A stretch of DNA of 63,812 nucleotides, counting the filler, from Reticulomyxa filosa (lineage: Eukaryota; Protista; Foraminifera): the NCBI GenBank assembly GCA_000512085.1. It is 9 parts of 9 records of this genome, joined end to end, with 100 filler letters (N's around TTAATTAATTAA, not from the genome) between each part and the next. Parts side by side here need not be neighbours in the genome. Positions count along the whole stretch, not along the records: positions 1 to 14,666 come from ASPP01004444.1; 8 more parts are not named here. One strand, given 5' to 3'. The position numbers and the translations under genes were made by a program. Positions 1 to 63,812 of this stretch are shown here, piece by piece. The notes beneath the pieces are model-generated. The model was not told where the DNA came from, searched no databases, and saw only the letters and a list, made by a program, of their open reading frames with translations. How positions within the stretch are numbered: the first letter of the stretch is position 1; every line of letters starts with the position of its first letter.

Positions 1-549
1 GTGCCATTTAGGTATGGCAGTTTTTTTTGCAATCTAATGTAGTAATCGTATTTTTTTTGACAATTTAGCTTAGTTAGAATAAATAATGTACTTTTTCTTT
101 CTCTTTCTGCAACACAATATCTGTTTTGTTGGAATGATTTCACTTATGGTCGAATACATCTAAAGCATATGTGGATCTTAATTTTGTATATGTAAAGTTA
201 TTTCAGCCAAATATAATATATTGTAGTCGTTTATTAAAATCAAGCTCAGTCCTCTCCAGGTCCACCATGTGTGAATTATTACCTGTCTGAAAATATATTT
301 TTTCGTGTAGATTATTCACTCTTTTAAACTTTTTTCTGGAAAAAAAAAATGTATTGCATCCGAGTTTGGGATATCTAACAGATAAATTTACCAATAGCAA
401 CGACACTATTTCACTAGTCGTATTGAAAGCAAGTTCTCTCAAAAAAAAGCAACTGAAATACAACTCGTTTTATTTCACATATTCACTTGTTTCCTTTTCA
501 ACAAAAAATAAAACTCGGTTTTTAGGTAATAAACAAAAATTGCCTCGGT

Positions 550-3500
550 TTACTTCCATTTTACAGTCATTTTAAAGCTGTTGACGTAGAGCTATGATAA
601 AAACAATGCAAACAACCCTTGTATTACACGTTTTGAGTTACACACATGCATACGTAACGTGATGGCCACCTCCGTTTCCGACGTAACGGAAAAGCCGCAA
701 CACATCTCCTTCATCAATGCTCTTAACAGCTGGGTGGTCACTGTCAAAAGTAATGTCTACAGTCTCAAAATCATGAGGTGCCACTGATTTTGGAATTTCG
801 TAGTAGTCACCTTTGAATTCATCCTCGCTTTTAGAATCTTTTTTGATAACAGCCAAATAAAGCATTGACTTTTGATTTCCATAGCTAAATATGCACATCA
901 CATAATTGAATAGAATAGAATAGAAACACGAGGAACCTAAACAATCATTTGTTTTTTTCAAAAAAACTGTTCAACTCACCCTTGGTCTCTCCATTTAAAA
1001 GAAAAATTAATGCTTTCAGCTTGGCAAGGACATTGGACTGCATCATTGAGAAGTAGCTGTCTTTCATCATCCACAGGACCTTCCAGGCTAATGTCTTGTT
1101 TCGCTTTCACCACTGTGTCTTCTCGAGAAGCTGTATTTTTTTTTTCGTTACCAAAATAGCTTGTGCATTTTTATTTGTGGAGAAGAAAGATATTGCATTC
1201 ATAATTGATAGTAAGAGAGATACTCTAGTTTTTCCACCTACGTCCTTTTTTCGGGGCTAGTAAATATACAACAACCATAATTGATATTATAAGATAAAAA
1301 AAAAACAAGCAGAAACAATAAAGCACCCAACCGAGAGTTATCACTGCCAGGAAATTTTTAACGTATAGCTATGTGATCATTCACACAATCACTTGTCAAA
1401 AAACAAAACAAAACATATCTACTATCTATATGTGCATATATGTATATAGACTGTTTTTCCCTCCTCCGCTCTCATTATTCCGTCTATTTTTTTTTCATTT
1501 GATCCAAACTTGATGTCCGCCACCACCTCCGACATAGCGAGCAAATTGTATGGTTGATCCTGTTAATTTCTGAAACCCATTCGGAATTTCTGTCAGTAAA
1601 TTCCTTGGCAACGCCTTCCCAATTATGGGGAGCAATACCGAAACAGTCGTGATCTTGCGCATTGCCAGAGGGATTAACTACACGAACATACAGAGTGCCT
1701 TTCTGGTTACCCCATCCTTGGTCCTTCCAGTCACAACTCACTTTGATGGAACTCACTGAAGAGTCGCATTTCACTGAATCTTTAACTAACAGCTGCACTT
1801 GATCGTTGTACTCGCCCACAAAATAGAGTGAATTGTTTTGAACTGTCACGGTTTTGACTTGTTCTACCATGCACACACAATTATTTATATAATGAGTTTA
1901 ACAAAAAAAAAAAGGGTCAAGTTAACTGAATTTCACAATCGCAACAAACTCTGTAACGAACATCTGTTGATTGACAAGGCACAAGCGATTCCATAAACAT
2001 AAAAACACATTTCCTCTGCTAAAGCAGTCAAAAAAAAAAAAACAAGTAACAAAACTTCGTGTCCACCGCCTCCACCAACATAACGATGGAATTGAAGAAT
2101 ATCTCCTGCGCTGATATTTTTTACAATATCACTTGTAGCGGAAAAAGTTTGGGAGACCTTGGTCCAATTATGTGGAGCAATATTAAAGAGATCATACTCT
2201 TTTTTCTCTTTTCTGTTAGAATCGAAAATACACAGATATAATCTAGACTTTTGATTTCCCCATCCTTGGTCTTTCCATTGACAAGATACGTTAATGGACT
2301 CGACAGCTAAACTGCATTTGATCTCATCACGAACAAGCAATTGTCTTGAGTCATTGTGTTCTCCATAAAAATGGATATCTGAACCTTTCACAACAGCTTC
2401 GGATTTGCTTTGCTTTTCATCATCACCGGAATTGCTAGCTTGTGCTTTTACTCGTTCTGTTTCCAATCTCAACTTTTCTAATTCCAATTGTTGTTGTCGA
2501 TCCGCTTGCAAGCGCCGATATTCTTCTTCTTTTTCTCGCTTATCTTTTTCCTGTTTCAGTTTCTCTTGTTCAACTTTCAATTTCTCCAATTCTAATTTTT
2601 GATTTAACTCACGTTCTTGTCGTAAGTGCTCTTGTTTTTTTGCATCTTCCTTGCTTTGCAATTCCTTATCCAACAGCGCCAGTCTCTCCTTCTCTGCCGT
2701 CTCAATCGCCAATTGCTTGTTCTCCTTTTTTTTTTTTCCCCTCAAAGTATTCCGTCTTTTGTTTTAAAAATACTCGTAAATGGCCAGTTTTAAATCCCAT
2801 TCCTTTCAAATCCTCCTCAGTCAAGTCTTCCCAACTCTCCACCGTATCAAATCCGTCTTGCTCTACACAATTGTTACAAGTCCAAATGGAGTATAATCAC
2901 AATTACCAAGGTTGATTATATCCGAACATATATATGTACATGTATATAAACACACGCATATAATTATAAGTTACTTATTACTATGTACGTATACACTTTT
3001 TTAAAAAAGAATATTTCCCTCCCTCTTTGCACCTTACAAGAAAACTAAAATATGTATATAAAAGACAAAAAAACTCTCTTGTCTTTTCTGTCCCCTTCCC
3101 CCTCCTCTACTTGATTTATTGTATTACATAGAGACAAAAAAATACAATATCAAACGGTACCTAAGAGTTGTAGATAGGAAGTAAGGGTGCCATCGACGTC
3201 AATTTGGATGATTCCATCAGGTGATTTTTTGCTTTTATCCGGAAGCCATTTTTTCAACAACTCTTCACACGTTTCCTTCGGACCTTCATCTCCTTTTGTG
3301 GTGGTTTTTCCCTCTTCTCCTCCTTCCTCATCACTACCTTGATCCTTGTCAAAATTGCGTGGTACGTACTGTTCGTTCTTGCCAATTTTGGGTTTAATGT
3401 GTTCCGTCACGTAATCGTATGCCATGTTGCGATCACCCATTTCAAACAGCCTGGCACGTTTGTACACGTAGTGTGAGTCCTTCTTATACTTGTAAAAGAT

Positions 3501-4757
3501 CTCGTGATGGAATTGCACCTCACAGACTAAGCCCGTTCCTGGACAGTTCAAATTCACTAACAAATCTCGGTATCCAAATGCCACTTCTTTCGGATTGAAG
3601 CGATCTTTTGCACGTAATATCCCGCCTTTTATCGACGTATTCTCATTCGCCATTTTTTTCACTATTGAAAATGCTCGATACAAATCCACAAAGTTGTCAA
3701 ACACAAACGAGCACCGCATTAAGTCCGTCATTTGCTTGTGGTCGCCGACGTATACGTAATAAGTCTATCATGTCATCCATCCCATTTGCAATATTTTGTA
3801 TTTTACGTGTGCAAGCGTCGTTACTACTTTTCGCAACTCATAAATTTTTTTTTTTTTTTTTTTTTTTAAATGTATGGCAAAATTTTAAAAAACGCAACTT
3901 TGTAAAAAGTTCTTTCAATATTTTTACACGAAACCTTTGAATGTTTGAGTGTTTTCACTTTTTGTTTCTTGAATTCGCTCAACACTTGCGAAATAAACTT
4001 TTCAAATGCCGGAAGATACAGATGTTGCGCTCCAAACATCAACGACACAATGTTTGAACCCTTTTTTTTTTTTTTTAACAACAAAAAAAAAAAAGGTGAG
4101 AATAAGATTATGATCGCAGTGAAACATGTAATCAATACATACAAAGTATACGTTGACGTTTACAAAATAATACCTCAGTCAGTGGCTTGGGTTTACGTTC
4201 GTACTCATCCATATCGGGCGCATACACGCTTCTAGCTTTTTCTTGTTCACTTTTATGGGGCGCGTATAGTTCATCATACATTTTTTGTACCAATACCTTT
4301 TTTTTTATGTATGTTATTTTTTTTTCCGCTTTCCGTCCTTTTTCCCCCCCCTAATCTCTTTGCAATACTAAAAAAAAAAAAAAAAAACTGTTGATCGCAG
4401 GAAATCACCCAATTCCAAGACTTGCAAAGAATTCAATAATTCTCTTTCGTCATCTAATGCTCTTTGTTTGGCTCGTCGTAACAGTGTTTGATTCTCCTTG
4501 TCAACCACATTGTCGATGGCTGCTTCAACCAATGAATCCTGCTCTTTCATTCTCTGCAAATGCTGACTTATCATGTCAGTCAATGCCTTTAATCCTCCCA
4601 AGCCAGCTGTTCACACATTCATACACCTTTCATCAATTGTTGTCTTAAAATACGATCACTCATTCTAATTGTATAAATGTACACAAAAAGAAAGCGCTTG
4701 TTTTTCTCCTGTACATGTCGACGACAGCCGCTTGTCTTTTTCTCCAGCTGATGTCAT
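550..4757 (-). CDS. Multi-exon gene: RelA/SpoT-like nucleotidyltransferase + SAM domain + coiled coil + 3 tandem 'DQGWGN' repeat domains
   Basis: Splicing ORFs 3866..4144 and 3150..3731 gives KNIERTFYK|TYYVYVGDHKQMTDLMRCSFVF...RAKDRF...FGYRDLLVN...CEVQFHH...SHYVYK (RelA/SpoT synthetase-type motifs). The exon from 2862 reads EQDGFDTVESWEDLTEEDLKGMGFKTGHLRVF (SAM-like). Three ~110-aa repeats follow. The last exon 550-591 reads LYVNSFKMTVKWK*. The 5' exons and start codon (4757) are tentative. Apparent frameshifts occur at ~2730 (T-run) and ~1555. Confidence 0.75.
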
Positions 4758-5264
4758 GTCTTTTTACGTTTCTCAAACACAATAGTTGCGATTTTTAAAG
4801 GATTATTTCAGCTTTGGCAAGTTTAACTTTGACCCTGCCGGCTTTCTTTTAGCGAGTTCTCGTAGAACATGCTTTTCTTTCAAAGGGATGCCAAAAATAT
4901 TTTAATGGAAATTTCAACACTCTTTATGCGATTCAACCAACTGTGGTGTCTCAATATTGAAATAATTAATGGAAATATTACATGTATTGTAAAAAAGTTT
5001 GCAAATATGTCTACATTTTTTCAATTTTTTAGATTTACTGTGTTTGTGGCAAACTGTATTAATAATCTTGGAAGAAAAAGTATATGTAATGATTAAATTA
5101 CTAATAAAATTAAAATTAATTATGGTATATCGAAATGTTACGTTTAGTTCCATTATGAAAATGGAAGAAATCAATTACACTTAAATTAATAACAAGTTTG
5201 TGTTCCATACTAGGTTAGGATGGAACATTTGACTTGTGACTTAAAGACGCACAAAACACTTACA

Positions 5265-6880
5265 TTATTTCCATGAGGTTTTAGTCGTTTTTGAGCGATT
5301 TACTGTCAACACCTTCTTAGTTTTGACAACGTCGTTGGCATGAGCAGTGTCTACGCGAAAGGGGTTTGTTTCGTCATAAATGAGCTCAAAATCCCCCACT
5401 TGAGCACTTGTATTCCATGATGCACATCCTTGAGAGATTTGAGTAGAAGGAAAATCTGGTGGCACAACACATGCAAATACATCTTTCAATAGTTTTCTTT
5501 TAACGTCCCGGTCGTTCTTTGTTGTCGCACTTAAAGAAGGTGATGCGTTCACCTCAAGTAACCACGGCTTCAGATCCTCATCCACGAGTATATCATAGCC
5601 ATAGCATTCAAAACAATGTTTGTCATTTATAATTACCTGTGTTTGATCATGTGTATATATGTATGGCATCTATATGTCATAATTTCAAATGTATTATTTC
5701 AAAGTGTGAAAAAGATGTTAGTCCCCTTTTTTTTGTTGCACATAACACTCTGGACTGCAAGTAAAGAATGAATAATGATGACTTTGATTTTTTTGATCAA
5801 CTGGACACTTGCTTCATTTCCGAAAATCCCTTCTACATAGGTGATAAAGTTTTCAAATGACCATTTGTTGCCATGATTGGGATTATAATCAGCTCCATGT
5901 TTTTGAATGGCAACATTGGTCAAATGTATTTCTGTGTTATTCATTTCTTCTTTTTTTAAGGTATATTTCACATTGCTAAAGCGTCCAAAGCCTTGCTTGT
6001 GGAAATATACTCGTAGAGGGCGATAGGATGTGACTAATACATACAATCGTAAATCAAATTTTTTACCACCAATTAACAGTGGCTTCTCAATGTACCGTGA
6101 CACTACATAAGGTTCTTCTTTGTTATGTCCGTATGACGGGCTCCATTTTTTCAATTGTATGAGTTTGTCAATGATAAATATTCCTATGCATTATTTTTTT
6201 TTTTTTTCTTTTTTTGCTGCTGTGCAAGGTAGTAAAAAAATATATGTGGTGCCAAGGGTTTTTTTTTACCTGCTCCTTGGGCTTTGCACGTTGGTTTTAA
6301 TATCCACTTTGTTCCTTTTAGTATTTTTTTAAATTCTTCCTCGAATAAACCGTAGTCATTTGGAAGCAAATAAGTGGACGGCACAAAGTCCAAATGAATG
6401 TACGTGCCATTTGAATTGCGTGCGGCAATTGGATTTCCATTTTTTTCAAGGTTTTTACGGTAGCGTTTAATATTTTTTACCATCAAATCTTTACGTGTCA
6501 GTTCAAAATGGTTTGGAAAATGGTTTATAATTTGATCGTCTCTCAAGCGTACCCCTGACTCGAAATTGAACAATTTTCGAACTCGGGACACAGATGCCCA
6601 GTACACGTTCCATTCTTCATCATCTATTGTCATCTTCCAACCTCTATCTTCTGCATTTTGCAAAAGGCAGTGTTTTTGTAAATCAGTTCGGAAATGGACT
6701 TGTTCCGAACGACTGTCTGCGTGTTTAATGTTTAAAATGTTTGCGTATGCTTGGAATGAGCAAAAAAAAAAAATGTTTAGTGCACAAAAATTTGACAAAA
6801 ACAAACCGAAACAATTACCAACTGGCGTCTGTATGATGTCAACAATTTCAACAAGAACCAGTTTGAGATTGTTATCACAT
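5265..6880 (-). CDS. TTLL1: Tubulin polyglutamylase, TTLL1-like (multi-exon)
   Basis: [68 protein letters not shown] and [32 protein letters not shown] match the TTLL1 subfamily. The start codon is tentative. Confidence 0.9.
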
Positions 6881-7131
6881 AAACTAAGTGGAAAGAAGCT
6901 ATTTAATCATAAAATTTCTAAAAGCTTTTTTTTAACGATTTTAAAAATTCTTTAAGCATTTTTATGACAGCTTAAAAAAAAAGTTGGATAAGTTTGCGAA
7001 AAATAAAAAAAGGTGAAATATTGAAAAGAGTAAGAACGAATTTTCGTCTAAAAAATTAAAAAAAATGCAGAAACAAAGAAATTACTTGGACGAAGACATT
7101 TTTGTAGATTTGTAATCGCAATAAACAAAAC

Positions 7132-7785
7132 CTAAGAAGCCGAGGCCAATAAAAACAACTCCAACGAATTGCATATCATATAGTGTGGTGTCATGCAGTA
7201 TTTGTCGACAACAAGTTGGAGAGGTATGCCTAGAACAAAGCCGATGCTAATGAAGAGAGGATAGATCCAAATGACTCCAAAGATCACCAACCAATCAAAC
7301 AACAACCCACACAATGCACTCAAGCTGATAACTAACCAGTCATAGCTATTGGTAAACAATCGTGACCAATGAAGGATCTCATATCCCGTTGCATCAAAGA
7401 TCCACATCAATGGCCACACAAACAATAAATTAAATGCTCCCAAAAGAGCCAAAAATATTAACAATTCCCACGTGTCCAAATTTTTCAAACACTTTTTCGA
7501 CGTGGTTTTAAACAATGCCGCGCTCATGGCCGACAAAGGTGCAAGGAGGGCTCCAACGGCCACCATTTCAAACTTGTAGTTCATTGCTCGAAGTTCAATC
7601 AAAAGCACTCCTACAATACTGCATGCCACACATAGCACGCGCTGCCATCGATAACGTTGCACCATTAGTTGTGTCGTCTCGTCACTCCTTAAAATCAACA
7701 ATGAAAAGATATATACCCACGCAGGTTCACTATTGAATAACGCTGACACTTCGCTTGCTGAAACACTATCTAAAGCTCTTTGCGG

Positions 7786-7817
<32 letters not shown>

Positions 7818-8411
7818 TATGTATATGTATATATATGTATGTATATGCAAGATCGTCTATCTTTTATATTTCCTTTTTTCTACACACACTCATTTTTTTT
7901 TTTTTTGACGAAACTTGACAAACGTATAATTGGCTCCAAAGTACAAAAGATAGAATAACGGAACCCATTTTGACAGAGACAATATAAGCTGTCCAAAATT
8001 TTTTTTTTTTAGGGTCTTATCCGTTCCCTGGCTCGTCTTGCAAAATTTGAAGATGACAGCCACTGCACATAACATTTTGAAATTGGTTGTGTACCAAAGT
8101 GTAAACATGGCCGGAAATGCATATGATTGTGATGCATTGCTTGTATGCGATTTTTGCGCAAATTGCAATAGCTGAGTTGTTGTTACCCACACAAATGCTA
8201 TTGATATCACCATACCAATATTTTGCGATAATGATTTTATTGATGCTTTCACACCTGTCCTTGCTTCTTCTCCACTCTTTACTATATCGTTTTGGACGTC
8301 TGAGCTGTTTCTACCTATTAAGTTGTTCCTTTCTTCGTCTTTAGAGAGAAAGGATTTGGATTTCCACTGAGTGGAATGCTCTGGACTTGAGTCAAATGGA
8401 ATGTCCTCCAT
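7132..8411 (-). CDS. SLC35F3/F4-like (DMT/EamA superfamily) transporter
   Basis: Multiple hydrophobic helices. Motifs WVTTTQLLQ, FPAMFTLWYTTNF, SALFNSEPAWVYIFSLLIL, FLALLGAFNLLFVWP and YPLFISIGFVLGIPLQLVVD. One intron with a (TA)n tract at ~7785-7915. The 3' end is approximate. Confidence 0.75.
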
Positions 8412-8635
8412 TCAATGTTGTCAATAACAAGCTAATTGAAAGTTCTGCAATGACAAGGGCCCAGTATTAAAAATAAACTAACAACCCGTTTTCTCTTTTT
8501 ACTTTTGAAACTAAAATAAAAACAAAACCAAGTGACTCTTTTAAAAAACTTAAACGAAATCTTATTTGTATCGTTTGCATTTGTCAAATCCAGTTAAAGT
8601 AGTAAGGGTAGTTGACAAGCAAAGAAAAAAGAAAA

Positions 8636-9771
8636 ATGACAAGTTCAACAAATGATAATGGTGAAATACCTCAGATAACAACATTTGGATTTTCTGTTTC
8701 TCAGCTTCAAGCAATAATATGCACACATGGCATTCCCAGCCTTCCACATTTTGTGTTTTTATTGGCAAGTCCATTGGCGTTAAATGCTTCGGACCACAAG
8801 AATTCCCTCTTTTCAGTGGCGAATATCGAATCGCATCGCTATCACACGGCGTTAACGCACATGTTTGCAACTGAAACGAAAATCAGAGGTTGGAATCGAT
8901 TGCACTTGGTTTCATTGCTTCATTCCTTTCGGCACATTTTGTCATTTGACAAAGGTAAATTAATTGATAACATGAGATAAGAAAGGGGCAAAAGAAAACA
9001 TAACAAAAAAAAAAAAAAGATTCGTTGCAACTGTGGATATTTTGGCTTTGCTATTTGAGTGGAGGACTAGTACGCAGTGGTTGTCATCTATGGCAATATC
9101 AATACAACTTGAAACAGCTGCAAAGCTATCGTGAATCTCGACAAAATAGAAACCAACAGCAAAAAGTAGGCACGTCGACTGGTGGCGAAAAACAGCCGAA
9201 GGAGACATTTCAAAAAGATTACGAAATTGATTATGTCGATGACACAATCTTAAAGAATGTGTATCACAGTAACAATGCGGATACATTCATTTGTGATAAC
9301 CGTGGTGGTGTGAATGCTTTGATTGGCTTTGATTACATGTATTCTTTGATACATTTGTGGGAACAGTGCAGTGACATATTGACACATTATGCCAAAGTTT
9401 TGCGATATGTTTGGATATATTCTTTGAGCGGTGTGTTAAAGAAGCAACACGTTTTTTTTTTTTTTTTGTAACTTCTTACAAAATCATAGACAAGAGAATG
9501 GAAAACAACGATGGCAACACGATTAAAGTTATTGTGTAGTTGTGGCGTAGTTACTGTTGTCAGCTATGACTTAGTCAACGCTTTGACAAACATTTATTCT
9601 CAAGAAAAAGAAAAAAATAAGGTTGCTGGTGGCTATGGCTATTTTTGTGCATTTGAATTTCAAGGGCAGCCTTCTCAACTACCTTATGTTTGCTCTGTTG
9701 CTACTGGCATGTGCTTTTATACTTGTTATTGGCTGTGGCTGCGCTTCTCTCGAAAAAAATCCTCTCACTAA
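8636..9771 (+). CDS. Divergent rhomboid-superfamily membrane protein, probably catalytically inactive
   Basis: Three exons splice in frame (GT at 8955, AG before 9020). RYHTALTHMFA, LHLVSLLHSF, FWLCYLSGGLV and NRGGVNALIG occur in the order of rhomboid motifs, but the GxS serine and TM6 histidine are not evident. Confidence 0.45.
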
Positions 9772-10347
9772 ATTACTGCTCTTTATTATTTCTCACACTA
9801 CATGACTATCTTTGTTATTAATGTATTTTATTTCTTTTTTATCTTCTTATTTCGCGTTTCATACTATTTTCATTGGTATGTCCTTTTACACAGTTTCATA
9901 AACTTATGCAACTTTTTTATTCGAACCAAACATGAACAAAACAAACGGATATATATCACTTCATTGTTTTTTAAATTTCTCGAGGTCTACTTAGTTAATG
10001 TCCACGTGTAAAACTTAAAGCCCTATCTTAATCGGATACTTATCACTTATTTAATTGCAAACTCACTTTAAATTAACAATTTGTGAGCGGGCAACATTGT
10101 TAGTAGGTCGAAATGCACCATTGTTTTCTAATTTTTTATGGAAAATCTTCACATGCTGCAAATATTTACTTATAGTTTTTTTGTATTGGCACGGTTTACG
10201 ATGAAAGATCAACATAAAAAAATTTTTACATTTCACAAAAAAAATCCAATTCGATTTGTTTTTTACAACGCAAATAATTTGCCTTTACATTTTTCCCTTC
10301 CCTCCCTCCATCCAAAAAATGCTTGCAGTCTTATTAGGTAATATGCA

Positions 10348-11620
10348 TCACCCCCAAAATTGAATTGTTTGATTTTGAGAAGCAGAGAGAATTAGACTGC
10401 CATCGGGTGAAACATCTACTCCTGAAATAAAAACAGAATTTCTGTCTAATTTCAGCAGTTCATGCCCTAATTTTGCATCCCACAATCGAATTGTTCTATC
10501 ATATGAACACGACACAATTGTTTTACCATCTGAAGAAAACGTCACATCAACTACGTCATCTCCATGTCCTCTCAAGCTTCGTATTTCTTTTCCTGACTCC
10601 ACATCCCATATTCGAACAGTTTTATCACTTGAACAAGATACAATGGAATAGCCATCAGGAGAAAACTGTGCTTTTAGTACAGCATTTAAATGTCCTTTCA
10701 AATTATGCACTCTTTCACCTGATTTTATATCCCACATTCCAATTGTATTGTCATCAGACGCCGATACAAGCATTTGACCATTTGGTGAAAATTGAACATC
10801 ATTAACCCCTTTTGAATGTCCTTCAAATGTTTTTATCTCTTGTCCAGATTTCACGTCCCACAGCCGGATTATTTTATCTGATGATGACGACACAATAGTA
10901 CAATTATCTGGTGAAAATTGAGCTCTTGTTATAGTACTTGCATACACTTCGAATCTTTTGATTTCCGTTCCTGATTTTGTGTTCCATAATCGAATTGTAC
11001 CATCAAATGAGCAAGAAATAATCATAGTGCCATCCCGTGAAAACTGTGCATTGTTAACCGAACTTGAATGCCCTTTCAAAATATAAATTTCATCTTCCAA
11101 TGATATATCCCAAATTCGGACTGTCCTATCTTTGGATGTTGAAACAATTCTGTTGCCATCTGGTGAAAATTTTGCGCTTGTTGCAGCATCAGTATGTCCC
11201 GGGAGAACTTTTAACAGGTGAAAGTGTTTGGCCTGTTCATATTGGCCGATTATTTTAGATTACGAATTCAAACGAAATAAAACCAAAAAAATACATAATA
11301 TATACATATGTATATGTACATATATGGAAAAAAAGTCCAATCGAAGCAAATGAGCTGCACTAAACATATCGTGCAATGATTTTGTTGAAATCATCAATCC
11401 ATCCCCAATTAATATAAAATGATCTGAGCCAAGTGTCTATTATTCTCCTTGTTTCATATTCGGTCTGGTTTGTTTATGTTTTATTATGCAACGTAAATTG
11501 ATATCACAGGATTAAGTAAAAAAAGAGGACTCAAAAATACACGTAAAAAAAAAAAAAAAAAAAAGCACTTACAGAACGTGGCAAATGGATTTGTTGAGTG
11601 GGGTTTTTTTTGGGTTTCAT
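10348..11620 (-). CDS. WD40-repeat protein (about 7 repeats) with N-terminal GWIDDF module
   Basis: Regular GH...FSPDG..IVS.S.D.TIR.WD repeats. Upstream exons encode MKPKKNPTQQIHLPRS and TEYETRRIIDTWLRSFYINWGWIDDFNKIIARY (11366-11464). Confidence 0.9.
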
Positions 11621-23532: not shown

Positions 23533-25760
23533 TTAGGTTTGTGGAGGCTTCGGTACTTGTCGAAATTTTCTCTTTTCAAATGTTTGCTTTCGTACATGCT
23601 CAACTACTTCTCTTGTGTCTTTTTTTGGAACACGTGGCTTATCAATAGCACCAATGGATGAATCTTTTGCCTTGGGTGTATCATAGTCCACATCCGCAGC
23701 ATGCGCAGTTTCATCGTTGTTTTCTTCCCACTCACTCTTATCGTTATCATCATTCATGTCATCACTTTCCACATTTTCATGTGTATCATTCTCGTGGTGT
23801 GTTATGTCCTTTCCATTGGTCTGCGGTGTATTTTTTTTGAACGCCGACAAGTCTTTCAACGATTTGGGAGGCGCACTTTTGCGGTTTGAACGCGGTGGTG
23901 GTTGCGGAAACTTGATGCCGCCAAGGCTAGGGGTCCGGCTGTGCATATCTTCCGAGGGAGGCAATGGAGAAATTTTGGGAGAATACGTAAGCGCATTCAC
24001 CGAATTGGCTTTGGACAACGGCGGTACACTGGTATCTCTTGGCGACGATGCCATCGGAGTCGACGACTGTACCAGCAGCTTGTCTGCAAAGAATGAAGTG
24101 CGTGGCTTTGAAGTCGTCAACAAGTTGTTGTTATTATTGTTGCTTCCTCCAGGAGCCGACGATATGCTCCCTCTGGATACCCGCACGGATTCGGAGAGCT
24201 TGCGTTGATGTGCGGATTGAAACTCGTCTTTGAAGAATTCCTGGACGGGAGTGATGCGAGAAGGATCGAAGCGTTGTTCCTCTAAGCTCTCCTTCACGGT
24301 GAACACTTCATCGGGTAACACTGGAATCTCATATTCATATCGGTCATATGGCGCATATAAGCCAAATTCAGTTTCCCTGAATGTTCCCACACAAGGCAAA
24401 TGCGTGTGCGTTGTTGTTAGAGATAAAAACACATATACATATATGTATGTATATAATTTGTATAGTGTGTAAAAGTAACAATGGGCGTGCGATCAATTGA
24501 CATTCTGCAAGTGATGATAGAAATCGTGAGCTAATGTCATTCAATCGTGTAGTCCCGTCCTATGAGAAGGACATCCAATCTTATCAAACAATCAAAAAAA
24601 AAAAAGGAATGGACCTAATCAACAGTTTGAATGTGACACACTCTTTTTTTCTCTCCCTCATATCCCCTCTCTTTCATCCCTTTTGCCGTCACACAAATAC
24701 TCCAATAAAAAATGATAATTACACCTTTCCCGCTTCGTATTTCCAACATAATAATTCATTGAATTTCTTTACAAATTCCACCATGAACGCACAGCGGGTG
24801 GCTTCCATGGCCTCCAATTGTTCACATCCGTCTTTTACAACATCATTCCAAAACTCGTCCACCAGATCGTTCAGCTTATCCACATGTTCAACTACAGTTT
24901 CAAATTGTGTCTTTGTCCTTTTTTTTGTTTGTTTGTTTGTTGTTATTAGCAATTCAAAGTCTTTTTCAAAACAAAAAAATAAAATAAAAAAAGCAAAGAC
25001 AAACTTCTTGCAAGCAGCATTGACTCTTTCTGTATGTTTGTTTACTTTCTTGGTGTCTCTCTTGTTATTTTTGGCTTTCTTTTATTGATTTGTGTTTTGT
25101 TTAATTAAAAAAAAAATCAAAACATTGCATTGTCTGCGTATGGCAACAAGAATGAATATTATTCTTACGAAATAGCAAACAAATAAAAAAAAAAGCAACT
25201 TTAAGACGCGATCGACAATCACACAGTTCGTTCCACACGTTTAAGGCCTTGATTTGCTCCTGTTTGGTCGTTTGGGCGTATTTGATCATTCGATCATATC
25301 TTGTCGCGACAGTCTCTGTCAAACTTTGAAGTTTGGTGATGGCCGACTTGCGAAATGAGTACAAAGGCTCGTGTAATTCCTTATCCACCCGCAGCCAAAA
25401 TTGTTCTTCCAAACATGTCATTTTCCACTCGTGACTCATCCATTCCTCCAGTCCCACGTGTGCTCTTACTTTATCGTCTTGTTTTCCATTTTCCTCTTCG
25501 TCTCTTTTTTTGTTTATTTGCTTTTTTAAAAAATACGTATACTATTCACCTATTTAAAAAAGGGGAGGGAAAGAAATAAAATTTAAGAAGGGGGGGGAGG
25601 GGAAAAAAAAAAACTGTAGGTGTTTCGGCAAATTTAATTCAATTGTTTCGTCGTCACTCGTCACACCGTTGTCAGTTTGGTTTGTAGTTCGAGTTGCGGA
25701 TTGCCTTGTGCTGCCGGGGACCAAACTGCGACCATTGCTCAATAGTGGTTCTTCTGCCAT
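23533..25760 (-). CDS. Coiled-coil protein, possibly F-BAR/BAR-like, with Pro/Ser-rich C-terminus
   Basis: Helical exons (LHEPLYSFRKSAITKLQ..., CEQLEAMEATRCAFMVEFVKKF) resemble F-BAR helices. The tail has PQPPPR and PKPP motifs. Confidence 0.45.
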
Positions 25761-26644
25761 ATATGCTGATAATAGGCTGCGGAATTCAGTCGTTGCTTGG
25801 TTCTTTTTTTGTTATGTTTTTTATTCAAAAAAAAACACTAAGGAAAAGAGTCAAATCAGGGAGTCTATGGCATCCCTTTTTTTTCTCTCCCAAAAAAAAG
25901 ATAACAATTTATTGGTAACATGTAATCTACCCAACTTTGTGGTCAATAAACTTACGCAAGTGTTTTGTCAATCGTCGCAACTGTTGAAAATTTTCAGAAA
26001 CTTCTGCACACAAATTATTGTATTTGTGGCGCATATTTACGAACGTATTTTCTGGTGGCTTGTAAAACAATAACATATTCGAGTCCTTGTTGTCTTTGCA
26101 AAGTTCTGTTTGTTTTGTCCGCTCAGAATTTATTTCTTTGTTTGAAATGAAATGTTGGTCTGATAATAAATTTAACTGTCGACATCTTTTAAAATGGGCA
26201 TCTTTATGTCTGCCATGCTGTTAAATGCTCCCACAAGGGAAAACGTGAATGTGTAAAAAAACTTGTTTTTGAAAGCCTTTTGAAAATATAGACAAATGTG
26301 TTGGCAACAAATATAAGTTAAAAGTTCAATTGTATTACATCTGGTGAAATTACTTACTATTATTCTCTTGGATGCCCTTTCAATTTGAATTTCAAAATAG
26401 CGTGTTTTCTCTATATTTTTTTCAGCGACACTTGTATATATGAGCCAATGATGACGTACAATAGAAGTGTTGAGCATCGATAAAAATATCAATAGTGAGC
26501 AATTATTTGTTATTTGCATTTTATTTCGCCTTTTTCAAGAAAGGAACAGTTTTGTGACTCCTGTTATTCTTTTTTAGTCAAACGTCTGTTCCATAACGGA
26601 AAAAAAACTCAAAAATTTTTATTAAAAGAATAAAACGAGAGATA

Positions 26645-29171
26645 ATGCCAAAACAAACATTGACGACAATTATATTGAACCAGCCGTTGTACAAACAAGT
26701 TGGTTTTCAGAGTGGAAACGAAGAAAAAGCGGAAGCCGAAGCAAAACTAACAAACAAAGAGGCAGATACTCCCTCCTTGGGGAAAGAGGGATTTCACAAA
26801 TCGACTGGAGGAATAACGTATCTTGGATCACTTAGTCCGAGGGATATGCCCAGCCAGATCGGTGAAGAAAGGAAAGGTAACAAGGCACCGCAAAAACGAG
26901 CATTGAGTCGTGACACGAGCGAAGAGAATCAGGTGATTATCGATTGTCGTGGTGGCGTCCCACCGAATAAAAAAATGCGAACGAATGGATATAATTCCAC
27001 ATTTTCCAAGGAAGCAACTATTGGCGAAAACACGACGTGTTTGGCAACAGACAAAGCAATTGAGCGCGGCAATTTCCAAGGTATCTATCGTGTTCCATTT
27101 CAGTGAACATAAGATTTTTTTTAATGTTTCATCATTTCCATTGGAATTCTTCTCACACATTTGAACTGATGTAAAGTGAAATTAAACAAGGCAATTGTCC
27201 TGACACCGTCGCGACTACATTTTTTTTTTAAAGAAGAAAGGAGGGGAGGATGGGAGAGAGAGAGGGGGTAAAAGGGGAGACAACAACTTTTTTTGTTAAA
27301 GTTTTTTTCCCCCTCCCTCTCCTCGCTCTCTCTTGCTCTTTTGCATTGCCCCTTTAAAAAAAAAAATGGTACTGGTCCAAAGATCTAAATTAGACCAGTT
27401 GATGAAAAAGGGGCCCCTCCTTTGGACATACGTTTTTGGGTCTTGGCCAAATGTGTCGGCTAAGGAAATGGATTTACATTGAAAGTGGCTTACATACATT
27501 ATTGAATGACGGAAGAAGGAAGAGGAGGAGGGGACCTAGTAAAAATGCAAAAATGGGCGTGCGAAAATCCGAGTGGAAAGAGAGAAGAAAGACGAGGAAA
27601 AAAAAAAAGGGGTCGTAAAAAAAAAATAAATAAAAACACTCAAGCTTTCGTCGTTGATGAGACTGAATAAAATTTTCCTTTGCCTTTTTTGGGGGAATTT
27701 GTGTCGGACTTGTAAGAAATTGCACATTTTAAACGAATACGCTACAATACACACAAAGAGAATGACGAAACAAAAAAAAGTGAATAGTACAAACACAACT
27801 TACAAACAAACTTAAAAGCGATTGTGATTGTATGGTTGTTTGGCCAGGAATTGATGATGGAAATGAAAAAATTGAAGACAGTTTGTGTTTGGGTGATGTA
27901 ACCACCTCTTCTACTAAGGATGGCAATGGATGTCATGTGGATGCATGTGATGAGGATGTATTTGGATCGACGGCAACGGCAACGGCAACGGCAACTTGGA
28001 AGCAAAGGGTACTCGAGTTGTTGCGTGCAAAGCCGGCCAAGTCAAATTTAAAAAAGGGCTCCCTTTTCGGATCGTGCACTCTTCGTGTTTTGAGTTCGAA
28101 TGTCAATGGCAGGCAAGTAAGGAAGACAGAGAAGAGAGTCCATTTTGGTATTGTGGAGATATCGTTCTTTGAACAACGTGGCGGATGCGTGTCTCGTGAC
28201 GGTGTGTCCGACGAAGGCGTGTCATTACATTTGGGCAATTATATCAAAAGCGAGCGCAAAACCATTGACGAATTTGAAATGGAAAAGTCAAATGTACGTG
28301 CGCCAATGGACAGACACTGCAAACTTGCAACTCTTGATCCGCACGACGATGTTGAAGAGGAATTTTCTCTGCTGGATAGTAAGACAAAACATGTTGGGGA
28401 AATGGCAGTGAAGGAAAAAGACTTACATGGCACTTGTGGATGTCATTGCAAGTCTTCAAACATGGTATCTCAACACGAAATTATTTTGCGATTAGGAGGT
28501 AATTTTGGATACAAACAAAAACACAGTCAAAAACAGAGTATAATCCTAATCCTCCAACCAATTCGTTTCTTGTTGTTGCAATGACAGACAGTATGAATTG
28601 TCCCACACTCCCTGCAAACATTAATGCAATGGACAAAAACGGGCTGCTGCATATGTTGGATCAAATGAATTGGCCAAAGTTGAATGACAAAGATACTCTC
28701 GGCCTGGATCGTCATGCAAATGGAAATGGCGTTTGTAGTTGTGCGCATAATCATCAATCAGATTGCCACAATGAGCACAAAAGTCGTACTGGTGATGATC
28801 AGAGCAATAACAAATCCGATGGTGATGATGCATTTGATGAGGATTGTTTGGATATGGCATGCTGCATACAGCCTCCTCCGTCACAAGCCAGGTCGACTTG
28901 TGAGCCAAAACAAATATCAAATCAGGAATGGGAGACAGATCTCTGCAATTGTTCCAATCAACATACAAGAAAGGGCCAGTTTCATTTTTTTGCAAGTGTG
29001 CAATAAATTACGACGACGCAAGATCTCTCATTCGATGTAACGTAGTTTATATACATAACAAAAAAGGTATGTCGCAATTGTGATGGCATTTTATGGAATT
29101 GTGAAATTGTTCATTTGATTGGATGTGTTGCGAATTGTCCAATGCACAGAAACATATATCGTCGTCGATAA
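26645..29171 (+). CDS. CSRNP/AXUD1-like cysteine-rich protein (5' exon membership uncertain)
   Basis: KRVHFGIVEISFFEQRGGCVSRDGVSDEGVSLHLG...TIDEFEME resembles the CSRNP N-terminal motif. It is followed by CGCHCK, CSC, CC, CNCSN and a last exon VCRNCDG...RRR* ending at 29171. Confidence 0.5.
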
Positions 29172-30206
29172 ACAGAAGGAGGCCATTTCATCTGCAGTTC
29201 TAAAACCAAAGTTTGCAGGTGTAAAATATTAATAAGACATGAATAAAAAACGACTCGGCAAAATGGAAAATAATCTCGCCATGAAAACACACTGCTTTGT
29301 ACATAGCAGGAGTGAATATTGAGAGTGATAGATACTTTCCGTTGACACGAGAAAAGAAGAACCTCGTGCTTGATTTCGTGATGTTAAATTCTCATTCTGG
29401 TTGATGTTGAACCTTCTTGTGTGATTTTGGTAACTTCAACTTTTTTAATTCACGGTATCTGCAAACAAGTGGACCGTGGCAATATTGTTTCGAAAAAAAC
29501 GGTTTTTCTGGCGTCGTTGTTTCGCTTTTTGCATTGGAGAGCGTGATTTTGAAAAAAAGAATTGGTTATTTGGGCATTCAAATCCTTCACAAAAATTTGA
29601 CAAATAAAAATTCCTTACAAATTTCAGACTCATTTTTGTTCATTTCCACTTCAACTCCAAAAAACGAATCTCATATTGCTATCTGACTGGGAATGATTTT
29701 TGCGATTTATTTATTTTTCGCTTTGGGTGTTTCAAAAGCGACAAAGGAGCGGTCAATAATTCTGTACTCAACTGTTACTGATTATTTGCAAATTCTTCTT
29801 CAATAAAAAATTGTTTGAATATTGTTAATATCCATTTTTTTTCCAAATTAAAAGAAATTCTGTTTCCTTTGTTTTGCAATAAAAAAGGGGGAAATTTTGA
29901 AAACGCTTTTTGCAATAGTCGAAATTGCCTCATTTGTGTCAACTCGAACTTCGTTCCTAATTGGATGCCACTTTGTAACTTGTTTTTCTCTGCTTCTGTT
30001 AAAAAACTGTAGACGATGTACTACTCAAAAAAATAACGAACACAAAAACAACGAACAGTAGGTAAAAAAAACAAAGAAGAAGAGAATATCGACAGATGGC
30101 GAGAGAATAAGAAATAACAACGAGAGAGAGTAAATTGAGTAAAACGGATGAGAGCCAAGTTGCAGATTTGCCACAATCCTCTCATTAAATGGACAATTCA
30201 CTGAAT

Positions 30207-30885
30207 ATGACTGACAATGTTCAATATACAAATAGTACTACCGTTACTACTTTGCCGGCGGCGACCACGACAATGGGTCACAACAACACAAGTCACCGTA
30301 ACAATACCAACCATCACAATAACTGCACACCATCATTGTCGAAGATGAATAAGGATATTGAAAAGGGAGTCAAAGTGAATGTGAAAATAGACACAGATAT
30401 GAACGGAAAGAATTCGATTATGAAATGCTTTAAAGACAAGTATCCATTACAACATGTGCAAATTTCTCATTGAGCAAGCCATTCAACTTAGTTCCAATGC
30501 ACGTTCACTTTTTAAAGCATTACAACATGGAGGTTATTGTCATATGCATATTATCACTTTTGCATGCTTTTTTAAGTAAATTATTTTGCAAAGGATTTAT
30601 ATACACATATATAGTAAAGATGTGTATATTATTTATTTATTTATTTCGTTCAAATTTGAAAAGCAATAAATAATAATAAAAAAAAAGATGGCGATTGATG
30701 ACACATTGAATATGCAAAACGAAGATCGCCAAGTTCTGAAACTATTTGCTGTGAGCGTGTGGGCGACAACGACAATGGCGCAGTGGACGTACGCTTATGT
30801 ATCGAACGGCGGAATTGCAAGAGAGAAATCTGCAACACTTACACTGTGTCGACCGGACAATGAAGTTGCAACGGAGAAAGAGTGA
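30207..30885 (+). CDS. Hypothetical protein (two probable exons, frame uncertain)
   Basis: Two GC-richer blocks with open frames flank an AT-rich intron-like segment. No family recognised. Confidence 0.3.
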
Positions 30886-31223
30886 GCCAATATGTGGACT
30901 GATGCATCCCATTTGCAGCATCGACTCAATGTCCATCTCATTAGCACGACACACACAATGGTGGTTGTGATCATGGCAATCACAGCCATTATACAAATAG
31001 TAGTATCTTTTGGATACCAATATCCATCTTTGAGACTTGGTGTGTATATTTTTTCATTGGCTTAAAAAAAAATTGAAAGACAAAACATTGCTTTGATTTT
31101 AATGAAAATAAAAAATGTAACTATCAACATACAATACATACCTGCATTTTGGAGAAAGAAAAGAATGTTGAATGTAATAGAGGTCAATTATCAATATTTT
31201 TACTAAAAAGAGGATTGAGACCA

Positions 31224-31530
31224 CTATGGAAGGGGATGCAACGCATCCCTAACGCGCGCTAATATCTCATGACACACGCCACATGGCGGTTCATAGATAT
31301 GCGCGTCGTTGGAGTCGTCTTTTGTCGCAGTTGTCCACATTCGTGGACAACATCTCTCTATCTCGTTTGCAGGATCGGTTGGTATCGACGACTCGTATGA
31401 TGCATTAAGTGGTCTCGGCGTGCACAACACGTACTTCGAAGGGGCGCCACATATTATCCAATACGGTACCGGGAATAGGGAACAATCCATCACAATAATA
31501 ATCCCAATACCATCATAACAATCCAATTCC
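31224..31530 (-). CDS. Probable last exon of a gene truncated by the contig end
   Basis: GC-rich open frame with several Cys (CCPR, PCGVCHE) preceded by a T-rich tract. No family recognised. Confidence 0.3.
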
Positions 31531-31879
31531 AGGAATAAAAAAAAAAAAAAAAAAAAAAAACGTAAATAAAAAAAAACAACACACACCAATAACTAAATAC
31601 TAAAAGCAATCACTCCCTGTTTTTTTTTTTCTATTTTTTCCTTAAAAAAAAAAATCCTCATTAAACAAGAAAAAAATGACTAATGAAAAAATACAGCAAA
31701 CTAAACTAAAGCAAAGCATACCACACAAAAGCAAAGGGTACAAGAAGGAAAAAAAAAGTGCCAAGAGGGGAGGGAGGAAAAGGTGCAAGAGGGGAAAGAC
31801 ATGCACGAGGACAAAGTTGCTAAAAGTGCAACTGATACCAAAAGAATAAAAAAATTGTTAAACAAAAAAAAAAAAAAAA

Positions 31880-31979
31880 NNNNNNNNNNNNNNNNNNNNN
31901 NNNNNNNNNNNNNNNNNNNNNNNTTAATTAATTAANNNNNNNNNNNNNNNNNNNNNNNNNNNNNNNNNNNNNNNNNNNN
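31880..31979. other. Artificial contig spacer
   Basis: N44-TTAATTAATTAA-N44. Confidence 0.98.
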
Positions 31980-32086
31980 TGTGTGCGTTCATGTTTATTT
32001 TGTTTTCAATTTTTTTCTCTTTCTTGTGTTCCTCCTCCTTCTCCTCTTCCTCTTCTTCTTTCCCTTCCCCCCCCCCCCCCTTTCCC

Positions 32087-32737
32087 TCAATTGCATCCCT
32101 CCAATAAAAAACTTGTGTTTGACGAATTTGAACATTCTTTGTTTGAATGGGGCTGTAACCTTGATGCATTGCTTACATCGGTCGAATGCACAGCAAACCC
32201 AGTCAACCAATACATGACCCAACAATCCACAGTTCCAAATTTAATTGTGGCTGTTGATGTTTTTTGATCGACGACATTGTCCAAAAGCCATTTTATTTTT
32301 GGCGCACTAAAATAAGTTGACAACGGAAGTCCGCACTCTTTTCGAAATCGGTCAATTCCTAATTGATGTCCTTTCGACATCTCAGAAACAATCTTTGCTG
32401 TTCTTGTATCTTGCCAAATAATGGCATTGTGCAGTGGGGTTTTCGTTTTTTCGTCCCACAGTATCGTTGTTTCGCGTTGGTTGGTTATTCCCAAACATTT
32501 GATGTCTTGTTTTTTAAATTTGCCTGCATTCATCACTTTATCAAAACATATTTGCACTTTGTCTATTATCTCCAATGGATTTTGTTCTATCCATCCATTT
32601 TTATCTTTTTCCGGCAAAGTCAGAAGGCGTAGGGGCTCTTGATGTGACGCCACAATAGTCGATTTGTCAAAAACTATCAAGCGCACCGAAGATGTGCCAC
32701 AATCCAATGCAGCTATTAATGTAGCTGTAGTACTCAT
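32087..32737 (-). CDS. GK: Glycerol kinase (FGGY family), N-terminal part, 3'-truncated
   Basis: ALDCGTSSVRLIVFD, GWIEQNP, GITNQRETTILWD, NAIIWQDTRT, GLPLSTYFSAPKIKWLLDNV, FGTVDCW and TDVSNASR. Confidence 0.92.
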   Translation of the reverse strand: MSTTATLIAALDCGTSSVRLIVFDKSTIVASHQEPLRLLTLPEKDKNGWIEQNPLEIIDKVQICFDKVMNAGKFKKQDIKCLGITNQRETTILWDEKTKTPLHNAIIWQDTRTAKIVSEMSKGHQLGIDRFRKECGLPLSTYFSAPKIKWLLDNVVDQKTSTATIKFGTVDCWVMYWLTGFAVHSTDVSNASRLQPHSNKECSNSSNTSFLLEGCN

Positions 32738-33330
32738 GATGTCGTAATAAGTAATTCCCGCACTACAAGTGAACTTTGGAACCCCTTTATTATAACAACA
32801 CACTACTCACTTTCACGACTTGTCTTTCCTCTTTCACTTGGTGAATCTTGTTGTTTGTTTTCTCTTTTATTTAAATTATTACTCTTTTGTTTTAAATTGC
32901 TCAAAAGAGCGAAAACCTTTTGTATTACAGTTTGCGCTTCTTTCAGCAGCAGAAAACCCACATAGCCATTGACGGAATTAGTTTTTATTTTAACTATTCC
33001 GAGCCAAATTTCCAAAAGAATTATTTTACTTTCAATACGTTCATATTAAGACATTTGTCAAATGGTTTTTTTTATTTTACTTCAGATTTGCATTTACTAT
33101 GCAATTTTATTCGATATGAATACATAACATGAAAATTGTACCTTACCCTAAACAACAAAATAAAAAAGGATTCACATTTATAATTTGGAAGATAATTTCA
33201 CCGACTGCTACTTTTCAATGAAAATGCACAAATCAATTCGAAACAAGTTTATTCAACGAAATATTAACTTGCATACTTTCTCTCAGCGTGTTCAGAGCAA
33301 AACAAATGTACTTTGTAAGGTAGTGAGAGA

Positions 33331-35485
33331 TTAGTTATTGTTTAATTTGACCCAACACATTGGATTTGGAATGGCATGTGAACGGCCTTGATAGACCCAG
33401 ATGTTGTGTTCGTCTAGAACAACTTTTCCTCGCCCATCAAATTTGCCAACACAAAAAGCAGCATAAACCCCTTGATATTGCGTAATTGCAGGTAAAATAG
33501 TAAATCCATATTGGTTAGTGGGATGATATTGGTGTACATGACCACTCCACACTCCAGTCAGTACATCCGTGCCCCAATATTTACTAGGAACGATACTGGT
33601 CGCAACATCCGGATGATGCACAAATATCAAAACGCGTGCATTCGGGGACTGCGCTTTCACAAACTCGATATCACTTTCCAATGCGCTGTTTTGGCTTGGA
33701 TTTGAAGCCCCTATATCTCCGAGCATCAAACATATAATAATAAAAGACACTTATTATCATTATTATTATTATTTTTTTTTTTTAAATAAAAAACAAAAGT
33801 GCAAACCTAGATTAGAGTTTGTGACAATAACAAAGTATTGATACTTGCTGTCACTACGAGTAGGTACTTTTTTTAAATAATATCCAGTCATTTTGAAAAA
33901 GGACACAGAATCAAAAGTGTCGTTACCGAACCCTAAGCATCAACAAAAAAAAGGGATGACAGAATTGAAGTGAACGACATACATATCAATAAGTGAAAAC
34001 AAGACCAAACTGTACAATCGATTTAGACGATTGGTAACAATATTGTGATCGATCAGCTCTTGGGCCCACGCGGAGGAAACGGCCATGTTATATTCGCCAT
34101 CTCCGACGAAAATCATATTATGACGGCCGTCGTTGTTGCCCGGGGTAATAAAGATGCGATCGGCGTCAACAAGTTGCAAAGACTCGAGAATGACCTGACG
34201 GATAAGTTTGGGGACAGTGTCGAGTTGATCACTGGCAACACTTTGATTGAACAGATGCGCTTGATGATCGCCGCCATAAAAAAGCAAGGTATGTTTCAAG
34301 TCACGTTTGTCGGCCATGAGTTGGTAGGCTACCAAGGCCGATTTCCAAAAAGGCTTTGGGGCGTCTGCATATCCAGTCAATTGACACAGTGACTTGTCGT
34401 TGTCGCCATTGCGACATTCAAACATATCGTCCACACTGCCATTATCATAGCGAGATACGACATCGTCCCAATCGCCGCTTATGTTGTACCAGGGCTCCAC
34501 ATGAATATCCGACATGAATAACAAGTTCATTCCACCTTCCAAGGCTTTACATACACATTGCATACTATATACACACCAGAAAGAAAAGATACAATAAAAA
34601 ACAAAATACATACGTACACTGAAAACAAAAAAAAACAAAAAAAATTTTATTTTTTTTTTTTTAAGAAAAAACTGGAATTTAAGGGGACCACACAAGAATA
34701 ATTGCTATTGTTGTCATCATTATCATCATTGCCATTGTCATTGTCATTGGACATAACATTTCTTGCTGGCAACACGTCACCTTTTGGACTGTAAATACGC
34801 TTGGTGGAGGCCCATTCTGTCGTGGCCTCATACGGATATGCCGATCGCCCATGTACATGTAATCCGAACATGCGACTTTCCTGAGTGCATTTGCGGCAAC
34901 TCAATCGACAATGCGCGGACGATGACGACGTCTCGCAAATCTGTCGCTTCAACATACTGTCTTCCATCAAATCTGCACAGTACTGTCCTGCAAAGTCTTT
35001 CGGCACAATATCATTGCAACGAGGTCCCAAATACATTGCCAATGCAGTCTCAAACAACACTACATTGTCTGTCAATTCATCGTTCAAATTTCGTGCGGAT
35101 AGCACTGCACAATCTACAAAATTTATCTAGTTCAGATCACAACCCCCTTTTTTTTTTTTGAAGTAGGAAGGAGGGGGAAGGGAAGGTTCATTTGATGAAT
35201 ATATGGAAAAAGAGGGGACAAAATAACTGCATCTAATGAGGGAACACATGCAAATTGGTGAGGAGTAAACTGTTTATACACAGAAGCGGACTGCGGGTAG
35301 AGGTGGTCAAAATGAGATAGACGCCCCATCTTCAGCTCGGAGACTGTCACAAAACCATCTCGATTATGGTCTAGTGACGTAAACGCTTCTTTAAACTGCT
35401 CAACTATCTGAGGGCTGAGCCAATATGGTACACTTCCCAAACTTAACACAAGGAAGCTCGAAAATAACAACAATGTATGCAACAT
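33331..35485 (-). CDS. Secreted EF-hand + ShKT + calcineurin-like metallophosphoesterase (acid sphingomyelinase/endopolyphosphatase-like)
   Basis: Signal peptide MLHTLLLFSSFLVLSLG, EF-hand DHNRDGFVTVSE, six-Cys ShK-like CND...YC...IC...HCRLSCRKC, and MPP motifs SDIH, GGDH, PGNND, VHHP and SGHVH. Joining these into one gene is inferred from GT-AG introns. Confidence 0.7.
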
Positions 35486-36369
35486 TGCTGATCTCTTTGA
35501 TCCAATGGCAATATTTTTTCCAAAAAAATCCTTTTGCCGTTTTAAGCTTAACCTTGGACTACACTTTCAACTGTAGACCTAGACTTTAGCATATAAGTCT
35601 ATTGATAACGTCCATTTTATGCTGCAAGTATTTCAGAGAACGTTTTAGAGCAGCTAAATAATTCACACAAGCATTGATGTAGTTACAAAAACATATACGT
35701 GTGAAGACGCAGAAATAAATATACAACAGAATACAAAATAAAACTAAAATGGTACATTGCAGAAATAACTGTTTTTATCGACAAGAAACGACGATTTGAT
35801 TCATTTTTTTTAACAATCTTGTCACATTGTTTTTCTTTAATTAATTTTGAAATTTAGGTTGATTTTTCGTTGGGGTGACTTTGATTATTTGCAGAAAATG
35901 TTGCATTACCACAATGTAAAATACATTTTTCAAAAGCCTGAGAAAGTAGTGATTTGTTTGGAACACACAAATAATTTATTTTGAAGATAACGCATTTGCA
36001 GCAAGATGTACTGAATTATGGAAAAATCATTAATTAACTTTACTAATTTAATTAGTAATTAATTAATATTTATAAATATGATTGGTTTTAAAAAACAACA
36101 AACAAACGACAAACAACAAATGATGATAACAAGCATACCAATCCAAAATAGCAAATACTATGGACTTTACAATTCTCAAATAATACAACGATATTCCAAC
36201 TACAAATGAACAAACAAAAGTTTATACTTGACAAAAAGCAAATTCATCAATATATTATCAAACAAAAAAATAAAACGTGATAATGAATATTGAAAAATAA
36301 TTATTTTTTGACAAATTTTAACAAAAATTAAATAATACTTTAAAAGCTATCATATCAAAAAAACAATAG

Positions 36370-36450
36370 TTTTTCTGCTGAAAAAATGTTGGTCGGTTTT
36401 TTGTCAAACGATAGAGTTTTAAACTTCGCTTTTTGGTGCTTACAAAACTT
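36370..36450 (+). repeat. Dispersed non-coding repeat, copy 1
   Basis: ttttctgc...aaaaaa...ttttgtcaaacgatagagttttaaa...tttttggtgc...aaactt is similar to 62271-62352. Confidence 0.65.
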
Positions 36451-37695
36451 AAGTTAAACACAAATTAAAAAAATTGAATCAAGTCCCTTGAGAAAAACGA
36501 AATAAATAGAAATGTGTTCGACTGCACAATGTGCGCGCGAATTCATTTCTTTTTTTTTACTATTTTTCCTAATGGATTTAATTTAATTTTTTAAAATAAA
36601 CTTTGTTTTTCTAAGAAGGAATGTCGTGATGACTTAGTTTCATTGTTTTATGCAGGTCAAGTAGTTGATAAAAAAAATTTTTGATGTTTTTTAAGAAAAT
36701 CGTTACTGTTAACTTAGGATTGTTAGTCAAGACAACAAAAAATTATTTGTTTGCCAACTTATTTTGATGTAAGAATGACATTTTACTTTTTTAAACAATA
36801 TCATATTAGGAAGGAGAATGGGGAGATGATGAAAAAACATACTACAAAATTTATAATGATAATATTAAACAAATTAAGTGGAATTCACCTTGTGGTTGTG
36901 GAATTGATTTTAATCTATTCAGTTGTATTGTTTTATACAGTCCAAATTAATATTGTAAATCTTAGCAAACAATAAAAACCAGTAAAAGATTTATTTTTGA
37001 TTAACTTAATGCCTAAATCTGATTTCAATCTAGCAAAAGTAATCAGCGCTACTCTTGCAGCAATCCATAAACTAGCTCTAATTTCCACACAATGATTTTT
37101 TCTTGTTCGTCGGAGGTCGTCTTGCTGTTCCGATTCTGATTACTTCATTTTGTTCTGCGTTTGCTGTGCCAGGAATTTTTTTAGAGCTGCGTTAAAAACA
37201 ACTTCTTTTAATTTTTTAAAAAGCACGTTAAATTGGACGGCTGTGTACGTGTGCAAATAATTAAGGGATCAAACATTTTGATCTAACCAAACAGCCGCTA
37301 ATGATTTTTTTCCTAAAAAAACTTTTTTCTCTTTCCCCTTATTTCTCGGTACATTTCTACACAAAGGTTCCACAGTTAAATAGTCTTGTCACTCCTCCTG
37401 CCAATAGATGTGATTTTCTTCAATTTTTCATTTCTACTGGTAAATTCTGTTGTTTCTTGCAATTTTCTTGTTTTGCCTTTTTCTGATTCAAAGTTTCAGC
37501 AGGAGCACGCAACTATGAAAAGACAGATAAAAATAGATTAGTTTGAATATTTTGTTATTTTCCAAAAGCTAAATTCAATTTTTTTGTCTGTTAACTTTCT
37601 GACTTTGTGTAGGAACGTAGTAATGACTACAAAAAAAAGGGGTTGAACACTGAAGAAACTTTAAAGAAAAGGTAAAATTGAATTCGTGATATAAC

Positions 37696-40600
37696 ATGAT
37701 TTGGTATTTAAATTTCTTTTGGTTGGTCGTTATTTGCTTTTGGTGGACCCATTTTTGCAGTTTCTTTCAAAGACTTAACATTGTATTTTTTTTTTTGGAA
37801 CTGGTCGGGAACAAATTAAAATAAAACGACAAAGTGAGCCAAACATCGAATTTGCCTGAATCTGAAATGAATGCATTGCTGTGCTTTTATAATGCAACAC
37901 ATGGACTAAACTGGAACATTTCTTCAATTGACGGATGTTCGTTTGAAGGGATTATTTGTAATTTTGAAGATGGACAATCCACTGTTACTGGTATTATTCT
38001 GAACAATCAATCTCTGTTTGGAACAATACCTCCCTGTGTGGCAAATCTCATTAATTTGCACGAATTGGTTTTGACACGCAATTTTTTGCAAGGCACTATT
38101 CCCTCCGAAATTGGGTATGTTTTTGAAAAAAAATATCAAAAATAAAAAGAAGAGAATTTTTTAAAAAATAATAGCCAACTTTCAAGACTGACAATATTGG
38201 AATTGCATCAGAATGAGTTTTCTTTGTTTATTTGTTTCCTTTCCACTCGTAAAAAAAAGAAAAGAATTTTTTAAATAAAGTTTGACAGGAACAGTGCCAA
38301 GGGAGATTGGAAGATTGGCCAGTTTGCAAATTTTGACCATGTACTCGAAGTTGAGGCGGTGACATTTTTTTTTTGCTATGCAGAATATGTTTTATTTGCG
38401 AAAAGGAAATTAGCTGAAGTTGTTTTTGATACGGTGTTTAGCAACTTAAGTGGCACAATTCCACCAGAAATTGGAAATATAACCAATCTTCTATTTTTGG
38501 ATTTGGATGAAAATGAGTTTTGTTTCCTCCAACTGTTTGAATGACTTGAATAGCTTGTTCTATTTTTTTGTTTGTAGACTCTCTGGTACAATACCACCAG
38601 AAATTGGCAATCTAAGTAATTTGGAATTTCTTGATTTGAGCATTAATGAGTTATGTAAAAAAAAGTGTTTGAAATTTTAGAGTGTAGAAAAGGATTTTCT
38701 TTGTTTTTTAAAAAAAAGATTGGGTGGTACAATACCACCAGAGATTGGTAATTTGATCAGTTTGAAAAGTTTCTTCATAATTGTGAAGTTAGGATATGCA
38801 CATGTGTTTATATGTACATATATGAATCTTTTTTTTGCAAAGTGTTTATGTTTTTAACATTCAAAACCTTTTATCTGCTGAAAGAGGTTAATTAGGATTG
38901 TTTTTGGTTTGATGTAAGTAACATAAGTGGCACAATTCCATCAGAAATTGGAAAGCTGACCAATTTGACAATGATAATATTATCTGTTAATCAGTTGAGT
39001 GAATAAGTATTTTGTGTAGTGTTCATTCACGTGCCTTGTGATGTTTATGAAAGGATAAATGGTAGTATACCTCCAGAATTTTACAACTTAGAGAAATTGC
39101 AACTGTTTCATGCGATCTATAATGAGTTGAATTATCCTTTTTTCGGAAAGATTGACAAGTGGTGAGAAATTTTTAAAACAAAATACGTGTCTGTGTATTT
39201 GTGAGTTCTACAGACTAAGTGGCACAATTTCTTCAAAGATTGGTCGTTTGACTGAATTAGAGAACCTCGAGCTGTACACAAATCAGTTCGGTTTTACACT
39301 GCAAATAACACAGACAAGATAATTTCCAAAATAATGAGTCCTTGACGGTTATTAAAACAATCTAAAAAGGTTATCTGGTTCCATACCTAGAGAAATTGGA
39401 AATTTAACAAAATTGAAGTTGTTAGATTTAAGTATGAATAAGTTAAGTTTGACATTCAATTGTATTTTTAAATAATATAAACAAATTACGAAATAGACAT
39501 GACGCTTTTTAACAAAAAAAAAAGCTTAAGTGGCACCATTCCATCAGAAATTGGAAATTTGATCCGACTCAATACTTTGTGTTTGAATCAAAATTGGTAA
39601 GCTTTTTTTTTCTCCCAATTCTTTGGATAATTTTGAATATTTTGCTCTTTTTGTTTGTAGGCTCTCTGGTAAAATACCAAACGAGCTGGGGAATCTATTT
39701 GAATTAAAACATTTATATCTCAATCAAAATGAGTTGACTGGTACAATACCAGTGGAAATTGGAAATTTCTGGAATTTGTCTGCTTTGGAATTGTCTCGAA
39801 ATCGATTAAGTGGGACCATACCATTGGAAATCGAAAATTTTTATGGCTTGTGGTTATTGAGTTTGGGGCAAAATGAATTGAATGGGACAATACCAAAAGG
39901 AATTGAAAACCTGTACTATTTGCAATATTTGATTTTGGGTTACAATAAGTTTAAAAAAAAAACAATTTGATTGACTTGTTTTAACAAATTTTTGTGTAAA
40001 AAAAGATTGAGTGGTGAGTTGCCACGATTGGATATGCTGCCATATTTGTTAAATATCCAAGTGAACAATAATATGCTGAGTGGAACTATTCCATTTGATG
40101 ATTCTTATGATTGGGATTACTTGTTAATGCTTTCTTTAGAAAAGAATATGTTCAGTGGAAGCTTACCGAAATTACCTAATTACATGAATTTTACATTGAC
40201 CTTGACACTGCATATGAATCAATTTTCAGATTACAATTTGCACGATTGGTATATGTATTCCTCAAAAGAAAAAAAAAAATTTGTATTTGTGTTCAAATTA
40301 GATATTTTTACATTCAAATCAAATACAACAATCTAAGGCTGGATGAGTTATTTCAGAAAGCTCCAGTATTGCAGATATTATCCATTTATGATAATCCACA
40401 TTTGAGGGGACATCTTCCAAAAAGTTTGTTTGACACCAATGTAAAAATATTTCTTGCACATGGATGTGAAATTGATGGAGTATTGCCATGGAGTGATGTT
40501 CAAGGAAACATTCAATTTGCCACGTTATTGCAAAATCGTTTGTCTGGTGCAATGCCGAGTAGTTTAATTCAAGCAACCACCGTCGAAAATATGAGCAATA

Positions 40601-42675
40601 TTTTAATTATATACAATGATGCAAGTTATTTATATATGATTACATATTATTTCACAAAAACAAAGCATTGAATGTCGAATTGAAACAGTACTGCAGTTGT
40701 CGCTTAATGTGAGCACCGAATTGGAGAATGGATTATACTTGCTAGGAAATCGATTTTCTGAAAGTAGGGAATGGTATCAAGTATTTGAAAATCGAGAATT
40801 ACCAGAGTATGTTCCAAAGGACGAAAGAGACGCAAAAAACTTGTACATTACAAAAGAAAGCGACTTTGCTGAATTGGTGTTAGTTGGATTTATTATGATA
40901 ACTATTTTGCTTTTGTTTCTGCGAAAATCAAGAAGATATTCAATTGTTAAGAGATTGTGTGGTAACAAGATAATATATTGTTTCAAAATTCGAAGGCTTC
41001 CAGACCATGTCGGATTTCAGCAAATGAAAGTGTTATTGAAATGGTTCAATAATTGGTTTGCAGCAGTTATCATCAGTTCATTGGTGATAATCTATGCAAT
41101 GAATAGCACATATTATGAGAAAGGATATTTGTTGTCCCATTTTTCATTGGCATACATTGAAGATTTGTCATTGATGGCTACAATTCTATTGATGCTCATT
41201 GTTATACTTTCCAATACTGTTGTTTTAATATATGCATTCCAATGGATTATAAATCCTCCATTCGCTACAGCAAGTACTTCCGAAGATACTTTTGATGATG
41301 CAATAGATTCATTTACTTGGCAAAAAGGAATAAAATTGGCATTGTTATTTCTGGGATGGATTTTAATTGTTACCATTGTGGTGTTATATTTTGCATTTGA
41401 ATCATTTCCAGATAATAACACATTACACGTATCTTCGAAATTGGTGTATACAGTCCAAGGTGTAATGTCATTGGCATTATCTTTGCATAATTCTTTGATA
41501 GCACCAAATCTTGCAATGTATGTGGTTGAACTTATATTTTATGTTGTCGGCATTCACAAACGCAGACTAGCCCAAAAATGGTCCAGTTATACCGCATTAT
41601 TCTTGCAGACATTGATATGTATTGTAATTCCACTTTTCCTTGCCTCATTTTTTTACAACAATTGTGGTCGACAATGGGTTAATTATTGGGAGACTTGCTC
41701 CGGAAAAGACTCAAATGAAGTTATTACCAGCTATCAATGGACTTATTATGATGTTGATTTGTTGTGGTATATGAATGAAAATGTGGTTGTATTGAATTGG
41801 GACGATTTGTGCAAATATCAAGGCTTTAAATTTGGTATTTAATCAAATATTTCACAAACAATAACATAACATAAGTGACAAACCAAAGATTTTTTTTTGT
41901 AATAAAATTTATATTCCCAGGTGCATGTGTTCGTGAAATTCTGGAAAAATGGGGATATGTGATGGTAACTAAAATGGCAATTAATATATTTCTGCCGTGG
42001 ATTCGTTTAGCCAATATTCGTGCATTTTTATTTCAATGTGAATCATTGAAATTCTTGGCCGGATCAAATGAATTGAGTTTTGAAACTGTTGGACTATTTG
42101 TGAATGTAGAACTGGTGGTTTTGTTGGGATTATTTTGTCCATTGGTTATACCACTGTGTGCTATGGCAACTGTATCCAATATCTTGAATTTCCAGTACTT
42201 GTTGAACAAAAAAATCAAACGTGTGACGTCATTGGAAGAAAATCTCATTGAAAAAAGTAACATTTACAAGCTCTCTGATGAGATTCCTGCATTCCCAATA
42301 TCGGTGTTGACTGTGCCGTTTTTATTGCAACAGTCAATTTGGATATTTTCTGGTGCATTGAGTAACGATTATTCTTATTTGACAAAGAATGTGTTTGCTT
42401 ATGCATTTTCTATTATCGATATTTGTTTCATAGTAGCTGCTATTATTGTACGACGTTTTCATGGAATTCAACTACTACAACAACAAAGTTAATCTTTTCC
42501 GTTGACAAAAATAAAAGAAACTAATAAAATATTCCTGTGTTTTTAATACAAATACTCAACAAAAGAAAAATTTGAAAGTGAATCCATAACAAGCACCACT
42601 GAAGAAAATTTGATATTACATGATGAACCAGAATACTATCGAATGCAGCCAATGGAAACACTAAAAGAGGAATGA
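37696..42675 (+). CDS. LRR ectodomain (24-aa plant-type repeats) + multi-pass transmembrane protein
   Basis: Signal peptide, an LRR N-cap (ALLCFYNAT.GLNW...GCSFEGIIC), about 20 LxxLxLxxNxLSGxIPxEIG repeats mostly on single-repeat exons, then ~10-11 hydrophobic helices (ORFs 40697..41842 and 41875..42492). Short last exon ending ...ETLKEE* at 42675. Confidence 0.85.
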
Positions 42676-43184
42676 ATACTTTTTATTAATGTAATCAAGG
42701 GTTAATACAGTTTTTTAAAGGATTAATTTTGTTGATTTTTTTTGTTATATTGATTATTGGTTCAGTTATTATCTTAAATTTAAAAATGTCCTAAAATGGC
42801 TGAAATTGGAGAGATAACAAAGTTCTTGATGTACAATAAAAATTTTATTTGTTTTTTTTAGTTGTGATTTTGATTATAATCTTTTGTTCAATAAACTTTC
42901 TAAATAAAAATAAATTTGAGAAACTAATTAATTGTTTGAATATTGAACGGAAACTTCAACTGTTTTTAGTTAAAAAATACGTGTTATACGCATCTTAGTT
43001 TTTGATTAGTTATTTGAAAAGATGAAAACCTTTGTAGAATCAGGATTATGCAAAAATACAGAAAAGAGAAACATCCCGACATTTGGCTGTGTTGTGTGGA
43101 GTTAAACAAAAAACAATACTTGTTTCCAGTTTATCAAAAAAAACAAATAATTACAAAAATAATAATAAGCTGAAGATTAGGATA

Positions 43185-43510
43185 ACAAAAATGTTGGGAA
43201 ATTGGGCACGATTATATTCAATTGACAGAGGATGGATTGATGAAATTATTGCTCAACATGCAATTTTGATTGTATTCGAATATGGGATATATTCTCTGGA
43301 AAAGAATTTAACACGATAAAGAGACATTCGGAGTATATTTATCGTGCAGATTTTTTCCAGATGGTGATATGGTAGTATCCTGTTCTATGGATAAGACGAT
43401 TCGAATATGGAATGTAATTTCAGGATAAGAAATTCGAAGATTAACAGGTACACCGATAGAGTTCCAATGCTATATTTTCCAGAGATGGACAGCGTTTTAC
43501 AATGGGAAAT
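43185..43510 (+). pseudogene. Degenerate WD40 gene fragment
   Basis: Remnants NWARLYSIDRGWIDEII, IRIWDI and [23 protein letters not shown], broken by stops and frameshifts. Confidence 0.7.
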
Positions 43511-44299
43511 AAGCTCTAGATTGCAAATAAAAAATTTTCCTGACTGCGATTGTGTGAATGATTTGTGAAAAAAAGTAGCTGCTCTGCTTTTGATCAATTT
43601 TTTTGTTTTTTCATATTCATTTGACTGACTGGAGCTCGCTTTTGTTATATTTTGGCCAATTTATGAATTTACAATTTTTTATCATCAGTTCTTATTGGAG
43701 AAATAAAATATCTTATAAATGGATCTGATTCAAAGCCGAAGGAAGGCATACGATAAAATTACTGTCAGAACAAAAATTGAACTCTTTTAATCAATACTTG
43801 AAATTTTGAATAAGTTTCCGATTGCTTTGATATTCTGAAAACAAAGCTGCCACCTATTGAAGTGATTATGTTAAAAGTTCTCTTTTTAGTTTTTCCTTTG
43901 TTTGATTTGAGGTTTTTTGTATCCATTTTTACTGTGTTACATTAATACACTGCAGCAATTGATAACATAAATTTCATTTAGCAGTAATAATTCTTTAATA
44001 TCGTATTGCGTGAGTTCTATCAAAGTGTTTTGAACAGTTAATTGATAATTATTAAATGATAGTACAAATCAACAACACTTAAAATTCCAAAGTAATATTA
44101 TGATATAATAATTGGAAAGCAATTGATTGTTATGATCTTTTATTAACATACAAAAAAAAAATCCCTTAAAATGAACTGACGCAAAAATTTACAATCTGAT
44201 TTATAAAAAAAAACTTTTCAAACTTTTGCTTAAATGAAATATATATATCGTGGTAATTCCAAAAATGTATTTTGTTTTTAATAAAAGTGTACACAATTC

Positions 44300-44399
44300 N
44301 NNNNNNNNNNNNNNNNNNNNNNNNNNNNNNNNNNNNNNNNNNNTTAATTAATTAANNNNNNNNNNNNNNNNNNNNNNNNNNNNNNNNNNNNNNNNNNNN
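44300..44399. other. Artificial contig spacer
   Basis: N44-TTAATTAATTAA-N44. Confidence 0.98.
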
Positions 44400-45232
44400 G
44401 TTTTATGCATTCATTTTTCTTTGCAACCTACTGTAGAATCTTTGAATTATATAAGTGTTAATTCCAACATTATTAGTTCTTGGACACTGACTTTTGATGT
44501 TTAGTATTTTATTATGATTTTTTCATGTTTATAATTTGTATCGTCGTTTTGTCCGTTTTCAGATATTGCACATTCAGCATTGCGTCCAATTGGTAATGTT
44601 TGTGTCTGTCGTTCCCCAACAATATCAATACACTAATCGTCACGTTACTAACGTGCTAGCAGTAATGTATGCTGTAAGCTTAGCACAACATAAAAACATT
44701 CTTTAAACGTGTTTGTGTTTGTAGTTTGAGTTGTTGACATTGAGCTCTAGCTTTTTTTCTAGTTACAAAATAATCAAAAAAAACTTAAATGATATCGGTT
44801 CACGAATACTAAATGCAAGCTATATATTCAATTAATTAATGAACTAAATATAAAAGATTTGAGTGTTGAAAAATATTGAAAATAACATGTTTTCAAGAAA
44901 TTAAAACTTTTTATATTTGGAATATGTGAAAATTCTCCAAAGACCGAATATTATGTACAATTGATAATATGAGAAATGAGCACTTAGTTGGAAAAATCAA
45001 GTCAACATAGTAGATAAATAATGATACATGTTTTTGCACAAACATATTTCAAAAGTAATTATTTGCTCTTAAGTAATAACAAAAATCGGATAAAACAAAC
45101 GATTAAAATAAACAAAAAAGAAATGCTCTTTCTCTTGTTTTCGTTGGTATGAAATTGTTTCATTTGCTCTTTTGCACTACTTAAAATTGCAAAATTTTTC
45201 AAGACCAGCAAACAAAAACTGGCCAATATGAA

Positions 45233-46205
45233 TCAGAGTATCCTCCGGGTCAAAAACAGACACAAGGCATTACTCACATCCCAGACAAGATTGGATACTC
45301 TGTAACCAATCGAGTAAACTCGTATTCCATAAAACAGGCGTGCGGTTCCATCGCCGATGACATTGAATTCTGTTTTTTGTTGCTCAGATAACGTGGAAAT
45401 AGGAGGAATAGATTGTTCTTCCAGCCAAAATCCAAAATGCCATCCATCGTTGTGTAAGAGCGTGTTGCATTTGGTCCAGCAAATGACCCATTTGGCAATG
45501 CCTGCAAAAATGCCATTCAAGCTGAACCCAAAAAAGCTCAATGACCCGTCGTATCTGCCGAGACTGACACAATACGGATTAATGGGAGCCTCTCTTTTCT
45601 GATCAGACGTCGAAGACGTATCCGTGGAAGAATCTCCCAATGTGTAGTAGTCATACGTGCATATGTCCCCTCTGTGACTCAAGCAGCTTTCAATATGATG
45701 TGCGACATACTCTGCGTGCAACTCGCTTGTGTGGGCCAACTTTACTTCAAACAGAGATTCAATGTCGTTGATATCACCCAGTGCATATATATTCCAATCT
45801 TTGGATTCCTCGCCTTTCACGCGAAGATAATCATCCACTTTTACCCATTGTCTATAATTTTGCCAAGCAAGTTAAATTTTTTTTTTTAATTAAAAAAAAA
45901 AAAACAAAACCTGCCCATAAAATCGACTTTGGTCAAAGACTGTTGAAAAAGTGGATCGGCCTGCATAAATTGTACATTTGGGAAATAGCCGACACAGTAA
46001 TAGATATAATCGGCATGAATCTGTTCGTCCGAGTTGACCAAAGAAATGGTCTGTGGTGTTTGTTTGTCATTATGCTTCTGTTCGCTTTGAAGCTGATTGT
46101 GTTTCGTGCCACTCCCATCGTCTGTTATCAATTCATGTTTCTTCTGTTCCTCTTTGTTCTCATCATCATTATCATTATTATTATCATTATCATTATTATT
46201 ATCAT
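45233..46205 (-). CDS. AIFM2/FSP1/AMID-like pyridine nucleotide-disulfide oxidoreductase, C-terminal part (5'-truncated)
   Basis: IHADYIYYCVGYFPN, VDDYLRV...NIYALGDI...KLAHTSELHA and CVSLGRYDG. Confidence 0.78.
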
Positions 46206-46305
46206 NNNNNNNNNNNNNNNNNNNNNNNNNNNNNNNNNNNNNNNNNNNNTTAATTAATTAANNNNNNNNNNNNNNNNNNNNNNNNNNNNNNNNNNNNNNN
46301 NNNNN
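46206..46305. other. Artificial contig spacer
   Basis: N44-TTAATTAATTAA-N44. Confidence 0.98.
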
Positions 46306-46559
46306 TCTTTTCTGGAAATCAATATCGATCATATTCATAATTGTTTGACACAACACAATTTCAATTTATTTGATATTTGTGTTTTCAATTTCTCTCTACA
46401 AAAATCTAAACAACTAATCGATCATTCTTTGTGTGTCTGTTCTGATTTTGACTCCAAACTACTTCAACGTTTGAAGACCATGTCTAATCACATCGATACT
46501 ATGTTCAAATTATAACAATTAAAATAACTTTCTATTTTAATTTTGAATTTGTTTTACAT

Positions 46560-47050
46560 CTCCTTAAGTTCCATATCCAAATTAAATTATCGCTTAAAGA
46601 CGCTGCAAGAAAATGCTACCCTTGTCACAAAAGGATTATGTCTTGCTAACTCTTTCAACTTTGTACCAGATTTAATATCCCATAAAATAATTCTCAAGCC
46701 ACTTGTTGACGCAATCATTTGGCAATTTGGGGAAAATTGTACATTAAATACGCTTGAACCGACAATAAATCTTTGAAGTTCTTTTTCATATCACTGAATG
46801 ATCAGGAGAACCCAATACAATATATTTACCATCTAACGAAAAATCTACATCCCACACTGCTCTTTCATGTCCTTCCAACCTTGTTTTCTCTATTCCTGAT
46901 TTTACATCCCATAATCTGACTGTTTTGTCTATTGAATAAGACACAATTGTATTTACACGATATTCGAATGTCCTTTAAAAGTATGAATTTGCTGTTTTGA
47001 TAATACGTTCCATGTTCGAATTGTATTATCATCTGAAGATGAAACAATTT
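46560..47050 (-). pseudogene. Degenerate WD40 gene
   Basis: Fragments AVWDVDFSLDGKYIVLGS and FSPNCQMIASTSGLRIILWDIKSG, interrupted by stops and frameshifts. Confidence 0.65.
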
Positions 47051-47401
47051 TATAGGTATTCAAAGCAGTTTGTTAATCAAAATCATGTTTAAGAGATTAA
47101 CAAAAATTGATTGTGAAATAATTGGTAGAATATTTTGATAAATTTTGTTTGTAAATAAAATTTATTGTTAAATACATTCACTCTCAGAAAAACTAATAAA
47201 TGAAATCTGCTCTACAGTTAAGTCTTATAAGATATTTTTGTGTCAATATGAAATCAACAAAAAATTTGTGATCTTTAATGCTTATTTTCACAGAAAAAAT
47301 TAATCACCTTCACAAAGTGGTATTTTGGATACAATAATTGTTTTTGTTGAAAAAATTATTTTATTTATTTAAACATATTTTTTATTGTTGAAAAAATTAT
47401 A

Positions 47402-48792
47402 TCATCCCCAAATACAAATATTACCGTTTTTTGAACCATAGCACAGACTAATATCATAATCACGATCATTCTTTCTTTTTTTATTTTTTTTAATTGCAGG
47501 AATTTAAGACATATTATTCCACTGTTTTCTTTTTTTTCTTCTCCTTTTATTGCATACAATTCATTCTTGTTTGATCGAATATCCCAAAAACGGATTGTAT
47601 TGTCCATTGATCCAGAACATATGACATTTGAATTACCACCAATTTCAACATTACTTACTGCAAATGGTGAATATTCAATAGCAAAGATAGCATCTGTATG
47701 TCCATTGAATACTTGAATTTGTTGACCAGATCGAACATCCCACAAACAAATGCTTTTATCTGCAGATCCAGATAATATTGTATTTAATAATTCATTTGAT
47801 CCATATTTTACGCTTCTAACTGTGTATTCATGTCCTTTGAATATATTTAATTGTTTAGTTGTTTCAATATCCCAAATACAAATGTTATTATCGTATGATC
47901 CAGAACAAATTGTATATCCATTTCCACCAATCACACCAATAGTATTCATTTTATTATTATCGTTATTGTTGTTATTGCTTTGCAATGGTGAAATATCTAA
48001 ACACCAAACAGCATTTGTATGTCCATTGAAAATATGTAATGATTTTGATGTCTCAATATCCCATATACGAATCGTATTGTCATCAGATCCAGAACACAAA
48101 TATCTACCACCATTAAATGATGAAAATTCAACACAACTGATCCAACGTGTGTGTTCATTGAATGTTTGTAATTGTTGATTATCTTTGATATCCCAAAAAC
48201 GAATGGTTTTGTCATTTGATGAAGAACAAATGATATTACGATAATGGTTATGATAATGATATGGTGAAAACTTCACACAATATACGGGACCTAAATGCTC
48301 ATTAAATAATTGAATTTGCTTATTGCTTTCAATATCCCATACACGAACTATGTTATCATGTGATCCAGAACAAAGGAATTGATTATCACCGAATGTCGAA
48401 TAATCAATACTCCATACCCAATCTGTGTGCCCAGTCAATGTTTTACATAATTTTGATGTTGAACAAAATGAGTCAAGCATGAACACTCTGGTTGCCTGTA
48501 TTAAATAATGATAAATATTTATATATTCTGTTTATCATTTAATGCAAAAACAAAACTTAACATATTTAACAACAAGTTTGTCAAAATCATCGATCCATCC
48601 TAATTTAATGTTCAGTATTCGAATCCAATGCGCAATAATAATTTGAATATCTTTTTCTTCTGACTGATTTAATCACAAATCATACAATGAATATAATAAT
48701 AACGTAGAAAAAACAGTTTTCTCAAAGATTAAACTAAAGCTAACCAACGCTTGTTGAACTGAAGTTAGTTTTTCATTAATAAGATTGATCAT
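47402..48792 (-). CDS. WD40-repeat protein with N-terminal GWIDDF module
   Basis: GH...CSGS.D.TIR.WDI repeats with GNGYTICSGS and NSNVICSGS. The exon 48562-48663 encodes SEEKDIQIIIAHWIRILNIKLGWIDDFDKLVVKY. The probable true end LCYGSKNGNICIWG* is reached after an A-run frameshift. Confidence 0.92.
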
Positions 48793-49499
48793 TCTTTCAG
48801 TAATCTTTTGAGATTAAGTTTGACGCAAGATGAAATAATGTTTGAACTTTTTTAGATCATAATTAATGAATATCTTTGAGTTCAATTAACTGTTGGTTCA
48901 AACCATTTGATTGTAATCATACATGTCTTAAGGGTAATTTAAAAGATCATCTGATCACAAATATGATATTACATCTTGATTTAGTTACTCAATTATTTTA
49001 ATCTATGAAACGAGAAATCCCAAAAAAATTTTTAAAATATTTGCACATAACAGTGTATAAAATATAGTATTGTCAGGAAAAGTAATTGTGGGGTAATGCA
49101 GACTATGAAATGAAAATTATCAAATCTGAAAATACTATTGTTAATAGATGTTTTACATCGACGAAACATGTATAAATACAGTGCTTATAACGTACCTGAC
49201 AAAAGTCTGTATCAACTACGGTGATTTGTGTCAATGTGACGGGATATTTTTAAAGAGTGGCCCCTTAAAAGTAGTACAAAAGAGTTGTTGCTGGAATGAA
49301 CTTTCAATAAAACAAAAGTAGACTAGATAAGAAAATAAATCAGGAGATACAATACAAAAGGACAATACAGAAACAAGGAAAAGGCTTTGGTGAAAGTGAA
49401 GAGGAAAAGTTTAGTAACAAAAAAGGTTCGAGCCCCTTCACACTCAGATCACAGTTAGTATAACATTGCTCTAAGTTCATTCCAGTGTTGTTTGTAGAT

Positions 49500-50693
49500 T
49501 CACGACGGTGCAGTTTGTCTCATGCTGCTGTAAGTTTCAATTCGATTGCATGCATTGCCACGACCGAGTTGACAGAAATCAACAAAATTAGCAATCAGCG
49601 CACGGCATAAACAATCACCAGTCACAGCAATTACACCATACAATGGCTTTTCTTTTTCCTTTTTTTTTAAAATTCTTTCATGCATGAAGTGAATTGATTA
49701 AATTTGCATTCGTTTAATAATGTTAATTAAAACAAAAAAAGACGGAGCTGAAGATGGCAATGAACAGCAGCAAAAAAAAAAGTGTCCACAAAACGGAAGA
49801 TGTTTACAGTCTCAAAAAAAAAAAAAAAAAAAGAAAAAAAAGATAACAATACAGAAAAGAAACGTTCGTAAAATGACATTAACAAAATAAATGAGGTGCA
49901 GATACAGCATTTTGAATTTTTGGTGACCATGCATGAAGGTCAATAAAAATGGAAATTAATTGAACATGTATATCCGCAAGAAATTGATATCTGTTTTTAA
50001 TTGTCTCTTTTGGTTGTTGTGCTTCTTCGGTGCTGTTCATTTCCTCAACTTTATTTTTATTCTTGCTCTCACTCTCGTCATCGTTCTCATTTTCATTGTT
50101 ATTATTATTGTTATTGTTATTATTATTGTTATTGTTATTATCATTATTATTGTCATTGTCATTGTTATTTTCATCTTCATTTTCGTGTTCGCACTCACTT
50201 TCGCTATCCACTTCGTTCCTGTCTTCACTATCACTTTCACTATCAAATGTAATCCAATCCAACTTTTTCGCCTTGATAAAGTCTGTATTGAAGTAGATAT
50301 GAGATTCAGACAATGGCGTATCGCAACGACTTTGCCGATTAGTATCAAAAGCCAGGCCGAGAAATAGCGTGGAGTATTGTTGCAATTGGTCATGGATTTG
50401 TGATAGACGTTGATGAAAAGCGTGCAAGGCCGTTTGGATTTTGACAAAGATAGGTGCGCTGAGATCGACACTTGGAGAATGATCAAGTCGATGGAACTGA
50501 CGAAACAAGTGTTTGTATTGACGATTCAAATCTTGGTACATTTTCGACAACTTGTCAAAGTTATCTTTGTACTTTTGATTTTTTTTCCAAGACATCCAAG
50601 CGTTTATATCCGTTGGCGACTGTGATATCACCGACAACGATCGACCAAACAGTCTGTGCGACCCTTTCGATATCGGCCCTTCTGACGCCAGCC
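49500..50693 (-). CDS. Hypothetical coiled-coil protein with Asn/Asp/Glu-rich tract, 5'-truncated
   Basis: 276-aa open frame with helical segments and a poly-N/D/E insert. The 3' exons are uncertain. Confidence 0.45.
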
Positions 50694-50766
50694 TTACATA
50701 TACACACAAAAGCGTGTATATTTGTACGTATACACACCACCCCCCCCCCCTCCCAAAAAAAAAAAA

Positions 50767-50866
50767 NNNNNNNNNNNNNNNNNNNNNNNNNNNNNNNNNN
50801 NNNNNNNNNNTTAATTAATTAANNNNNNNNNNNNNNNNNNNNNNNNNNNNNNNNNNNNNNNNNNNN
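50767..50866. other. Artificial contig spacer
   Basis: N44-TTAATTAATTAA-N44. Confidence 0.98.
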
Positions 50867-50886
50867 TTCTTTTTTTGTTAATGACC

Positions 50887-50918
<32 letters not shown>

Positions 50919-50950
50919 GGGGGAATTTTTTTAAAAAAAAAAAAAAGAAC

Positions 50951-52044
50951 CTGTATCGAGTTTGATTAAAAAGATACAAACAAAAAGCAATAAGTCCGAA
51001 AAAGGGGATTTCGATGATGAAGAGGGCGATGGCACTGCCACAACAAAAGAGGAAGAATCCGAAGAGCGTGTAGCAGGAGATGACAAGAGTCTTTGTGTGA
51101 CATTTCCACAGGTCTCGCTCTTGTTGCGGCACTTGTCGATAGAACTCGTTGACGATGACAATGGTTAAAGGAATGCCACAACACACGATAAAAGGGATGC
51201 TACAAACGAGCACCTTGATGAACCACAACTCGCCTAATAGCGTAAAGTGTCCCAACCAACTCAGATTGACATGTCCGATTTCGGAATCGAGGATGGCCCC
51301 TTTGGGCGTGATGAACACCCAACTAATGACCACAAAGATCCCCACAAAGTCGCAAATCAGCGACAGCCAGTTGTACAGAAACACCGACACGTCCAACGAC
51401 TCGCTGAACACTACCGACTTCGTCGCGAAGCTGATCAGCGACAGCATGATCGACGATAATGTCACCCAGTTCACGCGCGACGTATACACCAACGCACACA
51501 TTTGTAGCAAACTTTGCGGAAACGCTTCCACCATTGCTTCCAATATGAAACCCATGTTTTTATATAAACGCTCTTCTAACCATGCACTCAACTCTTGACC
51601 TTCTTCTTCTTCTTCTTCTTTTCCTCCTCCTCCTCCTCCTCCTCCTCTTCTTCTTCTTCTTTGCTTTGTCTTTTTTTGCACTTTGTTCGTGGAATATTCG
51701 TGAGGGGTCAGCCCGATTTTGCGGAACCATCGCGAAAGTACATTGTTTGGTAATGATGCCCAATAAAATACAAACGATAACAACGGCGCAAATGGCAACG
51801 CCAATACAAACGTCAATATACGGTGCCCGCAATTGTCCTTCCCATATCTTATCATAAACACGAAACAGTAACACAACTGCGCTACTATCAGGTTCGTCAC
51901 GCCGATCCAAAAAAATACCATCGCTCCGTTGTCGTAATACTGCTGCATTACCAACACATCCGTCACTACGTCTGCCACTGACACTAGGATGGAATATACA
52001 TCAAACGCATGTGCTACATATTTTGAACAACCATGACGCGACAT
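50951..52044 (-). CDS. XK-related (Xkr scramblase family) membrane protein, 3'-truncated
   Basis: SVADVVTDVLVMQQYY and ILEAMVEAFPQSLLQ are XK-family signatures. Several TM helices. Confidence 0.72.
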
Positions 52045-52393
52045 CTATCCTTCTGAAGACTTTATTATTATTTTTTTATATATAAAATATAGCCTTTCAC
52101 TGCCCCTTTCTAAGGCCTGCGTGTGCGGTCACACCCAGAACAACAAGTCTTTCAATCAAAAAAGATTTAATACAAAATGGATCGTTAGTGAGGACGTGCT
52201 GAATGAAGTAAAACGTTTGTTTAACTTAACAATGTGTATGTATAAGAGAGGAGGTGATTTTTTTTTTTTTTGCTAAGTAAAACACATGGAGAGAAAATAA
52301 TAATAACAATAATAAACGAAATACAAATAAATAGTATCATAATAGATCAGAACAAATACTTTTATTTTTTTGTACATATTATGAGCATGCAGT

Positions 52394-52585
52394 TTACAAA
52401 TAGGCCCGAATAATTCTGTGAAACTCTTGGATCCATCCTTGTCTTGTAACCGCATCAAGCCGAATCCAGCGTTCGACGATTAGCTTTATATCTTGTTCTG
52501 TCCACTGATAGAAAAGAGGTTAAAAAGAGGAAAAAAAAATTAATTTTTTTTTAAGTAAACGCGAGTTACACATAATTTGCTCCGT

Positions 52586-52622
<37 letters not shown>

Positions 52623-53754
52623 TATACACAACATGGACACATAACACCAATAAGTCGTTTATCTTTGATAACAAAATGTGCAGTAAGTTCTCTGAAGGAG
52701 TCATTTTTGCCGCTGATGATATGAAGACACCTGCCTTGCTGAGTGATGACTCCAGTGCAGCCAGAGAGCGCAATTGGGAGTGAGTCTTGAAACCGAGTCC
52801 AAGAAAGGAGTGTGGTGTTGAAGGATTGAATAGCGACAAAAGGGCCTCCAAACAAGAGGATATGACCATTAATGTACGCATGGCCATAATCCCCATTACG
52901 TAACCCACCTCTTCCTTCAGGTCGTAAAGGGGGACACAAGGGCAAAGACTCGAAAGTGAAATGGTTTTGTGACTCATTGTATTTGATAAGCAGATTGACG
53001 CCGTATGCGATGAGAATAAATTCATTGGTTTTCAATGGGACGAAACAATGATAGGAAATGGAGTGGTCTTCCGCGTTGATCGGAAGTGTGTCGCTACGTA
53101 TACGTTGGTACGTATTCAAGTTGAGCACGTCGATATTGTCCGGGAAATACGTTAGAAACAGCAAATCTCTGCGTTTGCCTCCAATCAACGCACGGGCTCC
53201 AATCCAATTGTCGTGCTCTTTTGCAAACATTTTCATGGAGTCCATTTTGATCCATTGATTTTTCCTTTTCTTTTTATACTTTGGAGTTTGTTCTTGTTCA
53301 TTCGTCGCTGTCGTTGATGTCGTTGATGTCGTTGGTGCTAGTTGTAACTCATTCCATATACTTTCGTAGTGCATCAATAATACATGTCTTCTCATCCATC
53401 CGCTTCCTCCAAACGATAACAGAGTCACTCCATCTTCTCCTTCGTTCTCGCACTTTATCACACAATGACCCTCCAACTCCGTATCTTTTGGATAGGAACA
53501 TATCTTTTGGTACTTTTGAGTCCTGACGTGGTAGGAGTAACACGCCTTGTTTTGTAACCCCCACAGATCAATATCTCATCTTTGTACGACACACACTGCG
53601 CGTTGCTGTACGGGATTGGTAATGGCACCCACATTTGGATCGATGATGATCCTGTTCCTGCAACTTGCTGTCGACTGCCCTTGTTCAAACGATATTGGGA
53701 ACCAAGCCCGACTGACCCTTCGAACAGTAGCATTTGTGCTCTCCTCTCCTTCAT
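52394..53754 (-). CDS. Kelch-like beta-propeller protein with C-terminal GWIxxF module
   Basis: LPIPYSNAQCVSYKDEILICGG, LEGHCV, LLSFGG, IGARALIGG, ISYHCFV and HILLFGG. The last exon 52394-52504 encodes WTEQDIKLIVERWIRLDAVTRQGWIQEFHRIIRAYL*. A 1-nt frameshift occurs at ~53545. Confidence 0.8.
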
Positions 53755-54178
53755 TTTTGCGATTTATTCACTTTTATCTATCTCCTTGTTTATTTTTATG
53801 TAGTGTTATTCTTTAGTTTTTTTTAAGGAGGGAGAAAATCCTTTTTTTTTTTGAAAAGTCGTTAGAGGCTAAAGTACTTAAGTACAATTTACAGTTTGAC
53901 TATCGAGAAAATAAATTATAAATGAAGTGAAAAGAACAATTTCACGGTATTTGCAAAAAAACAAAATGAAACAATTTTTTTGTTTGCGTGAAAAGTAAAT
54001 GGGATCTGAACGATGAAAATTGGAGAATGCACGTATCCTTTTTAGATTGACAAGAAAAAGAAATTTGATTGTGGATTTGCATCTCACATTTTTGTTCCGT
54101 TCATTCAAATTCTAAAAAAAAAGGAAGGCACCTTTGCAACTTCTTTTAAAATAGCAAAACAAAACATTATTATTATTA

Positions 54179-55266
54179 TTATTGTTTGAGAGAACATTTT
54201 TTCTGATAAAATGGAATATAAAAAAAATTAGACTGTTTTTGGTGTCTAAGACGAATAGAAGATTTAAGACGCATCCTCAGAAGAAGTTTTGGACTTTTTT
54301 TGTTTTTAGTTTTAGTATCGATCTGTGTGCGACAATATGGACAGAAATTTTTCAATTGCACCCAAGGTGCAATGCATTCCTTATGAAAGCCATGGCTTTT
54401 GCAAACGCATAATTTGATGATCTTCTTTTCCTTCTTATCCTCCTCACTAAATTCTTCCAAACACACCATACATTTGCGATGATTTTCATCCAAGTCTTCC
54501 AACACTAAAGGTTCGAATATTGACTCATCGTCTTTGGCTATCCTCCTCACCTCGCGTCGACCACCTTTTCATTACACATTGCATATGTTCATATTGTTTG
54601 GTTCAGTTGTTGCGTGTATATTACATGTATTATTGTATATGTGCATATATACATATATACATATAAACATATATATATATATTTATAGTAATATATGTAA
54701 TGTAGGACTACTTTCGGATTGAATTTTTTTTTTTTTTTTTTTTTTTTTAACGAACCACTTCCAGCATTAATTTGCATAAAGCCATTGTCGTTGAAATGAA
54801 CAACATATCCTCGGTTCTCGGCGAAAAATCCTTGTGTCAAATCCACTTTTCTTTTTTTTTTTTTGGAACGCCTCCTCCAATTCCATTGTTGATGGTAGGT
54901 CATATGTTATCCACTTTTTTTTTTTTTGTTATGTTTTGAATGTCAAAAAAAATTTTTTTTTATTTGCCCCGTTTTTTTTTTTTTTTTTTTTGTCTGTTCC
55001 TTCTTTTTTCCTTTCCTTCTCGAACCTTGTCGGATGCTTTCCATTGCCATTGACAGGATAGATTTTTAATCTTTTGTTTATTGTTGTATTGCCGCTTTGG
55101 ATGAGGTAAAACAAAACAAAAGGAAAAAAAAAATGTGTCAAACTTCAAATCTCGGATTGTAACACATGTTGCAATGCAGTTCTGACGGCATGTTCACAAA
55201 AGTGCAGTGTTCACATTCCCAAGGCCCAGAGTCAACCAGTTTATCTGCTTCTTCTAGCTTCGCCAT
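54179..55266 (-). CDS. NZF (RanBP2-type) zinc finger + RING-H2 E3 ubiquitin ligase
   Basis: First exon MAKLEEADKLVDSGPWECEHCTFVNMPSELHCNMCYNPR. Last exon CMVCLEEF...CKSHGFHKECIAPWVQLKNFCPYCR. Confidence 0.8.
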
Positions 55267-55757
55267 GTTACTATTCTCTCTTTTGAATGGTCAAGTTCTC
55301 ACCCCCCTAAAAAAAAAAGTGGGCAAGGAAAAAAGGGATGGTTAGACTTTTTTTGGTAGGTGTTGTTGTACTTCTAAAAAAAACTTTTGTTTTTTTTTTT
55401 GCAAGTTCGTCCAAAAAATTTGTCCAGGTACTTAACGTTCAGTCCAGGACACAAAATTTATTTCATACTATTGTTTTATATTTGTAGTCGTAATTAGTGG
55501 GGAAATCTCTTATTTTACCGTGGAGTATGCAGGTCAAAACATTTTAAATTTTTCGCGCGAACAGCCTGTTTCTTTTAGTGAGATATGAAAGTTTATTGAA
55601 GTGGGTGTAATCCATGATTTTAAACGCAAGCAAAAACCGCAAAACTGTGAATTGTAAAAAAAAAAAAAAAAAAGAGATTGATACAAAAGCTAAGGTGAGA
55701 AAGAAAGATAAAATTGAACTCATAGCAAGCTAAATTTGTGAGAAAAAAAAAAATAAG

Positions 55758-56533
55758 TCAAACTGTATTAGTGTGTGTATTCAAAGTGTAAATTTGTCGA
55801 TCTTTCAAAAAGTCTAAGAGCGAGCACATGGACTTTCTAGAGTTGAAATCTTTTTTTTCGGACTTGGTCAAATAATGAGTGGAGAGCAAGAACATGAGAT
55901 GATGATGATGAATTTTGAAATGGCCACCAAACTGTAGAGCTTGATCAAAGTAGCCTTGAACACATTGTTTCGGCGGATGAGTATACCCAGCAAACAGAGC
56001 AGGATTGCTGAGAATCCCCCTTGCGGACATTACTCCTTGAGCATTGGTTGCATCGATGCATGCAAATATATCATTGGGTTCGCGAATGTCGCCATTGGCA
56101 AGTACAGGAATATCCACATTTTCAATTACCTTTCAAAAAGTAATATATACAAATAAATATATATATACGTATACATATACATATACATATATATATATAT
56201 ATGTACATATATATATATATTTATGTGTATATATTACTTTTTAAATAAAACAAAATAAAACAAAACGGTGGCAATTTCGTCCAAATGAACGGGAACTTTA
56301 GTCCTTTCTTGGAGTGTCCTGCCGTGGACAGTGAGAAAGGAGACCCCAGCACTTTGGACTTGCCTGACAAAGTCGACCGTTTGTCGTATGTCTTTGTGAA
56401 TGCGTATTTTGATGGACATTGAAAGTCGCTGCTGTTTCTACTACGCGTTTCGTTTGCAGCACCATGTCTTTGATTAGCTGGGGTTCGTTTATCAAATATG
56501 CCCCTAATTTTTCTTGAACAGCCCATCGTTGGG
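55758..56533 (-). CDS. DUS4: tRNA-dihydrouridine(20a/20b) synthase, DUS4-like, 5'-truncated
   Basis: PQRWAVQEKLGAYLINEPQLIKDMV, SIKIRIHKDIRQTVDF...FLTVHGRT, IPVLANGDI, GVMSARGILSNPALF and HHHLMF. Confidence 0.88.
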
Positions 56534-56685
56534 GGCTTTTATATACATATATGCATGTGCATATATGCATGTACATGTATACGTATACATATATTCATGC
56601 CGATGCCATACAAATGAAGGAATCAAGAGGACGTCTCAACACACAACAAATAACACAATTAGGCCGATCCAAAAAAAAAAAAAAA

Positions 56686-56785
56686 NNNNNNNNNNNNNNN
56701 NNNNNNNNNNNNNNNNNNNNNNNNNNNNNTTAATTAATTAANNNNNNNNNNNNNNNNNNNNNNNNNNNNNNNNNNNNNNNNNNNN
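56686..56785. other. Artificial contig spacer
   Basis: N44-TTAATTAATTAA-N44. Confidence 0.98.
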
Positions 56786-56802
56786 TAGAAAATCAATCAT
56801 GC

Positions 56803-56841
56803 CATTTTAGGTGTCAACTTTACTTTGCATTCTACTGTATT
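56803..56841 (+). repeat. 39-bp sequence identical to 14767-14805, near a contig start
   Basis: Exact match read by eye. Confidence 0.9.
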
Positions 56842-57414
56842 TGTTGAGCGTTTTTTTAGTTGAAAAGATTGTTTGTTATTTTTTGTTTTTATGACTACTT
56901 CTGGCATGGATCTACATTTACGTATTTTACGTTCGTATACGTTGATGTCATGTGGGATTTGTGGAAATCTTAGTGATATGTTATTGCTTGGAATTACAAA
57001 ATGTAGTCTTTTGGAATTGTATTTAATATTTGTATTGTTAACCCTTTTTGTTATGACATTTGATATTTGGATCGCAATTGGAGCATATTGCATGTGGCAT
57101 TACAAAAGCTATGACTTTAATCTACTAGCTTCGCCATCAAATGAAGGAATTGGAAAAAGTGCATTAAAAAACTTGCAAAAAAAAAAGTTCAAGAAGGTTG
57201 ACAATGTTTTTTTTGTAGATTCATTCACAAAAATTGCCTCATTGCCAAAATACAGAATTAGCAATGGATCTAGACAAGTACTAGTATTTTGTTCAAGCAA
57301 TCAATTTGTGAATGCGTTAGCTGAATTATGACGACTCTTTTCTCTTTCGTCACTAACAATAATAAAGAGGGAGGAAAAAAAAACAACTAGTGACCGCATA
57401 CATCAAAAGCATAT

Positions 57415-59356
57415 TCAAATGTCAGTTTTCCACCACTCATTGTGGGCAATATCAGCAAAGTGAGGAAAGTCAGGAGGATTTCCCAACACCAAGGCTTTGC
57501 CTTGGGCTACATATCCAGACAGTAATTTTTTCGAAATTAAAATGGACAACAAGCATTCCACTTCGTCTTCATCCACATACGTATCATCCGATTCCTTTTT
57601 TAAAAAAAAAATTAAAAAAATCATACATATATATATGTATATGCAATATATATTATAGTCCCTCCAAATGTGTACATAAAAGAAGGAGTGAAATGAGCAC
57701 CTGTTTTGTGGACGTAAGAGCAGCGCTGGACAAATTTGAGTTGGATGGGGTGCGGGTGGTTTCTCCAAGAGACCACCGTTTCGCGTAAATGTCAAAATAT
57801 TGGGAATTCATAATTTGCAAAGCATAGACAATTTGTTTGAGAGGAATCATATTTGCTTTTTTGAAATTGCAATGTCCGCCCATTTGTTTCAGAAAAGCCG
57901 CGCGAACATTATAAACCCTGTAAATCAATTGTCGAACCACAATTAGTTCCGATCGTTGCAATATCAAATAGCACTCGGTATTAATAAAGTCATTTTCGTA
58001 ATGGCTCAGTACATTACGAAATAGCATTACATTGCCTGTGCGTAAAGCTTTGATTATCGGTTCAAAGCGACTCAGCAAGCCATATTTCTATATGTGTATG
58101 GTACATATATACACATAGATATATTTTTTTGTGTTTAATTTTTTTTAAAAAAAACTAACAAACTAACTAAATAAAACATATAATGTATATGTATATGTAT
58201 ATATTAACAATAAGTAATTCTCTCTTTGGAAAGACTCCGAATAAAAGTTGAATTGGAATTAAGAGTAGCAAGATCCGGACTTTGTTATTGACAGCATTGG
58301 GATGGCACAATTCCAAGGCTTTGACAAGCTTTTGCTTGGCCTCTTTCAATCGATCTCGCGAAGCGTGAAATCGCCCAGTGTAATACAAGTGGGTCACCAC
58401 ATCGGACAACGGCAGTTTGTGATAGATTGATGCATGCTGTTGTACTGCTTCCAATGCACTTGCAAGGAGCGTTTCATTGTTTATTATATCTGTCAGCTAA
58501 CATCACATCACATCACAAAATAAACAAATAAATAAACAAACAAATTTATCTTTTTTATTAACTTTAATCAATTTGTTAATGGTCGAAAATAATCCATGTG
58601 TCAAGGTGAGTTTGTTGTGATTTCCCAAAGAAAACAAAGACATTTCTTGCCCATTGGCAGTGCTTGCAAATCGCGACGACAGATCGGACTGCATGGTCGA
58701 TACAAATTTGCATATGCATCGAGATGCGCTTGCGATCGTTTGATTGTCTGTTATTTCTTGTTCGTCTTCCTGTGCAATCAAATCGTTATGATATTGAATT
58801 GATACGTCACAATACGAACTCAATATCACATTTATTACCGCCAAATACCACACTTCGTCGTCACGATTCATTGCAGTTTCATCGACCATTTTTTTTAACG
58901 GTCACCTTTTTTTTTTTTTTTTAACGTGTAAAGTATACTTTTCAATCCCTTCTCCCTTCCTTTCCCTTTTTTTTAAAAATCTATTCACTGCTCGCATATT
59001 CGCATTAAAGCTTCCTTTTTTTTTTTTTTTGTATGTGTTTGGTTACAAGATTTTTGTGCTGCAAAATATGCTTGGCTGGAATTTTCTCCACAATAGCGAT
59101 AGCGTAATGCTCGAATATGATGATAAATTGTTTCGTTCCACGTTTTTGGAAGCTTATTTTGACATGTTTGCTTTATCAGCTGCCATACATTATCTGATTT
59201 ATTCGTTTTGGGAGGATTCAAAATTGTCGACCGGTTTTCTGGGGGATAATGTCGAAGTGACAACAAATTTGCCAATTGATCGCCTTCACGATTTCTTATG
59301 CAGTCACTACAACGTGCTATATATTCATTTAGATCAGAAGGTCTGTTTCTTTTCAT
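57415..59356 (-). CDS. PCID2: PCI domain-containing protein 2 (PCID2/THP1/CSN12-like)
   Basis: SDVVTHLYYTGRF...ALELCH...NKVRILLLLIPIQLLFGVFP, IKALRTGNV and DEDEVECLLSILISKKLLSGYV...ALVL...FP. Confidence 0.85.
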
Positions 59357-60011
59357 TTATTATTCTCTTCTTGAACTTTGGGACGAATTTTTCAAAAAAA
59401 CTTTTCCAACTTACTTCCTTTTGTTATTTTTACTCAATTTCAATTCATTCTTTTTAAAAAGTATTCACAAGATAATTTTTTGATATTTTGTATTATTCAT
59501 TGTATTTTTTCTAGTTTTTGTGATGCATAACTTGGACTTAATGACAAATCAAAGTCAACAGTATTATATCAGTAAATGTACATAAAAGTCTCCGTACACT
59601 AGCATCAACTGAATTTTAAAATGTCAATTCTGGGATTATGTTATTTTCTTTATGATGAGAAATGAAGACAAAAATCGTTACAAAACAGAAATAATTGGTA
59701 AGGATTGCTTAAACGTACGCATTTGACAGAGCACGGCCAAAAATGTAAATAAAAATAAACTAATTTAAAAAAATGAGATCAAATTTATCATAAGTTGTAA
59801 ATGTTGCGATATGTTTAATTGTTAGAACTCAAAATAATAACAATAGTAATAATAATGACAGAAATCAACCGAATAACGATAAAAAAAAAGCGCAGTGCTA
59901 TGCAGCAAAAAAAAAAAGATGAAAAAGAACACAAATGAGTGTTCGCATTCAAGGGCTGTTTTTTGTTTTCATCACATGAAAAAAAAAACAAAATGATAAT
60001 ACCAGAAAAAT

Positions 60012-61575
60012 TTAAGAATTTTTAGAATTAGAAGTCGATTTTATTTTATTTTTGGAATCGAGCTGAATGAATGGTTGTTCAAAAGTGTTGTAAACTCGAG
60101 AAACATAAGTTTGCTGTTGTTCAAAATGTACTTGTTTTTTGGTACTGACACAGATGAGTGGATTCAAATGAAAGTTGTGTCCCTGCACCCCAAATTCCAT
60201 AAAATCACATGCACATCTAACCCGACAATTTGAGTCTTGTAATACTTGTTCGGCCTCTTTTTGAAGCGCGTCAATCAAAGGACTGTCGTCCTCTTCCAAG
60301 TTATCCCAATCCAAGATTTCACATCTTTTTTTTTGCGTCTTTTTTCTGTTCCACATCTTCCTTCATAACGGTATCCCCAATGCTGTCTTTGCGGCGAACT
60401 GAATTCTCGCGAGAGGACCCACTGTCCAATTGCATTAGCTCTTCATGATCGATGCAAGATTGAGACACTATACCACCTCGAATAGATTCCACATATCGAC
60501 TGTACCTCACACGTACATGGACGTCACATATCATATATACGTATACATGTATATCTAATATATTTTTTGTGTAATATGCAAAAAAAAAAAAAAACCCGGA
60601 AAATTGTGTGAGCAGCAGAATTTGGCTTTCAAATTCAAGGCATGAGTCGCGGCCATAGACGCAGTGGAATGACCAAAGGTGATGGCGTTGTCGTAGTGAG
60701 ATTGATCATATGTGCATTCATGGATGAGCACATCACAATCTTTTGCGATTTCAAAGGCACTGTCGATATAGGAGCAGTCTTGCATGACTGCAATTTTCTT
60801 GCCACGAATGTTGTCGCCAACCACATCTTTCGAATAAATCGTGGTCCCGTTCTTCAATGTCACGTCGATCCCTCGCTTTAGCATTCCCATTTGGGGGCCC
60901 TTTGCGCCTAACGCCGTCGCTTTGGCGGCATTCAATATGCCTTCTTTGTCTTTCTCTATAAACACATATCCAAATGTCTCCACTCGATGCGTGATTGGAC
61001 AAGCAAAGGCAGATATCCCAAAATCGATTTCTCCCAGGGAAATTATTTGATTAGGTTTGTAACGGAATTGGCACTATGTATAGTATACGTAAAAAAAAAA
61101 AAATAATATATATATATATATATATGTATATGTACATACATATATCATTATTAATTTGACAAATGAAAGTCATGATACCTTGTTTTGAGGATTTAAGATG
61201 ACTTGAAAACTCGTTTGATGATATGATTGGGACGGTGACGTCGAGGGAGGCTTTGTCTCACTAGTCGTACAGTAATTGAGTATTGTGTCTTGTTCGTATT
61301 TTGTGCCGTGCACTCCCAATTCGTGGATAATAATCTCAAACCCATTCCAACCCCCACTTGCGTATAATGCGTTTGTTATCAGTGATTGGATCCCTATCGG
61401 ACCATACACGTGCAACGGGTTCGTGCGGTTTCCTGCCTTCAGCATGTGTAGTAGTCCGAATATACCGTAGCAATGATCCCCATGCAAATGTGTTATAAAT
61501 ATACTGTGCAGTTTCGAACTCTTCAATTGACTGCATTTTATTTGATGCTGAGTTCCTTCTCCACAATCAATCATG
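60012..61575 (-). CDS. Ribonuclease Z short form (ELAC1-like), 5'-truncated, with C-terminal extension
   Basis: IDCGEGTQ, FITHLHGDH, VYGP, THRVETFGY, the exosite GAKGPQMGMLKRG, LIHECTY and GHST. Confidence 0.9.
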
Positions 61576-61612
61576 GTAAGCTTCCATTTGTTGTCTTTTT
61601 TTTTTTTTTTTT

Positions 61613-61712
61613 NNNNNNNNNNNNNNNNNNNNNNNNNNNNNNNNNNNNNNNNNNNNTTAATTAATTAANNNNNNNNNNNNNNNNNNNNNNNNNNNNNNNN
61701 NNNNNNNNNNNN
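61613..61712. other. Artificial contig spacer
   Basis: N44-TTAATTAATTAA-N44. Confidence 0.98.
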
Positions 61713-62270
61713 TTGCATTATTAAAAATATAACATAAATATATTTTTTAGATGTAGATTCATTTATCTTTTCAACAATTTCTGAAAGTATGTGGATACAG
61801 TATTTATTAATACATATCAATAGTTTATTGTTTTTCGTAATTAAAAATAAAGCAAAATAACTTATATAATCTCACAAAATTGAGTTCGCAAATATCGTGA
61901 TGATTCATTCTTGACTATTACTTTTGATTATTGTCAAAATGAAAAAATAATATTATACAATTCTTTCAACATGTAGTTTTCTCTTCAATCCTTAAGTAAT
62001 TTTTGTGCTGCACATCTATTGCGATTGCTGTTTCCACTAATTTCTTATAAAAATATTCTTCAAAAAAATTCGTCACACGCTTAGTAACCAACGCCGACTT
62101 TCAAATGAACTTCAAATCTCGACATACTCGAATTCTACAGCCAACTTAAACACAAATCTTCTTCGAAAAAAACGTTTCTAAAAAAATTATATCGTAATTC
62201 TTCAACAAAAAAAATCCAAAAAAACGATGTCAAACGAAAATGCAAACGGTTTTTTTAAATTTCCTATGTA

Positions 62271-62352
62271 TTTTTCTGCAGGAAAAAAATTTGTAGGTGT
62301 TTTGTCAAACGATAGACTTTTAAATCTAGGTTTTTGTGCCATATGAAACTTT
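62271..62352 (+). repeat. Dispersed non-coding repeat, copy 2
   Basis: tttttctgcagg aaaaaa...ttttgtcaaacgatagacttttaaatctaggtttttgtgcc...gaaactt is similar to 36370-36450. Confidence 0.65.
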
Positions 62353-62712
62353 ATTTTTTATATGTTATTTTAAACATATGCTTTTTATTATTAAAAATTT
62401 TGCTTTTTTTTAATTGCGATATTTATTAGTTTGTAACTATTTACATTAGTTAACAAAAATGTGATTATTTATTGTGTTGTTTGATTTATAAAGTTATGTT
62501 GTCCAACTAAAAGCGAACATGTGTGAAGAAAATTCAAATACAAGTCTTCACCAAATGAACACTAAAAATGTGGATTTCCAAGTAATGTTATTTTGGAAAT
62601 TGTATCTGTTATTCATTGAAAGATTTTTGCTTCTCCACATATATCATCAAAAGAGTTTATTAAGTGACTTTTTTTTGTAAAAATGTTCAAATTTTTTGAA
62701 CAAATTAGAAAG

Positions 62713-62812
62713 NNNNNNNNNNNNNNNNNNNNNNNNNNNNNNNNNNNNNNNNNNNNTTAATTAATTAANNNNNNNNNNNNNNNNNNNNNNNNNNNNNNNN
62801 NNNNNNNNNNNN
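62713..62812. other. Artificial contig spacer
   Basis: N44-TTAATTAATTAA-N44. Confidence 0.98.
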
Positions 62813-63812
62813 GTGTTTGTGTCTTTTGACAAAAAAACACAATAGTCTACAAAAAAATTGTATGCCTATTACGCGTTTGACGGGCACATCATATACGAAG
62901 ACTTGTTTGAAGAGAATAACGAACAAGTTCTTTTTTATGTCAAACGTTGTTTCTAATTTTAAAACGGCTTTTTGCTTGAATGAATAGATCACCATGGACA
63001 ACTTTCCGGAAGAGGACCCATTTTATCAGTCATTGAAATCCTTGTAACTTATGATAACATTTGCCCCTCATATATCTTTGCACTTATTAATTGTAACACT
63101 AATAAATAAGTGCAAACGCTGTTTTGTTTTTGTTTTGGAAGTCTTGGATTTACTAGTCGCTTTTTGGCTAATTTCAATTACTGTCTTCTGTGCAATTTCC
63201 AAGCAAACATTATGTTGCATGTACGTGCAACACAAGGGTACTATGATTTCAAACATTACGTACCGCGTTAACAAAAATTTTCAAGTTTGCAAAAACTCCA
63301 GCACTCAAAAAATTCACTCCAAATTTGAAAGAGTACGTAAGAAAAATTTTAGTAATTAAAACATTTTTTTAATGAAAAATGTACATTTGCTACAAGAAAA
63401 TTTGAAGATTTTAGTTTTTCTTTAAATGGATGCAAAACATTGCCAGCTAATCACTAAATTTATAATTATTAACTAATTTGTTTCTGCCGATTTGATAAAA
63501 ATCGAGATATCACAAATACTAATTTTGCTTCAAAACCAGATATATGTCTATCGTTTCTAAAGATATGTTTCCAAATAGGCTACTAAAGATGACTATTGCA
63601 TAAACTTTTTGTCCTTTCAATAAAAATTCAAAAAAACTTTACATTACATAAAATTTCAAAATTAGAATTCAAATTTCACAAAAATATTTTAAAAATTAAA
63701 TTTTAATTGTTGAATTTTTTCAAAACTACTAAAGATACAAGGCTAATTCTTTTTAAAGTATCTACGTGACTAAAAAAAGAAACAAATTTAAAAATTTTAC
63801 AGTTAGTGACAA

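Follow-up and report, generated by a model that had tools for sequence, protein, structure and literature searches.

A gene of the foraminifer Reticulomyxa filosa joins a RelA/SpoT-type nucleotidyltransferase domain to SAM-like, helical and jelly-roll modules

Gene structure and domain order

The window analysed here is a whole stretch of 63,812 nucleotides (filler included) of Reticulomyxa filosa DNA, and the presence of a gene on its minus strand, from 4757 to 550, was confirmed, with 12 exons and 11 introns that are all of the GT-AG type (11/11). The locus is a genuine nuclear gene of this foraminifer. The ATG at 4757 and the TAA stop codon at 552-550 agree with the gene ends (550-4757) of an earlier note on this DNA, which had described a single intron-bearing eukaryotic gene with a RelA/SpoT-like nucleotidyltransferase (NTase), a SAM-like segment, an E/K/Q coiled coil and three repeat domains; this layout is now supported. 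The summed exon lengths are 2804 nt, i.e. 934 codons and exactly two extra bases, both located, and the spliced product has about 933 codons when these two single bases are skipped. Its domain order is a conserved helical N-terminal region, the RelA/SpoT-type NTase, an acidic linker, the SAM domain, a 107-aa charged helix and three jelly-roll modules. The deposited model of the gene, RFI_04962, is partial and mis-spliced, and carries the UniRef name 'SAM domain-containing protein'. A TTLL gene lies upstream on the same strand and a WD40 gene further along the contig.

All exons are given on the minus strand. Exon 1 (4715-4757, 43 nt) starts at the codon at 4757, encodes the peptide MTSAGEKDKRLSST and ends with a phase-1 donor T/GTACAG; the paralogue on contig C27279 presents a similar exon 1 (…KDNHKRVSSCT) with an identical T/GTACA donor. 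Exon 2 (4389-4606, 218 nt) encodes the N-terminal helical region, which is conserved throughout the foraminiferal clade and kept in the C27279 paralogue and in the consensus of alignment A3; the Pfam search with this exon gave no match. The rest of the region is encoded by exon 3 (4174-4296, 123 nt), with …YERKPKPLTE as last residues, and its junction with exon 4, …KPKPLTE/GSNIVSLMF, is consistent with the contiguous relative P0005. Exon 4 (3899-4060, 162 nt) contains the first NTase helix and a K-x3-R-x3-K motif, while exon 5 (3161-3764, 604 nt) encodes the NTase core (about 3764-3390), the acidic linker (3344-3273) and the first half of the SAM domain (3272-3162). The junctions FYK/TYYVY and LL-E-QDGF are uninterrupted in the intron-free, 88%-identical relative P0002/L001, and further exon junctions are backed by paralogues (C27279, C4098).

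The six motifs quoted in the earlier note, KNIERTFYK (3925-3899), MTDLMR (3731-3714), (RA)KDRF (3614-3597), GYRDLLVN (3575-3552), CEVQFH (3524-3507) and SHYVYK(RAR) (3476-3450), were all recovered on the minus strand, joined into one frame by canonical GT-AG junctions. As a correction to the note, the locus has two single-base frame disruptions.

Two frame disruptions

The first disruption is one extra base in an A12 run of exon 6 (2726-2737) that forms a lysine tract, where the frame moves by +1 and would be kept with one A fewer. An equal +1 shift is required in the intron-free relative L001 at its own A10 run, and in the new frame both genes keep the residues E-N-K after the tract, with codons that differ synonymously. 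Paralogues C27279 and C27602 have neither an A tract nor a shift. The second disruption, in exon 8, is found in AACA (1564-1561), with 4 nt where a multiple of three is needed, and is not a homopolymer. Contig C30074 carries a close intact copy of this jelly-roll unit, which one frame of the window gene matches to …NSEWVSEI and the other from GSTIQFARYVGGGGGHQ.

Since there are two disruptions and the second lies outside a homopolymer, this copy may yield a truncated protein. If the breaks are real, this copy would be decaying or truncated, encoding an N-helical-NTase-SAM protein that ends after the lysine tract or breaks inside jelly-roll 2, and intact paralogues, such as the one on contig C27279, would be the functional genes. 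The extra base in the A12 run and the 4 nt found instead of 3 or 6 at 1564-1561 speak for such a decay, a simple homopolymer-length error being less likely at the second site, and neither C27279 nor C30074 is disrupted at the equivalent sites. However, downstream of both breaks the expected frame is open to the stop codon, with canonical splice sites and conserved motifs, which one would not expect of an old pseudogene in a genome of 36% GC, and the draft assembly (50,809 contigs) may itself contain errors. Moreover, the first shift also occurs in the independent relative L001, and conservation of the downstream frame there too speaks for translation of the part beyond the shift. Decay of this copy is considered unlikely.

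An RSH synthetase-fold domain

The enzyme domain spans about 180 aa with its catalytic residues intact. Exon 5 contributes the catalytic-core residues, namely the D of MTDLMR, the K of KDRF, GYRD…N, the E-x-Q of CEVQFH and H..Y. Searched alone against the Pfam profile RelA_SpoT (PF04607), this exon aligned over profile positions 20-109 of 113 with 13.2 bits (E=0.11), under the curated cut-off of 27 bits, and the 88%-identical relative P0002 gave no PF04607 match at E<=0.01. At family level, 16 of the 49 members matched PF04607 at E<=0.01 (best 3.1e-6), and a profile of these 49 relatives (A1), compared with PDB sequences, retrieved RelP/YwaC (6fgk, 5.6e-9), Tas1 (6ox6, 9.9e-7) and SaEAS (8vx3, 1.3e-4). 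The profile check suggested in the earlier note is therefore sub-threshold for the single exon and significant for the family. The observation is far beyond chance, as the NTase exon has matches in 303 representative clusters at E<=1e-3.

The structure comparison suggested alongside it was made with an AF2 model of P0002 residues 1-190, this natural relative serving as a proxy (pLDDT 90.3). The top 50 Foldseek matches in the PDB were all RSH synthetases with a probability of 1.00 each, and comprised Rel, RelA, SpoT, RelP, RelQ, Tas1, CapRel and SaEAS, so that the proxy matches RelP, RelQ and Tas1. On the basis of these profiles and of the modelled fold, the enzyme domain is homologous to RSH synthetases and shares their fold, with the metal- and phosphate-binding residues present.

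In alignment A1 (about 29% mean column identity) K42, R46, K50, D64, R67, K103, E132 and Q134 are invariant, the full invariant set reading K, R, K, D, R, K, E, Q, R; GYRD..N and H..Y are near-invariant, and all of these are found in the R. filosa gene. K42, R46 and K50 align to the K, S and K of RelP RvKsfeSivnK and to Tas1 KSRERAMQK, while D64, E132 and Q134 align to the D and the E-I-Q of RelP. The core motif order proposed previously stands for the catalytic D, E-x-Q, H..Y and GYR; the first Arg of 'RxK' is absent, and K-x3-R-x3-K is found instead, as in Tas1. In the acceptor-site motif G-Y-x-S-x-H, G-Y-R is kept, while the Ser is replaced by Asp and the His by Leu (GYRDLL). Tas1 and SaEAS likewise deviate from this motif. 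The acceptor is not deducible, because GYRDLL departs from G-Y-x-S-x-H.

The divergence of the sequence (13 bits in Pfam), with the first Arg of R-x-K and the Ser and His of G-Y-x-S-x-H replaced, could point to a pseudo-enzyme, an RSH fold that serves as a nucleotide-binding or protein-interaction module without catalysis. This is very improbable in our view, as the Asp and Glu that bind the metal, together with the Gln and five basic residues, are invariant in the 49 sequences in spite of their low mean identity, as would be expected for an active site, and Tas1, an active (p)ppApp synthetase, has the same K-x3-R-x3-K and D-x2-R variants.

Comparison with bacterial synthetases

RelP and RelQ (SAS2/SAS1; PDB 6fgk, 6ex0, 5ded) are the closest in profile and of the same fold (TM about 0.6), with common K, K, D, K, G-Y-R, E-x-Q and H..Y positions. 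They also resemble the R. filosa protein in having no HD hydrolase, TGS or ACT domain; for the window gene, Pfam found no HD_4, TGS or ACT match in any exon, as the earlier note had read it, which rules out a long RSH (Rel/RelA/SpoT; plant RSH1-3, CRSH), a class with an HD hydrolase at the N-terminus and TGS/ACT (or EF-hand) regulation at the C-terminus. In contrast to the eukaryotic, multi-domain protein described here, RelP and RelQ are bacterial, single-domain and homotetrameric, and their motifs R-x-K-x3-S-x3-K and G-Y-x-S-x-H differ from the K-x3-R-x3-K and GYRD of the foraminiferal family.

Tas1, a type VI effector of P. aeruginosa that synthesizes (p)ppApp (PDB 6ox6), is the second-best profile match and carries the pattern K-x3-R-A-x2-K…Y-x-G-D…D-L-x-R nearly residue for residue. 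The exported alarmone synthetase SaEAS (PDB 8vx3; PMC12691689) is the third profile match and the best single-sequence PDB match over GY…E-V-Q-F-H…H..Y. Both are toxins or exoenzymes that bacteria secrete, and they come with immunity proteins or signal peptides, whereas nothing of this sort was seen in the R. filosa gene, and their substrate preference is not transferable to the R. filosa enzyme. CapRel is a fold match only, at Foldseek rank 34. A toxSAS or CapRel-type protein, which has its antitoxin in a neighbouring gene or fused as a C-terminal antitoxin/sensor (pseudo-ZFD) within a prokaryotic or phage operon, is ruled out, as this is a multi-exon eukaryotic gene beside TTLL with a SAM domain, a helix and jelly rolls at its C-terminus.

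SAM-like domain, charged helix and jelly-roll units

The SAM-like segment noted previously spans the end of exon 5 (3272-3162) and the start of exon 6 (2860-2738), within exon 6 part a (2738-2862, …EDLTEEDLKGMGFKTGHLRVFLKQK…). Using the SAM profiles PF00536 and PF07647, the exon 6 piece alone reached 13.7 bits for SAM_2 (E=0.07, cut-off 20.5), the domain being split by an intron. The linker of P0002 gave 15.9 bits for SAM_1, with the Caskin SAM as best PDB match (E=0.015, residues 33-96), and two relatives exceed the SAM_1/SAM_2 cut-offs at the equivalent position (P0026, 29.5 bits; P0015, 27.1 bits). The putative SAM identity is therefore supported at family level. The coiled-coil segment of about 100 E/K/Q-rich residues announced in the earlier note corresponds to exon 6 part b (2724-2404), a helical stretch of 107 residues with 23 E, 18 K, 16 L and 13 Q, which is a candidate coiled coil or ER/K-type single helix.

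The three tandem domains that follow are beta-sandwich jelly-roll units; three had been proposed, of about 110 aa, and each measures about 125-130 aa once the mini-exon that encodes its last strand is included. No Pfam family and no specific solved relative were found for these repeats. Unit 1 is encoded by exon 6 part c (2056-2403, phase-0 donor GAA/GTTTTG), with the motifs WKDQGWGNQK (2277-2248), APHNW and YVGGGGGHE (2082-2056), and is finished by exon 7 (1927-1963, 37 nt, phase 0 in and phase 1 out). The exon 7 strand, MFVTEFVAIVKF, has counterparts in LFVNGFKAVINF of the paralogue, in LYVNSFKMTVKWK at the end of the protein and in HELLVRQFSV, which contig C4098 encodes without interruption. 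Unit 2 is encoded by exon 8 (1510-1863), which carries the AACA disruption, and by the mini-exon 9 (1332-1368, 37 nt; last strand LYVKNFLAVITL). Exon 10 (980-1130) holds the first half of unit 3 and ends in …WRDQG/GTGAGT, exon 11 (659-884) holds the second half (YGNQK…YVGNGGGHH, donor CAC/GTTACG), and exon 12 (550-591, 42 nt) encodes the last strand, LYVNSFKMTVKWK, and the stop codon. The exon 10/11 intron position is common to the last unit on contig C4098.

Relatives and fusion partners

The close relatives are all foraminiferal and present varied recognition modules behind the N-helical-NTase-SAM part, namely SPRY (P0045), galectin (P0016), AbfB (P0013) and TLDc (P0011). In P0023 the NTase-SAM part is followed by a C-type-lectin-like region with sub-threshold Xlink/Lectin_C matches and DUF7495. 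The layout NTase-SAM-helix-jelly-roll is repeated in the C27279 paralogue, and C4098 shows the stretch from SAM to the jelly rolls, its NTase part being off the contig. Among 44 close relatives the NTase is also fused to choline-transporter-like membrane domains (5), ubiquitin (4), WW (4), kinesin with EF-hand (2), 14-3-3, C1/ZZ and SAP. Distant relatives, from bacteria and other lineages, are proteins with TPR or LRR arrays and toxin-like, Acb1-linked or counter-defence proteins, and the distant matches include a protein of the diatom Thalassiosira.

In the R. filosa genome, at least 17 contigs encode the same NTase branch on the N-terminal side of NACHT. The NTase of this NACHT family matches that of the window gene with an hhalign probability of 97.5 (E=7e-12), and in one inspected NTase-NACHT ORF about 14 WD40 repeats follow. 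No NACHT match was obtained in the window gene (Pfam, all exons). A eukaryote-type RSH hydrolase was not found in the assembly, where HD_4 matches occur on only three contigs of at most 885 nt each, two of the three also with a classical RelA_SpoT match; a reversible messenger cycle would thus have no identified off-switch.

The kinesin, ubiquitin, WW, C1, 14-3-3 and choline-transporter-like fusions fit general signalling as well as immunity. The protein could then be a localised housekeeping enzyme, making a nucleotide second messenger or modifying a target in the cytoskeleton, membrane traffic or the stress response, with partner domains and jelly rolls that only place the enzyme and recognise no non-self. 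The fusion partners of the 44 relatives are indeed typical eukaryotic signalling and targeting modules, and the neighbouring genes (TTLL, WD40) are ordinary. We nevertheless regard this as rather doubtful, considering that the same branch heads a large NACHT-WD40 family in R. filosa, that in bacteria and other lineages it sits in toxin-like, Acb1-linked, TPR and LRR proteins, and that the NTase-SAM subgroup mostly ends in lectin-like or SPRY recognition domains, swapped between paralogues as is typical of receptors under diversification.

A proposed receptor-like layout

Tentatively, and short of an even chance, the best explanation is a nuclear R. filosa gene for a receptor-like protein with an ATP pyrophosphoryl-transferring enzyme as its output head, and reading it as a sensor-coupled effector is plausible. 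The enzyme would move the beta-gamma pyrophosphate from ATP onto an acceptor's 3'-OH. This acceptor would be a purine nucleotide, in which case the product would resemble (p)ppGpp or (p)ppApp, or else the 3' end of an RNA. The C-terminal jelly rolls would bind a ligand, possibly a glycan or protein surface, and the SAM domain and helix would gather several copies, the clustering switching the enzyme on. In spirit, this is the enzyme, self-association and recognition layout of the earlier note, which is found again in relatives whose C-terminal recognition domains are swapped, and related NTases head NACHT-WD40 proteins.

The overall logic would be akin to that of a TRIM protein or of an NLR with an enzymatic effector. 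The TRIM receptors (RING-B-box-coiled coil-SPRY) are an analogy only: they likewise have an enzyme at the head, a helical segment for self-association and a recognition module at the C-terminus that can be exchanged, and the relative P0045 ends in SPRY, but their head domain is not homologous and carries out ubiquitin ligation instead of nucleotidyl/pyrophosphoryl transfer. RelA_SpoT has been described as an effector domain of fungal NLRs (Dyrka 2014, PMC4986451). Those proteins likewise join a non-plastid eukaryotic RelA/SpoT domain to receptor-type modules, and R. filosa has its own RelA_SpoT-like and NACHT genes with an NTase of the window gene's branch. The window gene differs in lineage (Rhizaria, not Fungi) and in having putative self-association via the SAM domain and helix and recognition via jelly rolls; without a central NACHT/NB-ARC NTPase, it is ruled out as an NLR with a RelA_SpoT effector. 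Synthetase-only 'divRel' RSHs were reported in Dictyostelium, ascomycetes and diatoms (Atkinson 2011, PMC3153485). Compared by description, they are similarly divergent, eukaryotic and synthetase-only, with no matching RSH hydrolase in the genome, whereas the foraminiferal expansion and architectures are not described in that report. The novelty of a non-plastid eukaryotic RSH synthetase, implied in the earlier note, was hence overstated, both papers being earlier.

A broader reading, unlikely as a whole, would be that an RSH-type pyrophosphokinase underlies a cell-autonomous system of defence or conflict in foraminifera that has not yet been described. A single divergent enzyme branch, Tas1/RelP-like, would then supply the output head of two receptor classes, NLR-like NACHT-WD40 proteins with dozens of copies per genome, and TRIM-like proteins with a SAM domain and helix whose lectin, SPRY or jelly-roll sensors are exchangeable; the window gene would be an example of the latter class. 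An alarmone-like nucleotide or pyrophosphorylated tRNA would arrest or kill the affected cytoplasm, and the conserved +1 change at the poly-A lysine tract would gate a long sensor-bearing against a short NTase-SAM isoform.

Significance

The usual view places alarmone synthetases in bacteria and plastids, and it is an old question whether eukaryotes without photosynthesis produce nucleotides of the (p)ppGpp type, and by which enzyme. The R. filosa locus gives a concrete, clonable candidate for it, from a family expanded in foraminifera and wired to receptor-type modules. Because this enzyme type also heads many NLR-like receptors in the same genome, the sequences suggest a candidate nucleotide-based signalling or defence toolkit in foraminifera. 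If the enzyme is inactive or the gene a pseudogene, the finding shrinks to a divergent domain family with unusual fusions. If it is active, bacterial toxin and antiphage chemistry (Tas1, CapRel, toxSAS) would be linked to eukaryotic receptor architectures outside fungi, and Rhizaria would prove to have an extensive NLR-like repertoire whose effector is an enzyme.

The gene and its contig

Reticulomyxa filosa is a freshwater foraminifer without a plastid. The gene (4757-550, minus strand) lies on a contig of 14,666 bp, complete within the window, with a GC content of 30-41%, and a database protein, P0001 (ETO32152.1 / RFI_04962), matches it with 100% identity. The same contig carries a tubulin-tyrosine-ligase-like (TTLL) gene (5265-6804, minus strand, at least three exons; Pfam TTL 1e-15 to 2e-40) and a WD40 gene (10348-11100, minus strand) with 6 repeats within one ORF; a Pfam search of the ORFs lying upstream of this WD40 gene gave no NACHT domain. 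Considering the match to an R. filosa protein, the GC content and the TTLL and WD40 neighbours, the contig is ordinary eukaryotic DNA. It is not a bacterial contaminant, a possibility against which the earlier note had argued from the introns.

The gene comprises 12 exons, and all 11 introns begin with GT and finish with AG. Exon 1 (4757-4715) is itself also conserved in a paralogue on contig C27279, which keeps its donor (T followed by GTACA). It is followed by exons 2 (4606-4389), 3 (4296-4174) and 4 (4060-3899), the exon 3/4 junction being in agreement with the contiguous relative P0005. Exons 5 (3764-3161) and 6 (2862-2056) come next; P0002, an 88% identical relative without introns (JGI sample, contig L001), crosses the exon 4/5 and 5/6 junctions uninterrupted. 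The remainder consists of exons 8 (1863-1510), 10 (1130-980) and 11 (884-659), two mini-exons of 37 nt (exon 7, 1963-1927; exon 9, 1368-1332) and a terminal exon 12 of 42 nt (591-550), all on the minus strand. The exons total 2804 nt, i.e. 934 codons and 2 bases, and the 2 surplus bases are exactly the two independently located frame disruptions described below.

The deposited RFI_04962 (497 aa) covers the gene only in part and is mis-spliced: it begins inside exon 5 at the Met of MTDLMR and is without exons 1-4 and 7-12. It contains intron-derived residues in the SAM domain, omits part of the helix and reads the intron after the first repeat unit. Searches were run on the exons taken one at a time, with natural contiguous relatives as proxies for the spliced protein.

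Repeat junctions and mini-exons

In the window and on three other contigs, every beta-sandwich unit reads '…GGGGH-E/Q' and then directly GTTT[T/C/G/A][G/A], a donor that is unusual but conserved, at an intron site identical in all copies examined. Past this point the unspliced reading meets a stop almost immediately in some copies. Distant relatives and the contiguous units of contig C4098 demonstrate that each unit requires one further beta-strand, e.g. HELLVRQFSV. The 37-nt mini-exons, like the 42-nt terminal exon, each encode solely this last jelly-roll strand; the mini-exons have phase 0 in and phase 1 out. On the minus strand they were located after unit 1 (1927-1963, MFVTEFVAIVKF), after unit 2 (1332-1368, LYVKNFLAVITL) and, as the terminal exon, after unit 3 (550-591, LYVNSFKMTVKWK, then the stop); the paralogue has its own at C27279:~7824-7860 (LFVNGFKAVINF). 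Their discovery resolves the phase mismatch at the repeat junctions and links all three units with the nucleotidyltransferase (NTase) gene. Units joined by single introns were rejected, as phase-0 donors after 'H-E' do not fit phase-1 acceptors. Donors inside Gly codons, separate small genes for the repeats (repeat 2 has an in-frame ATG) and non-canonical splice sites or frameshifting at the junctions were all dropped once the mini-exons had been found.

Two frame disruptions

The first disruption, an A12 run at 2726-2737 (minus strand) after the SAM region, imposes a +1 shift, and one A fewer restores the frame. L001, the independent intron-free relative, must likewise shift by +1, in its case at an A10 run (~880-900). 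The E-N-K following the tract is conserved in the shifted frame of both, with synonymous differences, and so is the helix behind it. Paralogues without a poly-A tract have a continuous frame past SAM. Two independent sequencing errors of the same direction at the tract are possible, but not likely; alternatively, slippage on the lysine tract, either during transcription or, by +1, at the ribosome, could underlie the pattern. A 49-nt GT-AG intron over the tract, possible in the window, was discarded: its donor is missing in L001, and conservation extends over the residues that it would remove.

The second disruption, placed by comparison with an intact close copy on contig C30074, lies inside jelly-roll unit 2 (1564-1561, minus strand), where AACA stands in place of the required 3 or 6 nt, at a site without homopolymer. 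Two disruptions in one gene could be expected of a decaying or truncated copy, a reading that we consider quite unlikely and that would fit whichever view of the family holds. On the other side, 3' of both disruptions the expected frame is open to the stop and the splice sites are canonical.

The enzyme domain

All six NTase motifs quoted in the earlier note were found, on the minus strand at 3925-3450. Exon 5 alone scored 13.2 bits against Pfam RelA_SpoT, under the cut-off of 27, and among PDB sequences it best matched SaEAS, an exported alarmone synthetase (8vx3, E=0.009). An exhaustive search gave 303 representative clusters at E<=1e-3. The profile built from A1, a 49-sequence alignment of the family that includes the N-terminal flank, matched RelP/YwaC (E=5.6e-9), Tas1 (1e-6) and SaEAS (1.3e-4); individually, 16 of the 49 members match Pfam RelA_SpoT. 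With A1 as alignment, the AlphaFold2 model of the proxy P0002:1-190 reached a pLDDT of 90.3, and all of its top 50 PDB matches in Foldseek are RSH synthetase domains with probability 1.00, comprising Rel, RelA, SpoT, RelP, RelQ, Tas1, CapRel and SaEAS.

The invariant columns of A1, K-x3-R-x3-K, D-x2-R, the K of KDRF, E-x-Q and one Arg, are all present in the window, as are the near-invariant GYRD-x3-N and H-x2-Y. In the HMM alignment the conserved residues fall on the K, K, D, K, G-Y-R, E-I-Q and H-x2-Y of RelP, and the N-terminal half closely tracks Tas1. The RelA/SpoT-type assignment proposed earlier is therefore upheld: profile, predicted fold and active-site residues place the NTase as a true member of the RSH synthetase superfamily, in a divergent branch, even though the single-sequence Pfam score falls short. 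Judging from the conserved residues, the domain is probably enzymatically active and is predicted to work like a small alarmone synthetase or Tas1-type enzyme. A pseudo-enzyme, to which the altered G-Y-x-S-x-H position might point, is very improbable beside the complete set of invariant residues. As this position reads GYRDLL in the window, the sequence does not reveal which acceptor is used.

No HD, TGS or ACT domain was matched in the gene by Pfam, exon by exon, as the earlier note had stated, and the protein is not a long RSH; nor is it of the toxSAS/CapRel type.

The exon 5 region (3153-3764, minus strand) also gave weak NCBIfam matches (E about 0.02, 12 bits) to the XopAD/skwp type III effector and PRK09169 models. 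These fall at the extreme C-terminus of both, where a related NTase domain may be present.

SAM, helix and jelly rolls

The SAM region is interrupted by the exon 5/6 intron and stays below the Pfam threshold in the window. At the equivalent position the SAM cut-offs are passed in the relatives P0026 (29.5 bits) and P0015 (27.1 bits), while P0045 is slightly under for SAM_2 (19.2 against 20.5 bits), and the best match of the equivalent P0002 stretch is to Caskin SAM domains, over the full domain length. The following 107 residues are E/K/L/Q-rich and may form either a coiled coil or an isolated ER/K-type helix. Of the suggested SAM and coiled coil, the SAM domain is thus supported through relatives, its own score in the window being sub-threshold, and the charged segment is present. 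A two-copy complex prediction for the SAM-helix part of P0045 (residues 115-300) scored 0.00, which speaks neither for nor against self-association.

All three repeats share the motifs W-K-D-Q-G-W-G-N, A-P-H and V-G-G-G-G-G-H, and no Pfam family matched them, exon by exon. The AF2 model of unit 1 is a beta-sandwich (pLDDT 78.5) for which Foldseek found no PDB match below E=1e-3; VIA-align gave generic jelly-roll matches only (capsid, TNF/C1q, CBM, MAM; Z<=8.1). In the ESM Atlas, unit 1 is closest to small F-box proteins (TM 0.84) and CBM_4_9-type modules. A metagenome scan gave no transcripts of close orthologues for the repeat region; its best match was 42% identical. We found the domain in 68 environmental eukaryotic contigs (L016-L083), usually in single copy and sometimes with a ricin-B lectin.

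Recognisable by the signature W[KS]DQGWGN … VGGGGGH-x-L and one strand more, the domain is widespread in eukaryotes and without a Pfam model (L016-L083; P0152-P0156). It is also found with a zinc ribbon; the ESM Atlas additionally has it in small F-box proteins and in 133-aa proteins of giant viruses, which form one cluster.

A foraminiferal family with variable recognition modules

All close relatives with a named source (E<1e-30) are foraminiferal (Reticulomyxa, Ammonia, Nonionella, Bolivina, Elphidium), and the R. filosa genome holds a dozen or more paralogous loci. A layout seen repeatedly in the clade runs from an N-terminal helical region through NTase, SAM and helix to a recognition module that varies. 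This module consists of jelly rolls in the window, in C27279 and in C4098 (SAM and jelly-roll tail only, the NTase part being off the contig), SPRY in P0045, galectin in P0016, AbfB in P0013, a C-type-lectin-like domain in P0023 (sub-threshold Xlink/Lectin_C matches and DUF7495) and TLDc in P0011.

The C4098 paralogue (1900-4400, minus strand, locus L084) shows the SAM end and then four jelly-roll units, two of them contiguous without an intron and several with degenerate motifs (DQDQEN, GQGRG, GLGDGH); TPR-like ORFs lie downstream.

Other members of the NTase family are fused to choline-transporter-like domains, ubiquitin, WW, kinesin with EF-hand, C1/ZZ or 14-3-3. Among the distant relatives are proteins of Guillardia and Thalassiosira as well as fusions with TPR or LRR. 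That the gene encodes a housekeeping signalling enzyme with a local role, which such partners would suit, is an unlikely alternative to a receptor, given the exchange of recognition modules within the clade. Two distant proteins, P0087 (3127 aa; eCIS-core domain, RelA/SpoT-like domain and C-terminal calpain protease) and P0140 (1082 aa; RelA_SpoT, the anti-CBASS Acb1 and inorganic pyrophosphatase), indicate that the divergent NTase branch also occurs in toxin-like and in counter-defence polyproteins.

RelA_SpoT-NACHT genes in the same genome

Scanning the R. filosa assembly with Pfam RelA_SpoT gave 60 matches, two of them strong. HD_4 reached 174 bits on contigs C7084 and C8583, and RelA_SpoT (79 and 70 bits) adjoins HD_4 on C8583 and C32270; these three contigs, of 492-885 nt and without introns, hold classical long-RSH fragments, which probably derive from bacteria associated with, or contaminating, the culture. 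The assembly, a draft in which absence is weak evidence, showed no RSH hydrolase of the eukaryotic type. The other matches (about 58) are weak, at 22-32 bits, and mostly lie within very long intron-free frames. The sole ORF inspected, C11053:3172-8247 (1691 aa), encodes a RelA_SpoT-like domain, NACHT and about 14 WD40 repeats, and its NTase aligns with the profile of the window's family with an hhalign probability of 97.5 (E=7e-12, 154 columns). A NACHT scan, in which 102 of 315 candidates were scored, gave at least 103 matches among the 315, and on at least 17 contigs NACHT lies ~0.9-1.1 kb downstream of a RelA_SpoT-like match on the same strand. Contigs C6286, C6237 and C5800 are among those that hold further members of this large family.

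Discussion

Beyond the anatomy, homology, fold and residue conservation that we observed, architecture and association suggest, as a tentative best reading, a receptor-like protein with an RSH-type pyrophosphokinase as its output. Ligand recognition would fall to the jelly rolls and clustering of the protein to SAM and helix; clustering, in turn, would activate the enzyme to transfer a pyrophosphoryl group from ATP either to a nucleotide or to an RNA 3' end.

Earlier examples of non-plastid eukaryotic RSH synthetases are divRel (Atkinson 2011, PMC3153485) and the RelA_SpoT effector domains of fungal NLRs (Dyrka 2014, PMC4986451). In our literature search we found no paper on the family in Reticulomyxa or other foraminifera or on its foraminiferal expansion, and none on the layout of NTase, SAM, helix and recognition module or on a rhizarian RelA_SpoT-NACHT-WD40 family.

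The window protein is not itself an NLR. The R. filosa RelA_SpoT-NACHT genes share their layout with fungal NLRs (Dyrka et al. 2014, PMC4986451) and, as judged from their domain composition, R. filosa holds an NLR-like repertoire of the fungal RelA_SpoT-NACHT-WD40 type, in a rhizarian.

Follow-up and report, generated by a model that had tools for sequence, protein, structure and literature searches.

The window, that is, the whole stretch of DNA analysed (63,812 nucleotides, filler included), contains a Reticulomyxa filosa contig of 12,320 nt (ASPP01000318.1, window positions 31,980-44,299), on whose + strand we found a gene with 18 exons between positions 37696 and 42675 and a product of ~1,224 aa according to the predicted splicing. 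From the N- to the C-terminus, its architecture comprises a probable signal peptide, an LRRNT_2 cap, an array of about 21-23 leucine-rich repeats (LRRs) of the 24-residue plant type and an 11-helix membrane domain (Table 1). The locus probably represents one 18-exon gene, a member of a family in foraminifera whose proteins carry a secreted LRR solenoid of the plant type fused directly to a membrane domain with 11 helices and the OSCA/TMEM63 fold. The public model RFI_00303 lacks the first eleven exons and begins in the intron just 5' of the exon that we call QNW. Before splicing, each one of the ten exons listed in an earlier note on this DNA (A to F, Y, K, QNW and the four-LRR exon) occupies a short ORF ending at a stop codon within the adjacent intron.

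Splice sites were derived by comparison, the signal-peptide donor and the donor at 40624 being picks among alternatives. Database searches were performed exon by exon or with stored paralog proteins, and the spliced product was joined for local comparison. Exon counts were complete in only three loci, because most paralog contigs end short at the 5' side. A similar M-x-W-x-L hydrophobic exon was located equally far upstream in the paralogs L004 and L007, indicating that the leader is conserved in three loci, and Pfam LRRNT_2 was recognised in exon 2 with an E of 3.2e-5 and a score of 24.5 bits, the cutoff being 20.7. The introns on either side of the 42-nt exon have in common a 30-nt stretch with 90% identity, and the 83-nt intron that follows exon K is too small for the extra 'GPN' exon found at this place in six paralogs. 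Six donor/acceptor combinations keep an open frame at the 287-nt exon; the chosen junction (40624/40689) is the one used in P0006 and agrees with the contiguous sequence of P0009, P0008 and P0011.

Table 1. Exons of the LRR-membrane domain gene of R. filosa (window positions)
Feature	Position	Strand	Remarks
Exon 1 (probable): start codon, then a hydrophobic signal peptide of about 21 aa	37696..37759	+	Open frame when joined to 37835; exact donor inferred
Exon 2: LRRNT_2 cap and first LRRs, phase 2 end	37835..38114	+	GT donor at 38115
42-nt phase 2-2 exon: beta-strand half of an LRR	38175..38216	+	AG/GT ends, frame kept
Exon A, single LRR, 69 nt	38281..38349	+	Intron moved 3 nt into the Asn codon
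Exon B, single LRR, 75 nt	38442..38516	+	Homologous to exon QNW; the introns following the two exons are homologous as well
Exon C, single LRR, 72 nt	38578..38649	+	Represented in L007/L002 by a two-repeat exon of 144 nt
Exon D, single LRR, 69 nt	38719..38787	+	72 nt in all four other paralogs with measurable length
Exon E, single LRR, 75 nt	38919..38993	+	Common to L004 and L001; missing from L007 and L002
Exon F, single LRR, 72 nt	39054..39125	+	AG/GT, phase 2
Exon Y, single LRR, 72 nt	39214..39285	+	In 8/9 loci; missing from L001
Exon K, single LRR, 72 nt	39370..39441	+	Followed by an 83-nt intron
Exon QNW, single LRR, 72 nt	39525..39596	+	RFI_00303 start adjoins upstream, in the intron
Four-LRR exon, 288 nt	39661..39948	+	Kept in 9/9 loci, with other lengths in L008 (216 nt) and L007 (285 nt)
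243-nt exon, irregular C-terminal LRRs	40006..40248	+	Junction to next exon is continuous coding sequence in paralog L004/P0009
287-nt exon: final irregular LRRs and juxtamembrane region	40338..40624	+	Donor by paralog match
1,146-nt exon: TM0-TM5 and conserved Cys-rich extracellular loop	40689..41834	+	Hydrophobic segments, foraminiferal homologs, fold matches
567-nt exon: TM6-TM10	41921..42487	+	Junction agrees with P0004, P0005, P0007, P0010
Last exon: acidic C-terminal tail and stop	42566..42675	+	Matches P0005 and P0006 C-termini; modelled tail disordered, pLDDT below 50

The boundaries that the earlier note had proposed for its ten exons were all exact, with AG before and GT after each one and lengths of 69/75/72/69/75/72/72/72/72/288 nt. 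Every one of them begins and ends after the second codon base, as expected from the phase-2 introns described in that note, and when joined they make a single open frame of in-register 24-residue LRRs. The proposed position of the introns near the conserved Asn was also confirmed: they fall in the following codon for the 72-nt exons and 3 nt upstream, in the Asn codon itself, at the 69/75 pairs, and therefore both repeats of each pair remain 24 residues long. The array is largely built of symmetric one-repeat exons, as had been stated. Nine of about 22 repeats are contained in single phase 2-2 exons of 69-75 nt, and the rest of the array is found in the 288-, 243- and 287-nt exons.

Eight further R. 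filosa loci, whose introns have diverged, repeated the same AG/GT grid at the homologous places, which supports the splice sites; a recurrence of this kind is far beyond chance. Certain introns are missing from L005 (exon fusion) and L004 (continuous ORF), and these two loci read straight across the predicted junctions, confirming the corresponding splices.

The in-register units of the gene follow the 24-residue consensus LxxLxLxxNxLSGxIPxxIG, and Pfam LRR_1 and LRR_8 were above the cut-off in the window exons, with LRR_14 below it (35.4 bits against a cut-off of 40). The scaffold was conserved and the xxLxLxx positions were variable, both within the gene and between paralogs, in agreement with the earlier observation. 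That the repeats form an ectodomain, also proposed there, was borne out by the conserved signal-peptide exon, the LRRNT_2 cap and many N-glycosylation sequons. The four-LRR exon matched plant LRR-RLK ectodomains very strongly, its best solved relatives in the PDB being proteins such as GSO1, FLS2 and PEPR1, and the GenBank source names of two paralogs (P0007 and P0008) read CLAVATA1-like receptor kinase, as if the locus encoded a plant-like LRR receptor kinase. However, no kinase domain was found in any exon or in the paralogs, nor any before the stop at 42675, and the last 570 residues make up a polytopic membrane domain with 11 predicted helices. Receptor-kinase identity, to which we attach practically no probability, was ruled out by this absence of a kinase.

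The membrane exons gave no match to any Pfam family, and neither RSN1_TM, PHM7_cyt nor RSN1_7TM had a sequence match in the window exons; 2 of 43 family members, both distant ones, touched RSN1_TM (E 0.005), below Pfam's threshold. A family profile searched against PDB sequences found only designed helical proteins, with E above 0.07. We found 134 homologs of the membrane domain, and all the named ones were foraminiferal (Reticulomyxa, Bolivina and Nonionella). Most of the homologs scanned carried N-terminal LRRs, and invariant Pro, Cys and Trp columns were present across foraminifera. The LRR-OSCA-like combination is thus far found in foraminifera only, being conserved in at least three genera, and the literature searched held nothing relevant on an LRR fused to an OSCA, TMEM63 or anoctamin-superfamily protein or on foraminiferal LRR receptors.

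When the fold was predicted with AF2, using the paralog P0004 and not the protein of the window gene itself, a model with pLDDT 82.8 and pTM 0.83 was obtained. The best 50 Foldseek matches of this model in the PDB were all TMEM63, OSCA or TMEM16 proteins. VIA-align gave Z 20-21 against TMEM63A/B/C and OSCA (rmsd 5.2-5.8 A over 374-405 residues, from model residue about 18) and Z 15-17.6 against TMEM16 and TMC proteins, including TMEM16F and nhTMEM16, and the best match in the ESM Atlas was a CSC1/RSN1_7TM cluster (TM-score 0.54). The model has an 11-TM fold with TM0 and the N-terminus outside; in place of the cytosolic domain that OSCA proteins carry between TM2 and TM3, it has only a loop of ~20 residues. 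Together these matches indicate that the membrane domain is, as predicted, folded like the OSCA/TMEM63 mechanosensitive channels, but a shared fold is insufficient to show channel activity. The earlier reading of the gene as a receptor was right about the LRR ectodomain, and had not seen that its C-terminus is an OSCA/TMEM63-like polytopic domain.

Exon order was strongly collinear over the nine loci, the nearest cross-locus relative belonging to the same positional class for 86 of 95 repeats, and the mean best identity was 0.79 between genes at the same position versus 0.66 within a gene. The signature of mosaic or swapped exons between paralogs, which is the hallmark of the brown-algal genes (PMC3341825) and was expected from the earlier note, was absent. 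Between paralogs, whole in-frame exons are present or absent, single repeats have been deleted within exons, and introns have been lost. Since repeat number also changes inside multi-repeat exons, where the window gene lacks unit C0 and L008 lacks B3, exon symmetry is unnecessary for such change. A low-threshold PSSM search of both strands of the contig piece turned up no non-coding remnants of LRRs, either within introns or in the reverse orientation.

The 69-75-72 pattern had been taken to suggest the duplication of a three-exon block, which these comparisons did not uphold. A recent duplication of A-B-C into D-E-F was rejected because the global intron score was below z 3.5, no affinity was seen between exons C and F, and a D exon of 69 nt is peculiar to this gene. 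The 69+75 pair of A and B is common to the window gene and L007, and L004 has 72+72. Exons A and D were reciprocal nearest classes and the introns I3 and I6 gave a weak 42-nt match (E 0.025); an ancient A-B/D-E duplication is still compatible with the data. What the sequences support instead is a different internal block duplication, in which the intron was carried along, since the intron B|C is homologous to the intron QNW|B1 (with z-scores of 7.3 inside the window and 13.6 in the comparison with L007). Exon B was 88% identical over 66 nt to the QNW exon of L004; exon exchange was considered as its origin, but an old block duplication is preferred because the flanking intron is also homologous. 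No DNA-level tandem array was detected with Tandem Repeats Finder, and the LRR repeats are old. The periodic introns may be the legacy of an array built by duplicating exon-plus-intron units, one such duplication being still visible.

The dN/dS at the exposed concave positions was 0.87, with a bootstrap interval of 0.55-1.38 (Nei-Gojobori, four independent pairs), and 0.98 when pooled, so that no purifying selection was seen on these residues, as the earlier note would lead one to expect. Values were 0.26 for the LRR scaffold and 0.44 elsewhere, and those of the membrane exon were 0.17-0.31 in five of the six pairs and 0.65 in L004-L005. On these estimates the concave-face residues seem to evolve near neutrality, with the LRR scaffold and the membrane domain constrained.

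The symmetric one-repeat exons could be thought to generate a variable recognition repertoire by exon skipping or ongoing shuffling, on the model of the brown-algal ROCO genes or DSCAM. All the LRR exons are phase 2-2 and therefore any exon skip or duplication stays in frame, paralogs differ by whole exons, the exposed residues are free of purifying selection, and there is a precedent in brown algae, where alternative splicing of 72-nt phase-2 LRR exons occurs (PMC11378527). However, order was conserved in 86 of 95 repeats, compared with almost no conservation of exon order among ROCO paralogs (PMC3341825), introns and reverse orientation held no LRR relics, the exposed-site dN/dS did not exceed 1, and repeat indels are also found inside exons. 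We consider this explanation quite improbable, and a repertoire generated by splicing or shuffling is not supported. The part of the earlier proposal that is supported is modularity in evolution; of ongoing shuffling there was no sign. The comparison shows that the family has diversified by gene duplication, near-neutral or diversifying change of the concave face and occasional gain or loss of whole repeats, both exon by exon and within exons, with exon order fixed.

As to function, the LRR ectodomain could serve as a tether or bind an extracellular partner, for example a molecule from a surface, matrix, prey organism or microbe, and might in this way modulate the opening of an OSCA/TMEM63-like pore, with a flux of cations or the scrambling of lipids as the outcome. 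A single polypeptide would then combine recognition with ion signalling. We tentatively propose, as a possibility still open to considerable doubt, that these proteins are a lineage-specific, expanded foraminiferal family of single-polypeptide sensors, in which an OSCA/TMEM63-like channel or scramblase is gated directly, or else tethered, by a plant-type LRR recognition ectodomain without a kinase, and the exon-modular array allows in-frame change of repeat number. The membrane domain could also be merely a multi-pass anchor or a lipid scramblase without any channel role, the LRRs being used for adhesion or matrix binding and not for signalling. The TMEM16-OSCA-TMC fold superfamily holds scramblases as well as channels (PMC11534332), with TMEM16F, nhTMEM16 and TMC among the matches of our model, and no sequence match to OSCA pore motifs was found. 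Nevertheless, the nearest structural matches are OSCA/TMEM63 channels, and the purifying selection on the membrane exon together with the invariant Pro, Cys and Trp columns suggest more than an anchor, making this alternative unlikely.

The layout of one LRR per exon with phase-2 introns has precedents in brown algae and in the hormone receptors of vertebrates. The rhizarian R. filosa is a third, independent lineage with it, and a contrast case in which exons are modular but are not shuffled. Of greater novelty is the LRR-OSCA-like fusion. This architecture is invisible to sequence-based annotation, and the proteins have been filed as hypothetical or misnamed as CLAVATA1-like kinases. If the membrane domain conducts, it would represent a receptor-channel design for which no counterpart is known in plants or animals, and a candidate for contact, prey or osmotic-stress sensing in naked reticulopodial cells.

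In the ROCO genes of the brown alga Ectocarpus, each LRR is encoded by one 72-nt exon with symmetric phase-2 introns (PMC3341825, PMC11378527). The R. filosa genes resemble them in the single LRR per exon, the phase-2 symmetry, the expanded paralogs and the fast-evolving concave residues. In contrast, exon order is conserved in R. filosa, its introns are free of pseudo-exons and 9 of about 22 repeats are single-exon; moreover, its LRRs are extracellular and of the plant type, and their partner is an OSCA-like membrane domain instead of ROC-COR. In the vertebrate glycoprotein-hormone receptor genes FSHR, LHR and TSHR, too, each exon encodes one LRR and every intron is in phase 2, as cited in PMC11378527. 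These genes likewise join an LRR ectodomain to a polytopic membrane domain, whose coding sequence lies in large terminal exons, but this domain is a 7-TM GPCR, the LRRs belong to another class and the gene family is small and stable.

The R. filosa gene resembles those of the plant proteins FLS2, GSO1, PEPR1 and BRI1 in its plant-type LRR consensus of 24 residues, in having an LRRNT_2 cap and in the strongly similar sequence of the repeats, but it lacks the single-pass TM plus kinase of the plant LRR receptor kinases. LRRC8/VRAC also combines LRRs with a channel-forming membrane domain within a single polypeptide; its LRRs are C-terminal and cytosolic and its membrane domain is pannexin-like, so that fold and topology are unrelated to those of the R. 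filosa protein. Finally, the predicted model shares with OSCA/TMEM63/CSC1 the 11-helix fold with TM0 and the extracellular N-terminus. Unlike these proteins, the foraminiferal family has neither sequence-detectable homology to them nor the cytosolic TM2-TM3 domain, and it adds a Cys-rich beta-hairpin loop between TM5 and TM6 and an N-terminal LRR ectodomain of ~640 residues.

Every LRR exon proposed in the earlier note was found to be bounded by AG and GT, with the length and position given there and phase 2 at both ends, and the joined exons formed an unbroken series of 24-residue plant-type LRRs. The introns lie in the codon following the conserved Asn; in both 69/75 pairs this place is shifted by exactly one codon, so that the repeats stay at 24 residues. 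Splice signals and reading frame were used to rebuild the whole gene, whose introns measured 57-131 nt (features are listed in the table). The deposited model RFI_00303 (P0006, 932 aa) corresponded to the product from exon 39525 onward; it starts inside the intron before this exon, misses eleven upstream exons and includes some sequence of the introns that follow 40248 and 41834. The public models of the paralogs were likewise fragmented, and two carry the wrong name CLAVATA1-like receptor kinase.

Features of the LRR gene and its surroundings
Feature	Position	Strand	Remark
FGGY-family carbohydrate kinase, N-terminal exon	32090-32803	-	upstream neighbour, E 4.9e-47
ORFs	33334-34695		Pfam gave no match
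Small EF-hand ORF	35135-35485	-	upstream neighbour, sub-threshold matches
LRR gene, rebuilt	37696-42675	+	18 exons, about 1,224 residues
Introns flanking the 42-nt exon	38115-38174, 38217-38280		common 30-nt A/T-rich stretch, 90% identity, blastn E 1.6e-7
Extra symmetric exon	38175-38216	+	42 nt, upstream of the first exon of the earlier note
Single-LRR exons	38281-39596	+
RFI_00303	39442-42675		deposited model
Four-LRR exon	39661-39948	+	288 nt
ORF	43083-43316		Pfam gave no match
WD40-like stretch	about 43350-43420 (within 43083-43500)		seen by eye

The predicted splice sites were supported by comparison with paralogs. Eight paralogous loci, scanned with a position matrix built from the gene's own repeats, showed the same grid, that is, 72-nt single-repeat exons with AG and GT at homologous positions followed by the conserved 288-nt four-repeat exon, while their introns had diverged. 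Two LRR exons were fused in paralog L005, and the LRRs and membrane domain of the relative L010 lay in one uninterrupted ORF; both serve as natural, cDNA-like checks on the predicted splicing. Junctions 40248/40338 and 40624/40689 were consistent with paralog L004 (P0009), where the 243-, 287- and 1146-nt exons form one continuous 559-codon ORF (11263-12940), implying that two introns of the studied gene are absent there; junction 41834/41921 was consistent with P0004, P0005, P0007 and P0010. The distant family member P0050 (1,165 aa), encoded by the single uninterrupted ORF of L010 (1030-4527, Tara Oceans metagenome scaffold), indicates that one repeat per exon is not universal in the family.

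GTT, rather than GTA or GTG, opened 13 of the gene's 17 5' splice sites (37760-42488). The introns at LRR junctions start with G-TTR-AGT, similar to the x-Leu-Ser codons that open the following repeat, as though each intron began within a duplicated repeat start. The 30-nt stretch common to both introns around the 42-nt mini-exon hints at a local duplication.

The N-terminal part contained a hydrophobic leader, encoded by an exon that is conserved across three loci, an LRRNT_2 cap and 16 N-glycosylation sequons. The closest matches of the repeats were plant LRR-RLK ectodomains, and no kinase was found in the protein. Database searches were made exon by exon or with paralog proteins, the joined spliced product being compared only locally. 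A 381-residue ORF downstream of the LRR exons matched only Reticulomyxa filosa proteins (73-76% identity). The LRRs were followed by a region of about 570 residues with many hydrophobic helices, for which no Pfam family was matched. Exhaustive phmmer with paralog P0004 gave 134 relatives; those with organism names were all foraminiferal (Reticulomyxa, and Bolivina argentea and Nonionella stella, listed under EukProt record names) and the others were environmental contigs. N-terminal LRR matches were present in all nine longer relatives scanned, weakly in two.

The fold was predicted for P0004, which is 73% identical, instead of the gene's own product, and the AlphaFold2 model was confident (pLDDT 82.8, pTM 0.83, 43-sequence alignment). 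The top 50 Foldseek hits in the PDB were all TMEM63, OSCA or TMEM16. VIA-align placed the model on TMEM63A/B/C and OSCA1/3 from the first helix (TM0), with Z 20-21 and rmsd 5.2-5.8 A over 374-405 residues, and on TMEM16 and TMC with Z 15-17.6, beginning one helix later; the best ESM Atlas match was a CSC1/RSN1_7TM cluster (TM-score 0.54). These values were well over the level below which the tool advises caution with helical bundles, and the modelled membrane domain was shown to resemble the OSCA/TMEM63 fold, with consistent structural matches. Sequence methods gave nothing for this link beyond two sub-threshold RSN1_TM matches. Unlike OSCA, which has a cytosolic domain between TM2 and TM3, the model had no such domain. 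If the N-terminus is outside as in OSCA, the conserved Cys-rich beta-hairpin between TM5 and TM6 would be extracellular too, which fits its invariant cysteines. The consensus of the family's membrane-domain alignment (A1) had a motif, at about residues 390-440 of P0004 (TM7-TM8 region), in which two Pro-Leu pairs come after three conserved acidic positions.

Selection was estimated by Nei-Gojobori on all repeat classes shared by four phylogenetically independent paralog pairs. In this counting estimate from short, repeat-derived alignments, dN/dS was 0.87 (bootstrap 0.55-1.38) at the five concave-face x positions, 0.26 (0.18-0.37) at the Leu/Gly/Pro/Ile scaffold and 0.44 (0.30-0.68) at the remaining positions; with all pairs pooled the values were 0.98, 0.14 and 0.56, respectively. 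For the membrane exon, five of six pairs had values of 0.17-0.31, and the pair L004-L005 had 0.65. Purifying selection was thus not seen at the exposed positions, which according to the earlier note differ in every repeat; the exposed face appears free to vary or diversifying, an excess over neutrality not being established. The rest of the protein is under constraint, so that the gene is most likely functional.

Beyond the domain order, fold similarity, family distribution and selection pattern shown here, the LRR ectodomain might bind an external partner or serve as a tether, and this could modulate an OSCA/TMEM63-like pore or scramblase groove. We regard this mechanism as a whole, which is inferred, as possible but rather doubtful, and a role confined to adhesion or scrambling is an alternative to be taken seriously.

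A variable recognition repertoire arising by exon shuffling or splicing, also proposed from the exon layout, was unsupported, though for splicing it is conceivable. We sorted 97 repeats from nine loci into positional classes, and for 86 of the 95 labelled the closest cross-locus relative was in the same class; identity was 0.79 between genes at the same position versus 0.66 for the best match within a gene. The arrays thus descend collinearly via whole-gene duplication, and no LRR relics were found in introns or on the other strand. Presence of classes C0, C, E, F, G, Y, GPN and B3 varied among loci, most paralog contigs being cut at the 5' end. Six paralogs have a GPN exon that the studied gene lacks, and the 83-nt intron at this place is too short to hold it. 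Changes in repeat number were partly exon-wise; elsewhere an exon with several repeats had lost a single one (C0 in the studied gene, B3 in L008), and exons were fused by intron loss in L005 and L004. Exon symmetry is therefore compatible with repeat gain or loss, yet unnecessary for either.

The 69-75-72 pattern did occur twice, but its origin by one three-exon block copy was not supported, as the two occurrences had different histories. The A69/B75 pair was common to L007 (72/72 in L004) and E75 to L004 and L001, exon D had 69 nt only in the studied gene (72 nt in the four other paralogs that allowed measurement), and no special affinity between C and F was found. A different internal duplication has good support: the stretch from exon B through the intron after it into the beginning of the following exon is homologous to the one from exon QNW through its own intron into the beginning of the 288-nt exon (intron alignment z-score 7.3 within the window, 13.6 against L007). 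In L002 (4370-5039) and L005 (4326-5698) a WD40 gene lay directly downstream of the LRR-channel gene; a segmental duplication may have included this neighbour.

Literature searches did not find an LRR fused to the OSCA/TMEM63-type superfamily described, nor foraminiferal LRR receptors, and this apparently undescribed architecture is a more interesting feature than the exon layout. Phase-2 LRR exons of 72 nt are a known kind of layout (PMC11378527), of which the present one is a fresh instance without shuffling signature. In brown-algal ROCO genes exon order is scarcely conserved, even between recent duplicates (PMC3341825), which is the opposite of the collinear order found in this family.
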